A stretch of DNA of 46,637 nucleotides from the sequence record SRR20825019_236; one strand, 5' to 3'. Both the position numbers and the translations under genes were made by a program. The notes under the pieces are model-generated. The model searched no databases. It worked only from the letters and a program-made list of their open reading frames with translations, and had not been told where the DNA came from. Numbering within the stretch: the stretch's first letter is position 1; each line of letters begins with the position of its first letter. This document shows positions 1-46,637 of the stretch, piece by piece.

Positions 1-61
1 TTAAAAGGTATGACTCGCGCTGACGGTTAAGAGTGATTGCTCGGGATGCAGATAACAAAAG

Positions 62-193
62 CCCGTCATTGCGAGGAGTATGCGACGAAGCAATCCAGAC
101 CTAGAGTTCAATTAAATTCCGAACATTGAGGTTTAGTAATTATCCATAGGCAGGGACTGGATCGCCACGGCCTTTGGGCCTCGCGATGACGGG
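62..193. repeat. CGTC-type REP/palindromic element, copy 1
   Basis: Left arm CCCGTCATTGCGAGG..CGAAGCAATCCAG (62-98) is complementary to right arm CTGGATCGCCACG..CCTCGCGATGACGGG (157-193); 58-nt spacer. Confidence 0.8.
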
Positions 194-254
194 TAAGAGG
201 TATCCCTTACTATGACGGATAAGAGTTATTACTCGGGATGCAGATAACAAAAAG

Positions 255-385
255 CCCGTCATTGCGAGGAGTATACGACGAAGCAATCCAGCCCCGGAGT
301 TCAATTAAATGCCAAGCATTGAGGTTGGGTAGATATCCATAAGCAGGGACTGGATCGCCACGGCCTAGCGGCCTCGCGATGACGG
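255..385. repeat. CGTC-type REP/palindromic element, copy 2 (193-bp period)
   Basis: Same arms (255-291, 350-385) and a homologous 58-nt spacer. Confidence 0.8.
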
Positions 386-465
386 ATAAGAGTTATTGCT
401 CTCGATGACTAAGAAGTAATACTCGCGATGACGAGTAAGAATATCACTCGTTATGATGAAATCAT

Positions 466-1314
466 CTAAGGCTGCATCACCTGCAAACCATGCTCATCCA
501 CCCGTCCGTTGATCAGGCGGGTGGAGATCGATTCGAAATAGATATTTTTAGCCGTAATATGCTCACCTTCAGGCAACGGCAGCTCATCCTCTGGCATGGC
601 TTCCAGCGTCACTTCATGACTGGTCTGATGGCTGTTTTTGAAACTGTCAGCGAGCACCCAGAAAGGCTTACCGAAATGCTGGGCGGCCAGTGCCTGTAGC
701 AGGGTGCCGGTTTTATTCACAAAATGATGATCAGTCAGCCAGCTGTCACAGCCGCTGATGTTGATATCAACTTCCGGCATAACCAGCCCCATTTCGGCAT
801 CGGTGATAAGCGTAACCGGTATGCCCAGCCGGTTGAGCTGTGAAGCGACTATCAGGCCTTCATTGCCCGGCGCACTGACCGTGACAATCACTTTAAACTC
901 CTGATGCTGCTCCAGAGCCTGTTCAAATAAAGCCATGACCTGGGAACTGCGGCTGTGGGTTAAAACGGTCGTACCTGGCTTGAGTAAATTGGCAGCATGC
1001 GCCGCTACCTGTTCAGAGGCATCTGCCAGTTGCTGATAGACCTTGACCAGTTGCGTCAGGTATTGCTGTTTGAAATCAATCTCTGCCACTTCCAGTCGAT
1101 GTTGCCAACGCTGTAAGGCATTACCCAGGGCGATCATGCTGGGCCGTGCTACTGTTAATGTCTGGCACAAATCCTCGATTTTCTCAGCAGACTGAACCGG
1201 CATGTCCTCAAGATAATCTTTCAGCGCCGATAAGGTGAGCAGTGCCAGCGAAGTCGCGCCCGACTCACGATTATTTTTCAGATCGTTCAGCAGGTCATCA
1301 AAGCGATCAGCCAT
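466..1314 (-). CDS. eIF-2B alpha/beta/delta-like (IF-2B/MtnA/ribose-1,5-bisphosphate isomerase superfamily) protein
   Basis: Motifs ESGA, RPSM..L.N, VLTHSRS, P.NEG, GCDS, NKTGT, ADSFK. Confidence 0.8.
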   Translation of the reverse strand: MADRFDDLLNDLKNNRESGATSLALLTLSALKDYLEDMPVQSAEKIEDLCQTLTVARPSMIALGNALQRWQHRLEVAEIDFKQQYLTQLVKVYQQLADASEQVAAHAANLLKPGTTVLTHSRSSQVMALFEQALEQHQEFKVIVTVSAPGNEGLIVASQLNRLGIPVTLITDAEMGLVMPEVDINISGCDSWLTDHHFVNKTGTLLQALAAQHFGKPFWVLADSFKNSHQTSHEVTLEAMPEDELPLPEGEHITAKNIYFESISTRLINGRVDEHGLQVMQP

Positions 1315-1330
1315 AGCACTTTCCGCCCAG

Positions 1331-1756
1331 TCAGAGCAGGGTTAGGCCACACATCAGCAATAAGCCGACATTGGCCAGAAAGCCCAGCATAAAGAAAAAG
1401 GTCCGCGGGCTGGGGTTCTTCTCGGTGGCAATTTTGTAATACAAAATCATATGACCCAACCGGGCAAATGCGTAAACCCATAACAACAGACTGGTCCAGA
1501 ACGGGCTGACACCGACAAACATTGCCAGAAACGCGGTGCTGAGCAAAATCGGCAGGTTTTCCAGCGAATTCATAAAGGTGCGATGGGCTCGGAAAACAAA
1601 GGATTCATGGCTCAGTTCCGGCGGCAGTTTACCGGGTATGGCGCCGGGATAACGGGCTTTACTGGAACTGGCAATAAACCACTGAACCAGCCAGATTACT
1701 AAAATCACAAATATGGCCCATAAAGCCAGGTAATACGCACTGCTGACAGCTGACAT
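1331..1756 (-). CDS. MAPEG family membrane protein
   Basis: RAHRTFMNSLENLP and ARLGH motifs, 4 hydrophobic segments. Confidence 0.85.
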   Translation of the reverse strand: MSAVSSAYYLALWAIFVILVIWLVQWFIASSSKARYPGAIPGKLPPELSHESFVFRAHRTFMNSLENLPILLSTAFLAMFVGVSPFWTSLLLWVYAFARLGHMILYYKIATEKNPSPRTFFFMLGFLANVGLLLMCGLTLL

Positions 1757-1772
1757 AATGCCCCCTTGTTGT

Positions 1773-3314
1773 TTATTCGGCTTTAGACCCGGTGTTCAGC
1801 CAGGATACGCTGTAGAGATCCAAACGCCGATCCTTGAGATTGTTGACTGACCCCTCGCTGCGGGTCTGTTTGAGTTTATCCAGGTCCAGATCGGAAAACA
1901 TGATCATCTCGGTGTTGGGGGTGGTTTCCGCCATCACCGCATCATGCGGATAGGAAAAGTCGGACGGTGAAAATACCGCGGCCTGAGAATACTGCACGTC
2001 CAGGTTTTCGACCTGTGGCAGGTTGCCGCAACTGCCGCAAATCACCACATAACACTCGTTTTCAATCGCCCGGGCCTGGGCACAGTGACGTACCCGCAGA
2101 TACCCATTTTTGGTGTCGGTCCAGTAGGGCACAAACAGAATATCCATATCCTGATCGGCCAGCAGCCGGCTTATTTCGGGGAATTCAACGTCATAGCAGA
2201 TCAGGATGCCGATACGACCGGCATCGGTTTCAAACACCTGCACATGATCCCCGCCCTCAATCACCCAGTCACGGCGTTCATGTGGTGTGATGTGCAGTTT
2301 GCGCTGAATTTCAATGGTCCCGTCGCGGCGGCAGAGATAGGCGACGTTATACAGCACATCATCTTCCAGCAGCGGCATTGAGCCGGTGATGACATTGATG
2401 TTGTAACTCAGGGCCATCTGCGACATTTCATTTTTGAAACGCTCGGTGTAACCAGCCAGAAAACGAATCGCCTCGGTCTGATTACGCTGATCGGGGCTCA
2501 GCCCCATCAAGGCCGCATTGAAAAACTCCGGAAACAGGGCAAAGTCACTTTTGTAGTTGGATAAGGCATCAATGAAATACTCGACCTGACTCAGGCATTC
2601 CTCCACTGATTCCACTTCCCGCATCTGCCACTGAATCGCACCAATACGCACCTGTGTTTTCTTGGAATCGATCACCGTGGTTTCGGGTTCGTAAAAGATA
2701 TTGCGCCATTCCAGCAGCGTGGCATAACCCTCTGATTTTTCATCTTCGGGCAGGTATTGCTTGAGCAGCCGGGTGACCTGAAAGTCATTGGAAAGCTGGA
2801 AAGTCAGAATCGGGTCGTAAATCCGCTTGTTTTTGACCGCTTCGAAATATTCTGCCGGCGACATTTCATCGGAGTGTTCGTGGTAATTGGGAATACGGCC
2901 ACCGGCCAGAATCGCACGGAGGTTGTGCTGGCGGCATAGATCCTTACGGGCTTCGTATAAACGTCGGCCCAGACGATAACCGCGGTAATCCGGATGAATC
3001 AGTACATCCAGCCCGTAGAGCGCATCACCATTCGGGTTATTCAGAATCGTTTCCCGTTTGGAAATCAGATCATCATAGGTGTGCGGGTTACTGAACTGCT
3101 GATAGTTCACCTGAACAGACAGCGCCACACCGATAATCTGGTCGTGGTCAACAACGCAGATTTGTCCCTCGGGCAGGTCATCAATCAGTTTGAAGATCGT
3201 ATGTTCGGGCCAGGCGCCGCCGATATCCTGATAAATCTGATCCATCAGCTCCTTGAGTTGAGGATAGTCCTGCTTTTCCAGGTTACGGATTTTAATATGC
3301 AGATCTTCGGGCAT
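1773..3314 (-). CDS. Bifunctional GNAT acetyltransferase / carbon-nitrogen hydrolase (YhcX-like)
   Basis: N-terminal IHPDYRGYRLGRRLY CoA-binding motif; C-terminal nitrilase triad FPE, RKLH, ICYD. Confidence 0.9.
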   Translation of the reverse strand: MPEDLHIKIRNLEKQDYPQLKELMDQIYQDIGGAWPEHTIFKLIDDLPEGQICVVDHDQIIGVALSVQVNYQQFSNPHTYDDLISKRETILNNPNGDALYGLDVLIHPDYRGYRLGRRLYEARKDLCRQHNLRAILAGGRIPNYHEHSDEMSPAEYFEAVKNKRIYDPILTFQLSNDFQVTRLLKQYLPEDEKSEGYATLLEWRNIFYEPETTVIDSKKTQVRIGAIQWQMREVESVEECLSQVEYFIDALSNYKSDFALFPEFFNAALMGLSPDQRNQTEAIRFLAGYTERFKNEMSQMALSYNINVITGSMPLLEDDVLYNVAYLCRRDGTIEIQRKLHITPHERRDWVIEGGDHVQVFETDAGRIGILICYDVEFPEISRLLADQDMDILFVPYWTDTKNGYLRVRHCAQARAIENECYVVICGSCGNLPQVENLDVQYSQAAVFSPSDFSYPHDAVMAETTPNTEMIMFSDLDLDKLKQTRSEGSVNNLKDRRLDLYSVSWLNTGSKAE

Positions 3315-3468
3315 GAACCTTCCTGACTAGTTGGAATGTCAGTCCCTAGTTCATCACCCAAAAAGGGATATGTCCAGCGATAAGATCGTCTTTTTAAATA
3401 CGGAGATTTTTGCCCGAAGAACATCCATTAAATCGGAGTGCCAGCAGGCCGGTCCATTTATTTCAGGC

Positions 3469-3496
3469 AAAAAAAGGCAAGCTCATCGCTTGCCTT
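3469..3496 (-). terminator. Rho-independent terminator after cold-shock gene
   Basis: Stem AAGGCAAGC/GCTTGCCTT followed by a T-run on the minus strand. Confidence 0.8.
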
Positions 3497-3519
3497 CTTT
3501 CAGATATCAGCGCTGCTTA

Positions 3520-3729
3520 TTACAGAGCGACGATATTTTCAGCCTGTGGACCTTTAGGACCAGTGGTGACTGTGAATTCTACTTTTTGGCCTTCAGCCAG
3601 GGTTTTGAAACCTGAGCTGGTGATTGCACTGTAATGAGCAAATACATCCGGGCCTGAAGCTTGTTCGATGAAACCAAAACCTTTTGTTTCGTTAAACCAC
3701 TTAACGGTACCAGTAACTGTGTTAGACAT
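3520..3729 (-). CDS. cspA: Cold-shock protein, CspA family
   Basis: GTVKWFN, KGFGFI (RNP1), VFAHY (RNP2), GPQAEN. Confidence 0.95.
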
Positions 3730-3990
3730 AATGTTTATCCTGTAGATAATTAAAAATTGCCCTTAAGGGCGGGTGTAGCGTGAAACAGACCGAGATTTAG
3801 ATTACTACAGGACGATGAACAACAAAGATGCAACGAAGTGGAGAATGTAAATGAGGTTTTAATTTCTTGCTGAGTACATAATCCCCGCAATCTCAACTAA
3901 TGTCAATACATTTTTAGCTAAAAGCCTATTATGCTGCCTGCCTGGCTTGAAAAAAGGCTGCAGGTCTCGCCGCAACACGATTTCACTGGG

Positions 3991-4935
3991 TCACTCAGTC
4001 TGACTTTCTTCCGTGTTTTCTTCATCTTCAAGAATTTTATAAACCTCATCACCTTCCTGCGTCGGACGAACATCAACCGTTGATTTGTCAATCAGATGCA
4101 CACCGGAAAACACAATCGCATCGCCCAGTTTCGGCTGATAAATGATATGGGTCTCTGTTTCATCCATTTTGTAGCCGACGGTCTGCATTTTATAGCGAAC
4201 ATAGGGGTAAAAGCCCTGAACGGTAATGACCTCGCTGGAATAACGGGGGTAGGGCGTGGCGACATCGGTCATCATCAGTTTGACGGCTTTTTCCAGGTTT
4301 TGAGCAATGTTGTCTTCAAAGGCCTGGCCGTCATTGGCCGCCCAGCCGTTTTCACCTGAAAAAGGTCTGGCGGGGCCCGAGGACGAGATATAACGGGTCC
4401 ACCAGATATCGGTATTGGCTCTCGGATCTTTCAGTGCAGCCTGCAGCAGCACATAGGGTTTTACATCGGTCTCATTCTCATAAGTCAGAATCACCGCTGT
4501 TTTCACGTTTAACACCGGCGTACGCGGCGTCTGGTAGTCCGTATAGTGATAGGCAAACTCGGGCTGGGTGATTAACTCATCGGCAATCGCATCGGCCGCC
4601 TCGGTCAACTTAAACTGCAGCATCGCTTCAGTGTCGGTGATAGCCGATTCTGCACTTTCAGCATCAATGGCGCTTTGTAAAGAAAGCCCTATCGGCCCCA
4701 GCACCGAACCAACCCAGCTATTTGACTGATGGCCAGAGATAATCACCTGGCTCTCAGGCACCCGATGCACGCCCCCGGGCAAATCAAAAAATCCGGAGAG
4801 GCTTTCATCCGTGAACTGAATAGCAATGTCTTCTGATTGTGACGGGGCGGGCAGGATCGTGGTGGAGGTGCAGGCCATCACCTGAGTCAAAATGACAGCG
4901 ATAAGAATATTTCTAATGCTTAGAAAAAGTTTCAT
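3991..4935 (-). CDS. Putative lipoprotein, unknown function
   Basis: Signal peptide ending in lipobox-like VMAC; 314-aa ORF. Confidence 0.65.
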   Translation of the reverse strand: MKLFLSIRNILIAVILTQVMACTSTTILPAPSQSEDIAIQFTDESLSGFFDLPGGVHRVPESQVIISGHQSNSWVGSVLGPIGLSLQSAIDAESAESAITDTEAMLQFKLTEAADAIADELITQPEFAYHYTDYQTPRTPVLNVKTAVILTYENETDVKPYVLLQAALKDPRANTDIWWTRYISSSGPARPFSGENGWAANDGQAFEDNIAQNLEKAVKLMMTDVATPYPRYSSEVITVQGFYPYVRYKMQTVGYKMDETETHIIYQPKLGDAIVFSGVHLIDKSTVDVRPTQEGDEVYKILEDEENTEESQTE

Positions 4936-4978
4936 TCAATATGTCTTTTGAGATTGTTTGATTGCTGATTGAAAATAA

Positions 4979-5338
4979 TCAGGCATGAAGATGAAATACC
5001 TTATTCATGATTTTCCATTCACCGTCAATTTTCAATAAGGTAAAAAAGTCAGTAAATTTATGGCCTGTCCAGTTATCGGACTCCAGTCTCGCTGTGGCGA
5101 TAGTGCCTTCAACATCGATATTGACAATGTTTGCAACAAGCTCAGTGGCGGGGCCGTTTTCATCATTCCAGTCAAACAGCTTTTGAATCGGCCCGGCGAA
5201 TAAATCATCACCGATGTACCCGAATACGGTGGCATCTTGATGGAATGCCGGTTTCATATCATCACCGCGTCCGGACTTGGCGCCATCAATATAATGCTGA
5301 ATGACGGCTTCAATCGGTTGAATAGATTCATTACTCAT
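4979..5338 (-). CDS. NTF2-like (Lumazine_bd_2-type) protein
   Basis: AFHQDA, FTDFFTLLKIDGEWKIMNKVFH; GGAGG RBS. Confidence 0.85.
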   Translation of the reverse strand: MSNESIQPIEAVIQHYIDGAKSGRGDDMKPAFHQDATVFGYIGDDLFAGPIQKLFDWNDENGPATELVANIVNIDVEGTIATARLESDNWTGHKFTDFFTLLKIDGEWKIMNKVFHLHA

Positions 5339-5549
5339 TTCGCTCCTCCCTTTTGATGATAAAAAAATGGAATGGCTTACTGGCAGTTTAACGTCATCGG
5401 TACCGTTAAAGAGCCCAAATTCATCATTCCATTATTTGTTAACCATTGCGTTGACTCAAACCGGCAAACTTTTAGCTCGCTAGCTGCGTCGATAACAGCA
5501 TAGATTCTGCCACGAAAATGACCTGTGACGACAAGATTGAGTTTGCTCT

Positions 5550-6641
5550 ATGAATAACCCAAACAATACGTCTGAAAGCCAGAAAACATCCGAGTCTGAC
5601 AACCAGCAGCCAGACAATCATAGCAGCGTGAATGATGCTTCCAGCAAATCACGGCATGGCTTTAGTCGATTCTGGTTGCTGTTGAGCCTGTTATCAATAC
5701 TTATCGTGCTTTTTACTGTGCGTGAAGAGCTTCGCCGCGATGCGCTTCAGACGGGCAAAAATGCATTTAGTTATGTTGCTTTTGATGTGCTGGGCTGGTC
5801 ACCACGGGATATTTTTATCTGGCGTCTGCGGTTTGCTGGCTTGCGGGATAGTCCACTGGGACAGCGGTGGGCAAATGCCGTTGAGCGTGCAAATGAAAAT
5901 GCAGTGCAAACCGGCCGGCAATACAGCACAGTCACAGACTTTGCGAGTGATGAGGTTGAAGCCCATGTTTATCAGGTGTCACTGGAGCGAGGCGAAAAGC
6001 TGATCTGGCAACTTGATCGTCTGGATGAGCAAGGCCATCGGCTTTACGCCAGCCTGGAACGGCGCGAAAGTGAAGGCGAGGAATGGTCAACTGTTAAGGA
6101 GCTGGAAGCTGGTGAAACGGCCGCAAGTCAGCTGATAGCCCAAACCGGCGATTATCGATTTGTGCTGCAACCGGAATTATTTGGCCGCGCCGAATATTCA
6201 CTGGCGGTTGCGAATGGCGGTTCATTGCCATTTCCCGTGGAATCTGCGTCGCAACGCGATATCGGCAGCAAGTTCGGTGCACCTCGTGATGGTGGTGCCA
6301 GAGCGCATCATGGCGTGGATATCTTTGCAGAAAAGGGAGCCCCGGTCACAGCCGTGATTGAGGGTCATGTCCGAACCGGCACCGGTGGCATTGGAGGTAA
6401 ACACATCTGGCTTTCTGGTGGCCTATTCGGCCTTGGCAGTGCCCGTTACTACTACGCCCATCTGGATTCATTTGCAGTTGAATCCGGTGACCAAGTTAAA
6501 CAAGGCGAAGTTATCGGTTATGTGGGCAACACCGGCAATGCCAAAACTACGCCACCGCATCTTCACTTTGGGATTTACTCGGGTGGGCCGGTTGATCCGG
6601 CGCCGTTTTTGAGACCAGAGCCCCTGTTGCCTGATCGCTAA
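5550..6641 (+). CDS. Membrane-anchored M23 family metallopeptidase
   Basis: HHGVD, YAHL, GYVGNTGN, HLHF motifs; N-terminal TM helix. Confidence 0.9.
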   Translation: MNNPNNTSESQKTSESDNQQPDNHSSVNDASSKSRHGFSRFWLLLSLLSILIVLFTVREELRRDALQTGKNAFSYVAFDVLGWSPRDIFIWRLRFAGLRDSPLGQRWANAVERANENAVQTGRQYSTVTDFASDEVEAHVYQVSLERGEKLIWQLDRLDEQGHRLYASLERRESEGEEWSTVKELEAGETAASQLIAQTGDYRFVLQPELFGRAEYSLAVANGGSLPFPVESASQRDIGSKFGAPRDGGARAHHGVDIFAEKGAPVTAVIEGHVRTGTGGIGGKHIWLSGGLFGLGSARYYYAHLDSFAVESGDQVKQGEVIGYVGNTGNAKTTPPHLHFGIYSGGPVDPAPFLRPEPLLPDR

Positions 6642-6692
6642 GCCACGAGTGACGCATACAGGGCAGCAGGCTCGGTCAATGGTCTCGTCTTA

Positions 6693-7334
6693 TTATATCG
6701 CTTCCGTATAGTAATATTCACCATTATTGCTATCATTGGTTATTATGTAGTAGATGTTGTCTATAGCTACGCATGTACCAAATGAAAGACACGAAGCTAT
6801 TCTAAGTTTTGCAGCTTCAAAATTGTGTTCATATGGATATGATTTATTTGCCTCAAGCCCCTTTAATATTGGATAAATAGCCAGCCAGATATCAACTATG
6901 TATTGATGGTCTTTATGGAATGACATGATCTGCTCAATAATATCTTGTCTAGTCAGGACTGAGTTATTAAGAAAGCGGAAATTTTTATCAATATAATCTT
7001 TAATGGAAACCCCATCTTCATAATCTTTTTCAAGATGGTTTTCTAGCTTGCTTATGTAAAAGTCAATATCTTCACGGGCGCAACTAATAAATGCTTGATC
7101 GTATTGGTGTTTACTCATCGCGCGCTGAATTAGTAATTGAATGACTAGTATAAACAAAGCTACAAGTGCTATGAGCGGAGAATATATTCCTGATAAAAAT
7201 GAGCCAAACTCAGACCAATGGGATTGTTTACTAGATAGTGATATACCAAATTGATATACATAGAGTAATAGCGGTAGCAAAAGGGTGCTGACCGCTAGAG
7301 TGATAATTAGAACTTGCTTAGCTTTTATTCTCAA
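6693..7334 (-). CDS. Cassette ORF: 2-TM membrane protein, putative Abi-like
   Basis: N-terminal WSEFGSFLSGIYSPLIALVALFILVIQ resembles the putAbiC-type N-terminus; AT-rich. Confidence 0.55.
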   Translation of the reverse strand: MRIKAKQVLIITLAVSTLLLPLLLYVYQFGISLSSKQSHWSEFGSFLSGIYSPLIALVALFILVIQLLIQRAMSKHQYDQAFISCAREDIDFYISKLENHLEKDYEDGVSIKDYIDKNFRFLNNSVLTRQDIIEQIMSFHKDHQYIVDIWLAIYPILKGLEANKSYPYEHNFEAAKLRIASCLSFGTCVAIDNIYYIITNDSNNGEYYYTEAI

Positions 7335-7348
7335 ATTATTAAGTACCT

Positions 7349-7447
7349 GTATAGCAATTTGCTAAGTGACAGCCGAAACGCAGCGTAGCCTGTCCCTTGG
7401 AGGGCGCGGCTTTTGCAGCTGGAACGTACCTGAGCAACTTGTTATAA
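7349..7447 (-). mobile_element. Degenerate attC site 1
   Basis: Minus strand: TTATAAC (R'') AAG TTGCTCAGG (L'') ... CTTAGCAA (L') ATT GCTATAC (R' with GTT>GCT). Confidence 0.75.
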
Positions 7448-7924
7448 CGCTTTGAAATAGCCATTATGAGAGAGCTGCAATGTTCTCAATAAGGGGTACT
7501 GCTCAGGTATTGCATTTTTTGCGACAATGCCACAAGCAACTATTTTTTCACGTATTTCAGCTAATAGTTCATCAATTGATACGATTTTGGCTCCTGCAAG
7601 AAAGTCGCGACCTCTAGGGTGGGAAGTAAGCACGGCCACTTGCTCAATTTCTATATCTGACTCAAGCCAGGTAAAAACCTCACTGAGAATATACTTCCTT
7701 GCAGAGGTAAATTTTTTAGTGAATCTTTCTTCTCGCGTTGTCCATGAATGAGCATCAAGTGATGGTTCAAGATGTATCAAATGACCTGTATGAGGATCGA
7801 AGGCTATGACATCTAACTCCATTTCCCAGCCACCATGGCTAAGCTTCCCTACCTTGATATTTCGTTTTACCAAGTAGCCTTTCCAGTCGTAGTATTCAGC
7901 TATCAAATTTTCTAAGTGAGACAT
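7442..7924 (-). CDS. Cassette ORF: PD-(D/E)XK restriction-endonuclease-like protein
   Basis: LENLIAEYY..KGY.V.RN ... ELDVIA ... HLEPS pattern; bounded by GTTACAAC (7943-7936) and GTTATAAC (7448-7441). Confidence 0.6.
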   Translation of the reverse strand: MSHLENLIAEYYDWKGYLVKRNIKVGKLSHGGWEMELDVIAFDPHTGHLIHLEPSLDAHSWTTREERFTKKFTSARKYILSEVFTWLESDIEIEQVAVLTSHPRGRDFLAGAKIVSIDELLAEIREKIVACGIVAKNAIPEQYPLLRTLQLSHNGYFKAL

Positions 7925-7935
7925 GACTTCCCTGA

Positions 7936-7980
7936 GTTGTAACGACGCTCAGCACACAGCTAGAGAATGGAAGCGAAGCT
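7936..7980 (-). mobile_element. Right half of a truncated attC
   Basis: Minus strand GCTTCGCTTCCATTCTCTAGC..TGAGCGTC-GTTACAAC; R' nearly complementary to the R'' ending the same cassette. Confidence 0.55.
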
Positions 7981-8017
7981 GCAAATTAGGAATCAAGCTG
8001 GCTGACCCCTTGATTCC

Positions 8018-8170
8018 TTCCTCAACATTTTCTCTGATCATATAAGCTTTCTTGAAGACTTCATTTCTTTTGTCCAGAGTGTTTGTGAGGTGTGAACGAC
8101 GATACTGATACTATGTAAAGGCTTAAACTGAACACCGAGATGAGCAATGCAACTAGCGAAATGCCTATGT
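8018..8170 (-). pseudogene. Frameshifted, truncated cassette remnant
   Basis: IGISLVALLISVFSL continues in another frame as FT*YQYRRSHLTNTLDKRNEVFKKAYMIRENVEE, directly after attC2. Confidence 0.45.
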
Positions 8171-8185
8171 TCTACCTCAGTTGGT

Positions 8186-8258
8186 TGCTTAGGCCCAAAG
8201 CAGCGGGCTCAAAACTGGACACAGACATTTTGATGTCCGCTGCCTTTCCTGGTTACGA
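8186..8258 (-). mobile_element. Degenerate attC site 2
   Basis: TCGTAAC (R'', holds stop codon) CAGGA AAGGCAGCGG ... CCGCTGCTT TGGGC CTAAGCA; one bulged base in the L''/L' stem; R' mutated. Confidence 0.7.
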
Positions 8259-8753
8259 GGAAAGTTCAATTTCTGTCTGCCAGTTTTCTAACTTCTCAAA
8301 AACCGCGCCTAGTGATGCAAATTTAGGTACTGATAATTCTGTTAAAACACCCGAGAGAGGATAGTCTAAGTCTATAGGAAAGCCTACAGATTCAAACGTT
8401 TTTTCAATTAATTCTCGCCGTTTTAGTGTTTTTTCAAATGACCATTCGTTATAGTGTTTCCAATAGTTAGCGGCATCATTAACAATTTTTACGATTGTGT
8501 TGCCGTTAGAGTGTTTTGGGCCAAGTTTCAACACGGTTTTCTTTTCGATTTCTAATAATCCATAAACAGCTGTAATGTATGCTTGTAATGTTACGAAACC
8601 CAAACCAGTTAGATGCTCAGCACTATCAAAAATCCCTATTGAATCTGGATCTGGAACCTCGTTACATTCATTTACTATCTCGTCGAGTTTCCTGTCTAAC
8701 GTTTCGATTAGTTCTTTAGTAAGCTTGTGTTCATTGAACAATATTGCGTGCAT
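8253..8753 (-). CDS. Cassette ORF: helical protein, possible HEPN-like RNase
   Basis: AANYWKH motif; start moved to the ATG at 8753 because the TTG at 8774 lies inside attC3. Confidence 0.5.
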   Translation of the reverse strand: MHAILFNEHKLTKELIETLDRKLDEIVNECNEVPDPDSIGIFDSAEHLTGLGFVTLQAYITAVYGLLEIEKKTVLKLGPKHSNGNTIVKIVNDAANYWKHYNEWSFEKTLKRRELIEKTFESVGFPIDLDYPLSGVLTELSVPKFASLGAVFEKLENWQTEIELSS

Positions 8754-8760
8754 TTTTACG

Positions 8761-8872
8761 TTGTAAGACTTCAATAAGTTGCTCTGACATGTGTACGAAA
8801 ATGGCGAAGCTGACCGCGAGTTTATGTCTTAGGCTTGCTGCCTGACATGTGACTTAATTGACTTGCTTAGCC
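8761..8872 (-). mobile_element. Degenerate attC site 3
   Basis: GGCTAAG(C) AAG TCAATTAAGT ... ACTTATTGA AGT CTTACAA; L''/L' pair with one extra T; both R boxes mutated. Confidence 0.55.
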
Positions 8873-9253
8873 TGTTACCAACAAACGTAAAGCCCAATCA
8901 CCAAAGCCCCAAACAAAAGTACCTAACACAACTAATGCATGGGCCAATCTTGATGTAACTTTTTGAATTTTTGGTGGATCTATATCCCAAGGATTGTCAT
9001 TCCAAACACCTGAACGACCTTTTACTGTTTGATATATGTTGTTCATCTCTATTCGTACTAAAGAATACTCAGCCATTACAGCAAAAAGAACAATTAATGC
9101 ACCAAATCGCGCAAACCATATAGGGCTAACGCATATACCAAGCAATAGCCCAATAATAAAAAATATGGCTCCGAATATAATGTTTGAAATAGCGTAACTA
9201 AAATTCAAGATGCAAATCCATTTACTGAGTTGTTTGCCCGAATCAAAATCCAT
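8867..9253 (-). CDS. Cassette-like small membrane protein
   Basis: 3 hydrophobic helices, AT-rich, stop at the attC3 R'' position. Confidence 0.65.
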   Translation of the reverse strand: MDFDSGKQLSKWICILNFSYAISNIIFGAIFFIIGLLLGICVSPIWFARFGALIVLFAVMAEYSLVRIEMNNIYQTVKGRSGVWNDNPWDIDPPKIQKVTSRLAHALVVLGTFVWGFGDWALRLLVTG

Positions 9254-9391
9254 CAAAATAACAATGTCGCTCCCCTGCTGTTTTGTGAACTATTTCACGA
9301 TCAATAAGATAGCGCAACTCTACCAGGCAATAGGACGCTTGTTAGCCACCCATAGTGAGGCTAGTAATAAATCAAGGATAGTTGTTAATTG

Positions 9392-9778
9392 TTATCCGCT
9401 GAGTTTAAGAAAAACACTGGCATAGGCCCAGATGATTGAGCCGGAAATAACGCAGATATGGGCTGCCCATTTCAATAACCTTCGATGCAGTGCAAAGGAA
9501 AAGATTGCTTCTCCCTCACCATCGGAGGAGTGCAAAATGGATTTGTTGATAGCGATTTTTTCGTACCAGTTGTGGCGGTACTCAACGATAAGACCGGCAA
9601 TAACCAGAATCGCGCCGGAGGGGCCGATGAGGTTGATATCCGGGTAGCTCGGATTGAGATAGATTGAAATCAGCACCACGCCCAATCCCAGCATCACAAT
9701 GGCTCCATCGAGAACAGAGTGGTGCCAGCGGTTGCCGGGGAGCCAAGCAGGTACTGTAAGGTGCCTGGTTTGATCCAT
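9392..9778 (-). CDS. Small membrane protein, homolog of the adjacent 8867-9253 ORF
   Basis: AGGAG RBS before ATG 9778; SGAILVIAGLIVEY and AHICVISGSIIWAYA motifs. Confidence 0.65.
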   Translation of the reverse strand: MDQTRHLTVPAWLPGNRWHHSVLDGAIVMLGLGVVLISIYLNPSYPDINLIGPSGAILVIAGLIVEYRHNWYEKIAINKSILHSSDGEGEAIFSFALHRRLLKWAAHICVISGSIIWAYASVFLKLSG

Positions 9779-9954
9779 GATAGCTAACACTCCTTTGAGC
9801 CTGATTTTGTCACTGGCTCATTGATTTGTCAGGTATTCAATTGAACGAACTCACTCAAATTAAACTGGGGCAGTATTCCCAAATGGCAAACTTGCATCGC
9901 CTTATCTGCATGAGAGGATTTCAGGCAGATAACTCCACCGATATTTTTCTCTGA

Positions 9955-11172
9955 TTATTCTGCCGCTTTTTGATGTGCTTCCCGAATAGGGCCTTGAGCC
10001 ATAATCCAGGTGATCACCAGAAAGACCAGCATGCCGAGCAAAATAGACTGGAACTGTACACCGGCATCAATCATAAAACCCAGAAAGGCGGGTGCGACAC
10101 CAGTGGAAAACACCAGAAACGCTGATTTGAGAGAGCGAACCTGGCCCAGATGCTCACGGCCCCAGAGTCTGACCAGCAGGCTGTCGCCGATAGGAGACGA
10201 CATACCCAATGCGGTACCGGCACCGAGCATAATGATCCAGATGGCGATATTGCCGCCAATTAAGGCTGCCGCCAGCAGCGCGACGGCGAAGGGCACCAGA
10301 TAGAGTTTGGCGAGCGTGGTGACACCGAGTTCGTCAATCCAGCGGCCACCGAGTAAGGCACCAGGGAAACGGGAAATACCGAGGCCGGTCAGAGCTAGGG
10401 CATAGTTGGTGGCCGTTGCACCCAGATCTTCGGTCATCTGTGCCTGATAGATAAAAATACCGGTGAGGGTGATGGGCAGCACCATCAGCATCGGGATCAG
10501 CATCCAGAAGCGGCGTTCACGCATCGGCGAAGGGCCTTTTTCCTGCGGTTCGTTTTTGCTCTTTTTCTTTCTGGGCGCTTCAGGCCAGTCAACGAACAGG
10601 ATAAGGAAAACCCACATCACCAGTAAGACGGCAGCAATACTCCACCAGATTTGTTGCCAGGTCAGCCAGGTGACGAGCAGGGCAATCACCGGTGGCAGAA
10701 TGATTTCACCGGAGGGCATGCCGAGGCTGACCAGACCTAAAGCCCGGCCCCGGTTCAAAGTAAACTCGCGGCCGGCCAGAGTACTGCCCAGATGGGTCAT
10801 CAGGCCCTGACCACAGAGCCGTTGCAGACCCAAGCCGAAGATAGCGAGCCCCCACCACGGTGACAGGGTCAGCATTAAGACACCGATGATCAGCGTCGAC
10901 AGCACTATCAGGGCATAGCGTCTGGGTGCAATCCAGTCGATCTTGGGGCCGAAGTGCATCACCAGAAAACCGCTGGTCATGGTAATGGCGGCATAGATGC
11001 TGCCGAATTCACCGGCCGTGATGTTCAGATGCTGACTGATATCCGACTGAAACAGGCCGATAAAAAAGCTCTGGCCCAGGTTGCCGGTAAAGACCGCCAG
11101 CCAGGCAGCAGCAATTAAACCAAAATGCCGACGTAACAAGCCGGCATAGCCAAGACGAATGTCTGAATCCAT
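9955..11172 (-). CDS. MFS transporter
   Basis: About 12 TM segments; GPKIDW and GRWIDELG motif-A variants. Confidence 0.9.
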   Translation of the reverse strand: MDSDIRLGYAGLLRRHFGLIAAAWLAVFTGNLGQSFFIGLFQSDISQHLNITAGEFGSIYAAITMTSGFLVMHFGPKIDWIAPRRYALIVLSTLIIGVLMLTLSPWWGLAIFGLGLQRLCGQGLMTHLGSTLAGREFTLNRGRALGLVSLGMPSGEIILPPVIALLVTWLTWQQIWWSIAAVLLVMWVFLILFVDWPEAPRKKKSKNEPQEKGPSPMRERRFWMLIPMLMVLPITLTGIFIYQAQMTEDLGATATNYALALTGLGISRFPGALLGGRWIDELGVTTLAKLYLVPFAVALLAAALIGGNIAIWIIMLGAGTALGMSSPIGDSLLVRLWGREHLGQVRSLKSAFLVFSTGVAPAFLGFMIDAGVQFQSILLGMLVFLVITWIMAQGPIREAHQKAAE

Positions 11173-11183
11173 GAAACCTTCCG

Positions 11184-11858
11184 TTAACTGCGATGATGCG
11201 TTTTATTGAATAAGCGGGGGTTATTTTTGATGAACTTCCTGATCCAGCGTTGCATCAGACCCTGAGTGGGATGACGTTTGAGATAACGATAGCCGAGCAG
11301 GCTGATTATCATTGCACCCAGAGCGTCGACCATCAAGTCTGTGATGGTATCAGTGAGACCGGTGCTGTCACCGAAAGCCGGTTTTTGCATGGTCAGGTCG
11401 AATACTTTATCGCCGATGTATTCGAAAAACTCCCAGAACACCCCGACGCCGATAGCAAACAGAAAAGCAAAAAAGGCAATAAAGCCGGGTTTCATATAGA
11501 GGCTGACGCGCTCGGTTTCATTCATCACATAAACCAGCAGGAAGCCCACAATGCCAAGCAGCAGACCAGAAACGGTGTGAAGGGCGATATCCCACCACCA
11601 GATTTTGAAGTAGTAACCATGCACTTCACCCAGAAACAGCGAAGCAAACACAAAGATAATGGTCACCAGTTGAAACTCGGCCGGGATAACAACATCGAAT
11701 TTTCTGGCAAAGACCGTGGGTAACAGTGTAATCAAAAAAATGCCGCTGATGATGAAAGCATCGAACCAGGCCTGATCCCAGAGTGCGCCGACAACACCGG
11801 CTACTAGGATTATCTGAAACAGGGTGGCTAGGCGGTTCTGTATTGTGTTTTCATCCAT
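11184..11858 (-). CDS. Conserved membrane protein (DUF2238/YjdF-like)
   Basis: WWDIALH, WEFFEY, DTITDL motifs. Confidence 0.65.
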   Translation of the reverse strand: MDENTIQNRLATLFQIILVAGVVGALWDQAWFDAFIISGIFLITLLPTVFARKFDVVIPAEFQLVTIIFVFASLFLGEVHGYYFKIWWWDIALHTVSGLLLGIVGFLLVYVMNETERVSLYMKPGFIAFFAFLFAIGVGVFWEFFEYIGDKVFDLTMQKPAFGDSTGLTDTITDLMVDALGAMIISLLGYRYLKRHPTQGLMQRWIRKFIKNNPRLFNKTHHRS

Positions 11859-12016
11859 GGTGTCATGATTTCTAAATGAACTCAGGTCATCTTAAACAGT
11901 CAGCTTTTTAAAATCGAGTTACCCGGTCATGATTTGAGTTAACAAAGTCGTCTTGTTAAGGTTGTGAGCAATTTTATCTCACGCAATCCTAAATCAAACC
12001 AAACAGGGAGTTTATC

Positions 12017-14398
12017 TTGCGCCATTCAATTTCAGGCTTTTTAAGCACACTCAGTTTACTGTTTCTGACAGGACTGATGTTGGCTACCGGACCGGTCCAG
12101 GCCGGAGCGGCACAGCTTGCGGCAGAACAGAATGCAAGCGAAGGCGCCGTTGATAAATATCAGGCATTGGCCGATGTATTATCTGATCCAGCGAGTCGGG
12201 AAAAACTGATTGACGAGCTCAGGTCGATGTCTGATCAGGGGCAGCAGGGACAGTCAGAACAGTCACAAGAGAATGCACAGCAGCAGGAAGGCAAAGCGGG
12301 AAACAAGGAAGACGCTGCCACCGACGTGGCTAAAAAAACACAGTCTGCGGTACAGGTGATTGTCGGAACCCTGACCGGCAGCTGGTCCGCATTGGCAGAA
12401 CTGATCAGCGGCGAGAGTAAAAGCATCAAAGACTTCTTCACCCTGCTGGTGAAACTCAGCCTGGTCATCGCTGCCACCCTTGTCGCTTATTGGTTACTGC
12501 GACCGATGGCGAGATTGCTGTTTCGCAGAGCCGATAATATGGCTGCAGCAGCAGATGGCATTCACCCGATCATTGTTAAAGCGACTGCCGTGCTGATTAG
12601 TGTGGTCACAGATGTTGTGGTGGTGATTCTGGCCTGGCTTGCCGGTTATGCTGTGGCACTGCTGTTCGTTGGTGAGATGGGCGAAGTCAGCGTCAGTCAA
12701 AGCCTGTTCCTGAATGTCTTTCTCGCGGTTGAGCTGTTTAAAGTCGTGCTTAGAGCGATCTTTGCAGGGCGGGATGATTCGTTACGCTTGTTGCCGATGA
12801 CATCTCAAACCGCGCGTTACTGGAGTCTGTTCCTGTCCAGCCTGGTGAGCCTGGTAGGCTACGGCGTGCTGTTTGTGGTGCCACTGGTCAGCAATCAGCT
12901 GTCGGAAAATCTGGGGGATCTGACCAATCTGATTATCGTGATTATTGCGGTGAGTTATGCCTTCACCGTTGTCGCCCGAAATCGCCAGAACGTCAAAGAG
13001 GGTCTCATTGCGTTATCTCGCAAAGCGACCTTCTCTATGACTCAGGTCACGCTGGGCGTACTGGCTAAATGCTGGCACTGGCTGGCTTTTGCCTATTTCC
13101 TGGTCATGGGCGCATCGCTGCTGATTGAGCCGGATACAGCATTGCCCGGCTTGCTGATGGCCACCCTGCAAACCGCGCTGGCTATCTTTATCGGCATGGC
13201 TGTTATTGCCTTGATTCAGATGCTGCTTGATAACGGTGTGAAAGTGCCACCGGTCATCAGCCAGCGTCTATCGACTTTTGAACACCGCTTGAACCAGTTT
13301 GTGCCGATGTTCAGCAAAGTGCTCAAAGGGATTGTGCTGGTCATGGTCATCAGCGCTGTGCTGGATGCCTGGGGCGCGGTGAACCTGCCGGTCTGGCTGA
13401 CTTCTTCGGCGGGCACGCAGCTGCTGTCCACCATCATTTCAGTGCTGTTTATTCTGGCGTTTGCCTCACTGTTCTGGATGACCCTGGCAAGCTGGATTGA
13501 GCATCGTCTGGATCCGGAGCAGGGTGGTGGTGAGCCCAGCGCCCGTGAGAAAACCCTGCTGACCATTTTCCGTAATGCCACGGCCATCGTCATTATCGTC
13601 ATGACATTGATGATTGTGCTGTCTGAGATCGGCATTAATATCGGACCGTTACTGGCTGGTGCGGGTGTGTTGGGTCTGGCCATCGGTTTCGGTGCCCAGA
13701 AACTGGTACAGGATGTGATTACCGGCGTGTTTATCCAGATGGAGAATGCGATTAATGCCGGGGATATTGTCACCGTCGGCGGCCTGACTGGTACCGCTGA
13801 GAAGCTGACCATCCGCTCGCTGGGTCTACGTGACCTGTCAGGCACCTATCATGTGATTCCGTTCTCTTCTGTGGATACCGTGTCCAACTACATGCGTGAG
13901 TTTGCTTACCATGTCGGTGAATACGGCGTGGCTTACCGCGAAGACACGGACGAAGTGGTGATCAAACTGCGTGAAGCCTTTGAAGAGTTAATGTCAAATG
14001 ATGAGCTTCGTGCCAACATTCTGTCCGATGAACTGGAAGTGCATGGTGTCACGGCGCTAGCCGACAGTTCGGTCAATATCCGTGTTCGTATCAAGACCTT
14101 GCCGGGTAATCAGTGGGCTGTCGGCCGTGAGTATAACCGGCTGGTTAAACGTCATCTGGATGCGGCGGGTATCGAGATTCCATTCCCGCATCTCACGCTG
14201 TACTTCGGGGAAGACAAACAGGGTAATGCACCGGCGATGCCGATGAAAATGCTCAATGACGTGAAAATGATTAATGATGCGTCTAATGGCCCTGAGGATG
14301 CGGAAATTCAATCCGGTAAGAAATCGCCGGGTGAACGTTCGAGTAAATCTTCTGAGTACAATCCGACCGAGAAAGGCGACTTTGATGACGGTGAATAA
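12017..14398 (+). CDS. ybiO: Large MscS-family mechanosensitive channel (YbiO-like)
   Basis: LADVLSDPASREKLIDEL N-domain; AGAGVLGLAIGFGAQKLVQD; GIEIPFP. Confidence 0.85.
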   Translation: MRHSISGFLSTLSLLFLTGLMLATGPVQAGAAQLAAEQNASEGAVDKYQALADVLSDPASREKLIDELRSMSDQGQQGQSEQSQENAQQQEGKAGNKEDAATDVAKKTQSAVQVIVGTLTGSWSALAELISGESKSIKDFFTLLVKLSLVIAATLVAYWLLRPMARLLFRRADNMAAAADGIHPIIVKATAVLISVVTDVVVVILAWLAGYAVALLFVGEMGEVSVSQSLFLNVFLAVELFKVVLRAIFAGRDDSLRLLPMTSQTARYWSLFLSSLVSLVGYGVLFVVPLVSNQLSENLGDLTNLIIVIIAVSYAFTVVARNRQNVKEGLIALSRKATFSMTQVTLGVLAKCWHWLAFAYFLVMGASLLIEPDTALPGLLMATLQTALAIFIGMAVIALIQMLLDNGVKVPPVISQRLSTFEHRLNQFVPMFSKVLKGIVLVMVISAVLDAWGAVNLPVWLTSSAGTQLLSTIISVLFILAFASLFWMTLASWIEHRLDPEQGGGEPSAREKTLLTIFRNATAIVIIVMTLMIVLSEIGINIGPLLAGAGVLGLAIGFGAQKLVQDVITGVFIQMENAINAGDIVTVGGLTGTAEKLTIRSLGLRDLSGTYHVIPFSSVDTVSNYMREFAYHVGEYGVAYREDTDEVVIKLREAFEELMSNDELRANILSDELEVHGVTALADSSVNIRVRIKTLPGNQWAVGREYNRLVKRHLDAAGIEIPFPHLTLYFGEDKQGNAPAMPMKMLNDVKMINDASNGPEDAEIQSGKKSPGERSSKSSEYNPTEKGDFDDGE

Positions 14399-14480
14399 TC
14401 GCCCTCATCAATATTGAGAAATTAAGCCGGTACAGCCGATTTCTGTGAGCGGGCTTCGTCAGCGTGATGAAGCCCGTTGA

Positions 14481-15872
14481 TCAGTCTTCTTCCAGCCAAC
14501 GATAGAGTGTTTTGCGGCCAATACCCAGAATGGCTGCCGCCCGGCGTTTGTTGCCATCCACGGTGTCGAGCACCATTCTGACATAACGGCGTTGCAGTTC
14601 TGGCAGGCTGGGCATGACCGGCCCTTGCAGCAGTGACTGCTCTTCATCCGGCATCGTGGCGACTTTACTTGTAGGACTGCTGGCGCTGGTCAATCTTGCA
14701 GGCAGGTGTGGCGCGCTGATCCATTCTTCATTACAAAACGCGACCGCACGCTCAACCACATTATGCAATTCACGCACATTGCCGGGGAAATCATAATCGC
14801 GAATTAATGCCAGCGCTTTGTCATCGAAGCCTTTGATGCTTCTGCCTCGTTCGATAGCGATCTGGCGCAGGAAAAGCTGTGCCAGCAACTCCTGATCCTC
14901 TTCACGTTCCCTCAGCGCGGGAATCGAGAGACCGAAAGCCTCAAGCCGGTAGTACAGATCTTCACGGAAGCTGCCATCCTCCACTTTTTGTTTCAGATCC
15001 CGATGCGTGGCGGCAATGATACGGACATCGACTTTTTCTTCGGTGTCCTGACCTACCGGACGAATCGAACCGTCTTCCAGTGCCCTTAATAACTTGGCCT
15101 GCAATGACAACGGCATTTCACCGATTTCATCCAGCAGCAGGCTGCCGCCATTGGCCTGTTGCATCAAGCCTTTTCGTTTTTTGCCTGCACCCGTAAAGGC
15201 ACCGGCGGCATGACCAAAAAACTCGCTTTCCAGTAAATCGGAAGGAATACCGGCACAGTTGACGGCGAGAAAGGGCCCCTCGGCACGGTCGCTTTCACCA
15301 TGCAGGGCTTTGGCTACCAGTTCTTTGCCGGTGCCGCTTTCGCCATGAATTAATACCGGGCCCTGCGCCTTGGCAATGACCTTGATCTGCTCGAACAGGT
15401 GACGCATCGCCTCACTTTGTCCGAACATGCCATAGAACTGCTGCTGTTTGCCGAGCTGGCGGAACTGTTTCAGCTCCACCTTGATTTGTCTGGCTTCCAT
15501 CACCCGTTCGACGGTTAACAGGAAATGTTCCATATCGAGCGGTTTGGTCAAAAAGTCATCTGCGCCAGCATGCAAGGCTGCCACTGCCTGTTTGACGCTG
15601 CCGAATGCGGTGATCACGATGATGCCGGGACGCTCATCGACACCGGGCATTTGCATCACAGCTTCAACCAGTGACATACCATCACCATCAGGTAATTTCA
15701 GATCGGTGACGATAATCGCCGGCTGTGTGGCCTCAAGTTGTTCAAAAGCGTCCTGAAGCTCGTGGACGGTGCTGACAGTCCAGCCTTCTGTTTCCAGTTC
15801 TTCACAGATGAGATCAGCCAGCGCGTGATCATCTTCAACCACAAGAATTTGTTTGTCCTTATCCTGACTCAT
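14481..15872 (-). CDS. Sigma54-dependent response regulator (NtrC/AtoC/ZraR family)
   Basis: Receiver domain, GESGTGKE, GAFTGA, FPGNVREL, Fis-type HTH. Confidence 0.95.
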   Translation of the reverse strand: MSQDKDKQILVVEDDHALADLICEELETEGWTVSTVHELQDAFEQLEATQPAIIVTDLKLPDGDGMSLVEAVMQMPGVDERPGIIVITAFGSVKQAVAALHAGADDFLTKPLDMEHFLLTVERVMEARQIKVELKQFRQLGKQQQFYGMFGQSEAMRHLFEQIKVIAKAQGPVLIHGESGTGKELVAKALHGESDRAEGPFLAVNCAGIPSDLLESEFFGHAAGAFTGAGKKRKGLMQQANGGSLLLDEIGEMPLSLQAKLLRALEDGSIRPVGQDTEEKVDVRIIAATHRDLKQKVEDGSFREDLYYRLEAFGLSIPALREREEDQELLAQLFLRQIAIERGRSIKGFDDKALALIRDYDFPGNVRELHNVVERAVAFCNEEWISAPHLPARLTSASSPTSKVATMPDEEQSLLQGPVMPSLPELQRRYVRMVLDTVDGNKRRAAAILGIGRKTLYRWLEED

Positions 15873-17356
15873 GACTGTGTTTCACCCTCAGAATGAAGCG
15901 GGAAGCGAAGCTTGAAGCGGGCACCACCGAGCGGGCTTTCACTGAGGGCAATATCGCCATCGTGTTCACGCATGATCCTTTTGACTATGGCCAGGCCGAG
16001 GCCGCTGCCTTCACCGGGCTGTTTACTGCTGACAAAAGGCTTGAAGATTTCCTTGGATTGAGATGCCGGAATACCGGGGCCGGCATCGTCAATCAGGATA
16101 TAGAGATTGTCCGCGTCGGCCTCCCAACTGACGAGAACTTCGCCCTCAGGACAGGCCTGACAGGCATTGCGCATCAGGTTGACCAGGGCCTGCTCAATGC
16201 TTAAAGGATCGGCCTTCAAAGTCACTTCTTTGCCAACTGAAACGGTGATATTCCGTCCTTCTTCTGTCAGCACCATCCTGGCTTGTTCAACCACTTTGCT
16301 GACCGGCAATGCTTGTTTGTTGGTACGGGAACTGCGGCCGAAACTCAGTAACTGTTCGACAATGGAAGTCATCCGCTGTACCTGTTCCCGAATGGTATTC
16401 AGTTCGCGGGCCATATCGGGGTCGGTCTGATGCCTTAACAGTCGGTTGGCGCGTCCGTCCACGACCGTTAGTGGTGCGCCCAGTTCATGGGCCACACCCG
16501 CTGACAGTTGGCCCAGTGCTGCCATAGTTTCTGAGTGTCGCAGCCGTTCGGCCATTACTTCACGGGCCCGGCGCTGGGTGCTTTCTCTCTTTTCTGCCAT
16601 TTCGATGGCATCCAACATGCCATTCAGGCCGGTAGCCAGCTGCTTGAGCTCCCTCGGTCCCTGTGGTGTTGCCCGGTGCTGATGATCGCCGGCGCTCACT
16701 TGTCTCATTGAACCCAGAATCCGGCCCAGTGGTTTGCCGATAGCTCGCTGGTGAGCAAAGATAATGATGCCCAGCATCAGCATGGCGACCAGTGCAAATC
16801 CCCCCCAGGTATAAGCTCTTAGTGAGGCCAGTTCGTTATCAATATCACTGCGTCGGCGGGTCACCTGAAGCAGACCATTGGGTCGGCCAAACTCATCAAA
16901 CAGGGGCATAAAAAAGGAATAAACACGACGGCCACGGATCTGCTCGTATTGAGCAAATTCGCCTTTATTAGCTTTTTTTATGGCTTCGGTGGCTTGGCGG
17001 CGGGTCGGGTTAACTACGCCAAAGCTGCTGAGCCGCTCGCCTTGCGCATTGAACAGATAGACGCCGTAGACCTCGGCTTGAGAAAAGACAGAAGCCATAC
17101 TGTTCTGTAACTGCGCCAAATCGCGTCTTTGTAATGCCTGTGAGACGGGCAGATGAATGGTTCTGGCCACCAGACGCAAGTCACTCTGCATTCGTTGCTC
17201 GACAAATTCGCCAATCGCAGAAAAGCTGATACCCAGCACCAGACTCAGTAATAACAGCACAGGTAGAGCGACCTGAAGGATCAGTACTAAACGGAGATCA
17301 TTCACACGGTTGGGTAGTTTCATAGTTCGATTTTGATGTGTTCGGTTTTGACTCAT
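15869..17356 (-). CDS. Sensor histidine kinase (periplasmic sensor, HAMP); start may be 17323
   Basis: AHELGAPL H-box, NLMRNA N-box, DAGPG, GSGLGL; ATGA overlap with the regulator. Confidence 0.95.
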   Translation of the reverse strand: MSQNRTHQNRTMKLPNRVNDLRLVLILQVALPVLLLLSLVLGISFSAIGEFVEQRMQSDLRLVARTIHLPVSQALQRRDLAQLQNSMASVFSQAEVYGVYLFNAQGERLSSFGVVNPTRRQATEAIKKANKGEFAQYEQIRGRRVYSFFMPLFDEFGRPNGLLQVTRRRSDIDNELASLRAYTWGGFALVAMLMLGIIIFAHQRAIGKPLGRILGSMRQVSAGDHQHRATPQGPRELKQLATGLNGMLDAIEMAEKRESTQRRAREVMAERLRHSETMAALGQLSAGVAHELGAPLTVVDGRANRLLRHQTDPDMARELNTIREQVQRMTSIVEQLLSFGRSSRTNKQALPVSKVVEQARMVLTEEGRNITVSVGKEVTLKADPLSIEQALVNLMRNACQACPEGEVLVSWEADADNLYILIDDAGPGIPASQSKEIFKPFVSSKQPGEGSGLGLAIVKRIMREHDGDIALSESPLGGARFKLRFPLHSEGETQS

Positions 17357-17372
17357 GTATCAGGCTGACACA
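17339..17372. promoter_or_regulatory. Putative enhancer (UAS) for the NtrC-family regulator
   Basis: Near-perfect palindrome TGTATCAG-G-CTGACACA (17356-17372) plus weaker adjacent TGTTCGGTTTTGACTCA, about 100 bp upstream of the -24 box. Confidence 0.55.
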
Positions 17373-17427
17373 TGATTCTTGTGTTTACAAAATCTCATGT
17401 AAGGCGACGCGCTAACGTGATCCTGTT

Positions 17428-17440
17428 CAAGCTATTGATA
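17428..17440 (-). promoter_or_regulatory. IHF binding site
   Basis: CAAGCTATTGATA is an exact reverse-complement match to WATCAANNNNTTR, with adjacent AT tract. Confidence 0.65.
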
Positions 17441-17469
17441 AATAATTAAAATTATTTTTTAATTCTGGC

Positions 17470-17485
17470 TGGCATGGATCTGGCA
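17470..17485 (+). promoter_or_regulatory. Sigma54 -24/-12 promoter
   Basis: TGGCATG-GATC-TGGCA: GG-N10-GC, 34 nt upstream of the ATG at 17520. Confidence 0.7.
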
Positions 17486-17519
17486 CCAGTAGGGTTCCTC
17501 TAATCGTTAGGAGAATTTT

Positions 17520-17903
17520 ATGAAACGCATGAACGCAAGCTTGTTGTCTTTGTTGCTGTCACTTGGTCTGAGCACCGCGGCGATTGCCGAGGACACCTAT
17601 AGTGCCGAGCCAGGCGCGACAGCAGCACCTGCAGAAACAGCCAATTATCAGTTTAATGATGAGGAGCTGGAAAAATTTGCTCAGGTTCAGCAAGACCTTG
17701 AAGTTATTCGTGAGGAATATGGTGCGAAACTGGAGAATGTGGAGGACCCCCAGAAAGCGCAGTCTTTACAGCAGGAAGCCAGTGAAACGATGACAGAAGC
17801 AGTCCAGGATGAAGGGCTGGATGTCGAGACATACACCACGATCGCAAAAGCGGTACGGAATGATGATGCCTTGCGTCAGCGTGTGATTCAAATGATGAAT
17901 TAA
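17520..17903 (+). CDS. Secreted DUF4168-domain protein
   Basis: Signal peptide (AIA), EELEKFA, QQEA..M.EAV..EGL..ETY..I..AV..D..L; AGGAG RBS. Confidence 0.8.
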   Translation: MKRMNASLLSLLLSLGLSTAAIAEDTYSAEPGATAAPAETANYQFNDEELEKFAQVQQDLEVIREEYGAKLENVEDPQKAQSLQQEASETMTEAVQDEGLDVETYTTIAKAVRNDDALRQRVIQMMN

Positions 17904-17932
17904 CAGAACCTGAAGTTCGCGAGATAGGACTT

Positions 17933-17966
17933 AAAGCCGGATTCTCTGTTGAGGATCCGGCTTTTT
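17933..17966. terminator. Bidirectional intrinsic terminator
   Basis: AAAGCCGGAT...ATCCGGCTTTTT between convergent genes. Confidence 0.8.
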
Positions 17967-17981
17967 ATATGGCTGACCGGT

Positions 17982-18950
17982 TTAAATATGCTGCTGAATC
18001 AGTCGATCAAGGTTATCAACAGCATGGCAGGACTGGCAGTAATTCGCGGCCACTTCCAGAGCTTGTCTGGCAGCACGATAGTCACGGTTGAGATAATGCA
18101 GTGAAGCGGTCATCAGCGGTTCGCCACGGTAATCAAGCAGCAGTTCTTCAATCACCAGCTGCAGAGATTCATTGACGTGAAAATAGCCCAGCTCCGATGT
18201 GTCGGATCGCAGGGCATCCTCCATCGCAAATACCCCTGCATCGAGATCCCCGGCCAGCGCCGTGCTTAAGGCCAGACCGATACGGGGCAAGGCATTATGC
18301 GGGGAACGCTGTACCTGGGCTTCAAACGCATATCTTGCCGTGTGTATTTGATAATCAGCCAGCGCGGACCAGGGATCCACCGCGCTGTCATAGGCGCGTT
18401 CGTTGCCAGCTTGTGGTGTGCGGTAGCCGGTGATAGCCGGTGTGCTGTTCAGACTATTGTCTTCACGATAATAACCGGGCGCATAAATGACCCGGGTGTC
18501 CTGGTGATCCCGGTATCGATAGCCGGAGTAGGGAATGGAATCCTGACGACGATGATAACGTTCGTGAGAGTTACTGTAGCCGAAGGAGATATGACCGCTG
18601 ATTCCGCCATAGTCCTGGCGGTTATGGTGACGTGGCTTGTTATGATGATTGTCCGGTTTGGGGCTGAGCTTGTTATCAGGTCGGCCACTGATACCGTAGG
18701 AGTGATGGTCACCGTGGCTGATGCCATGTGAATGATGACCGGAACCGCGCCACTGATGCCTGGAGCCGGATGAGTCTCCCGAATCTGAGGTGCCCAGCCG
18801 ACTGCTTTGTTTGCCACTGTCGCCGGTGCCGAGCTGAATGGCATCGTCCCTCGCCTGTAAGGGAGATACAGTCAAAGCGGTGCCAATCAGCGCCGATAAC
18901 AGGATTGTGCGGCTTGGAAGAATGTAATCAGTGAGGGACATAACGACCAC
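17982..18950 (-). CDS. Secreted protein with His/Gly/Ser-rich region and TPR-like C-terminus
   Basis: Signal peptide (LQA), HHSHGISHGDHHSYGIS repeats, helical C-domain with CQSC. Confidence 0.65.
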   Translation of the reverse strand: MVVMSLTDYILPSRTILLSALIGTALTVSPLQARDDAIQLGTGDSGKQSSRLGTSDSGDSSGSRHQWRGSGHHSHGISHGDHHSYGISGRPDNKLSPKPDNHHNKPRHHNRQDYGGISGHISFGYSNSHERYHRRQDSIPYSGYRYRDHQDTRVIYAPGYYREDNSLNSTPAITGYRTPQAGNERAYDSAVDPWSALADYQIHTARYAFEAQVQRSPHNALPRIGLALSTALAGDLDAGVFAMEDALRSDTSELGYFHVNESLQLVIEELLLDYRGEPLMTASLHYLNRDYRAARQALEVAANYCQSCHAVDNLDRLIQQHI

Positions 18951-19008
18951 CTCATGCAGGCAGGGTAACTGTTCAGACTGACAGCGGTGATCGTTAGTTC
19001 GAACCGGC

Positions 19009-19503
19009 TCAGGCTTTAATAAACTGGCCCTGTTCTACACCGCTCATCGCCTTTTTCAGGTCTGCCGCTTTCAGGCCCAGTGCATATCCGAGTACACCAC
19101 TACCAATCACCACGGTATCAAAGCTGTCGACACTGTTATCGAGCAAGACTTTGATATTTTCAGGCAACGCCACTGGTGGCACAGCACCTACCACGTAACC
19201 CGTTGCTTCCGGGACTTCATCAAATTCAGCCATCCGCAGTTTCTTTTCGTCCAGATGTTTACGCAGCGTAGCCCAGTCAGCACGACCGCCGCCGGCAACG
19301 GCCAGCAAAACGTAGGAATCAGAGCCGGTTTTGAACAGCAGACTGCGCACCACCGAGTGCGGATCATGGCCTTTATTCCGCAGCAGTTCTTCCAGGTTGC
19401 GAATCGGTTTTTTGTCCTCAGTCAAAGGAATTTCGATGACTTCGTAGTCGATGCCCTGATCTGACAAAAGGGCTGTTACCGGTGAGGAAATGCTGTCACT
19501 CAT
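19009..19503 (-). CDS. YbaK/EbsC family aminoacyl-tRNA deacylase
   Basis: TGYVVGAVPP and IGSG motifs; AGGAG RBS before ATG 19503. Confidence 0.85.
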   Translation of the reverse strand: MSDSISSPVTALLSDQGIDYEVIEIPLTEDKKPIRNLEELLRNKGHDPHSVVRSLLFKTGSDSYVLLAVAGGGRADWATLRKHLDEKKLRMAEFDEVPEATGYVVGAVPPVALPENIKVLLDNSVDSFDTVVIGSGVLGYALGLKAADLKKAMSGVEQGQFIKA

Positions 19504-19579
19504 AAGGTCTCCTGAAAGGCGGTTTCTTGAATCATTATGCTGGTTAGCATACTGGATAAGAGCGCTGGCTTCATCCCGG

Positions 19580-20095
19580 TTAGCGGGAACGTAATTGCCA
19601 GGTTGGTTCAAGTGTCTGGTTGATGATGCCGTAATCGACCAGCCAGTCACGGGCATCGTCGGCGTCGTGCTCAAACCAGGCTTTGGCGCTGCCTAAGCGG
19701 AAGGTATAACCCCAACGATCCATATCACGAAGCATGCGGGCGCGACCCAGTTTATCGACAAAGCCGGCCAGCAGTATTTGCAGAAAACAGACACCGTTTT
19801 CTTCGTCGTAATCGCCTTCCGCATCGGTATCAAGCGCCGCTCTGCGAGCCGGGTCCATGCAAATATAATGACCGGCTTCATGCAGGGCTGAATGCACCGG
19901 TGTGTCATCCCGGAGATAAAGCTGATTACCCATCAAACCGGCTTCGCGTTCACCGAAGAAACTGCCGGGGATATTGTCATCCCGGGCGACGGCTACGATC
20001 TGAATACCGTAACGGCCGAGCAGGCCATGCAGACGTTCACGCATCGCCGAATCACAGTTGATAACATCGGTGGGATCAGACACGCCTTGCATCAC
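19580..20095 (-). CDS. Conserved HExxH protein, distant EpmC-like
   Basis: IPGSFFGEREAG, HSALHEAGHYICMDPARR, MDRWGYTFRLGS; exact start uncertain. Confidence 0.65.
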   Translation of the reverse strand: MMQGVSDPTDVINCDSAMRERLHGLLGRYGIQIVAVARDDNIPGSFFGEREAGLMGNQLYLRDDTPVHSALHEAGHYICMDPARRAALDTDAEGDYDEENGVCFLQILLAGFVDKLGRARMLRDMDRWGYTFRLGSAKAWFEHDADDARDWLVDYGIINQTLEPTWQLRSR

Positions 20096-20813
20096 CGACG
20101 ATATGATTAATCACCATGCCAGCGAGGGTCAGGCCGAATATAGAGGGCATATAACTGACCGTTCCATTGACGGCGCGGGCGCGGCCACGACTGACCGGTT
20201 CCGGTGGCAGCGGCGGCAGGGGCGACTCGGTAGAGTAGACGGTCTGAATGCCACGACCGACACCGCGTTTGCGTAACTGGGAACGCAGGTGCTTGGCCAG
20301 TTTGCACATACTGGTCTCCATCAGATCTGCAGTGCGAACCTGGGTCGGATCCAGCTTGCCGCCGGCCCCCATGCTGGCGAAAACGGTCATGTCATTGCGC
20401 CAGGCGGTTTCCAGTAAAGCGCTTTTGCTGCTGAGGCTGTCGATGGCATCAATAACCACATCATAACCACGACCGAGGATCTCAGGGATGCTGTCAGGGG
20501 TCAGAAACTCCGTCAGCAGTTCCACTTCACAATCAGGATTGATGTCTTTGATTCGCTCGGCCATGACATCGGCTTTGAGCACGCCCACCGTCGATTTCAA
20601 AGCGACCAATTGCCGGTTCATATTGGAGCCGGAGACCACATCATGATCCACCAGGGTCATTTTGCCGACCCCCATGCGGGCCAGCGCTTCGGCGGTAAAT
20701 GATCCGACGCCACCCATGCCGGCCAGGAAAATATGTGACTGTTGCAGTCTGGCGATACCCTCATCTCCGATCAGGATATGGGTGCGCTCAAACAGCGGAT
20801 TGGAGTGTGCCAT
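20076..20813 (-). CDS. tcdA: tRNA threonylcarbamoyladenosine dehydratase
   Basis: ThiF-like GMGGVGS, SNMNRQ, DAIDS, SMGAGGKLDP, YSTE. Confidence 0.9.
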   Translation of the reverse strand: MAHSNPLFERTHILIGDEGIARLQQSHIFLAGMGGVGSFTAEALARMGVGKMTLVDHDVVSGSNMNRQLVALKSTVGVLKADVMAERIKDINPDCEVELLTEFLTPDSIPEILGRGYDVVIDAIDSLSSKSALLETAWRNDMTVFASMGAGGKLDPTQVRTADLMETSMCKLAKHLRSQLRKRGVGRGIQTVYSTESPLPPLPPEPVSRGRARAVNGTVSYMPSIFGLTLAGMVINHIVGDARRV

Positions 20814-20891
20814 TAATAAACCTCAAAGCGACTGAATCGCTGCATATTTTCCTGCTAATGGCGGACTTTGGCAAAAGCAGTGGAATAAGAC

Positions 20892-22940
20892 TTATCTGCG
20901 CGGCTGGAATTGTTTGATTTGCGTTTCCAGCTCAGACAGCAAGACATCACTGGCATGGCGGTAACGCAGCTGGGTATAAAGGCGGGTAATCGATTCAATC
21001 TGTTGCTGATATTGCGGCAGATGATTTTGCGCACGCAGGGAAAAATCGAGCGGGCCTTCGTGTTCCTGTTTATTGAGGCCGAAGCGGCTTAGTTTCTGGC
21101 AGAACAGGGTATAAAGCCGCACAGCGGGATCCGGATGAGTCCGACGGTAGTAGGACAACAGCAACATAACGATGCCGGTCAAAGCCAGCAGCAGCGTGAG
21201 GATCACAGCCATTTTACGCCAGTCCGGGTTTGTCATCCCCAGCTTTGACAGAAACTCTTTCTGGATTTGCGGACCGTAACCGACCACCCAGATATCCCAG
21301 GCGGTATTCAGCGCGTTCCAGTTATTTCTCAAATCGCGCCAGACCTCAACCAGTGCATCATTCTGTGAAATGAGACGTGGCGAAGTCCGTTCAGCCGGCA
21401 GCATATTGGACATGCCTTCTTCGACTCGTTGGCTGGAGACGGCTGACGTCGGATCGATACGTATCCAACCACGCTCAGGCAGCCAGACTTCAGTCCAGGC
21501 ATGGGCATCCCGCTGTCTGACAGTGAGTACATTATCAACCGGATTTTCTTCACCGCCCTGATAGCCGGTCACAATACGGGCGGGAATCTCTGCCGCACGC
21601 ATGAGGACAGTGAAGCTGGCCGCATAGTGTTCACAGAAACCTTCGCGACTCTCGAACAGAAACTGATCGACGGTATCGCCCTGCAGTATCGGCGGTGACA
21701 GCGTGTAGATAAAGTTTTCCTGGTTGAAGAAGGTCAGTACCCGGTCGATGTATTCCTCCGGTCCCTGACTTTGCTCAAGCCATTGATTGGCCAGTTTGCG
21801 GGTGCGGGGGTGTTTGTCCTGCGGCAGTTGCAGCGCAGCCCATAAATTGGAATCGCCGCCGGGATTGAGCTGGTAATCGGTATGAGATTCCAGCGAATAC
21901 TGGGCGCGGTTTTTGATGCGTTTCTGGCTGTGCAGCTCGGCATCGCTGGTCAGAAAAGCAGGCACCAGCGCGGGTTTTTCAGTGGGCATATCCAGCGCGA
22001 ACAGCCAGCGTTTATTATGCGGTTCAAGCGTCATGGTGTACTGATAGCCTTCACCACGGACTCCGATCTGCGGTGCCGCATCACTGCGTTCATTTTTGGG
22101 TAATGGTGACCAGACGGTGCCATTGGTTTGCCACAACACCGGGCCACGCCAGTATCTCTCCGCTGCGGGTGGCAGCACATCGTTTTCAAACGCCACCCGG
22201 AAGGCAATTTCATCAGACTGGATCAGCTGGCTGATTTTACCCATCTGAATTTCTTCGCTCATGCCTGTTGTGCCGGACTGAGAAGGGAGTTCGCCCAGTG
22301 TAATCTGCTCAGTCATGGTGGTCGTTGTGGTGGTGCTGGCATCCTGAGGCAGTCCCCAGATGGGGCCGGAAATACGGGGGAACAGCACAAACAGAATCAG
22401 CATGACCGGAATAGCCTGCAGTACCATTTTGCCCGACAGTTTAAGACGTTGTTTTATCGGCAAGCTGGACGATTCACTGTTAACGCCGATGAGGCAACTG
22501 GTCAGCAGTATGACGACCAGCAGCATCAGTCCCACCATCAGCATGCTCTGGCTGTAAAAGAAGTTGGTGATCACCAGAAAATAGCCGAGGTAACAGCTGA
22601 GGTAATAATCGCGCAGCGAGCGAATCTCAACGACCTTGAATGCCAGCATGATGGTAAGCAGAGCCGCCCCGGCATCACGACCGATGGTGAGACCGAACTG
22701 GCCGAAGATCAGCACGATCATCAAAGCTGCGGTACCGTTGTGCAGAAGTTTAAGCCAGCGGCTGGCGGCCGGCAAAGGCCAGCCACGGTAACTGTGCAGC
22801 AAGCGCCAGCTGATCATGAGGATAAAGGATAGGCCTACCCAGAAAGGCTGATAGACAAAATGCGGCAGCGCGCCGATAAACAAGGCGGCGATGAGATGGT
22901 TTATCGCGTGATGATTGGGAGAGGTATCTGCCTTAGCCAT
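20892..22940 (-). CDS. tgpA: DUF3488/transglutaminase-like protein (TgpA type)
   Basis: 6-TM N-terminus, YWRG, GFCEHYAS, HAWTE, DPT. Confidence 0.85.
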   Translation of the reverse strand: MAKADTSPNHHAINHLIAALFIGALPHFVYQPFWVGLSFILMISWRLLHSYRGWPLPAASRWLKLLHNGTAALMIVLIFGQFGLTIGRDAGAALLTIMLAFKVVEIRSLRDYYLSCYLGYFLVITNFFYSQSMLMVGLMLLVVILLTSCLIGVNSESSSLPIKQRLKLSGKMVLQAIPVMLILFVLFPRISGPIWGLPQDASTTTTTTMTEQITLGELPSQSGTTGMSEEIQMGKISQLIQSDEIAFRVAFENDVLPPAAERYWRGPVLWQTNGTVWSPLPKNERSDAAPQIGVRGEGYQYTMTLEPHNKRWLFALDMPTEKPALVPAFLTSDAELHSQKRIKNRAQYSLESHTDYQLNPGGDSNLWAALQLPQDKHPRTRKLANQWLEQSQGPEEYIDRVLTFFNQENFIYTLSPPILQGDTVDQFLFESREGFCEHYAASFTVLMRAAEIPARIVTGYQGGEENPVDNVLTVRQRDAHAWTEVWLPERGWIRIDPTSAVSSQRVEEGMSNMLPAERTSPRLISQNDALVEVWRDLRNNWNALNTAWDIWVVGYGPQIQKEFLSKLGMTNPDWRKMAVILTLLLALTGIVMLLLSYYRRTHPDPAVRLYTLFCQKLSRFGLNKQEHEGPLDFSLRAQNHLPQYQQQIESITRLYTQLRYRHASDVLLSELETQIKQFQPRR

Positions 22941-23895
22941 GGTACAAAGCCAGCGTTTTAAGACAAAGATGCTGATGCTGCGGCCCGTTATTCGCTTCAA
23001 TCTGCGTGCCCGGAAGCTGCAGACCATAATGGTGACCAGCGCGTTCTGCCTGCATGACCCAGTTTGTCAGTTGCGACAATTTGGCTTCGGTATCGACAAG
23101 ACTGTCCAGATCCTGCCAGCGAAGCTGTAACTCATGGCCTTCCGGGCTGGAAAACTGTTTGCTGCGCATCACTTCATCGCGGGCCACTGCTTTCCAGGCC
23201 ACACGATGTAATGGTTCCCCTTCACGATAACTGCGCAGACCGGCAAAATCATCATCGCCCAGTTGTTCTCCTTTCAGCCGTTGGTTGCCGCCTGCGGGCG
23301 GGGAAGGGAGAGGTAGCTTACCTTTTGCCTGTGGGTAAACCAGTAACCTGGCGGTCTGCGGGTACAGGGTCCAGCTGTAGAACAAGCCAAGCGGGTAGAG
23401 ACTGGCCAGTCGCAGCTGGTTAAGGGAAAGCCAGCCGCGGCGATGGGTCGGCACTTCCAGCGTGCAGGAACAGGTATTGTCAGCTTCGATATGGGTGACT
23501 TTCTGAATCGCTTCATAGGCTTTGAAAATTTTCCAGCGCGGCCCGGGCTGGTTCTTTTTATGGGCCACTTCCAACTGGTAGCGATCGCGGCTGTCTTCGT
23601 TATGGATAGTGAGTTTGAAACGCGCAAGCTGTTCACAGAAAACCGGCTCCAGCGCTGTAACTTTGAGCGTCAGCTGGCGCAGGTTGCGATGACTGTGATG
23701 CATCGCGACATGCCCCAGGCCGACCAGCAGGAAACTGAGCAGGTGACCGAGACTGTTGTTGTAGTTAATTGCGCCCAGCAGCATCACTAACAGCAGACCG
23801 GCAAAGGCATAACCCGCGCGGGTCGGCAGGATATAGATTCGCTGTTTTTGGCTGTCGCGAAGGCGTTGCCAGATTTCTGCGAGCGCGCTGGCCAT
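22933..23895 (-). CDS. DUF58 protein
   Basis: YPLGL, DFAGLRSYREGE...VAWKA. Confidence 0.9.
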   Translation of the reverse strand: MASALAEIWQRLRDSQKQRIYILPTRAGYAFAGLLLVMLLGAINYNNSLGHLLSFLLVGLGHVAMHHSHRNLRQLTLKVTALEPVFCEQLARFKLTIHNEDSRDRYQLEVAHKKNQPGPRWKIFKAYEAIQKVTHIEADNTCSCTLEVPTHRRGWLSLNQLRLASLYPLGLFYSWTLYPQTARLLVYPQAKGKLPLPSPPAGGNQRLKGEQLGDDDFAGLRSYREGEPLHRVAWKAVARDEVMRSKQFSSPEGHELQLRWQDLDSLVDTEAKLSQLTNWVMQAERAGHHYGLQLPGTQIEANNGPQHQHLCLKTLALYHG

Positions 23896-23898
23896 AAC

Positions 23899-24810
23899 TC
23901 AGGGAATCGCGACCTGATGAATCAGTTGATCAATCCAGTCTTCAGGACTGTCTTCTTCCCGGCGTTGCAAGCGGTGACTAACAACACTCGGTAACACGGC
24001 CTGAATATCTTCCGGCAGCACATGATCGCGTTTTTCCAGCATCGCCCAGGCTTGTCCGGCACGCAGCAGGCCCAGGCCGGCACGCGGCGACAGCCCGCTA
24101 TGATAATGACCGGAATCACGGGTGTGGGTCAGGATTCTTTGTACGTAATCAACCAGCGCACTGGAGACATGAATCTCGTTGACCTGACTCTGTAGTGACA
24201 GTAAATCTTCAACGCTGACTACCGCTTTCAGCTCGCGCAGCAGCTCACGCCGGTCCTGGCCCAGTAACAGTGCCCGTTCGGCCTTGGCATCGGGGTAGCC
24301 CAGTTCAATCCGCATCAGGAAACGATCCAGTTGTGACTCGGGCAGGGGAAAGGTGCCGATCTGATTGGCCGGATTCTGGGTGGCGATCACAAAGAACGGG
24401 GAGGCCAAAGTATGCGTTTTGCCTTCCACTGTGACCTGCTGTTCCTCCATCGCTTCCAGTAGAGCACTCTGGGTACGCGGTGAGGCCCGGTTGACCTCGT
24501 CGGCCAGAATCAGCTGCGTGAATATCGGTCCGGGATGAAAACTGAAGCGGCCGCTGTCACGCTCATAGACCGAGACGCCGATAATATCAGCGGGCAACAT
24601 ATCACTGGTGAACTGAATGCGCTGGAAAGTCAGGCCCAGAGTGCTGGCAATGGTATGGGCGAGGGTCGTTTTGCCGACGCCGGGTAAATCCTCTATTAGC
24701 AGATGGCCTCTTGCCAGCAGACAGGTGAGCGCCAGTTTAATGGGATGATGCTTGCCGAGAATGACATTGTTGATACTCGCCAGAATAGCGTCGAGTTGGG
24801 GGTGGGCCAT
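23899..24810 (-). CDS. moxR: MoxR family AAA+ ATPase
   Basis: HLLIEDLPGVGKT, RIQFTSD, ADEVNRA, LPESQLDRF. Confidence 0.95.
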   Translation of the reverse strand: MAHPQLDAILASINNVILGKHHPIKLALTCLLARGHLLIEDLPGVGKTTLAHTIASTLGLTFQRIQFTSDMLPADIIGVSVYERDSGRFSFHPGPIFTQLILADEVNRASPRTQSALLEAMEEQQVTVEGKTHTLASPFFVIATQNPANQIGTFPLPESQLDRFLMRIELGYPDAKAERALLLGQDRRELLRELKAVVSVEDLLSLQSQVNEIHVSSALVDYVQRILTHTRDSGHYHSGLSPRAGLGLLRAGQAWAMLEKRDHVLPEDIQAVLPSVVSHRLQRREEDSPEDWIDQLIHQVAIP

Positions 24811-24947
24811 AAAAATTCCTATGCCTGATTTCCTGGTGTTCCGATGATTCTAACTGCTGACTTCCTACTAGACAGGTTAGGTTTACCATGGTTCGGGCGC
24901 CTTTTTCCGATAAAAGGAAAAATTCATGCCGCCATTGTCAGCCTTGC

Positions 24948-25718
24948 TCAGGAGAGCTCCAGCAGTTTCAGACAGTTGCTGCTGGTAGCCTCGGCAATAT
25001 CCCGGGCGGACTCATCACGAATTTCAGCCAGTTTTTCCAGTACCTGCGGAATCATTTCCGGCGAGTTGCGTTCACCCTGATGGCCGGCCAGCGGCATGTC
25101 CGGGGCGTCGGTTTCCAGAACAATCGAAGACAATGGCAGTTCGGTAAACAGGCGTTGCAGTTTCTGGGCTCGAGGATAGGTGACCGCGCCGCCGACACCG
25201 AATAAAAACCCTTGCTGCATATAAAATTCGGCCTGCTGCATGCTGCCATTAAACGCATGAACAATGCCGCCCTTGAGTCCTTTTACCTGGCGCAATACTT
25301 TTAGCACTTCATCATGTGCTTTGCGGACATGGAGAATCACAGGCAGTTCGAACTTGATAGCGAGATGAATCTGCGCTTCAAATAAAGCCGTTTGTGCGTC
25401 TTTATCATGGCCGTTGAGGAAAAAATCCAGGCCTATTTCACCGATAGCGACCGGACGATGGGTCTCGACAGCCTGTGCCAGTACCTCAATGTCCGAGTCT
25501 TGATGGGCCTGCATAAACATCGGGTGTAGCCCCAGCGCCGGCCGCATCATCTCAGAGTGCGCGCAGGTTTCAATCAAGGCAGGCCAGCTTTCCCGTGTGA
25601 CACCCGGCACAATGATATGGGTCAGGCCCAATTGGCTGCAGTGATCCAGCACCTGCTGACGATCCTCATCAAAAGCGCTGAAATCGAGATGACAGTGACT
25701 GTCAATCAGAGGCATCAT
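24948..25718 (-). CDS. TatD family hydrolase
   Basis: IDSHCH, GEIGLD, LHVR, HAF, ETDAP. Confidence 0.92.
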   Translation of the reverse strand: MMPLIDSHCHLDFSAFDEDRQQVLDHCSQLGLTHIIVPGVTRESWPALIETCAHSEMMRPALGLHPMFMQAHQDSDIEVLAQAVETHRPVAIGEIGLDFFLNGHDKDAQTALFEAQIHLAIKFELPVILHVRKAHDEVLKVLRQVKGLKGGIVHAFNGSMQQAEFYMQQGFLFGVGGAVTYPRAQKLQRLFTELPLSSIVLETDAPDMPLAGHQGERNSPEMIPQVLEKLAEIRDESARDIAEATSSNCLKLLELS

Positions 25719-25748
25719 AAGCTTTATCCTGTTAAGCAAGGGAAACAG

Positions 25749-26189
25749 ATGCAAGCCGGAGTCCTGCCAGCCAGCCTTCCGCATGAAAGAATGATGCTGA
25801 ACCTGGCTTTATTTCATATTCTGCTGCCGATTGTAGCGCTGGCCTCAGGCTTATTGCTAGCTTTGCTGAGTCTGGCACTGGTCGGGTCGCTTGCCAGCAT
25901 CAGTTGGATTGGCTGGTATGCACGCTACCATGATTTTGCCGCTGATAAGCTCAAACAACACTGGCAACTGGCCTGGAAGCACTGTCGCTGGTTACTTTAT
26001 GCCTATGCCGCGTCAGCCTTTATCATGCTGCTGGGCTTTTTAATGTCCATGTTCCAGAATGATGACAATATGGCGTCGATCATACTGGTGATATTCAGCC
26101 GATTGGCTGTGGTGCCGACTTTGCTGATGGTCTTGCTTTTGTTCGTGCTGGAAACCAGCGCTTTGGCGGAGAGTCGAAAAGGTAACTGA
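25749..26189 (+). CDS. Membrane protein of unknown function (paralog A)
   Basis: 4 TM; PHE..LNL..FH.LLP, HWQLAW; ATG at 25749. Confidence 0.7.
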   Translation: MQAGVLPASLPHERMMLNLALFHILLPIVALASGLLLALLSLALVGSLASISWIGWYARYHDFAADKLKQHWQLAWKHCRWLLYAYAASAFIMLLGFLMSMFQNDDNMASIILVIFSRLAVVPTLLMVLLLFVLETSALAESRKGN

Positions 26190-26206
26190 ATAAGGAGATC
26201 TTGCAG

Positions 26207-26677
26207 ATGACTGAAGATGCCAAACAAGCCAGTGATGCACATGAAAGACTGTTATTTAACCTGTCTGTTGTGCATTTTCTGCTGCCGGCAATTCTGTTCA
26301 ACACGGAAATCCTGTGGTTGATTGTGGGTCTGCCAATGTTACTCTCGACGGGCATCATTCTCTCCATCATGCGACGTGCCGGAAAACAGGGACAGCCGGA
26401 TTTGATCTATGCACACTGGCTGCTGGCCTGGCGGCGAGGCCGATATCTGTTGCTGGCTTACCTGGTGTCGCTGGTCCTATTCGGGCTGGGATGGGTTTTC
26501 CTGCTGCTGCAGGCAGATGAAGTGATGCGCGGCATTCAGCTTGCCGTGGTGGGGTGGTTCAGTCTGTTGCCAATCTCTCTGACGATTGTGGTGCTGATTA
26601 TTCTGGAGACGGCTTCGCTGGCCCAGGCAAGACAGGGGGAAATGCCCCGGCAGATAACCTGGTGGTTTAAGGCTTAA
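26207..26677 (+). CDS. Membrane protein of unknown function (paralog B)
   Basis: TAAGGAG RBS; AHE.LFNL..VHFLLP, HWLLAW. Confidence 0.7.
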   Translation: MTEDAKQASDAHERLLFNLSVVHFLLPAILFNTEILWLIVGLPMLLSTGIILSIMRRAGKQGQPDLIYAHWLLAWRRGRYLLLAYLVSLVLFGLGWVFLLLQADEVMRGIQLAVVGWFSLLPISLTIVVLIILETASLAQARQGEMPRQITWWFKA

Positions 26678-28328
26678 TCAATCTGATCTCAGCCAGACCT
26701 TCACCTCGCGGATCGCTGGCTGCCTCCAGCTGACCATTTTGTTTATTGACAATCAGGGTTTGCATATCGCCATAGCGACGGTTCAGCTGTTTGATTTTAT
26801 GGCCGCGCTGCTGCAGCGCATGGATTTCCGCCTCACTGAAAGCGCCTTTTTCCAGTTGAATATAATCAGGCAGGTACTGGTGATGATAACGCGGTGCAGC
26901 GACGATCTCATCAGCAGAATCACCATCGACAAAATCAAGCAGGCTCAATAACACCATACTGATAATCCGGCTGCCACCGGGCGTACCGGTAATCATCAAA
27001 CGTTCATCGTTTTCGATAAATGTCGGCGACATACTGGACAAGGGCCGTTTGTAGGGTTCGATAGCATTGGCCTCGTTACCCACCAGTCCATAGACATTGG
27101 CCGTGCCTTCTTTGGCTGAAAAGTCATCCATCTCATCATTCAGCAGCACGCCAGTGCCCTCGGCGACAAAGCCGGAACCGAAGGGATAGTTGACACTCAA
27201 TGTGGCAGCCACCCGGTTGCCATGCTGATCAAGCACAGAAAAATGGGTGGTGTTTTCACCAGCGGCTTCAGTCAATGGCAGGGCCTGGCTGGGCGTGGCT
27301 ATTTTATCATCAATACTGCGGCTGAGCCTGAGGCCATAAGCGGGGCTGGTCAGATGGTCGGGGATGTCCGTGAAATCGGCATCACCCAGATAGCGGCTGC
27401 GATCATGGTAGGCACGACGCATGGCTTCTACGACCCAATGCCGGCGCTGTGTGTTGTCAGACTGATGTGCGTCAAAAGCGGCCAGCTGATTCAAAGCTAT
27501 CATCAGCACGATACCGCCGGAGGAGGGCAAGGCCGCCGACGTAATATCGTAGCCTTGGTACTGACCTCTAACCGGCTGGCGTTCAATGATTTGATATTTG
27601 TCCAGGTCAGCTCGGGTCCAGATGCCACCATGAGCCTGAACTGACTGAACCAGTTTGTCAGCAGTTTTACCCTGATAAAACCCGTTATGCCCTTGATCGG
27701 CAATGGCTTTGAGTGTGGCAGCCAGATCGGGCTGACGGATTATGTGACCAACAGCAGGCACTTCGCCCTGATCCAGAAAAATAGCGGCAGCCTGAGGAGA
27801 CTGACGCAAGGTATCCCGCCGAAAACCGGCAAGATGCTGGTAGCCTTCCGTCACAGTAAAGCCGTTTTCAGCATAACGAATCGCAGGTTGCAGGCTGGTG
27901 GCAAGCGGCAGTGAACCGTATTGCTCACTTAAATGTACCAGCCCGGCGGGAATGCCGGGAATACCCGCTGCCAGCGGACCATTGAGTGACAGTGTCGGCT
28001 GAAACTGTCCTTTCTCGTCCAGGTACATATCTTTATGAGCATTACCCGGCGCCATCTCACGACCATCAATCATAAGCTGATGATTATCGCTGGCCCGGTG
28101 CAGTAACCAGAATCCGCCACCGCCCAGACCGGAGCCGGCCGGTTCCACCACAGCCAGCGCTGCGGTGACGGCCACAGCGGCATCAAAGGCATTGCCACCT
28201 TGTTGCAGAATCTCAAAACCCGCTTGCGTGGCTAGCGGGTGGGCGCTGGCTATGGCGGCGGGCTTTGTTTGCGCCGCTGCGGAGAGCGTAAGCAGGCAGA
28301 GACAGAGGCTGGCAAACAGATGACGCAT
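26667..28328 (-). CDS. ggt: Gamma-glutamyltransferase
   Basis: GGNAFDAA, TTHFS nucleophile, LNDEMDDF, PLSSMSPT, GTPGGSRI. Confidence 0.95.
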   Translation of the reverse strand: MRHLFASLCLCLLTLSAAAQTKPAAIASAHPLATQAGFEILQQGGNAFDAAVAVTAALAVVEPAGSGLGGGGFWLLHRASDNHQLMIDGREMAPGNAHKDMYLDEKGQFQPTLSLNGPLAAGIPGIPAGLVHLSEQYGSLPLATSLQPAIRYAENGFTVTEGYQHLAGFRRDTLRQSPQAAAIFLDQGEVPAVGHIIRQPDLAATLKAIADQGHNGFYQGKTADKLVQSVQAHGGIWTRADLDKYQIIERQPVRGQYQGYDITSAALPSSGGIVLMIALNQLAAFDAHQSDNTQRRHWVVEAMRRAYHDRSRYLGDADFTDIPDHLTSPAYGLRLSRSIDDKIATPSQALPLTEAAGENTTHFSVLDQHGNRVAATLSVNYPFGSGFVAEGTGVLLNDEMDDFSAKEGTANVYGLVGNEANAIEPYKRPLSSMSPTFIENDERLMITGTPGGSRIISMVLLSLLDFVDGDSADEIVAAPRYHHQYLPDYIQLEKGAFSEAEIHALQQRGHKIKQLNRRYGDMQTLIVNKQNGQLEAASDPRGEGLAEIRLIKP

Positions 28329-28329
28329 A

Positions 28330-29328
28330 TCAGCGTTGCTGCTTTTTCTCTGCTGCCAGTTTGTCGGCTTCACGACGTTGGCGTTTTTTCTGGCGGTTCA
28401 GTTCGGCTGCCTCTGCTGTTTCTTGGCCGATATGGGCTTCACCCCGCTGGCGGGCAAGTTCAATCTGTTTTTCCCGCTCGGCATAGCGTCTTTTCTGATC
28501 TTCAGAGGTTTGATGATAGCAATGCGGGCAACTGACCCCTTTCTGATACAGCGGGCTCTGTTTATCTTCTTCAGTTATCGGCAGACGGCAGGCATGACAT
28601 TGATCGTAATCGCCTTTTTCCAGTTGATGATTGACCGTCACCCGGTCATCAAACACAAAGCATTCACCTTCCCACAGGGATTCATCGTCTGGCACGTCTT
28701 CCAGGTACTTTAGAATGCCACCTTCCAGGTGATAAACCTCTTCAAAGCCCTGTTCTTTCAGATAGGCGGTGGATTTTTCGCAGCGTATGCCGCCGGTGCA
28801 GAACATGGCGACTTTCTTGTGCTTGTTCGGATCCAGGTGGCTTTTTACGTATTCGGGAAACTCGCGGAAGCTGTCAGTTTTTGGATTCACCGCATTTTTG
28901 AAGGTACCGACCTGTACTTCATAGTCGTTACGGGTATCGACCAGCAGGACATCCGGCTCAGAAATCAGCTGGTTCCATTCGGTGGGTTTGACGTAGGTAC
29001 CGACCACGCGTTTGGGATCGATGCCTTCGACGCCCATGGTGACGATTTCTTTTTTGAGCTTGACGCGGCTGCGCATAAACGGCGAGCTGTCGGTGTAGGA
29101 CTCTTTAAAGCTGATTTCAGCAAGGCGCGGATCTTGTCTCAGGTAGTCGAGCAGGGCATTGATAGCATGGCGGGAACCGGCGACCGTGCCATTAATGCCT
29201 TCTCTGGCAAGCAGCAAAGTGCCGCGAATGTCATGAGCAAGCATGAAGTCCAGCAAAGGCTGTTTCTTTGCCTGAAAATCATCCAGCGTGACAAATTTAT
29301 AGAGGGCGCAAACGACAGTCTCGGCCAT
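28330..29328 (-). CDS. trhO: tRNA uridine(34) hydroxylase, rhodanese family
   Basis: [38 protein letters not shown]. Confidence 0.92.
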
Positions 29329-29521
29329 GTTGGTGTTTCCTGGGGTGCTGACTTAAACCTGTTATTTTACTTGGATTTAGTGGGGCTGTCCTGCCAATCA
29401 ACAGGTAAGTTTTTAAATCGGTATTTGAGATTTTAATTTTTCATGCGCAGGCGTAATATTACCGGATAATAATAAAGTACAACCACCATGCATTGTTTTC
29501 AAAGGCGGGAGTGGCTCAACC

Positions 29522-29938
29522 ATGGACGAACAAGAACAGCTCAGGCTCACCAATGACCAGTGGCAGCAGGATGATGAGCGCTGGCAGGAAGAAATCCAGT
29601 ATTGGCAGCATGAAACCCAGCGTCTGGTGGCGTTGCTTTACATGCTGGAAAAAGCGCTGCCGGAGCATTCATCCAAGCTCGATATTCACAAAGCCCGCAT
29701 CGATAAACACAATGAAGATTTAAACCGTTACCGCTGTGGCCTGGAAAAGGCGTGTCTGCCCGACTGTCCCTCGCATATCGAGGTCGAAAAAAATAAGCAC
29801 CTGCATAAGATGATGGCACGTAATCACAAGGATATGCAGCGCGAACATGAGACCTTCAGCAAGGAATATTACAAAAAAATGCGACGCTTCCGTGAACTGG
29901 CTGAAAGGCTGATGGATGAGCTTGAGGATTTTAAGTAA
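29522..29938 (+). CDS. Hypothetical helical protein with Cys/His cluster
   Basis: GGAG RBS; CGLEKACLPDCPSH. Confidence 0.7.
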   Translation: MDEQEQLRLTNDQWQQDDERWQEEIQYWQHETQRLVALLYMLEKALPEHSSKLDIHKARIDKHNEDLNRYRCGLEKACLPDCPSHIEVEKNKHLHKMMARNHKDMQREHETFSKEYYKKMRRFRELAERLMDELEDFK

Positions 29939-29941
29939 GAC

Positions 29942-30529
29942 TTAACCCTGCCAGCTGCGTACCCGGCCGGTATCGATATGAATAAATCCTGAACCCGGAT
30001 AATAACCGACACCGCCGACTTTCAAGCCCAGTGCACTTTTCCGCAGCTCTTCGAGCTGACGGCCGGGGAGACGGACATCAATCGCTTTACCCTGCATGTG
30101 CAGACTCTTCTTGGCCACACCATCACTATTTTTCCGTAGCATCTGGTTAGTTTTTGGCGAACGATAGCCGGAGATCACATGAAAGGGCTGTTTACCGTGC
30201 ATTTTCTGGTGTAACAGGTTCAGCATTTCAATCAGGTTTTGATCGATTTCATGGATATCACCGGTGCGGTGATCGCGCAGCACCCGGTGAATGGCCTGTA
30301 ATTCGTCAGGCTGATAGTCGCCTTCGGCCCAGTAGGTGGCCTTAACCTGTTCGCCGGTGTGCAGGTTCATCAGGGCGATGGAGCGTTCAGGCTGTTTCAA
30401 TACGTTGGCAAAAGCGTTGGGCATAGCGAGGGTCGCTGTGGCCCCTAATCCAATTTGCAGGAAACGGCGTCTGAATTCGCAGGTTTCACCGTCGAGATAG
30501 GGAGATTTTTTGCCCTTTTTTGCCAGCAT
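29942..30529 (-). CDS. mepK: Peptidase M15/YcbK (DUF882)
   Basis: Tat RRRFL, SGYRS, SLHMQGKAID, FIHIDTG. Confidence 0.9.
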   Translation of the reverse strand: MLAKKGKKSPYLDGETCEFRRRFLQIGLGATATLAMPNAFANVLKQPERSIALMNLHTGEQVKATYWAEGDYQPDELQAIHRVLRDHRTGDIHEIDQNLIEMLNLLHQKMHGKQPFHVISGYRSPKTNQMLRKNSDGVAKKSLHMQGKAIDVRLPGRQLEELRKSALGLKVGGVGYYPGSGFIHIDTGRVRSWQG

Positions 30530-30584
30530 AAGCCCGCCTCTGTTTTGTTCAAAATTTGAACAATTATAACCAAAAGTTTTTCTG

Positions 30585-32123
30585 TTACAAGCGTTTAATC
30601 ATTCGCTGATCACGCTTATAGGGATCGGTGGAAAATAAAACTTCGCCATCGTAAGGCCAGACAGTGAAATAAACAGCATAGACGGGTAAGTGGGTTTCCA
30701 GTTTCTCACCCAGATTGCGACCACTTTCTATTTTGCTGAGTACAGAGTCACGCGCATTATTGCGGTTGAGGCTGAATTCGGCCAGCGCCAATGGCTCTTC
30801 AACCCGGATACAACCGGAGCTGAAATTACGCTGGGCTTGGTCAAACAGGGCTTTATCAGGAGTGTCGTGCAGGTAGATACTCCACGGATTGGGAAACATG
30901 AATTTAATCCGGCCCAACGCATTGTTTTCCCCGGGACGTTGCTGCAGGCGGAAAGGAAAATCGCTGGCGCTGATTTCATCCCAGTTAACGAAGTAAGGGT
31001 CGACTTCTACCTCAAAGCCACTCTCGCGCAGGAAAATATTGAAGTCATTGAGAAAGAAATAATCCGGATTGGCTTTCTGTTTGGGCAAGAGATCCCGTCT
31101 CGCCAGTTTGTGCGGAACATTCCAGTAGGGATTGATAACGATATGCGTCATCGCGCTGCTGAAGCTGGGGGTAGAGCGGGTTTCTTTCCCCACAATCACT
31201 TTCATATAGAGTTTGATGTGATTGTTTTCGACGGCCGTCAGCTGATAACTGCCAAGATTGACAAGCAGATAGCGGTCTCCCAACTCATCGGGCAGCCAGC
31301 GAAAGCGTTCAAGATTGATACGGATTTTATCGACCATGTCCTGAGCAGGCACATTCAGCGCTGCCAAGGTATTCGGCCCCACAACGCCGTCCTGTTTCAG
31401 GCCGTGTTTTTTCTGAAAAGCTTCGACCGCCTGTACCAGCCTTTCGTCATAGAGTGTTGAGCCGTCAAATTCCGGCCGGGTGAGGTATGCATCTTCTATC
31501 GACAGCCGCTGCCGCAATGCAGGGACTGCCGGATGTTCTGAGCCCGGTTTCAGCAACGGCATATCAGGCAGACGCTGCCAGCCACCGCGGGCGACATAGC
31601 GGCGATACTCTGACAGCGCTTCGGTCATTTGATGATATTGACTGGATTTGGGCAGCAACTGGTTGAGTGTGTTGCGTAAATGCGGGCTGAGTAGTGCATT
31701 TTGCAGGACGGAGGCCGGGTCGATACTGTCGCGTTCAATATGCCACTGCGGATCGGCTTTCGCCGGATCCAGGCGGCCTATCGCCAAATCATGGATGAGA
31801 TCCAGCAGCGCATCGGTCAGCAGGACATCAAAGTAGCGGGCGCGTTCGATATTGTCCGGTGCTGACAGCTGCTGCAGTAGACTCAGATGATAGTCTTCGG
31901 GATCAAGCCCGTGCTGGGCGGCGTTGGATAGGAAACTGAGCGCTTCACGACCCTGATTGGTGAGTTGCAGGCCACTCAGCCAGATAGCCTCATGGTTATC
32001 GGTAAACTGTGCCAGCTGCGGGTGATCGGGGATGGGTAAGTTATCGGATAGAGAATAGACTTGTGGCGGTGAGCTCAGGCCCATCACCAGAACCATCAGA
32101 ACCAGACCTCTCCTTGCCGTCAC
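30585..32123 (-). CDS. ldtD: L,D-transpeptidase YcbB type
   Basis: PG-binding domain, NLERFRW, IYLHDTP...SSGCIRV; adjacent to ycbK. Confidence 0.9.
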   Translation of the reverse strand: MTARRGLVLMVLVMGLSSPPQVYSLSDNLPIPDHPQLAQFTDNHEAIWLSGLQLTNQGREALSFLSNAAQHGLDPEDYHLSLLQQLSAPDNIERARYFDVLLTDALLDLIHDLAIGRLDPAKADPQWHIERDSIDPASVLQNALLSPHLRNTLNQLLPKSSQYHQMTEALSEYRRYVARGGWQRLPDMPLLKPGSEHPAVPALRQRLSIEDAYLTRPEFDGSTLYDERLVQAVEAFQKKHGLKQDGVVGPNTLAALNVPAQDMVDKIRINLERFRWLPDELGDRYLLVNLGSYQLTAVENNHIKLYMKVIVGKETRSTPSFSSAMTHIVINPYWNVPHKLARRDLLPKQKANPDYFFLNDFNIFLRESGFEVEVDPYFVNWDEISASDFPFRLQQRPGENNALGRIKFMFPNPWSIYLHDTPDKALFDQAQRNFSSGCIRVEEPLALAEFSLNRNNARDSVLSKIESGRNLGEKLETHLPVYAVYFTVWPYDGEVLFSTDPYKRDQRMIKRL

Positions 32124-32186
32124 AGCTGCCTCGTTTATGTTGTCCTACCCATGTTAATTCGATGATCACATGCGTGTGTTGGAGGG

Positions 32187-33149
32187 TCAAGCCGAACGGC
32201 GGCTGCGCACCAGCAGCCACAGGAAAAACGGCCCGCCTAGCAGGGTGGTGATGATACCGACCGGTAATTCAGCCGGGGCAATCACCAGCCTTGCCAGCGT
32301 ATCGCAGAGGATCAGAAAACCGCCGCCGAAAATCAGGGTGGCCGGGATCAGCCAGCGGTGGTCGGTACCTATAATGAGGCGGCAGATATGCGGCACCATC
32401 ATGCCGACAAAACCGATCGGACCACATAGGGCGACAATGGCCCCGACACAGAGTGAGGTAGTGAAAAACAGCAGGTAACGGACTCGTTTTACCGCGACAC
32501 CGCGGCTGATCGCTATCTCGTCACCGGCCATCAGCAGATTGAGCTCACGGCTGAGCCAGATCATGATGCCGGCACTGAAAACGACTATCGGCAGGAGTTG
32601 CAGCAGAGACTGGTAACCGCTGATGCTGAGTCCGCCCATCAGCCAGCGAAGAATCCTGAAGGAATCATTGATGTTGCTGAGATACTGGGTGAACAGGATC
32701 AGGCTGGAAAAGAAAAAGCTGGTCGCCACACCGGTCAGCAGCAGGGTCTCGATTGAAAAGCTGTAGTGCAGCCGACTGATACCGTAGACAAAGCTAATGG
32801 CAACAAGGGCGCCGATAAAAGCGCCTAGAGTTGTCGCATCAAAGCCCAGTAAAGAAACGTTGAGCCCCAGAAAAACGGTTAAAGCGGCACCGAAAGAAGC
32901 CCCACTGGCAACGCCAAGCGTAAACGGGGTCGCCAGAGGGTTATGGAACATGGCCTGAAATACCATGCCACACAGGGCGAGTCCGGCACCGGCGACAAAA
33001 GCAAACAGGGTTCTGGGCAAACGAATATCATAAAGAATGTGCTCCCTGATTGCTGCATCAGCAATATCACTGAGGCCGGCAAAGGGGGCCAGCAGCATTA
33101 TGGCCAGCGTCAGCACGGAGAGCAGGGTCAGTTTGGCGCTGGCTGTCAT
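32187..33149 (-). CDS. FecCD/BtuC ABC permease
   Basis: IRLPR, NPLATPFTLG, GPIGFVG, PVG...LGGPFF. Confidence 0.9.
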   Translation of the reverse strand: MTASAKLTLLSVLTLAIMLLAPFAGLSDIADAAIREHILYDIRLPRTLFAFVAGAGLALCGMVFQAMFHNPLATPFTLGVASGASFGAALTVFLGLNVSLLGFDATTLGAFIGALVAISFVYGISRLHYSFSIETLLLTGVATSFFFSSLILFTQYLSNINDSFRILRWLMGGLSISGYQSLLQLLPIVVFSAGIMIWLSRELNLLMAGDEIAISRGVAVKRVRYLLFFTTSLCVGAIVALCGPIGFVGMMVPHICRLIIGTDHRWLIPATLIFGGGFLILCDTLARLVIAPAELPVGIITTLLGGPFFLWLLVRSRRSA

Positions 33150-33931
33150 AGCGGATCCGCCAGTGCGATGGTTCTGCCGCTTCTGGGGTGGGTGACAAAC
33201 ACAAAGTCCTGCTGATAGAGACGTTGCAAACGCCCTTGTTCCAGAAATATTTCTCCCGGACCCTGCCAGACGGCCTGACCGTCAGCCAGCGCCAGTACCT
33301 CGCGTCCCTTCTGACCGGCATGATTAATATCATGGCTGACTTCAATCACGGTGATGCCCAGTTGCTCATTGAGCCGGGCAATGACCCGGTGCACTTCAAC
33401 CTGATGATGCGGATCCAGGTAGCTGGTGGGTTCATCCAGCAGCATGATCGGGGTTTGCTGTGCCAGTGCGGCGGCAATCATCACACGCTGGCTTTCACCG
33501 CCGCTTAGAGTTGTCATCTGGCGCTGGCGGAACTGACTGGTATTTGTAATCCGCAAAGCGTCTTCCACCGCTTCCTGATCATCGGGCTGCCATTCCGATA
33601 ATGCACTGTGGTGGGCGTAACGCGACATTTTAAGAAAGTCTTCCACCGCAAACGGCAGTTGCCGACCACTGCTCTGCGGCACATAGCTGACCAGTCGGGC
33701 GAGTTCACGCTGTGAATAAGTGGAAAGTGGCTGGTCATGGAAAAGAATCTCACCGTCAGCTTTATCGATGATGCCCATCATCGCTTTAAGCAGACTGCTC
33801 TTGCCTGCGCCATTGGGACCAACTACGACCAGGTAATGACCGGCAGTGAGCGAAAAGCTGATATCCGTTAACAGCGTTTTTTCCTGCAGGCGAACCTGAA
33901 GCCCACTCACCTCAATCATCGGTTGTCTCAT
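33146..33931 (-). CDS. ABC ATPase (BtuD/FecE type)
   Basis: GPNGAGKS, LSGGE, LLDEPT. Confidence 0.92.
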   Translation of the reverse strand: MRQPMIEVSGLQVRLQEKTLLTDISFSLTAGHYLVVVGPNGAGKSSLLKAMMGIIDKADGEILFHDQPLSTYSQRELARLVSYVPQSSGRQLPFAVEDFLKMSRYAHHSALSEWQPDDQEAVEDALRITNTSQFRQRQMTTLSGGESQRVMIAAALAQQTPIMLLDEPTSYLDPHHQVEVHRVIARLNEQLGITVIEVSHDINHAGQKGREVLALADGQAVWQGPGEIFLEQGRLQRLYQQDFVFVTHPRSGRTIALADPL

Positions 33932-34829
33932 CCCAGTTCAGTTGCGGATGCAACAGGCGGGCAAAGTCGCGCAGCAACATAAAGATTCTGGGGCCGGGCA
34001 CACTGCCGTAGTCACGTTGGATAATGTGAACCCGGCCCGCTTGCACGGCACTGACGGTCTCTAATTGCTGCCACTGTTGCATGACTTGATCCATATTGCT
34101 TTGATGGTCGTCGGCTTCCGGAAAAACGTCGATGATAACATCCGGATTCATGCGGATAAGGCCTTCCTCGCTGACCGAGGGCACCATGACTTTTGTGCCC
34201 TGATAGACATTAATGCCCCCGGCCAGTTTGAGCAGATCATTATAAAAATCATGCTGCCCTGCGACATAGACCGTTTCAAGCTGGTCACTGTTAACATAAT
34301 GGGCGATGGAAACCAGAGTGCGGACTACTGGCTGCGATTCGACTTTGGTCCGGACGGACGTGATTTGCTGTTCGATATCAGTCAGCAGGGCGTCGGCCTG
34401 TCGCTCATGGCCGGTCACCTGGCCGATGCTGGCAATGGCGGCCTGGATGCCGAGCAGGGTGCTGTTATCGATACTGTGAGTGCGAATACCGAGTTGATTG
34501 AGCTGCTGACGCAGTTGCTGCTGGCCCTCGAGCATGATGACCAGATCCGGCTGCCTGGCTACAATCGCTTCCAGGCTGGTATCGGTATAACCGCCGACCG
34601 TGGGCAGTTCGCGAGCGGCGGGCGGATAATCACAATAATCAGTCACAGCGGCCAGTTTATCGCCGACTCCGAGGGCATAGAGAGTTTCGGTAATACTGGG
34701 CGCGAGCGAAATAATGCGGCCAGAGTCAGCATCAGTCTGTGGCTGTGGTGCCGGGTGCTCACGCAGGCTGACCAGTCCGATCACGACCAACATCGCGGCA
34801 AAAATGATGAGCGGCCAGAATCGGCGCAT
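33912..34829 (-). CDS. Periplasmic binding protein, BtuF-like
   Basis: RIISLAPSITE, YCDYP, PGPR. Confidence 0.85.
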   Translation of the reverse strand: MRRFWPLIIFAAMLVVIGLVSLREHPAPQPQTDADSGRIISLAPSITETLYALGVGDKLAAVTDYCDYPPAARELPTVGGYTDTSLEAIVARQPDLVIMLEGQQQLRQQLNQLGIRTHSIDNSTLLGIQAAIASIGQVTGHERQADALLTDIEQQITSVRTKVESQPVVRTLVSIAHYVNSDQLETVYVAGQHDFYNDLLKLAGGINVYQGTKVMVPSVSEEGLIRMNPDVIIDVFPEADDHQSNMDQVMQQWQQLETVSAVQAGRVHIIQRDYGSVPGPRIFMLLRDFARLLHPQLNWDETTDD

Positions 34830-34902
34830 GATTTATCCTGTCACTAAATCTGACATTATAGGAGAGATCAGCGATCCCTTCAGCCAAGAGGAACAAAATA
34901 AA

Positions 34903-35448
34903 ATGACAGAATACGAGGCCATGCTGGCGCAGGCTGACCTGCTTTATGACATGGATGATATCAATCAGTCACTCGATAAAATCGCCCGGGATTTAACCGG
35001 TGATTACCAAAATAAGACACCGGTGGTGCTCTGCGTAATGAATGGGGCGGTGATGACCACCGGCCATTTGCTGCCCAGACTCCTGTTTCCACTGGAGCTG
35101 GATTACATTCATGCCAGCCGTTACGGCGACAAAACAGTGGGCGGTGAACTGGTCTGGCAGTCCGAACCGCGAATTGATTTGAATAACCGCCATGTGCTGC
35201 TGGTGGAAGATATTTTTGATGAAGGTCTGACCCTGGCGGCGTTACGTGAATACTGTCACGAAGCCGGTGCTGCCTCCGTACGCTGTGCCTGTCTGCTGGA
35301 TAAAAAACGCGAAGATAAAATGGGACCGTTGCCGGAATATCTGGGCCTGTCTGTGCCTGATCGCTATGTGTTTGGTTTTGGAATGGATATGGCCGGTTAC
35401 TGGCGTAATCTGCCAGCGATTTATGCGGTCATGGAGCCATCAGCATGA
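34903..35448 (+). CDS. hpt: Hypoxanthine-guanine phosphoribosyltransferase
   Basis: VLLVEDIFDEGLTL PRPP motif, YVFGFGMD. Confidence 0.88.
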   Translation: MTEYEAMLAQADLLYDMDDINQSLDKIARDLTGDYQNKTPVVLCVMNGAVMTTGHLLPRLLFPLELDYIHASRYGDKTVGGELVWQSEPRIDLNNRHVLLVEDIFDEGLTLAALREYCHEAGAASVRCACLLDKKREDKMGPLPEYLGLSVPDRYVFGFGMDMAGYWRNLPAIYAVMEPSA

Positions 35449-36194
35449 GCCTGTTCGGCATTATCGGCGGCAGCGGTCTGTCACAGTATCCTGGGCTTGA
35501 AATGGATGAAAGCCGCGATATCGAAACTTCTTATGGCATGCCGTCAGCACCACTGAAAATGGGGCGACTGAATGGCCAGCAGGTCGTGTTTCTGCCTCGC
35601 CACGGGGAGAATCATCATATCGCGCCACATCGGGTGAATTACCGGGCCAATATAGATGCTTTGAAACAGTCGGGCGTCACACATATTCTGGCCGTCGCCG
35701 CCGTGGGCGGGATTGGCGAACAGTATGGACCAGGCACGCTGGCCGTGCCGGACCAGATTATCGATTACACCCATGGTCGCGAGCAGAGTTTTTTCAGTGA
35801 TGCTTTCAGCGCCGACAAGCATATCGATTTTACCCATCCCTATCACCCGGCAGTGCGGGAGGCGATTCTGAATATCGCAAGGGAACTGGGACTTAATCCG
35901 GTTGATGGTGGTACATACGGCGCCGTGCAGGGACCCCGTTTAGAAACGGCTGCCGAGATCCGGCGCATGGCAAGAGATGGCTGTGATCTGGTGGGGATGA
36001 CCGGCATGCCTGAGGCTTACCTGGCGAAAGAGGCCGGTATTGATTATGCGACGCTGGCAGTGGTGGCTAACTGGGCCGCCGGCGTCACCGAGTCTGAGCT
36101 CAGCATGGCTGAAATCGAGCAGACACTCGCCGCCGGCATCGATAATGTACAGGCGGTGATAGCCGGTGTTATTGGCCTTCCGCCGCTTCGCTAG
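35445..36194 (+). CDS. S-methyl-5'-thioinosine phosphorylase (MTAP/PNP family)
   Basis: IIGGSG, RHG, GPRLETAAE, VGMT; VANWAAG rather than the MTAP-type TDYD suggests 6-oxopurine preference. Confidence 0.8.
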   Translation: MSLFGIIGGSGLSQYPGLEMDESRDIETSYGMPSAPLKMGRLNGQQVVFLPRHGENHHIAPHRVNYRANIDALKQSGVTHILAVAAVGGIGEQYGPGTLAVPDQIIDYTHGREQSFFSDAFSADKHIDFTHPYHPAVREAILNIARELGLNPVDGGTYGAVQGPRLETAAEIRRMARDGCDLVGMTGMPEAYLAKEAGIDYATLAVVANWAAGVTESELSMAEIEQTLAAGIDNVQAVIAGVIGLPPLR

Positions 36195-36831
36195 TTTCTG
36201 GCAAGGAATAACTTTCCGGTGTTTTGGAAACAGCCGATGCCGGTGCGGCAACCGGGGTGAGCTGTAAAATGGCTGCAATGCGCGGATGGTCAAAATAAAT
36301 CAGTTGTTTGGATTTAATCCGGCGGATCTGTGACAGATGCGGATTGCGGGGACCACCCAGATCAACGCTATCAGGCGTGGCAGCGCCCCAATTACTGGCA
36401 GCACTGCCATTTTCCTTGAACCACAGATCAATATCAGCATGCAAGTAATTGACCCGGTACAGCTTCAACGCCCCTTCCACCAGGCCATTATCGGAATTGA
36501 TCTGAATTGGGCGGGCGCTGCCTTTGCTCAGCATCGGTTGTTGCCAGGCTTTGTGATAATGCACCCGGTAATTCGACGCGCTCTGTAATCGTTGAGAGAC
36601 GCCGGCAAGTGTTTCTACCTTGGCTGGCTGGATCTGATTGTTGGCCATTTGCGGGCTCAGGCTGCCACTGCGGATGTTATTCATCACCGGCCAGTGCTCG
36701 GCATTAGCTCCACTGAAACGTTCGAAAACGACCAGTTCAACGTGATACCACTGCTGGGCCAATGCTGTGGTACTCAGCAGAGACAGGGTGGTCAGCAGAG
36801 CGAGTCGGGCAAAAAGCGTATTGAGATTCAT
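36169..36831 (-). CDS. CsiV-like periplasmic peptidoglycan-binding protein
   Basis: Signal peptide, WYHVELVVF, HKAWQQP, YLH, YFDHP. Confidence 0.8.
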   Translation of the reverse strand: MNLNTLFARLALLTTLSLLSTTALAQQWYHVELVVFERFSGANAEHWPVMNNIRSGSLSPQMANNQIQPAKVETLAGVSQRLQSASNYRVHYHKAWQQPMLSKGSARPIQINSDNGLVEGALKLYRVNYLHADIDLWFKENGSAASNWGAATPDSVDLGGPRNPHLSQIRRIKSKQLIYFDHPRIAAILQLTPVAAPASAVSKTPESYSLPETSEAAEGQ

Positions 36832-36961
36832 GGCAACCTTATTGTTGTGGTTCCGGCTTATTGTCCATCGAACGACAGACAATATTCAAGTCATACGCCA
36901 GACAGGCGTTTGCTGCTATTATCGGCATGATCAATGCTGATCAAACCTGGAGAGCACGCAA

Positions 36962-37885
36962 ATGGATGGATTTTCGAGTTTCGTCATCTTCTTTTTAGTC
37001 CTGGCTGTCGTCATCGTTTTGATGGGTGTCAAATCGGTCAGTCAGGGCAGAGAGTACACCGTAGAACGCTTCGGCCGTTACACCCGCACACTGCGGCCCG
37101 GTCTCAATCTCATTGTGCCCGTTATCGACAGCATCGGTAACAAAATTAATATGATGGAGCAGGTGCTGGATGTGCCGTCCCAGGAAATCATCACCAAAGA
37201 TAATGCCATGGTCAGGGTCAATGGCGTGGTGTTTTTTCAAGTCATCGATGCCGCTAAGGCCGCGTATGAGATCAGTGGTCTGGACAATGCCATTCTTAAT
37301 CTGACCATGACCAACATCCGTACCGTGATGGGGTCAATGGATCTGGACGAACTGTTGTCCAAGCGCGATGAGATCAACACCCGCCTGCTGGGCGTGGTCG
37401 ATGATGCCACGACACCCTGGGGCGTGAAGGTGACCCGGATCGAGATTAAGGACATCGACCCGCCGGTGGACCTGGTGGAAGCGATGGGACGGCAAATGAA
37501 AGCGGAGCGGGAAAAACGCGCTAATATTCTGGATGCTGAAGGCCACAGGCAGGCTGAGATTCTGCGTGCTGAAGGTGAAAAGCAGGCGGCGGTACTGGAA
37601 GCTGAAGGACGTCGGGAGGCGGCATTCCGCGATGCGGAAGCCAGAGAGCGTCTCGCTGAAGCGGAAGCCAAAGCGACCACGATGGTGTCGGAGGCGATTG
37701 CCAAGGGGGATATTCAGGCGGTGAATTACTTTGTCGCACAGAAATACGTGGAAGCGCTGAAAGACATGGCCTCTGCCGATAACCATAAGGTGATTATGAT
37801 GCCGCTGGAAGCCAGCAATGTGATTGGTTCGGTGGCGGGCATTACGGAACTGGCCAAAGAAGCCTTCGCGAAAAAAGGAGCCTGA
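36962..37885 (+). CDS. qmcA: SPFH/Band 7 protein
   Basis: VERFGRY, ITKDNA, QMKAERE; followed by nfeD. Confidence 0.9.
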   Translation: MDGFSSFVIFFLVLAVVIVLMGVKSVSQGREYTVERFGRYTRTLRPGLNLIVPVIDSIGNKINMMEQVLDVPSQEIITKDNAMVRVNGVVFFQVIDAAKAAYEISGLDNAILNLTMTNIRTVMGSMDLDELLSKRDEINTRLLGVVDDATTPWGVKVTRIEIKDIDPPVDLVEAMGRQMKAEREKRANILDAEGHRQAEILRAEGEKQAAVLEAEGRREAAFRDAEARERLAEAEAKATTMVSEAIAKGDIQAVNYFVAQKYVEALKDMASADNHKVIMMPLEASNVIGSVAGITELAKEAFAKKGA

Positions 37886-37887
37886 TT

Positions 37888-38328
37888 ATGGCCTGGCAAA
37901 TTGACTTCTGGTACTGGTGGATTTTTGCAGTCCTACTGGTGATTATCGAAATTCTGGCGCCCAGCTTTTTTGCCCTTTGGATGGCGATAGCGGCATTTAT
38001 GACCGGTCTGGCACTGTTATTGGTGCCAGAGATATCCTGGCAGATTCAGTTGCTTCTTTTTGCTTTGTTGTCGGTGTTCAGCATTGTCATGTGGCGGCAT
38101 TACTACCTGAAAAATCCGATTCTCAGTGATGAGCCCAATCTGAACCGCCGCGGTGAGCAGTACATTGGCAGGCTGATCACCTTACAGACTCCGATAGTCG
38201 ACGGTATCGGTAAAATCCGCTTGGATGATTCAAGCTGGAAAGTGCAGGGGCCGGATTGCCCTGCGGGTAAAAAAGTGCGTATTGTGGCATTGAATAATGT
38301 GGTTTTCAGTGTTGAGCCGGAGGACTGA
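37888..38328 (+). CDS. NfeD family membrane protein (YbbJ-like)
   Basis: LNRRGEQYIG, DDSSW OB-fold C-terminus. Confidence 0.88.
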   Translation: MAWQIDFWYWWIFAVLLVIIEILAPSFFALWMAIAAFMTGLALLLVPEISWQIQLLLFALLSVFSIVMWRHYYLKNPILSDEPNLNRRGEQYIGRLITLQTPIVDGIGKIRLDDSSWKVQGPDCPAGKKVRIVALNNVVFSVEPED

Positions 38329-38405
38329 CATTAAGCACGATGTCAGAGCTTCAGTCATAGCAGCATTTCACATCAGCTGAAGACTCATCGTTTTACGGTG
38401 GGGGC

Positions 38406-39026
38406 ATGATGCAATCGAGTCAAACACAGACAACGCGGATAGATTTATTGCGTCATGGGGAAGTCGAGGGCGGTGAGCAGTATCGAGGACAACAAGATTA
38501 TGCTCTGAGCCCGGCCGGTTGGACGCAACTTGTAGGCCAGGTGCCGGTTAACCTGCCCTGGCAGCAGATTGTCACTTCACCTTTATTACGCTGTGCTGAT
38601 TTTGCCGAGGATCTGGCACGAAAGTCCGGTCTGTTACTGGCTTATGAACCCCGATTTTGTGAACGCAATATGGGTGAGTGGGAAGGGCGCAGCGCATCGG
38701 AATTACGAGAGCAAGACAATGAAGCGGTGGAGGCTTACTACCGCAATCCGGTGAGTTTTACCCCACCCGGGGCCGAACCCCTTGTCGTTTTTCAGCAACG
38801 GGTATTAGCAGCCTGGGAGGAGTTACTGCTGGACCACCCGCAGCGTCACCTTCTGGTGGTAACCCATGCAGGATGTATCCGGATTATTCTGGCGCAGGTC
38901 TTGAATATGCCTTTACAGTCTATTCCACGGCTGGCGGTACCCTATGCCGGACTGAGCCGGATAGAGATACGTGGCAGCGGTGACACAGCCAGGATGCAAT
39001 TAAAGTTTCATGCAGGACAACAATGA
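38406..39026 (+). CDS. Histidine phosphatase (CobC-like)
   Basis: LRHGE, SPLLRC, GEWEG, VTHAG. Confidence 0.85.
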   Translation: MMQSSQTQTTRIDLLRHGEVEGGEQYRGQQDYALSPAGWTQLVGQVPVNLPWQQIVTSPLLRCADFAEDLARKSGLLLAYEPRFCERNMGEWEGRSASELREQDNEAVEAYYRNPVSFTPPGAEPLVVFQQRVLAAWEELLLDHPQRHLLVVTHAGCIRIILAQVLNMPLQSIPRLAVPYAGLSRIEIRGSGDTARMQLKFHAGQQ

Positions 39027-40204
39027 CAGCCTTTTTTAACAGCGAACTTAGCCAACAGCAGTTTCTGACTCAGTATTGGCAGAAGAAACCTTTACTGATT
39101 CGCCAGGCCTTACCCGGTTTTGACCCGATCCTGAGCATTGATGAACTGGCAGGGCTTGCCTGTGAAGAGGAAGTCGAATCCCGCCTTATCCAGGAAACCG
39201 GTGAAACGGGTCCCTGGCAATGCCGTCACGGTCCATTCAATGAAACTGTTTTTGCCAGTTTGCCTGAATCACATTGGACCTTGCTGGTTCAGGATGTAGA
39301 TAAACATGTGCCCGAACTGGCGCCGATTATGCGGCGCTTTAACTTTATTCCGGAATGGCGCCGGGATGATTTGATGGTCAGTTTTGCACCGGTTGGTGGC
39401 AGTGTCGGTCCTCACACTGACGGCTATGATGTCTTTCTGCTACAGGCGATGGGGACGCGTCGCTGGCAAATCAGTCATTCACCGTTGCAGGAAGCCGAAT
39501 ATATTGATGGCCTGGATTTAAAAATTTTGCGGCAGTTCAACCCCGATGAAAGCTGGGATCTGCAACCGGGGGACATGCTTTATCTGCCGCCACATTTTGC
39601 TCACCATGGTGTCGCCCTGAACGATTGTATGACTTTTTCGATTGGTTTCCGGGCTCCGACGCAGCTGGATATGCTGGATGCATTTATGCAGACCCTGACT
39701 GAACAGGACGGTGGTCAGCAGCGCTATCGTGACCCGGGGCTTCAGGTGGCTGACGATGACAAGCATGTTGATACCGCCGCGCTGAATCGCTTCAAACAGA
39801 GCCTGATGAACGTGATTGAGCAGTCGGATAACGGGATTAGCGATGCCGTCGGAAGATTGCTGACCGAAACCAAACCCAGTTTGGAGTGGCTTGCCGATCT
39901 GAGCAGCAGCGAACCGCTGGATGAGGTCGCCCTGAGTGAGAAAATGCTGGCGGGGGAACAGCTGGTGCGAAATGCCTATATCCGTCTTGTGTGGCTGGAG
40001 ACGGAGACCCATTTCAGAATTTATGCTGCCGGTGAAGGCGTTAGCATTGACAAACAAGCAACCGAGGCCCTGTCACTGTTAACCGGCGATAAGCCTATTG
40101 CTCTTGGGCAGTTGAAAACACTGCGTGAACAGCCGTCAGCCATGCCGGCGCTTTGCGCATTGCTGGGCCTCGGAGCATGGCGCTGGGGTGAAGCTGACGA
40201 TTAA
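39023..40204 (+). CDS. roxA: JmjC/cupin ribosomal protein uL16 hydroxylase
   Basis: YWQKKPLLIR, WRRDD, GPHTD, PGDMLYLPP..AHHG, SIGFRAP. Confidence 0.85.
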   Translation: MTAFFNSELSQQQFLTQYWQKKPLLIRQALPGFDPILSIDELAGLACEEEVESRLIQETGETGPWQCRHGPFNETVFASLPESHWTLLVQDVDKHVPELAPIMRRFNFIPEWRRDDLMVSFAPVGGSVGPHTDGYDVFLLQAMGTRRWQISHSPLQEAEYIDGLDLKILRQFNPDESWDLQPGDMLYLPPHFAHHGVALNDCMTFSIGFRAPTQLDMLDAFMQTLTEQDGGQQRYRDPGLQVADDDKHVDTAALNRFKQSLMNVIEQSDNGISDAVGRLLTETKPSLEWLADLSSSEPLDEVALSEKMLAGEQLVRNAYIRLVWLETETHFRIYAAGEGVSIDKQATEALSLLTGDKPIALGQLKTLREQPSAMPALCALLGLGAWRWGEADD

Positions 40205-40212
40205 GCCTTAGC

Positions 40213-40728
40213 TCAGACTTTACGTGCGCGCTTGAATACGGTTTTATGGCATTTCGGGCAGGGCGGGATTCTGCTGGTTTTCTTGAAATGCATTTCGCAG
40301 CCGCAATCAGTACAAACCAGGGTGCCGATAGCCGCTATCTCGCCAGTATGATACTCCTGCGACCATTTGGCCTGGCTGGCAAGCCGGTTCCATTCCAGCC
40401 GGGTTTTATCCGCCGCACGGGCGAATAATTCCAGCATGCGTTCCTCGACGAGGCGTAGATCAAAGCTGAACCAGTTGGATAGTTCCTTTCCTGTTTTGTC
40501 CAGATAATCTGCGGCTTCATGCAGATCGCGTTTAACGTAGGCGGCCACTTTGTCCGCTTCTTCGGCGCTTAGCTCTCGCAGCTCCACCGCCCGATGCCGG
40601 GCTCTGTCGATGTTGCGCTGCAGGGTGGGCATGGCCTGTTCTTCGGCATCATCGAGCAGATCATGAACCCGCGCCATCATTTTGTCGTAAGCGTCGACCA
40701 GTTTTTTCTCGAAATTGTCCTGTTCCAT
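40213..40728 (-). CDS. Zinc-ribbon protein (DUF1451-like)
   Basis: YHTGE...CTDC...CPKC C-terminus; YVKRDL, DKT..EW. Confidence 0.8.
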   Translation of the reverse strand: MEQDNFEKKLVDAYDKMMARVHDLLDDAEEQAMPTLQRNIDRARHRAVELRELSAEEADKVAAYVKRDLHEAADYLDKTGKELSNWFSFDLRLVEERMLELFARAADKTRLEWNRLASQAKWSQEYHTGEIAAIGTLVCTDCGCEMHFKKTSRIPPCPKCHKTVFKRARKV

Positions 40729-40799
40729 CGCATTACTCCTTTAAACGTCAGGCTTTTTAAGATAACTTAGCACAAATCAATGCATCCAAGGGGGCCATT

Positions 40800-41303
40800 T
40801 TGAACACATTTCGCGGGGTTTTTCTGGCTGGCTTTCTGGCCTGTCTGAGCATGCTGCTAATCGCCGGCTATTTCCAGTTTATTGAACATCTGGATCCTTG
40901 TCCGCTCTGCATTCTGCAGCGGGTCATGGTACTGGTGGTTGGAGTGGTTTTCCTACTGGGGGCGATGCACAACCCTGTGAATACCGGCCGACGAATCTAT
41001 GGCTTTCTGGTTGTTTTGTTTGCCGGTGTCGGTGCTGCGATTGCCGGGCGTCATGTCTGGCTGCAGCAGTTACCCGCCGATCAGGTGCCAACCTGCGGCC
41101 CGGGGCTCAACTTTATTGTCGAGAATTTCCCGCTCAATCAGGCGATTGATATGGTGCTGAGAGGCTCAGGAGAATGCGCCGACGTGATGTGGACATTCCT
41201 GGGCCTGAGCATTCCCGGCTGGACGCTGGTGGCGTTTGTGGTGATGATTGTAGTGGGGCTAAGCCAGCTGTTCGGCAAACACAAGCAACCCGATTTCATT
41301 TGA
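40800..41303 (+). CDS. dsbB: Disulfide bond formation protein B
   Basis: PCPLCILQR, CGPGL, GSGEC. Confidence 0.95.
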   Translation: MNTFRGVFLAGFLACLSMLLIAGYFQFIEHLDPCPLCILQRVMVLVVGVVFLLGAMHNPVNTGRRIYGFLVVLFAGVGAAIAGRHVWLQQLPADQVPTCGPGLNFIVENFPLNQAIDMVLRGSGECADVMWTFLGLSIPGWTLVAFVVMIVVGLSQLFGKHKQPDFI

Positions 41304-41376
41304 TGTCGGTCTGAGCCGGTTGAGGTTGTCGGCGGCGTGGGAGCGGCGATAATGCCATGCGACGCATGGCTGCCAA

Positions 41377-41595
41377 TTAGCGTGCGCGGTAGACGATGCG
41401 GCCTTTGCTCAGGTCGTAAGGGGTAAGCTGAACAGTCACTTTATCGCCAGTCAGAATGCGGATGTAGTTTTTACGCATTTTGCCGGAGATGTGGGCTGTG
41501 ACTACGTGCCCGTTTTCCAGTTCAACACGGAACGTCGTGTTAGGCATGGTATCGATGACTGTGCCTTCAAATTCAATATGATCTTCTTTTGCCAT
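41377..41595 (-). CDS. infA: Translation initiation factor IF-1
   Basis: MAKED..., [25 protein letters not shown]. Confidence 0.98.
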
Positions 41596-41647
41596 AAACT
41601 CTTAATGACCTTGGGTTAAAAAGATCATTTTGCCGTAATATCACTGA

Positions 41648-42352
41648 TTATTCAAAGCTTTTATCTAACTTGTGCCAATTTGACTGGTAGGCTTCGAGTG
41701 CGGAAAAGCGTGTTTTATAACGCATTTTGGGGCTTTCTTCGATCCAGTAACCCAGATAAAGCCATGACAGACCATAGTTTCTCGCCAGTTCTATCTGCTT
41801 GAGAATGGCGAAAGTGCCAAGACTCCGCTTGGGCATATCGGGCTCAAAAAAAGTATAAAAGGCCGAGGCACCATCATTGATGAAATCAGTGACTGCGACG
41901 GCAAGCAGTTTATCTTTCAGCCGGAACTCGATAAAAGCGGTATCGCACCAGCTACTGGTGAGGAAGTTAATGTAGCTATCGCTGCTGGGATTATCCATAC
42001 CACCGCCGGGATGCCGGCCTGCAAGGTAACGACGGTAGAGCTCGAAATGTTCATAGTTGAACTCGGCCGGTCGGACCCGCATGTCGACATCCCGGTTCTG
42101 TTTCAGGCAGCGCCGCTGACTGCGGTTGGGTTTGAACTCATGGAGGTTAATTCTGACCGGTACACAAGCTTCACAATCAGGGCAGAAAGGGCGATAAATA
42201 TGATCACCGCTGCGCCGGAAGCCATGCTGAATCAGGTGACTGTAGAGTGCTTTACTGGCTGGTTTATTGGGATCAGGATAGATATTTCTTGCCCGTCTCC
42301 CTTCCAGGTAGGAGCAGGCATGAGGTTGATCCTGAAAGAAGTCGAGACTCAT
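41648..42352 (-). CDS. bpt: Aspartate/glutamate leucyltransferase (ATE1-like)
   Basis: CSYL, GFRRSG, YRPFC..C.AC, SLGTF, YLGYWI...KM.YK. Confidence 0.9.
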   Translation of the reverse strand: MSLDFFQDQPHACSYLEGRRARNIYPDPNKPASKALYSHLIQHGFRRSGDHIYRPFCPDCEACVPVRINLHEFKPNRSQRRCLKQNRDVDMRVRPAEFNYEHFELYRRYLAGRHPGGGMDNPSSDSYINFLTSSWCDTAFIEFRLKDKLLAVAVTDFINDGASAFYTFFEPDMPKRSLGTFAILKQIELARNYGLSWLYLGYWIEESPKMRYKTRFSALEAYQSNWHKLDKSFE

Positions 42353-43071
42353 GAGCTTAACGGCAGATCCGGATCAATGTGCCAGGGTGCGTTGCGCCCG
42401 GGCTGATGACAAAGTTGCTGAAGATGACCGATGAATGCTTCCCGATCTATCTCTTCAGCGCCCATCCGAGCCAGATGGTCGGAATAGATCTGGCAATCGA
42501 TCAGCGGCATATCCCAACGATCAAGTTGCTGGCATAAAGTGACCAGAGCAATTTTTGAACTGTCAGTGACAAAACTGAACATGGATTCTCCGAAAAATGC
42601 TTTGCCAATTGCCACACCATAGAGACCACCCACCAGCCGGTTTTGTTGCCAGCATTCGACACTGTGGGCATAACCTAAAGCGTGCAGTTCATTGTAGGCT
42701 TTAATCATCTCCTCATGAATCCAGGTGCGGTTATCCGGATCGGTAGGCTGATGAGCTCTGGGGGCCGAGCAGGCCTGCATGACGCGCTCAAAAGCCTGAT
42801 CGAAAGTCACGGTGATTTCCTGTTTACGCAGCTGTCTTTTCAGGCTTTTACTAATATGTACGCTGTCGGTATAAAGCACCATGCGTGGATTGGGACACCA
42901 CCAGAGGATAGGATCGTTTTTATTGAACCAGGGGAAAATACCATGCCGATAGGCATCAAGCAGCCTTTCGGCAGATAAATCGCCGCCTGCTGCCAGTAGA
43001 CCATGCTCAGTCGCCTGTTCAACTGGCGGAAAGCGACTTTGTGATGTGGCCGCTAACCAAGTGATAGACAT
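42349..43071 (-). CDS. aat: Leucyl/phenylalanyl-tRNA--protein transferase
   Basis: GLLAAGGDL, GIFPW, AHSVE, FFGESMFS, IDCQ. Confidence 0.95.
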   Translation of the reverse strand: MSITWLAATSQSRFPPVEQATEHGLLAAGGDLSAERLLDAYRHGIFPWFNKNDPILWWCPNPRMVLYTDSVHISKSLKRQLRKQEITVTFDQAFERVMQACSAPRAHQPTDPDNRTWIHEEMIKAYNELHALGYAHSVECWQQNRLVGGLYGVAIGKAFFGESMFSFVTDSSKIALVTLCQQLDRWDMPLIDCQIYSDHLARMGAEEIDREAFIGHLQQLCHQPGRNAPWHIDPDLPLSS

Positions 43072-43075
43072 AAAA

Positions 43076-44257
43076 TCAATCTTGCAGTTGTAAGTTCAGT
43101 TCTTTAGCCCAGTTTATTGAATCCAGGTAGGTTCTGACCAGTACTTCTTTTGGTATAGGCGAGTGCTGTAGTGCCTGCCAGTGTCCGCGCTCGTATTCCA
43201 GCGTGTCGTGCAGGGCAAAGCCGGCCGGGCCTTTTTGTTCGATCAGCGCGGTTTTCAGTTCGACAGACAGCGGTAGCCGTTCAATGATTTGCGGCATGGG
43301 CCGATCCATTATCGCGTCCAGGGTCGAAAAGAGACCAGCTGCAAAAAAGGTATCGGACTGGCCTTTGTAGTATTTCGCCAGCAGTTCACACATGCGGGCC
43401 CGGGTCATCGCCACACTGCGTAGTTCATTGGGCTTATCGTCCATACCCGATAGACACAGCAGGCTGGCCCAGGTTTTGACCTTATTGATGCCCAGCATCA
43501 TCACCGCCTGCTTGGTGCTGTTCACTTCACGTGGCAATCCGAAAAAAGCCGAGTTGATCAAGCGAAGTAGTTTGTAGCTGAGACTGACATCCTGATTGAT
43601 GGTATCGGCCAGTTCATCCGGTTCGACATCCGGTTCCTGCAGTTTGACCAGCAGTTCCATCAGCGTCTGTTGCGAGGGACCGATAATCTTTTTATCACTG
43701 GCTTCAGGCAGGGTATAGAAAAAGCCCTGTAGCAAATCCAGATCATGACTTTTACAGAACTGGTACTGGTCCCCGGCGTTGACATTGGTGGCACAGAGCA
43801 CTTTGTGGCGCTGGCGCCATTGCGGTAAAAATTCTGACAGAAATTGGGGTTGAAACTGGTCCAGATCGATCAACAGCGTCTGGGTTCGCCCTTCTTTGTT
43901 GCTGTCAGCATTGCCGGCGAAGCTGAAAGTGCTATTTGTGAACTGGGGTAAATCAGCACCGTTGATATCCAGGGTCAGAGACATGCCGATGTTGGGCAGA
44001 TTCAGCAGCGCATTTTGCCACGATTCGGGAATGGTCAGCAGGGCCTTTTGCCGATGACTGATGGTTTGCAGAATGCCGGGGAGCTGTTCGATGAAGTCGG
44101 GGACTGGTAAATCATCATCCAGCTTGTTGCCGTCCAGACCGAGAAAAGAGAGATGATAGCTATCCACATCAAGCCGATTGGGAATGAACAGGGGCTGACG
44201 GTGAATGACGCCGGAAAAAGTCTTAAGCAACTCAAAAGGCGCAGCTTGTTGGGCCAT
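43076..44257 (-). CDS. Degenerate EAL + HDOD domain protein (YuxH-like)
   Basis: RQP, QGFF..P, DVSLSYKLLRLINSA, RARMCE, GLFSTLDA. Confidence 0.85.
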   Translation of the reverse strand: MAQQAAPFELLKTFSGVIHRQPLFIPNRLDVDSYHLSFLGLDGNKLDDDLPVPDFIEQLPGILQTISHRQKALLTIPESWQNALLNLPNIGMSLTLDINGADLPQFTNSTFSFAGNADSNKEGRTQTLLIDLDQFQPQFLSEFLPQWRQRHKVLCATNVNAGDQYQFCKSHDLDLLQGFFYTLPEASDKKIIGPSQQTLMELLVKLQEPDVEPDELADTINQDVSLSYKLLRLINSAFFGLPREVNSTKQAVMMLGINKVKTWASLLCLSGMDDKPNELRSVAMTRARMCELLAKYYKGQSDTFFAAGLFSTLDAIMDRPMPQIIERLPLSVELKTALIEQKGPAGFALHDTLEYERGHWQALQHSPIPKEVLVRTYLDSINWAKELNLQLQD

Positions 44258-44286
44258 AGGCGGATGCTCTCTTTGTTCAGTTTACC

Positions 44287-44886
44287 TCAAATCGATTCGC
44301 GACCTGAGAATGCATGAGACAGTGTACCACTGTCGATAAACTCAAGCTCTCCGCCTAACGGGATTCCGTGAGCCAGTCGAGTAACTTTAATCTGTCGTGC
44401 CCGGGCCAGTTCACTGATGTAGTGCGCTGTTGCCTCACCTTCAACGGTGGGGTTGGTTGCCAGGATCAGTTCCACCACCTGGCCTTCATCAAGCCATTCA
44501 GCCAGTCTGGGGATGCCCAGCGCTTCCGGGCCAATACCATCCAGTGGTGACAGGTGACCGGACAGCACAAAATACTGCCCCTGGTAATGGGTTGCCTGCT
44601 CGATAGCGAGGACATCACTGGGCATTTCTACTACGCAGATCATGTCCTGTTGCCGCCGTTCGTCTCGACAGCGGATACAGGTATCACTTTCGCACAGGAT
44701 GCGGCAGCGCTGACAATGGCGCACATTAGAGAGAGCATCCTGCAAGGCTCTGCCCAGCCGCTCAGCACCATCACGATTGCGCTCAAGCAGGTTGAATGTC
44801 ATGCGCTGAGCTGACTTCGGGCCAACGCCGGGCAAGCAGCGCAGGGCCTGAATCAGTTCATCAATGCTGGGGCCGAGACTCGCCAT
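44287..44886 (-). CDS. recR: Recombination mediator RecR
   Basis: LPGVGPKSAQR, C4 zinc finger, Toprim ATNPTVEGEATA. Confidence 0.97.
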   Translation of the reverse strand: MASLGPSIDELIQALRCLPGVGPKSAQRMTFNLLERNRDGAERLGRALQDALSNVRHCQRCRILCESDTCIRCRDERRQQDMICVVEMPSDVLAIEQATHYQGQYFVLSGHLSPLDGIGPEALGIPRLAEWLDEGQVVELILATNPTVEGEATAHYISELARARQIKVTRLAHGIPLGGELEFIDSGTLSHAFSGRESI

Positions 44887-44895
44887 AATGCCGCC

Positions 44896-45204
44896 TTAAA
44901 ACGGCATTTTCATGCCGGGTGGCATCATGCCTGACATCCGATCCTGGGTGGTTTTTTCCACCTGGCGGTTGGCATCATTGACCGCAGCCGCGATCAAATC
45001 TTCCAGCATGTCTTTATCGTCCTGGTACAGGCTATCTTCGATTTCGATACGTTTGACGTCGTGTTTACCAGTCATCGTGACCTTGACCATACCACCGCCG
45101 GCCTGACCGACGACTTCTATCTGGGCCAACTCCTGCTGGGCTTTTTCCATATTGGCCTGCATTTGCTGGGCCTGTTTCATCAGGTTGCCTAATCCACCTT
45201 TCAT
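44896..45204 (-). CDS. ybaB: Nucleoid-associated protein YbaB/EbfC
   Basis: [24 protein letters not shown]; between dnaX and recR. Confidence 0.95.
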
Positions 45205-45218
45205 GGCGATTCCTCTTG

Positions 45219-46637
45219 TTAATCGACAGGTTTGATTGATTGATCAATTATACGGGCATTGAAGGTATTTTTGATGATTTCCACAGCGGGATCGTTGTAA
45301 ATAGCATCAATCGCCCGTTGCTGTTTTTCGGCGGCCTGTTCGGCACGTTCTACCGCCAGGGTCGGACCGGCCTCAATACGCTCTTTTGGATCGGCAAACA
45401 CCAGTTTGAGCTCCTGCCCGACCTTTTTTGACAGGGCGTCCTGCAGACGTTGCTTGGACTTGTCGGTAGCCAGATGACCGAGCTCAGAAGACAGGGACAG
45501 ATGCACGGCATGTTGCTCGGTGCGAATCAAAGCGCTGTTTTCAGCAAGCTGGCGGGTCAGGGCTGAGAGCTTTAACTCGGCAATAATCTGTGTCCAGTTA
45601 GCCGGCGATAAGTCCACTGAAATCAGGGTCTCAGCCGTGACGGGCTCGGCCTCTGCTGCTGCATCGGGAACTGGCGTCGCCGGTGCCGGCTCCGGATCAT
45701 TAGCCGCAAATGCAGCTTGTTGAGCCGTTTGCCGCTCTGGTTCAGGAGCGGATTGGGGCGACGCGCTTATCGTTTCTGGGGACGATACCGACGAGTCATC
45801 GGTTTCCTGTTTAGAGACGGCCTGTTTAAGTGCTTCCCTGGCCGAAGCCGGACTGACTTCAGGAGACACGGCCGGCGCAACCGGCGGTGAGGTCACGGCC
45901 GGTTTACTGGGTGAGGGCGACTTTTTTCGCGTTGGCTCCTCATTATCCGGCGAGGGCGGTGTGACAGGTTGGAAGCTCAACATTCTGAGCAGGGTCATCT
46001 CAAAGCCGCTCTGCGGATCGGCAGCCCAGGAAAGATCACGCTTGCCATTCAGTGCAATCTGATACAACAACTGCACGGTTTCTGGGTCGTATTGTTTTGC
46101 CAATTCTGCCAACTGCGGTGACAGGGCTTCGGGCATGTCCATATCCGGAACCAGTTGCAGTGTGGCGATTTGCTGTAAAGCGCTGAGTAGTAAGTCGAAC
46201 ACTACGTCGAAATCACGCCCCAGTGCTGCCAATTCGGCGGATTGCGCCAGCAGTGTTTGGCCATCCTGCTGTAACAGCGCTTGTAACAGTGTAGTGAGTT
46301 GATCCTGGCTGATACTGCCCAGCATCTGGAATACGATGTCACTGTTGACTTCGCCACCGCTGAAAGCGATAGCCTGGTCTAACAGGCTCAGGGCATCGCG
46401 CATGCTGCCGTCTGCGGCACGGGCGAGTTGTGTCAGTGCTTCCGTTTCAAACTGAATCTGTTCCTGCTGCAGGATAAAAGCCAGATGTTCGCTGATTTGC
46501 GTTAAATCCAGACGTCGCAGATTGAATTGCAGACAGCGCGACAAAATCGTCACCGGCAGCTTCTGCGGGTCGGTGGTAGCAAACAGGAATTTGACGTGCG
46601 GCGGCGGTTCTTCCAGCGTTTTCAGCAGCGCGTTGAA
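45219..46637 (-). CDS. dnaX: DNA polymerase III subunit gamma/tau (5' end outside window)
   Basis: [39 protein letters not shown], Pro-rich linker, tau C-domain. Confidence 0.97.
45879..45941 (-). promoter_or_regulatory. Programmed -1 ribosomal frameshift signal in dnaX
   Basis: Internal SD GAGGAG (45941-45936), in-frame A_AAA_AAG (45927-45921), -1 stop TAA (45906-45904), hairpin 45904-45879. Confidence 0.75.

Follow-up and report, generated by a model that had tools for sequence, protein, structure and literature searches.

The kind of element considered here, a leftover string of integron cassettes, is already described. CALINs are defined by at least two sites passing the attC covariance model, and 83% of them have fewer than six sites (Cury et al., 2016, 10.1101/030866). 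Isolated cassettes are also common in genomes, where 3400 SALINs were counted vs. 2961 CALINs, and such insertions have been related to secondary (attG) sites (Loot et al., 2023, 10.1101/2022.09.11.507474). In addition, integron cassettes carrying phage defence have been reported ("Mobile Integrons Encode Phage Defense Systems", 10.1101/2024.07.02.601719).

The DNA analysed was a stretch of 46,637 nucleotides (record SRR20825019_236; referred to as the window), in which a low-GC, AT-rich block of about 2.6 kb (6650-9260) is surrounded by housekeeping genes and flanked by an M23 peptidase gene and ORF5/MFS. We consider, with a probability of about 0.75, that this block (~6650-9260) is the remnant of an integron cassette array lying in a chromosomal housekeeping region and comprising four gene cassettes and an ORF-less stretch. 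In common with CALINs as they appear in Cury et al., the block is chromosomal and small, and consists of co-oriented promoterless cassettes with no integrase nearby and with functions not assigned, whereas it differs from them in having no site passing the models built here and in the mutation of conserved triplets. With the SALIN and attG insertions outlined by Loot et al. it shares cassettes that sit among ordinary genes rather than in an integron and that an integrase may have inserted at 5'-GWT-3'; in contrast, it holds several cassette-sized units instead of one, and the junction past the ORF2 attC is G|CT, not GWT. Like the defence-carrying cassettes, it presents small single genes of unassigned function as cassettes; unlike them, none of its ORFs significantly matches a known defence family.

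The four ORFs of the block are all encoded on the minus strand (6693-7334, 7442-7924, 8253-8774, and 8867-9256 for ORF1 to ORF4, respectively), in agreement with the co-orientation claimed in a preliminary description of this DNA. Their AT-richness was likewise confirmed, with GC of 0.34-0.40 and GC3 of 0.29-0.35, far under the values of neighbouring genes (~0.50-0.56), and the intergenic pieces of the block displayed GC of 0.45-0.59, above that of its ORFs. Reading along the minus strand, the order is ORF4, ORF3, ORF2, and ORF1, ORF4 being the first low-GC gene and ORF1 the last. The four stop codons do fall, as had been noticed, in R''-like boxes (ATATAAT, TTATAAC, TCGTAAC, and GGCTAAG), and cassette-sized units of about 500, 580, 245, 588, and 710 nt can be delimited, the stops lying inside such boxes as they do in a Pseudoalteromonas locus (L026) described below. 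Conversely, the supposed pseudogene was not recovered: 7925-8252 is a 328-nt ORF-less stretch whose translations matched nothing in the fetched loci, and its inner part (7992-8192, minus strand) contains no ORF of at least 40 aa on that strand and, translated with X at stops, gave no match in the 25 loci.

The stated absence of intI from the window was corroborated, since no integrase domain appeared in the 42 + 7 ORFs scanned; these 49 ORFs contained no Phage_integrase, other recombinase or transposase domain either. The block thus agrees with the part of the CALIN definition that concerns a nearby integron integrase, within the window ORFs scanned, and no integrase gene occurs in the window within 6.6 kb on one side and 37 kb on the other. 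A complete integron, with intI, attI, and Pc beside the array, was discarded on account of the lack of intI in the window. The Rfam scan of 6000-10500 (E ≤ 10) yielded a chance snoRNA match only, and no terminator-like site was found after ORF1-4 on the minus strand in a simple scan.

The evidence that is decisive for an origin in an integron is comparative. ORF2 (160 aa; 7442-7924, minus strand) is a member of a very conserved family present in many phyla, with 761 homologs at E ≤ 0.001, and 25 genome loci carrying genes of this family (designated L001 etc.) were fetched for comparison. The same gene was found in unrelated genomes, as a typical member of an attC cassette array, in 10 of the 25 loci (L001-L007, L010, L011, and L015), where ...GTTATAAC-tcagggaagtc-ATG precedes it in most cases (L010 differs) and where, in most, its stop lies inside GTTATAAC and the attC comes next. 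The homologs matching the window most closely are cassettes. No attC was detected near the ORF2-family gene in the remaining 15 loci, which indicates that the family is not confined to integrons. The closest relative (L001, 94%) resembles a single insertion, with one attC match, beside AraC-family and cytochrome c genes. Among 19 ORFs from nine loci no tyrosine recombinase was found that could represent intI beside the arrays; the same scan revealed two rve transposases, in L002 and L006.

The boundary sequences earlier proposed for ORF2 hold, GTTACAAC (7943-7936) and GTTATAAC (7448-7441) flanking the gene, and the corresponding cassette unit of 588 nt (7355-7942, minus strand) extends from TTACAAC... 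through the G of R'. DNA similarity to the loci set in at G|TTACAAC (7943) and stopped with the R' box (7349), exactly the extent of a single cassette; the onset was GTTAyAAC in eight aligned sequences and the end lay past R', so that the G|TT recombination points delimit the homology. By blastn the similarity covered 7358-7946 with L002, 7359-7944 with L003, and 7382-7943 with L001, and nowhere outside this unit did the window match the loci. Differences within ORF2 were mostly at the third codon position (45 out of 56 vs. L001, 50 out of 65 vs. L002, and 68 out of 95 vs. L003). This comparison shows that ORF2 was formerly a mobile cassette, that is to say, a promoterless gene plus attC which an integron integrase would have recombined at G|TT. 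The earlier claim of a decaying cassette block moved off its integron finds support in this homology ending at cassette boundaries.

Two attC covariance models, R1 and R2, were built in this analysis, neither of them being the attC model of IntegronFinder. A heuristic finder (AAC...GTT plus hairpin energy) gave many false positives in coding DNA, missed L001-L003, and was employed for seed picking only. RNAalifold returned no structure for the seed attC alignment; the structure was assigned by hand and then verified, with 86.2% of cells paired vs. 68.9% in shuffles and none of 500 shuffles equalling the observed value. The R' triplet was GTT in 21 out of 21 seed sites. Among the sites from which R1 was built were those following the ORF2 homologs in L004 and L015. 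In the loci, R1 produced 84 matches at E ≤ 1, every one on the strand of the gene, and genuine attC sites scored 17-72 bits. When the whole window was searched on both strands with filters off, no site reached E < 0.01 with either model. R1 gave no match at E < 1 (best E = 1.6) and R2 gave nine, the best two of which, 7349-7447 (E = 0.16) and 8193-8250 (E = 1.4), both on the minus strand, sit just 3' of block ORFs and on the coding strand. The block had been called a CALIN, a label that implies at least two model-detected attCs within 4 kb; given that no site passes either of the models built here, it fails that operational definition and is a degraded array.

The element at 7349-7447 (99 nt, minus strand) is most probably the degenerate attC of the ORF2 cassette and aligned over its full length to the attCs of L001, L002, and L003. 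Its R'' is TTATAAC (7447-7441), with the ORF2 stop inside, and its R' is GCTATAC (7355-7349), where GCT replaces GTT; the C at the second position of R' occurs in the window only, as compared to these three loci. R'', GCTCA, GGAC, and TTAGC are invariant across the four sites, and the bulged C is kept. The arrays with ORF2 homologs (L003 from Neptuniibacter sp., L004, L005, L006 from Halomonas ramblicola, L010, which is a large array, L011, and L015 from Marinomonas aquimarina) present the same gene and cassette boundaries as the window, and in L001, L002, and L003 the attC is also the same. In contrast, the attCs of these arrays are intact and score 24.5-72.4 bits with R1 (28.9-34.9 bits for the homologous sites of L001-L003) vs. 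4.9 bits for the window copy; the 15.0 bits (E = 0.16) that the latter obtained with R2 are not independent evidence, as the training set of R2 contained some attCs from cassettes of the ORF2 type. The imperfect palindrome previously described here is a real attC homolog; it folds no better than shuffles (z ~0).

The other palindromes that had been proposed fared differently. Within 8186-8258 there is indeed a strong hairpin (fold z of -4.0 and -4.9, with 0 of 200 shuffles equally stable), but its match to the attC model is restricted to the inner positions and it has no R' box. This attC-core-like hairpin after ORF3 (8193-8258, minus strand) starts with an R''-like TCGTAAC (8258-8252) enclosing the ORF3 stop, and its stem includes the GGAC bulge motif; the hairpin scored 9.1 bits with R1 and 11.4 bits with R2 (8193-8250, model positions 9-56 only), and where R' might be looked for CTAAGCA comes next. 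A terminator reading of the 8193-8250 hairpin was rejected, as the simple scan showed no minus-strand terminator there. The third candidate (8761-8872, minus strand; R''-like GGCTAAG and R'-like (C)TTACAAC) did not stand, with fold z of -0.76 and -1.35 and a score that did not exceed 1.4 bits in a search of this piece by itself; missing from the R1 and R2 matches and devoid of folding support, it was not retained as an attC. Upstream of the ORF2 cassette a possible attC remnant (7937-7991, minus strand) comprises an intact R' GTTACAA, whose position is set by the cassette boundary, and an R''-like TCCTAAT; the region 7925-8200 searched alone gave 2.3 bits, which is not significant. Further R''/R'-like pairs obtained by hand (around 8190-8105 and 8010-7937) were dropped for want of model support. 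Between ORF5 and ORF4, a site at 9256-9347 (minus strand; GGCTAAC...GTTATTT) resembles attC in its R boxes alone and scored 7.2 bits with R1 and 8.2 bits with R2 (9312-9347), neither being significant; it possibly marks where the block begins upstream. For 6640-6700, neither the models nor folding supported an attC, and fold z was ~0 on both strands for four of the six intergenic pieces. The decay claimed for the sites is in accordance with these results, as they are mutated at or near conserved triplets and lie below attC-model significance.

Cassette homologs were also found for ORF1 and ORF3, in each case through one distant relative (23 and 34% identity, respectively). ORF1 (213 aa; 6693-7334, minus strand; GC 0.343) is predicted to have two N-terminal transmembrane helices and a soluble domain, belongs to no Pfam family, and has 30 homologs, nearly all metagenomic and one from Vibrio cholerae. 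Its family is related to a cassette protein encoded on a plasmid of V. parahaemolyticus (hhalign 99.4%, E 1.5e-21; 23% identity), whose gene lies between attC matches at 3793-3923 and 4602-4716 of locus L027. ORF3 (173 aa; 8253-8774, minus strand), the true start of which is probably the ATG at 8753, is an all-alpha protein of no known family with an invariant AANYWKH motif; all of its 81 homologs are without name or "hypothetical protein". A homolog with 34% identity in Pseudoalteromonas sp. NC201 (L026, 5881-6444; tblastn E 6e-17) lies between attC matches at 5792-5904 and 6439-6564. The attC matches around these ORF1 and ORF3 homologs had E values from 1e-3 to 7e-9, and such attC-flanked cassettes further sustain the relocation of the block.

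ORF4 (129 aa; 8867-9256, minus strand; GC 0.362) is predicted to be a small multi-pass membrane protein, and its family includes 113 cluster representatives of about 105-120 aa at E ≤ 0.001. The only ORF4 homolog examined at the DNA level, a weak one from a plasmid of Photobacterium damselae, had no attC nearby. The proposed check for attC-flanked homologs was thus positive for ORF1, ORF2 (10 out of 25 loci), and ORF3, but negative for the one plasmid homolog of ORF4. ORF5 (132 aa; 9392-9790, minus strand) is a paralog of the ORF4 family (hhalign of the family alignment A8 vs. ORF5, 97.3%, E 2.2e-11) with host-like GC (0.499) and GC3 (0.579). Close homologs (60-84% identity) of ORF1, ORF3, and ORF4 come so far from metagenome contigs only, and in the 25 loci tblastn gave nothing below E = 0.27 for ORF1, ORF3, ORF4, ORF5 or the ORF-less stretch.

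The nuclease-like, HEPN-like, and Abi-like labels attached to these ORFs were not upheld, no significant match being obtained in Pfam, NCBIfam, PADLOC or PHROGs; the search for defence families with PADLOC gave one weak match only (Cas13-ApeA, E = 0.0083). Pfam scans of all family members revealed no common family, and profiles of ORF1, ORF2, and ORF3 searched against PDB sequences gave nothing below E = 0.2. To regard the block genes as candidate anti-phage genes is speculation. ORF2 may possibly adopt a PD-(D/E)xK/NERD-like fold, as a lead only: its nearest named clusters in the ESM Atlas are Mrr_cat/NERD (0.83-0.87, likewise a lead) and one source labels a homolog "NERD domain-containing". 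None of 30 family members matched Pfam; E36, D38, and E53-P-S55 are invariant, and the K position of PD-(D/E)xK has no lysine. The AF2 model of ORF2 was poor (pLDDT 43.6) and unusable for fold search. That of ORF3 reached a pLDDT of 92.4, and Foldseek found no match for it at E < 0.2 in PDB and BFVD; the HEPN toxin 7ae8 appeared at E 1.5-1.7 (TM 0.24-0.36) and AbiV also only at E > 1. HEPN ribonucleases have a four-helix fold with an Rx4-6H motif, and ORF3 was rejected as one of them because its invariant AANYWKH motif has no arginine; the weak Cas13-ApeA match in PADLOC concerned this ORF. Assignment of ORF1 to putAbiC (PF16872) was rejected as well, with 0 of 23 family members matching at E ≤ 0.1; its leads in the ESM Atlas were a "DUF4760" cluster (0.97) and, at rank 23, a putAbiC cluster (0.92) in which 41% of members have putAbiC.

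Other readings of the block have to be weighed against a decayed array. It is unlikely that only ORF2 is an integron cassette, that is, a single SALIN-like insertion at a genomic secondary site, in or beside an ordinary low-GC islet of other origin. Such a view accords with the fact that direct DNA homology to cassettes exists for the ORF2 unit alone, with the scores of at most 11.4 bits in the remaining intergenic pieces, and with the abundance of SALINs in the counts given above (10.1101/2022.09.11.507474), whereas the GTTACAA R' box, which lies upstream of that cassette and follows an attC-like L', the match of the ORF3 hairpin to the attC core with its GGAC bulge motif, and the cassette homologs of ORF1 and ORF3 all speak against it. 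The four ORFs, moreover, run in one direction, are all low in GC and closely spaced, and all have their stops in R''-like boxes. An absence of any integron origin, with palindromes that are terminators or arose by chance in an islet of no particular kind gained by horizontal transfer, is extremely improbable: it fails to explain the cassette-exact DNA homology, attC included, and is contradicted for ORF2, and the simple scan showed no terminator-like minus-strand site after ORF1-4, even if the fold z of ~0 in four of six intergenic pieces, the lack of a relevant Rfam match, and the lack of a significant covariance-model match would fit it.

The block might also be a still-functional CALIN with unusual sites on which an integrase from another part of the genome could act, which we consider very unlikely. 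Recognition of attC is structural and tolerates sequence change, a point in favour of this possibility, as is the conservation of AAC/GTT in the R'' of ORF2, in the R'' of ORF3, and in the R' at 7943-7937; half of CALINs, moreover, are in genomes with IntI elsewhere (Cury et al., 10.1101/030866). However, the best window site has 15 bits vs. 17-72 bits in the loci, the ORF2 attC has GCT as its cleavage triplet vs. GTT in 21 out of 21 seed sites, the site after ORF3 has no R', and two candidates (8761-8872 and 6640-6700) lack any support. Finally, it is doubtful, and at best a minor possibility, that the array was kept in place for useful genes, the box mutations representing domestication and at least one protein acting by itself as an anti-phage or stress system not yet described. 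Under domestication, the best candidates would be the ORF2 family, which occurs as a cassette in many phyla, and ORF3, whose fold is predicted with confidence and has no structural relatives.

Under the decayed-array reading, an array or successive cassettes would have come to lie between ORF5/MFS and the gene for the M23 peptidase, either because an integrase inserted them at a secondary (attG) site or because an integron was split. The attC sites may later have mutated while the ORFs stayed open, with steps such as the change of GTT into GCT in R' of the ORF2 cassette, the disappearance of R' from the site behind ORF3, and AAC to AAG or AAT in other R''-like boxes. Because the attC sites are mutated, the cassettes are most likely frozen in place; if the genes are expressed, this would occur by read-through from upstream.

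The block suggests that cassette arrays can outlast, in chromosomes, the decay of their attC sites below the reach of covariance models. As a consequence of this decay, attC-based surveys will miss such remnants, which homology to cassettes elsewhere can recover. It also indicates that three protein families without a Pfam model, those of ORF1, ORF2, and ORF3, travel as integron cassettes; ORF2, with its unusual conservation across phyla, and ORF3, with a confident predicted fold and no structural relative, would be reasonable candidates for functional screens.

The stretch at about 6650-9260 was poor in GC (0.39-0.41 in 1-kb windows vs. about 0.52 for the whole window) and contained four minus-strand genes, ORF1 (6693-7334), ORF2 (7442-7924), ORF3 (8253-8774) and ORF4 (8867-9256), as AT-rich and co-oriented as the preliminary description had them (GC 0.34-0.40, GC3 0.29-0.35); the intergenic pieces had a GC of 0.45-0.59, above that of these genes. 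The M23 peptidase gene (5550-6641, plus strand, GC 0.53) lies on one side, ORF5 (9392-9790, minus strand, GC 0.50) and an MFS transporter gene (9955-11172, minus strand, GC 0.56) on the other, and elsewhere the window holds ordinary chromosomal genes (recR, dnaX, aat, ate, dsbB, ggt, those of a two-component system, and others). Stop codons were verified within boxes resembling R'', an outer attC box (ATATAAT, TTATAAC, TCGTAAC, GGCTAAG), as were the boxes GTTACAAC and GTTATAAC bounding ORF2. No integrase or transposase domain was found in the 49 window ORFs scanned (42 + 7), which agrees with the reported lack of intI in the window. The best explanation for this block is a fossil cassette array, to which we give a probability of about three in four.

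Relatives of ORF2 numbered 761 at E ≤ 0.001, with 60-98% identity over the named organisms, including Alloalcanivorax, Aliivibrio, Halomonas, Vibrio, and one Bacteroidetes MAG. A genome scan for the family with alignment A1 yielded 25 loci (L001-L025), ranging from Gammaproteobacteria to Terriglobia, Planctomycetota, Chloroflexi, and one spirochaete. With small variations, L001-L007, L011, and L015 shared one layout, consisting of ...GTTATAAC-tcagggaagtc-ATG upstream, the stop codon of the homolog within GTTATAAC, and then a structured element ending in GTTAkry; judging from these flanks, the gene is built like an integron cassette. When the window was compared with all loci by blastn, 7358-7946 matched L002 at 85.7%, 7359-7944 matched L003, and 7382-7943 matched L001, with no match to the 25 loci elsewhere in the 46.6-kb window. 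The similarity started at the G|TTACAAC box (7943-7936) and ended at the R' box (7355-7349), the limits of the match (7358-7946) thus indicating that it corresponds to one 588-nt cassette. In an alignment of eight sequences (A7), similarity ran from GTTAyAAC onward, the sequences being unrelated upstream of it. The segment 7349-7447 was homologous over its full length to the attC sites of L001, L002, and L003 (alignment A6), with TTATAAC, GCTCA, GGAC, and TTAGC invariant and R' reading GCTA in the window vs. GTTA in the three loci. Identity to these loci was 64-79% for attC vs. 80-88% for ORF2, and most ORF2 differences fell at third codon positions (45/56, 50/65, and 68/95 for L001, L002, and L003, respectively), an excess indicating a reading frame conserved by selection.

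The closest ORF2 relative (94% amino acid identity) was found in a Spongiibacteraceae MAG (L001, 9900-10570), with one attC match, adjoining genes for an AraC-family regulator and a cytochrome c peroxidase and preceded by GTTATAC-aaat-GTTATAAC; it resembles one cassette inserted into a chromosome whose GC, 0.53, is like that of the window. In the Candidatus Azotimanducaceae MAG chromosome (L010, OZ245781.1, 1-20480), a homolog with 71% identity accompanied a dense set of 38 attC matches in 20 kb, with near-identical sites (GCCTAAC...GTTAGGC; 76, 96, and 114 nt), and this array evidently belongs to a large sedentary integron of the chromosome. No attC at E ≤ 1 was detected in L012-L014 and L016-L025, with homologs at 50-73% identity to ORF2 in hosts including Acinetobacter venetianus, Ramlibacter, Janthinobacterium, Terriglobia, Planctomycetota, and Chloroflexi, so that the family lives outside integrons too. 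In L016 and L023 the homolog's frame was apparently broken, homologous sequence running on past an early stop.

The attC sites were searched with two covariance models. The seed of the first (R1) comprised 21 sites from eight loci, chosen by a crude AAC...GTT hairpin finder and aligned as A2; since RNAalifold yielded no structure on A2, the canonical one was written by hand (R''/R' pairs, unpaired spacer, L stem containing one bulged base, second stem in which the A of GGAC bulges). This structure paired 86.2% of the alignment cells vs. 68.9% in column shuffles (0/500 as high) and 30-46% with the partner slid 1-3 columns, and ten pairs had changes on both sides. Across the 451 kb of the 25 loci, R1 gave 84 matches at E ≤ 1, every one of them on the same strand as the ORF2 homolog: 38 in L010, 10 each in L003 and L011, 7 in L006, 5 in L004, 4 each in L005 and L015, 3 in L007, 2 in L002, 1 in L001, and none in the other 15. 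The seed included the sites that follow the ORF2 homologs in L004 and L015, where the R'' box is shared and the inner sequence is not; ORF2-type attCs outside the seed scored 34.9 (L001), 31.6 (L002), and 28.9 bits (L003). The second model (R2) was rebuilt from all 84 sites and is hence partly trained on ORF2-type attCs. In the A2 and A3 sites of unrelated genomes, a near-invariant GAC (GGAC with the bulged A) comes after the first L stem; no other inner feature of the loci's sites is as conserved, and the window's two best remnants both keep it. No tyrosine recombinase was present among 19 large ORFs beside arrays in nine loci, so those arrays too are at a distance from an integrase, among housekeeping genes.

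On the whole window, both strands and filters off, R1 returned nothing below E = 1.6. Limited to 6600-9450, it matched 8193-8250 (9.1 bits), 9256-9347 (7.2), and 7349-7447 (4.9) on the minus strand, and three places within ORF3 on the plus strand (3.8-6.0 bits), presumably noise. The best of nine R2 matches in the whole window was 7349-7447 (minus strand, 15.0 bits, E = 0.16), followed by 8193-8250 (minus strand, 11.4 bits, E = 1.4), the ninth being 9312-9347 (minus strand, 8.2 bits). Searched alone, 7937-7991 (minus strand) reached 2.3 bits, 8745-8895 at most 1.4, and 6600-6720 at most 0.3. Thus no window site would pass a normal threshold, which comes close to the absence of attC model support that the preliminary description named among its own refuting outcomes, but the top two R2 matches in 93 kb of searched strand both fell within the block, on the coding strand and directly 3' of ORF2 and ORF3. 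Of the model, the 8193-8250 hairpin fits the inner positions only, including CAGCGGAC, which corresponds to the conserved GGAC with bulged A; TCGTAAC stands upstream at the correct spacing, and CTAAGCA where GTTRRRY is expected. Beside this hairpin, CTTTCCTGGTTACGAGGAAAG (8244-8264) forms a second small one across the ORF3 stop, which scores as a terminator-like site on the plus strand.

Six intergenic pieces were folded as single-stranded DNA, both strands, and compared with shuffles. The palindromes claimed in the preliminary description fared unequally: 8180-8265 was the only piece more stable than shuffles (z -4.9 and -4.0; 0/200 as stable), while 7335-7455 (z +0.06/-0.10) and 8755-8885 (z -1.35/-0.76) were unremarkable. 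An Rfam scan gave nothing relevant.

ORF1 had 30 relatives, nearly all metagenomic and one from Vibrio cholerae, and ORF3 had 81, of which none carried an organism name or any protein name beyond "hypothetical protein"; both families were absent from the 25 ORF2-family loci. In a plasmid collection searched by tblastn, an ORF1 relative (23% identity) appeared on a V. parahaemolyticus plasmid (L027), a kinship that comparison of profiles bore out (hhalign 99.4%, E = 1.5e-21). The 1.24-Mb replicon of Pseudoalteromonas sp. NC201 (L026) carried an ORF3 relative (34% identity, E = 6e-17). R2 matched at 3793-3923 and 4602-4716 around the former (CDS 3941-4600), and at 5792-5904 and 6439-6564 around the latter (ORF 5881-6444), each within a run of co-oriented ORFs, every ORF followed by a site. 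For each of the two genes this cassette evidence comes from a single distant relative; the closer ones are on metagenome contigs. For ORF4, the one relative with DNA at hand, on Photobacterium damselae plasmids, matched weakly (31.6% identity, E = 8e-4) and had no attC nearby. ORF5, of host-like composition, was placed by hhalign in the same family as ORF4 (97.3%, E = 2.2e-11); the two are adjacent paralogs of sharply different GC (0.50 vs. 0.36), and a GTTAGCT box lies 3 nt ahead of the likely ORF5 ATG (9778). Either ORF5 is a cassette that is older or from another source, or it is a native gene beside which a foreign paralog, ORF4, landed.

No significant family was found for ORF1-ORF4 in Pfam, NCBIfam, PADLOC, or PHROGs. 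None of 30 ORF2-family members matched Pfam, no PDB relative was found by sequence search, and the AF2 model of ORF2 was poor (pLDDT 43.6); in the ESM Atlas the nearest clusters were unnamed and the nearest named ones, Mrr_cat/NERD (0.83-0.87), serve as a lead only. The invariant E36, D38, and E53-P-S55 would be compatible with a variant PD-(D/E)xK site. ORF3 probably starts at ATG 8753, since its homologs begin there. It carries an invariant AANYWKH motif and was confidently predicted as all-alpha (pLDDT 92.4), with no structural match at E ≤ 0.001 in PDB or BFVD, HEPN toxin 7ae8 and AbiV 9bj7 reaching E 1.5-1.8 only; its best sub-threshold match was PADLOC Cas13-ApeA (E = 0.0083). ORF1 has two N-terminal transmembrane helices, and two PHROGs of unknown function were among the best sub-threshold matches of its N-terminus; a cluster with putAbiC in 41% of members ranked 23rd in ESM, and 0/23 family members carried putAbiC. 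For ORF4, a small membrane protein, 113 cluster representatives were found at E ≤ 0.001. Given the lack of significant family or structure matches, the proposed nuclease-like, HEPN-like, and Abi-like labels are leads, not findings.

The block had been taken for a decaying CALIN, a cassette cluster without integrase. The homology of the ORF2 unit to cassettes favors a decaying cassette block, but with R1 and R2 the block does not pass the operational CALIN test (at least two attC sites passing the covariance model within 4 kb), so it is filed as a degraded array. According to Loot et al. (10.1101/2022.09.11.507474), integrases insert cassettes at genomic attG sites that contain GWT. Cassettes made by an integrase would now sit between housekeeping genes, with their ORFs intact while the attC sites would be at various stages of decay. 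Published accounts describe CALINs as frequent and for the most part small, with 95% of them having no intI pseudogene nearby, and as possible products of secondary-site integration or rearrangement; a fossil array in this chromosome fits these accounts, and would be an already described kind of element.
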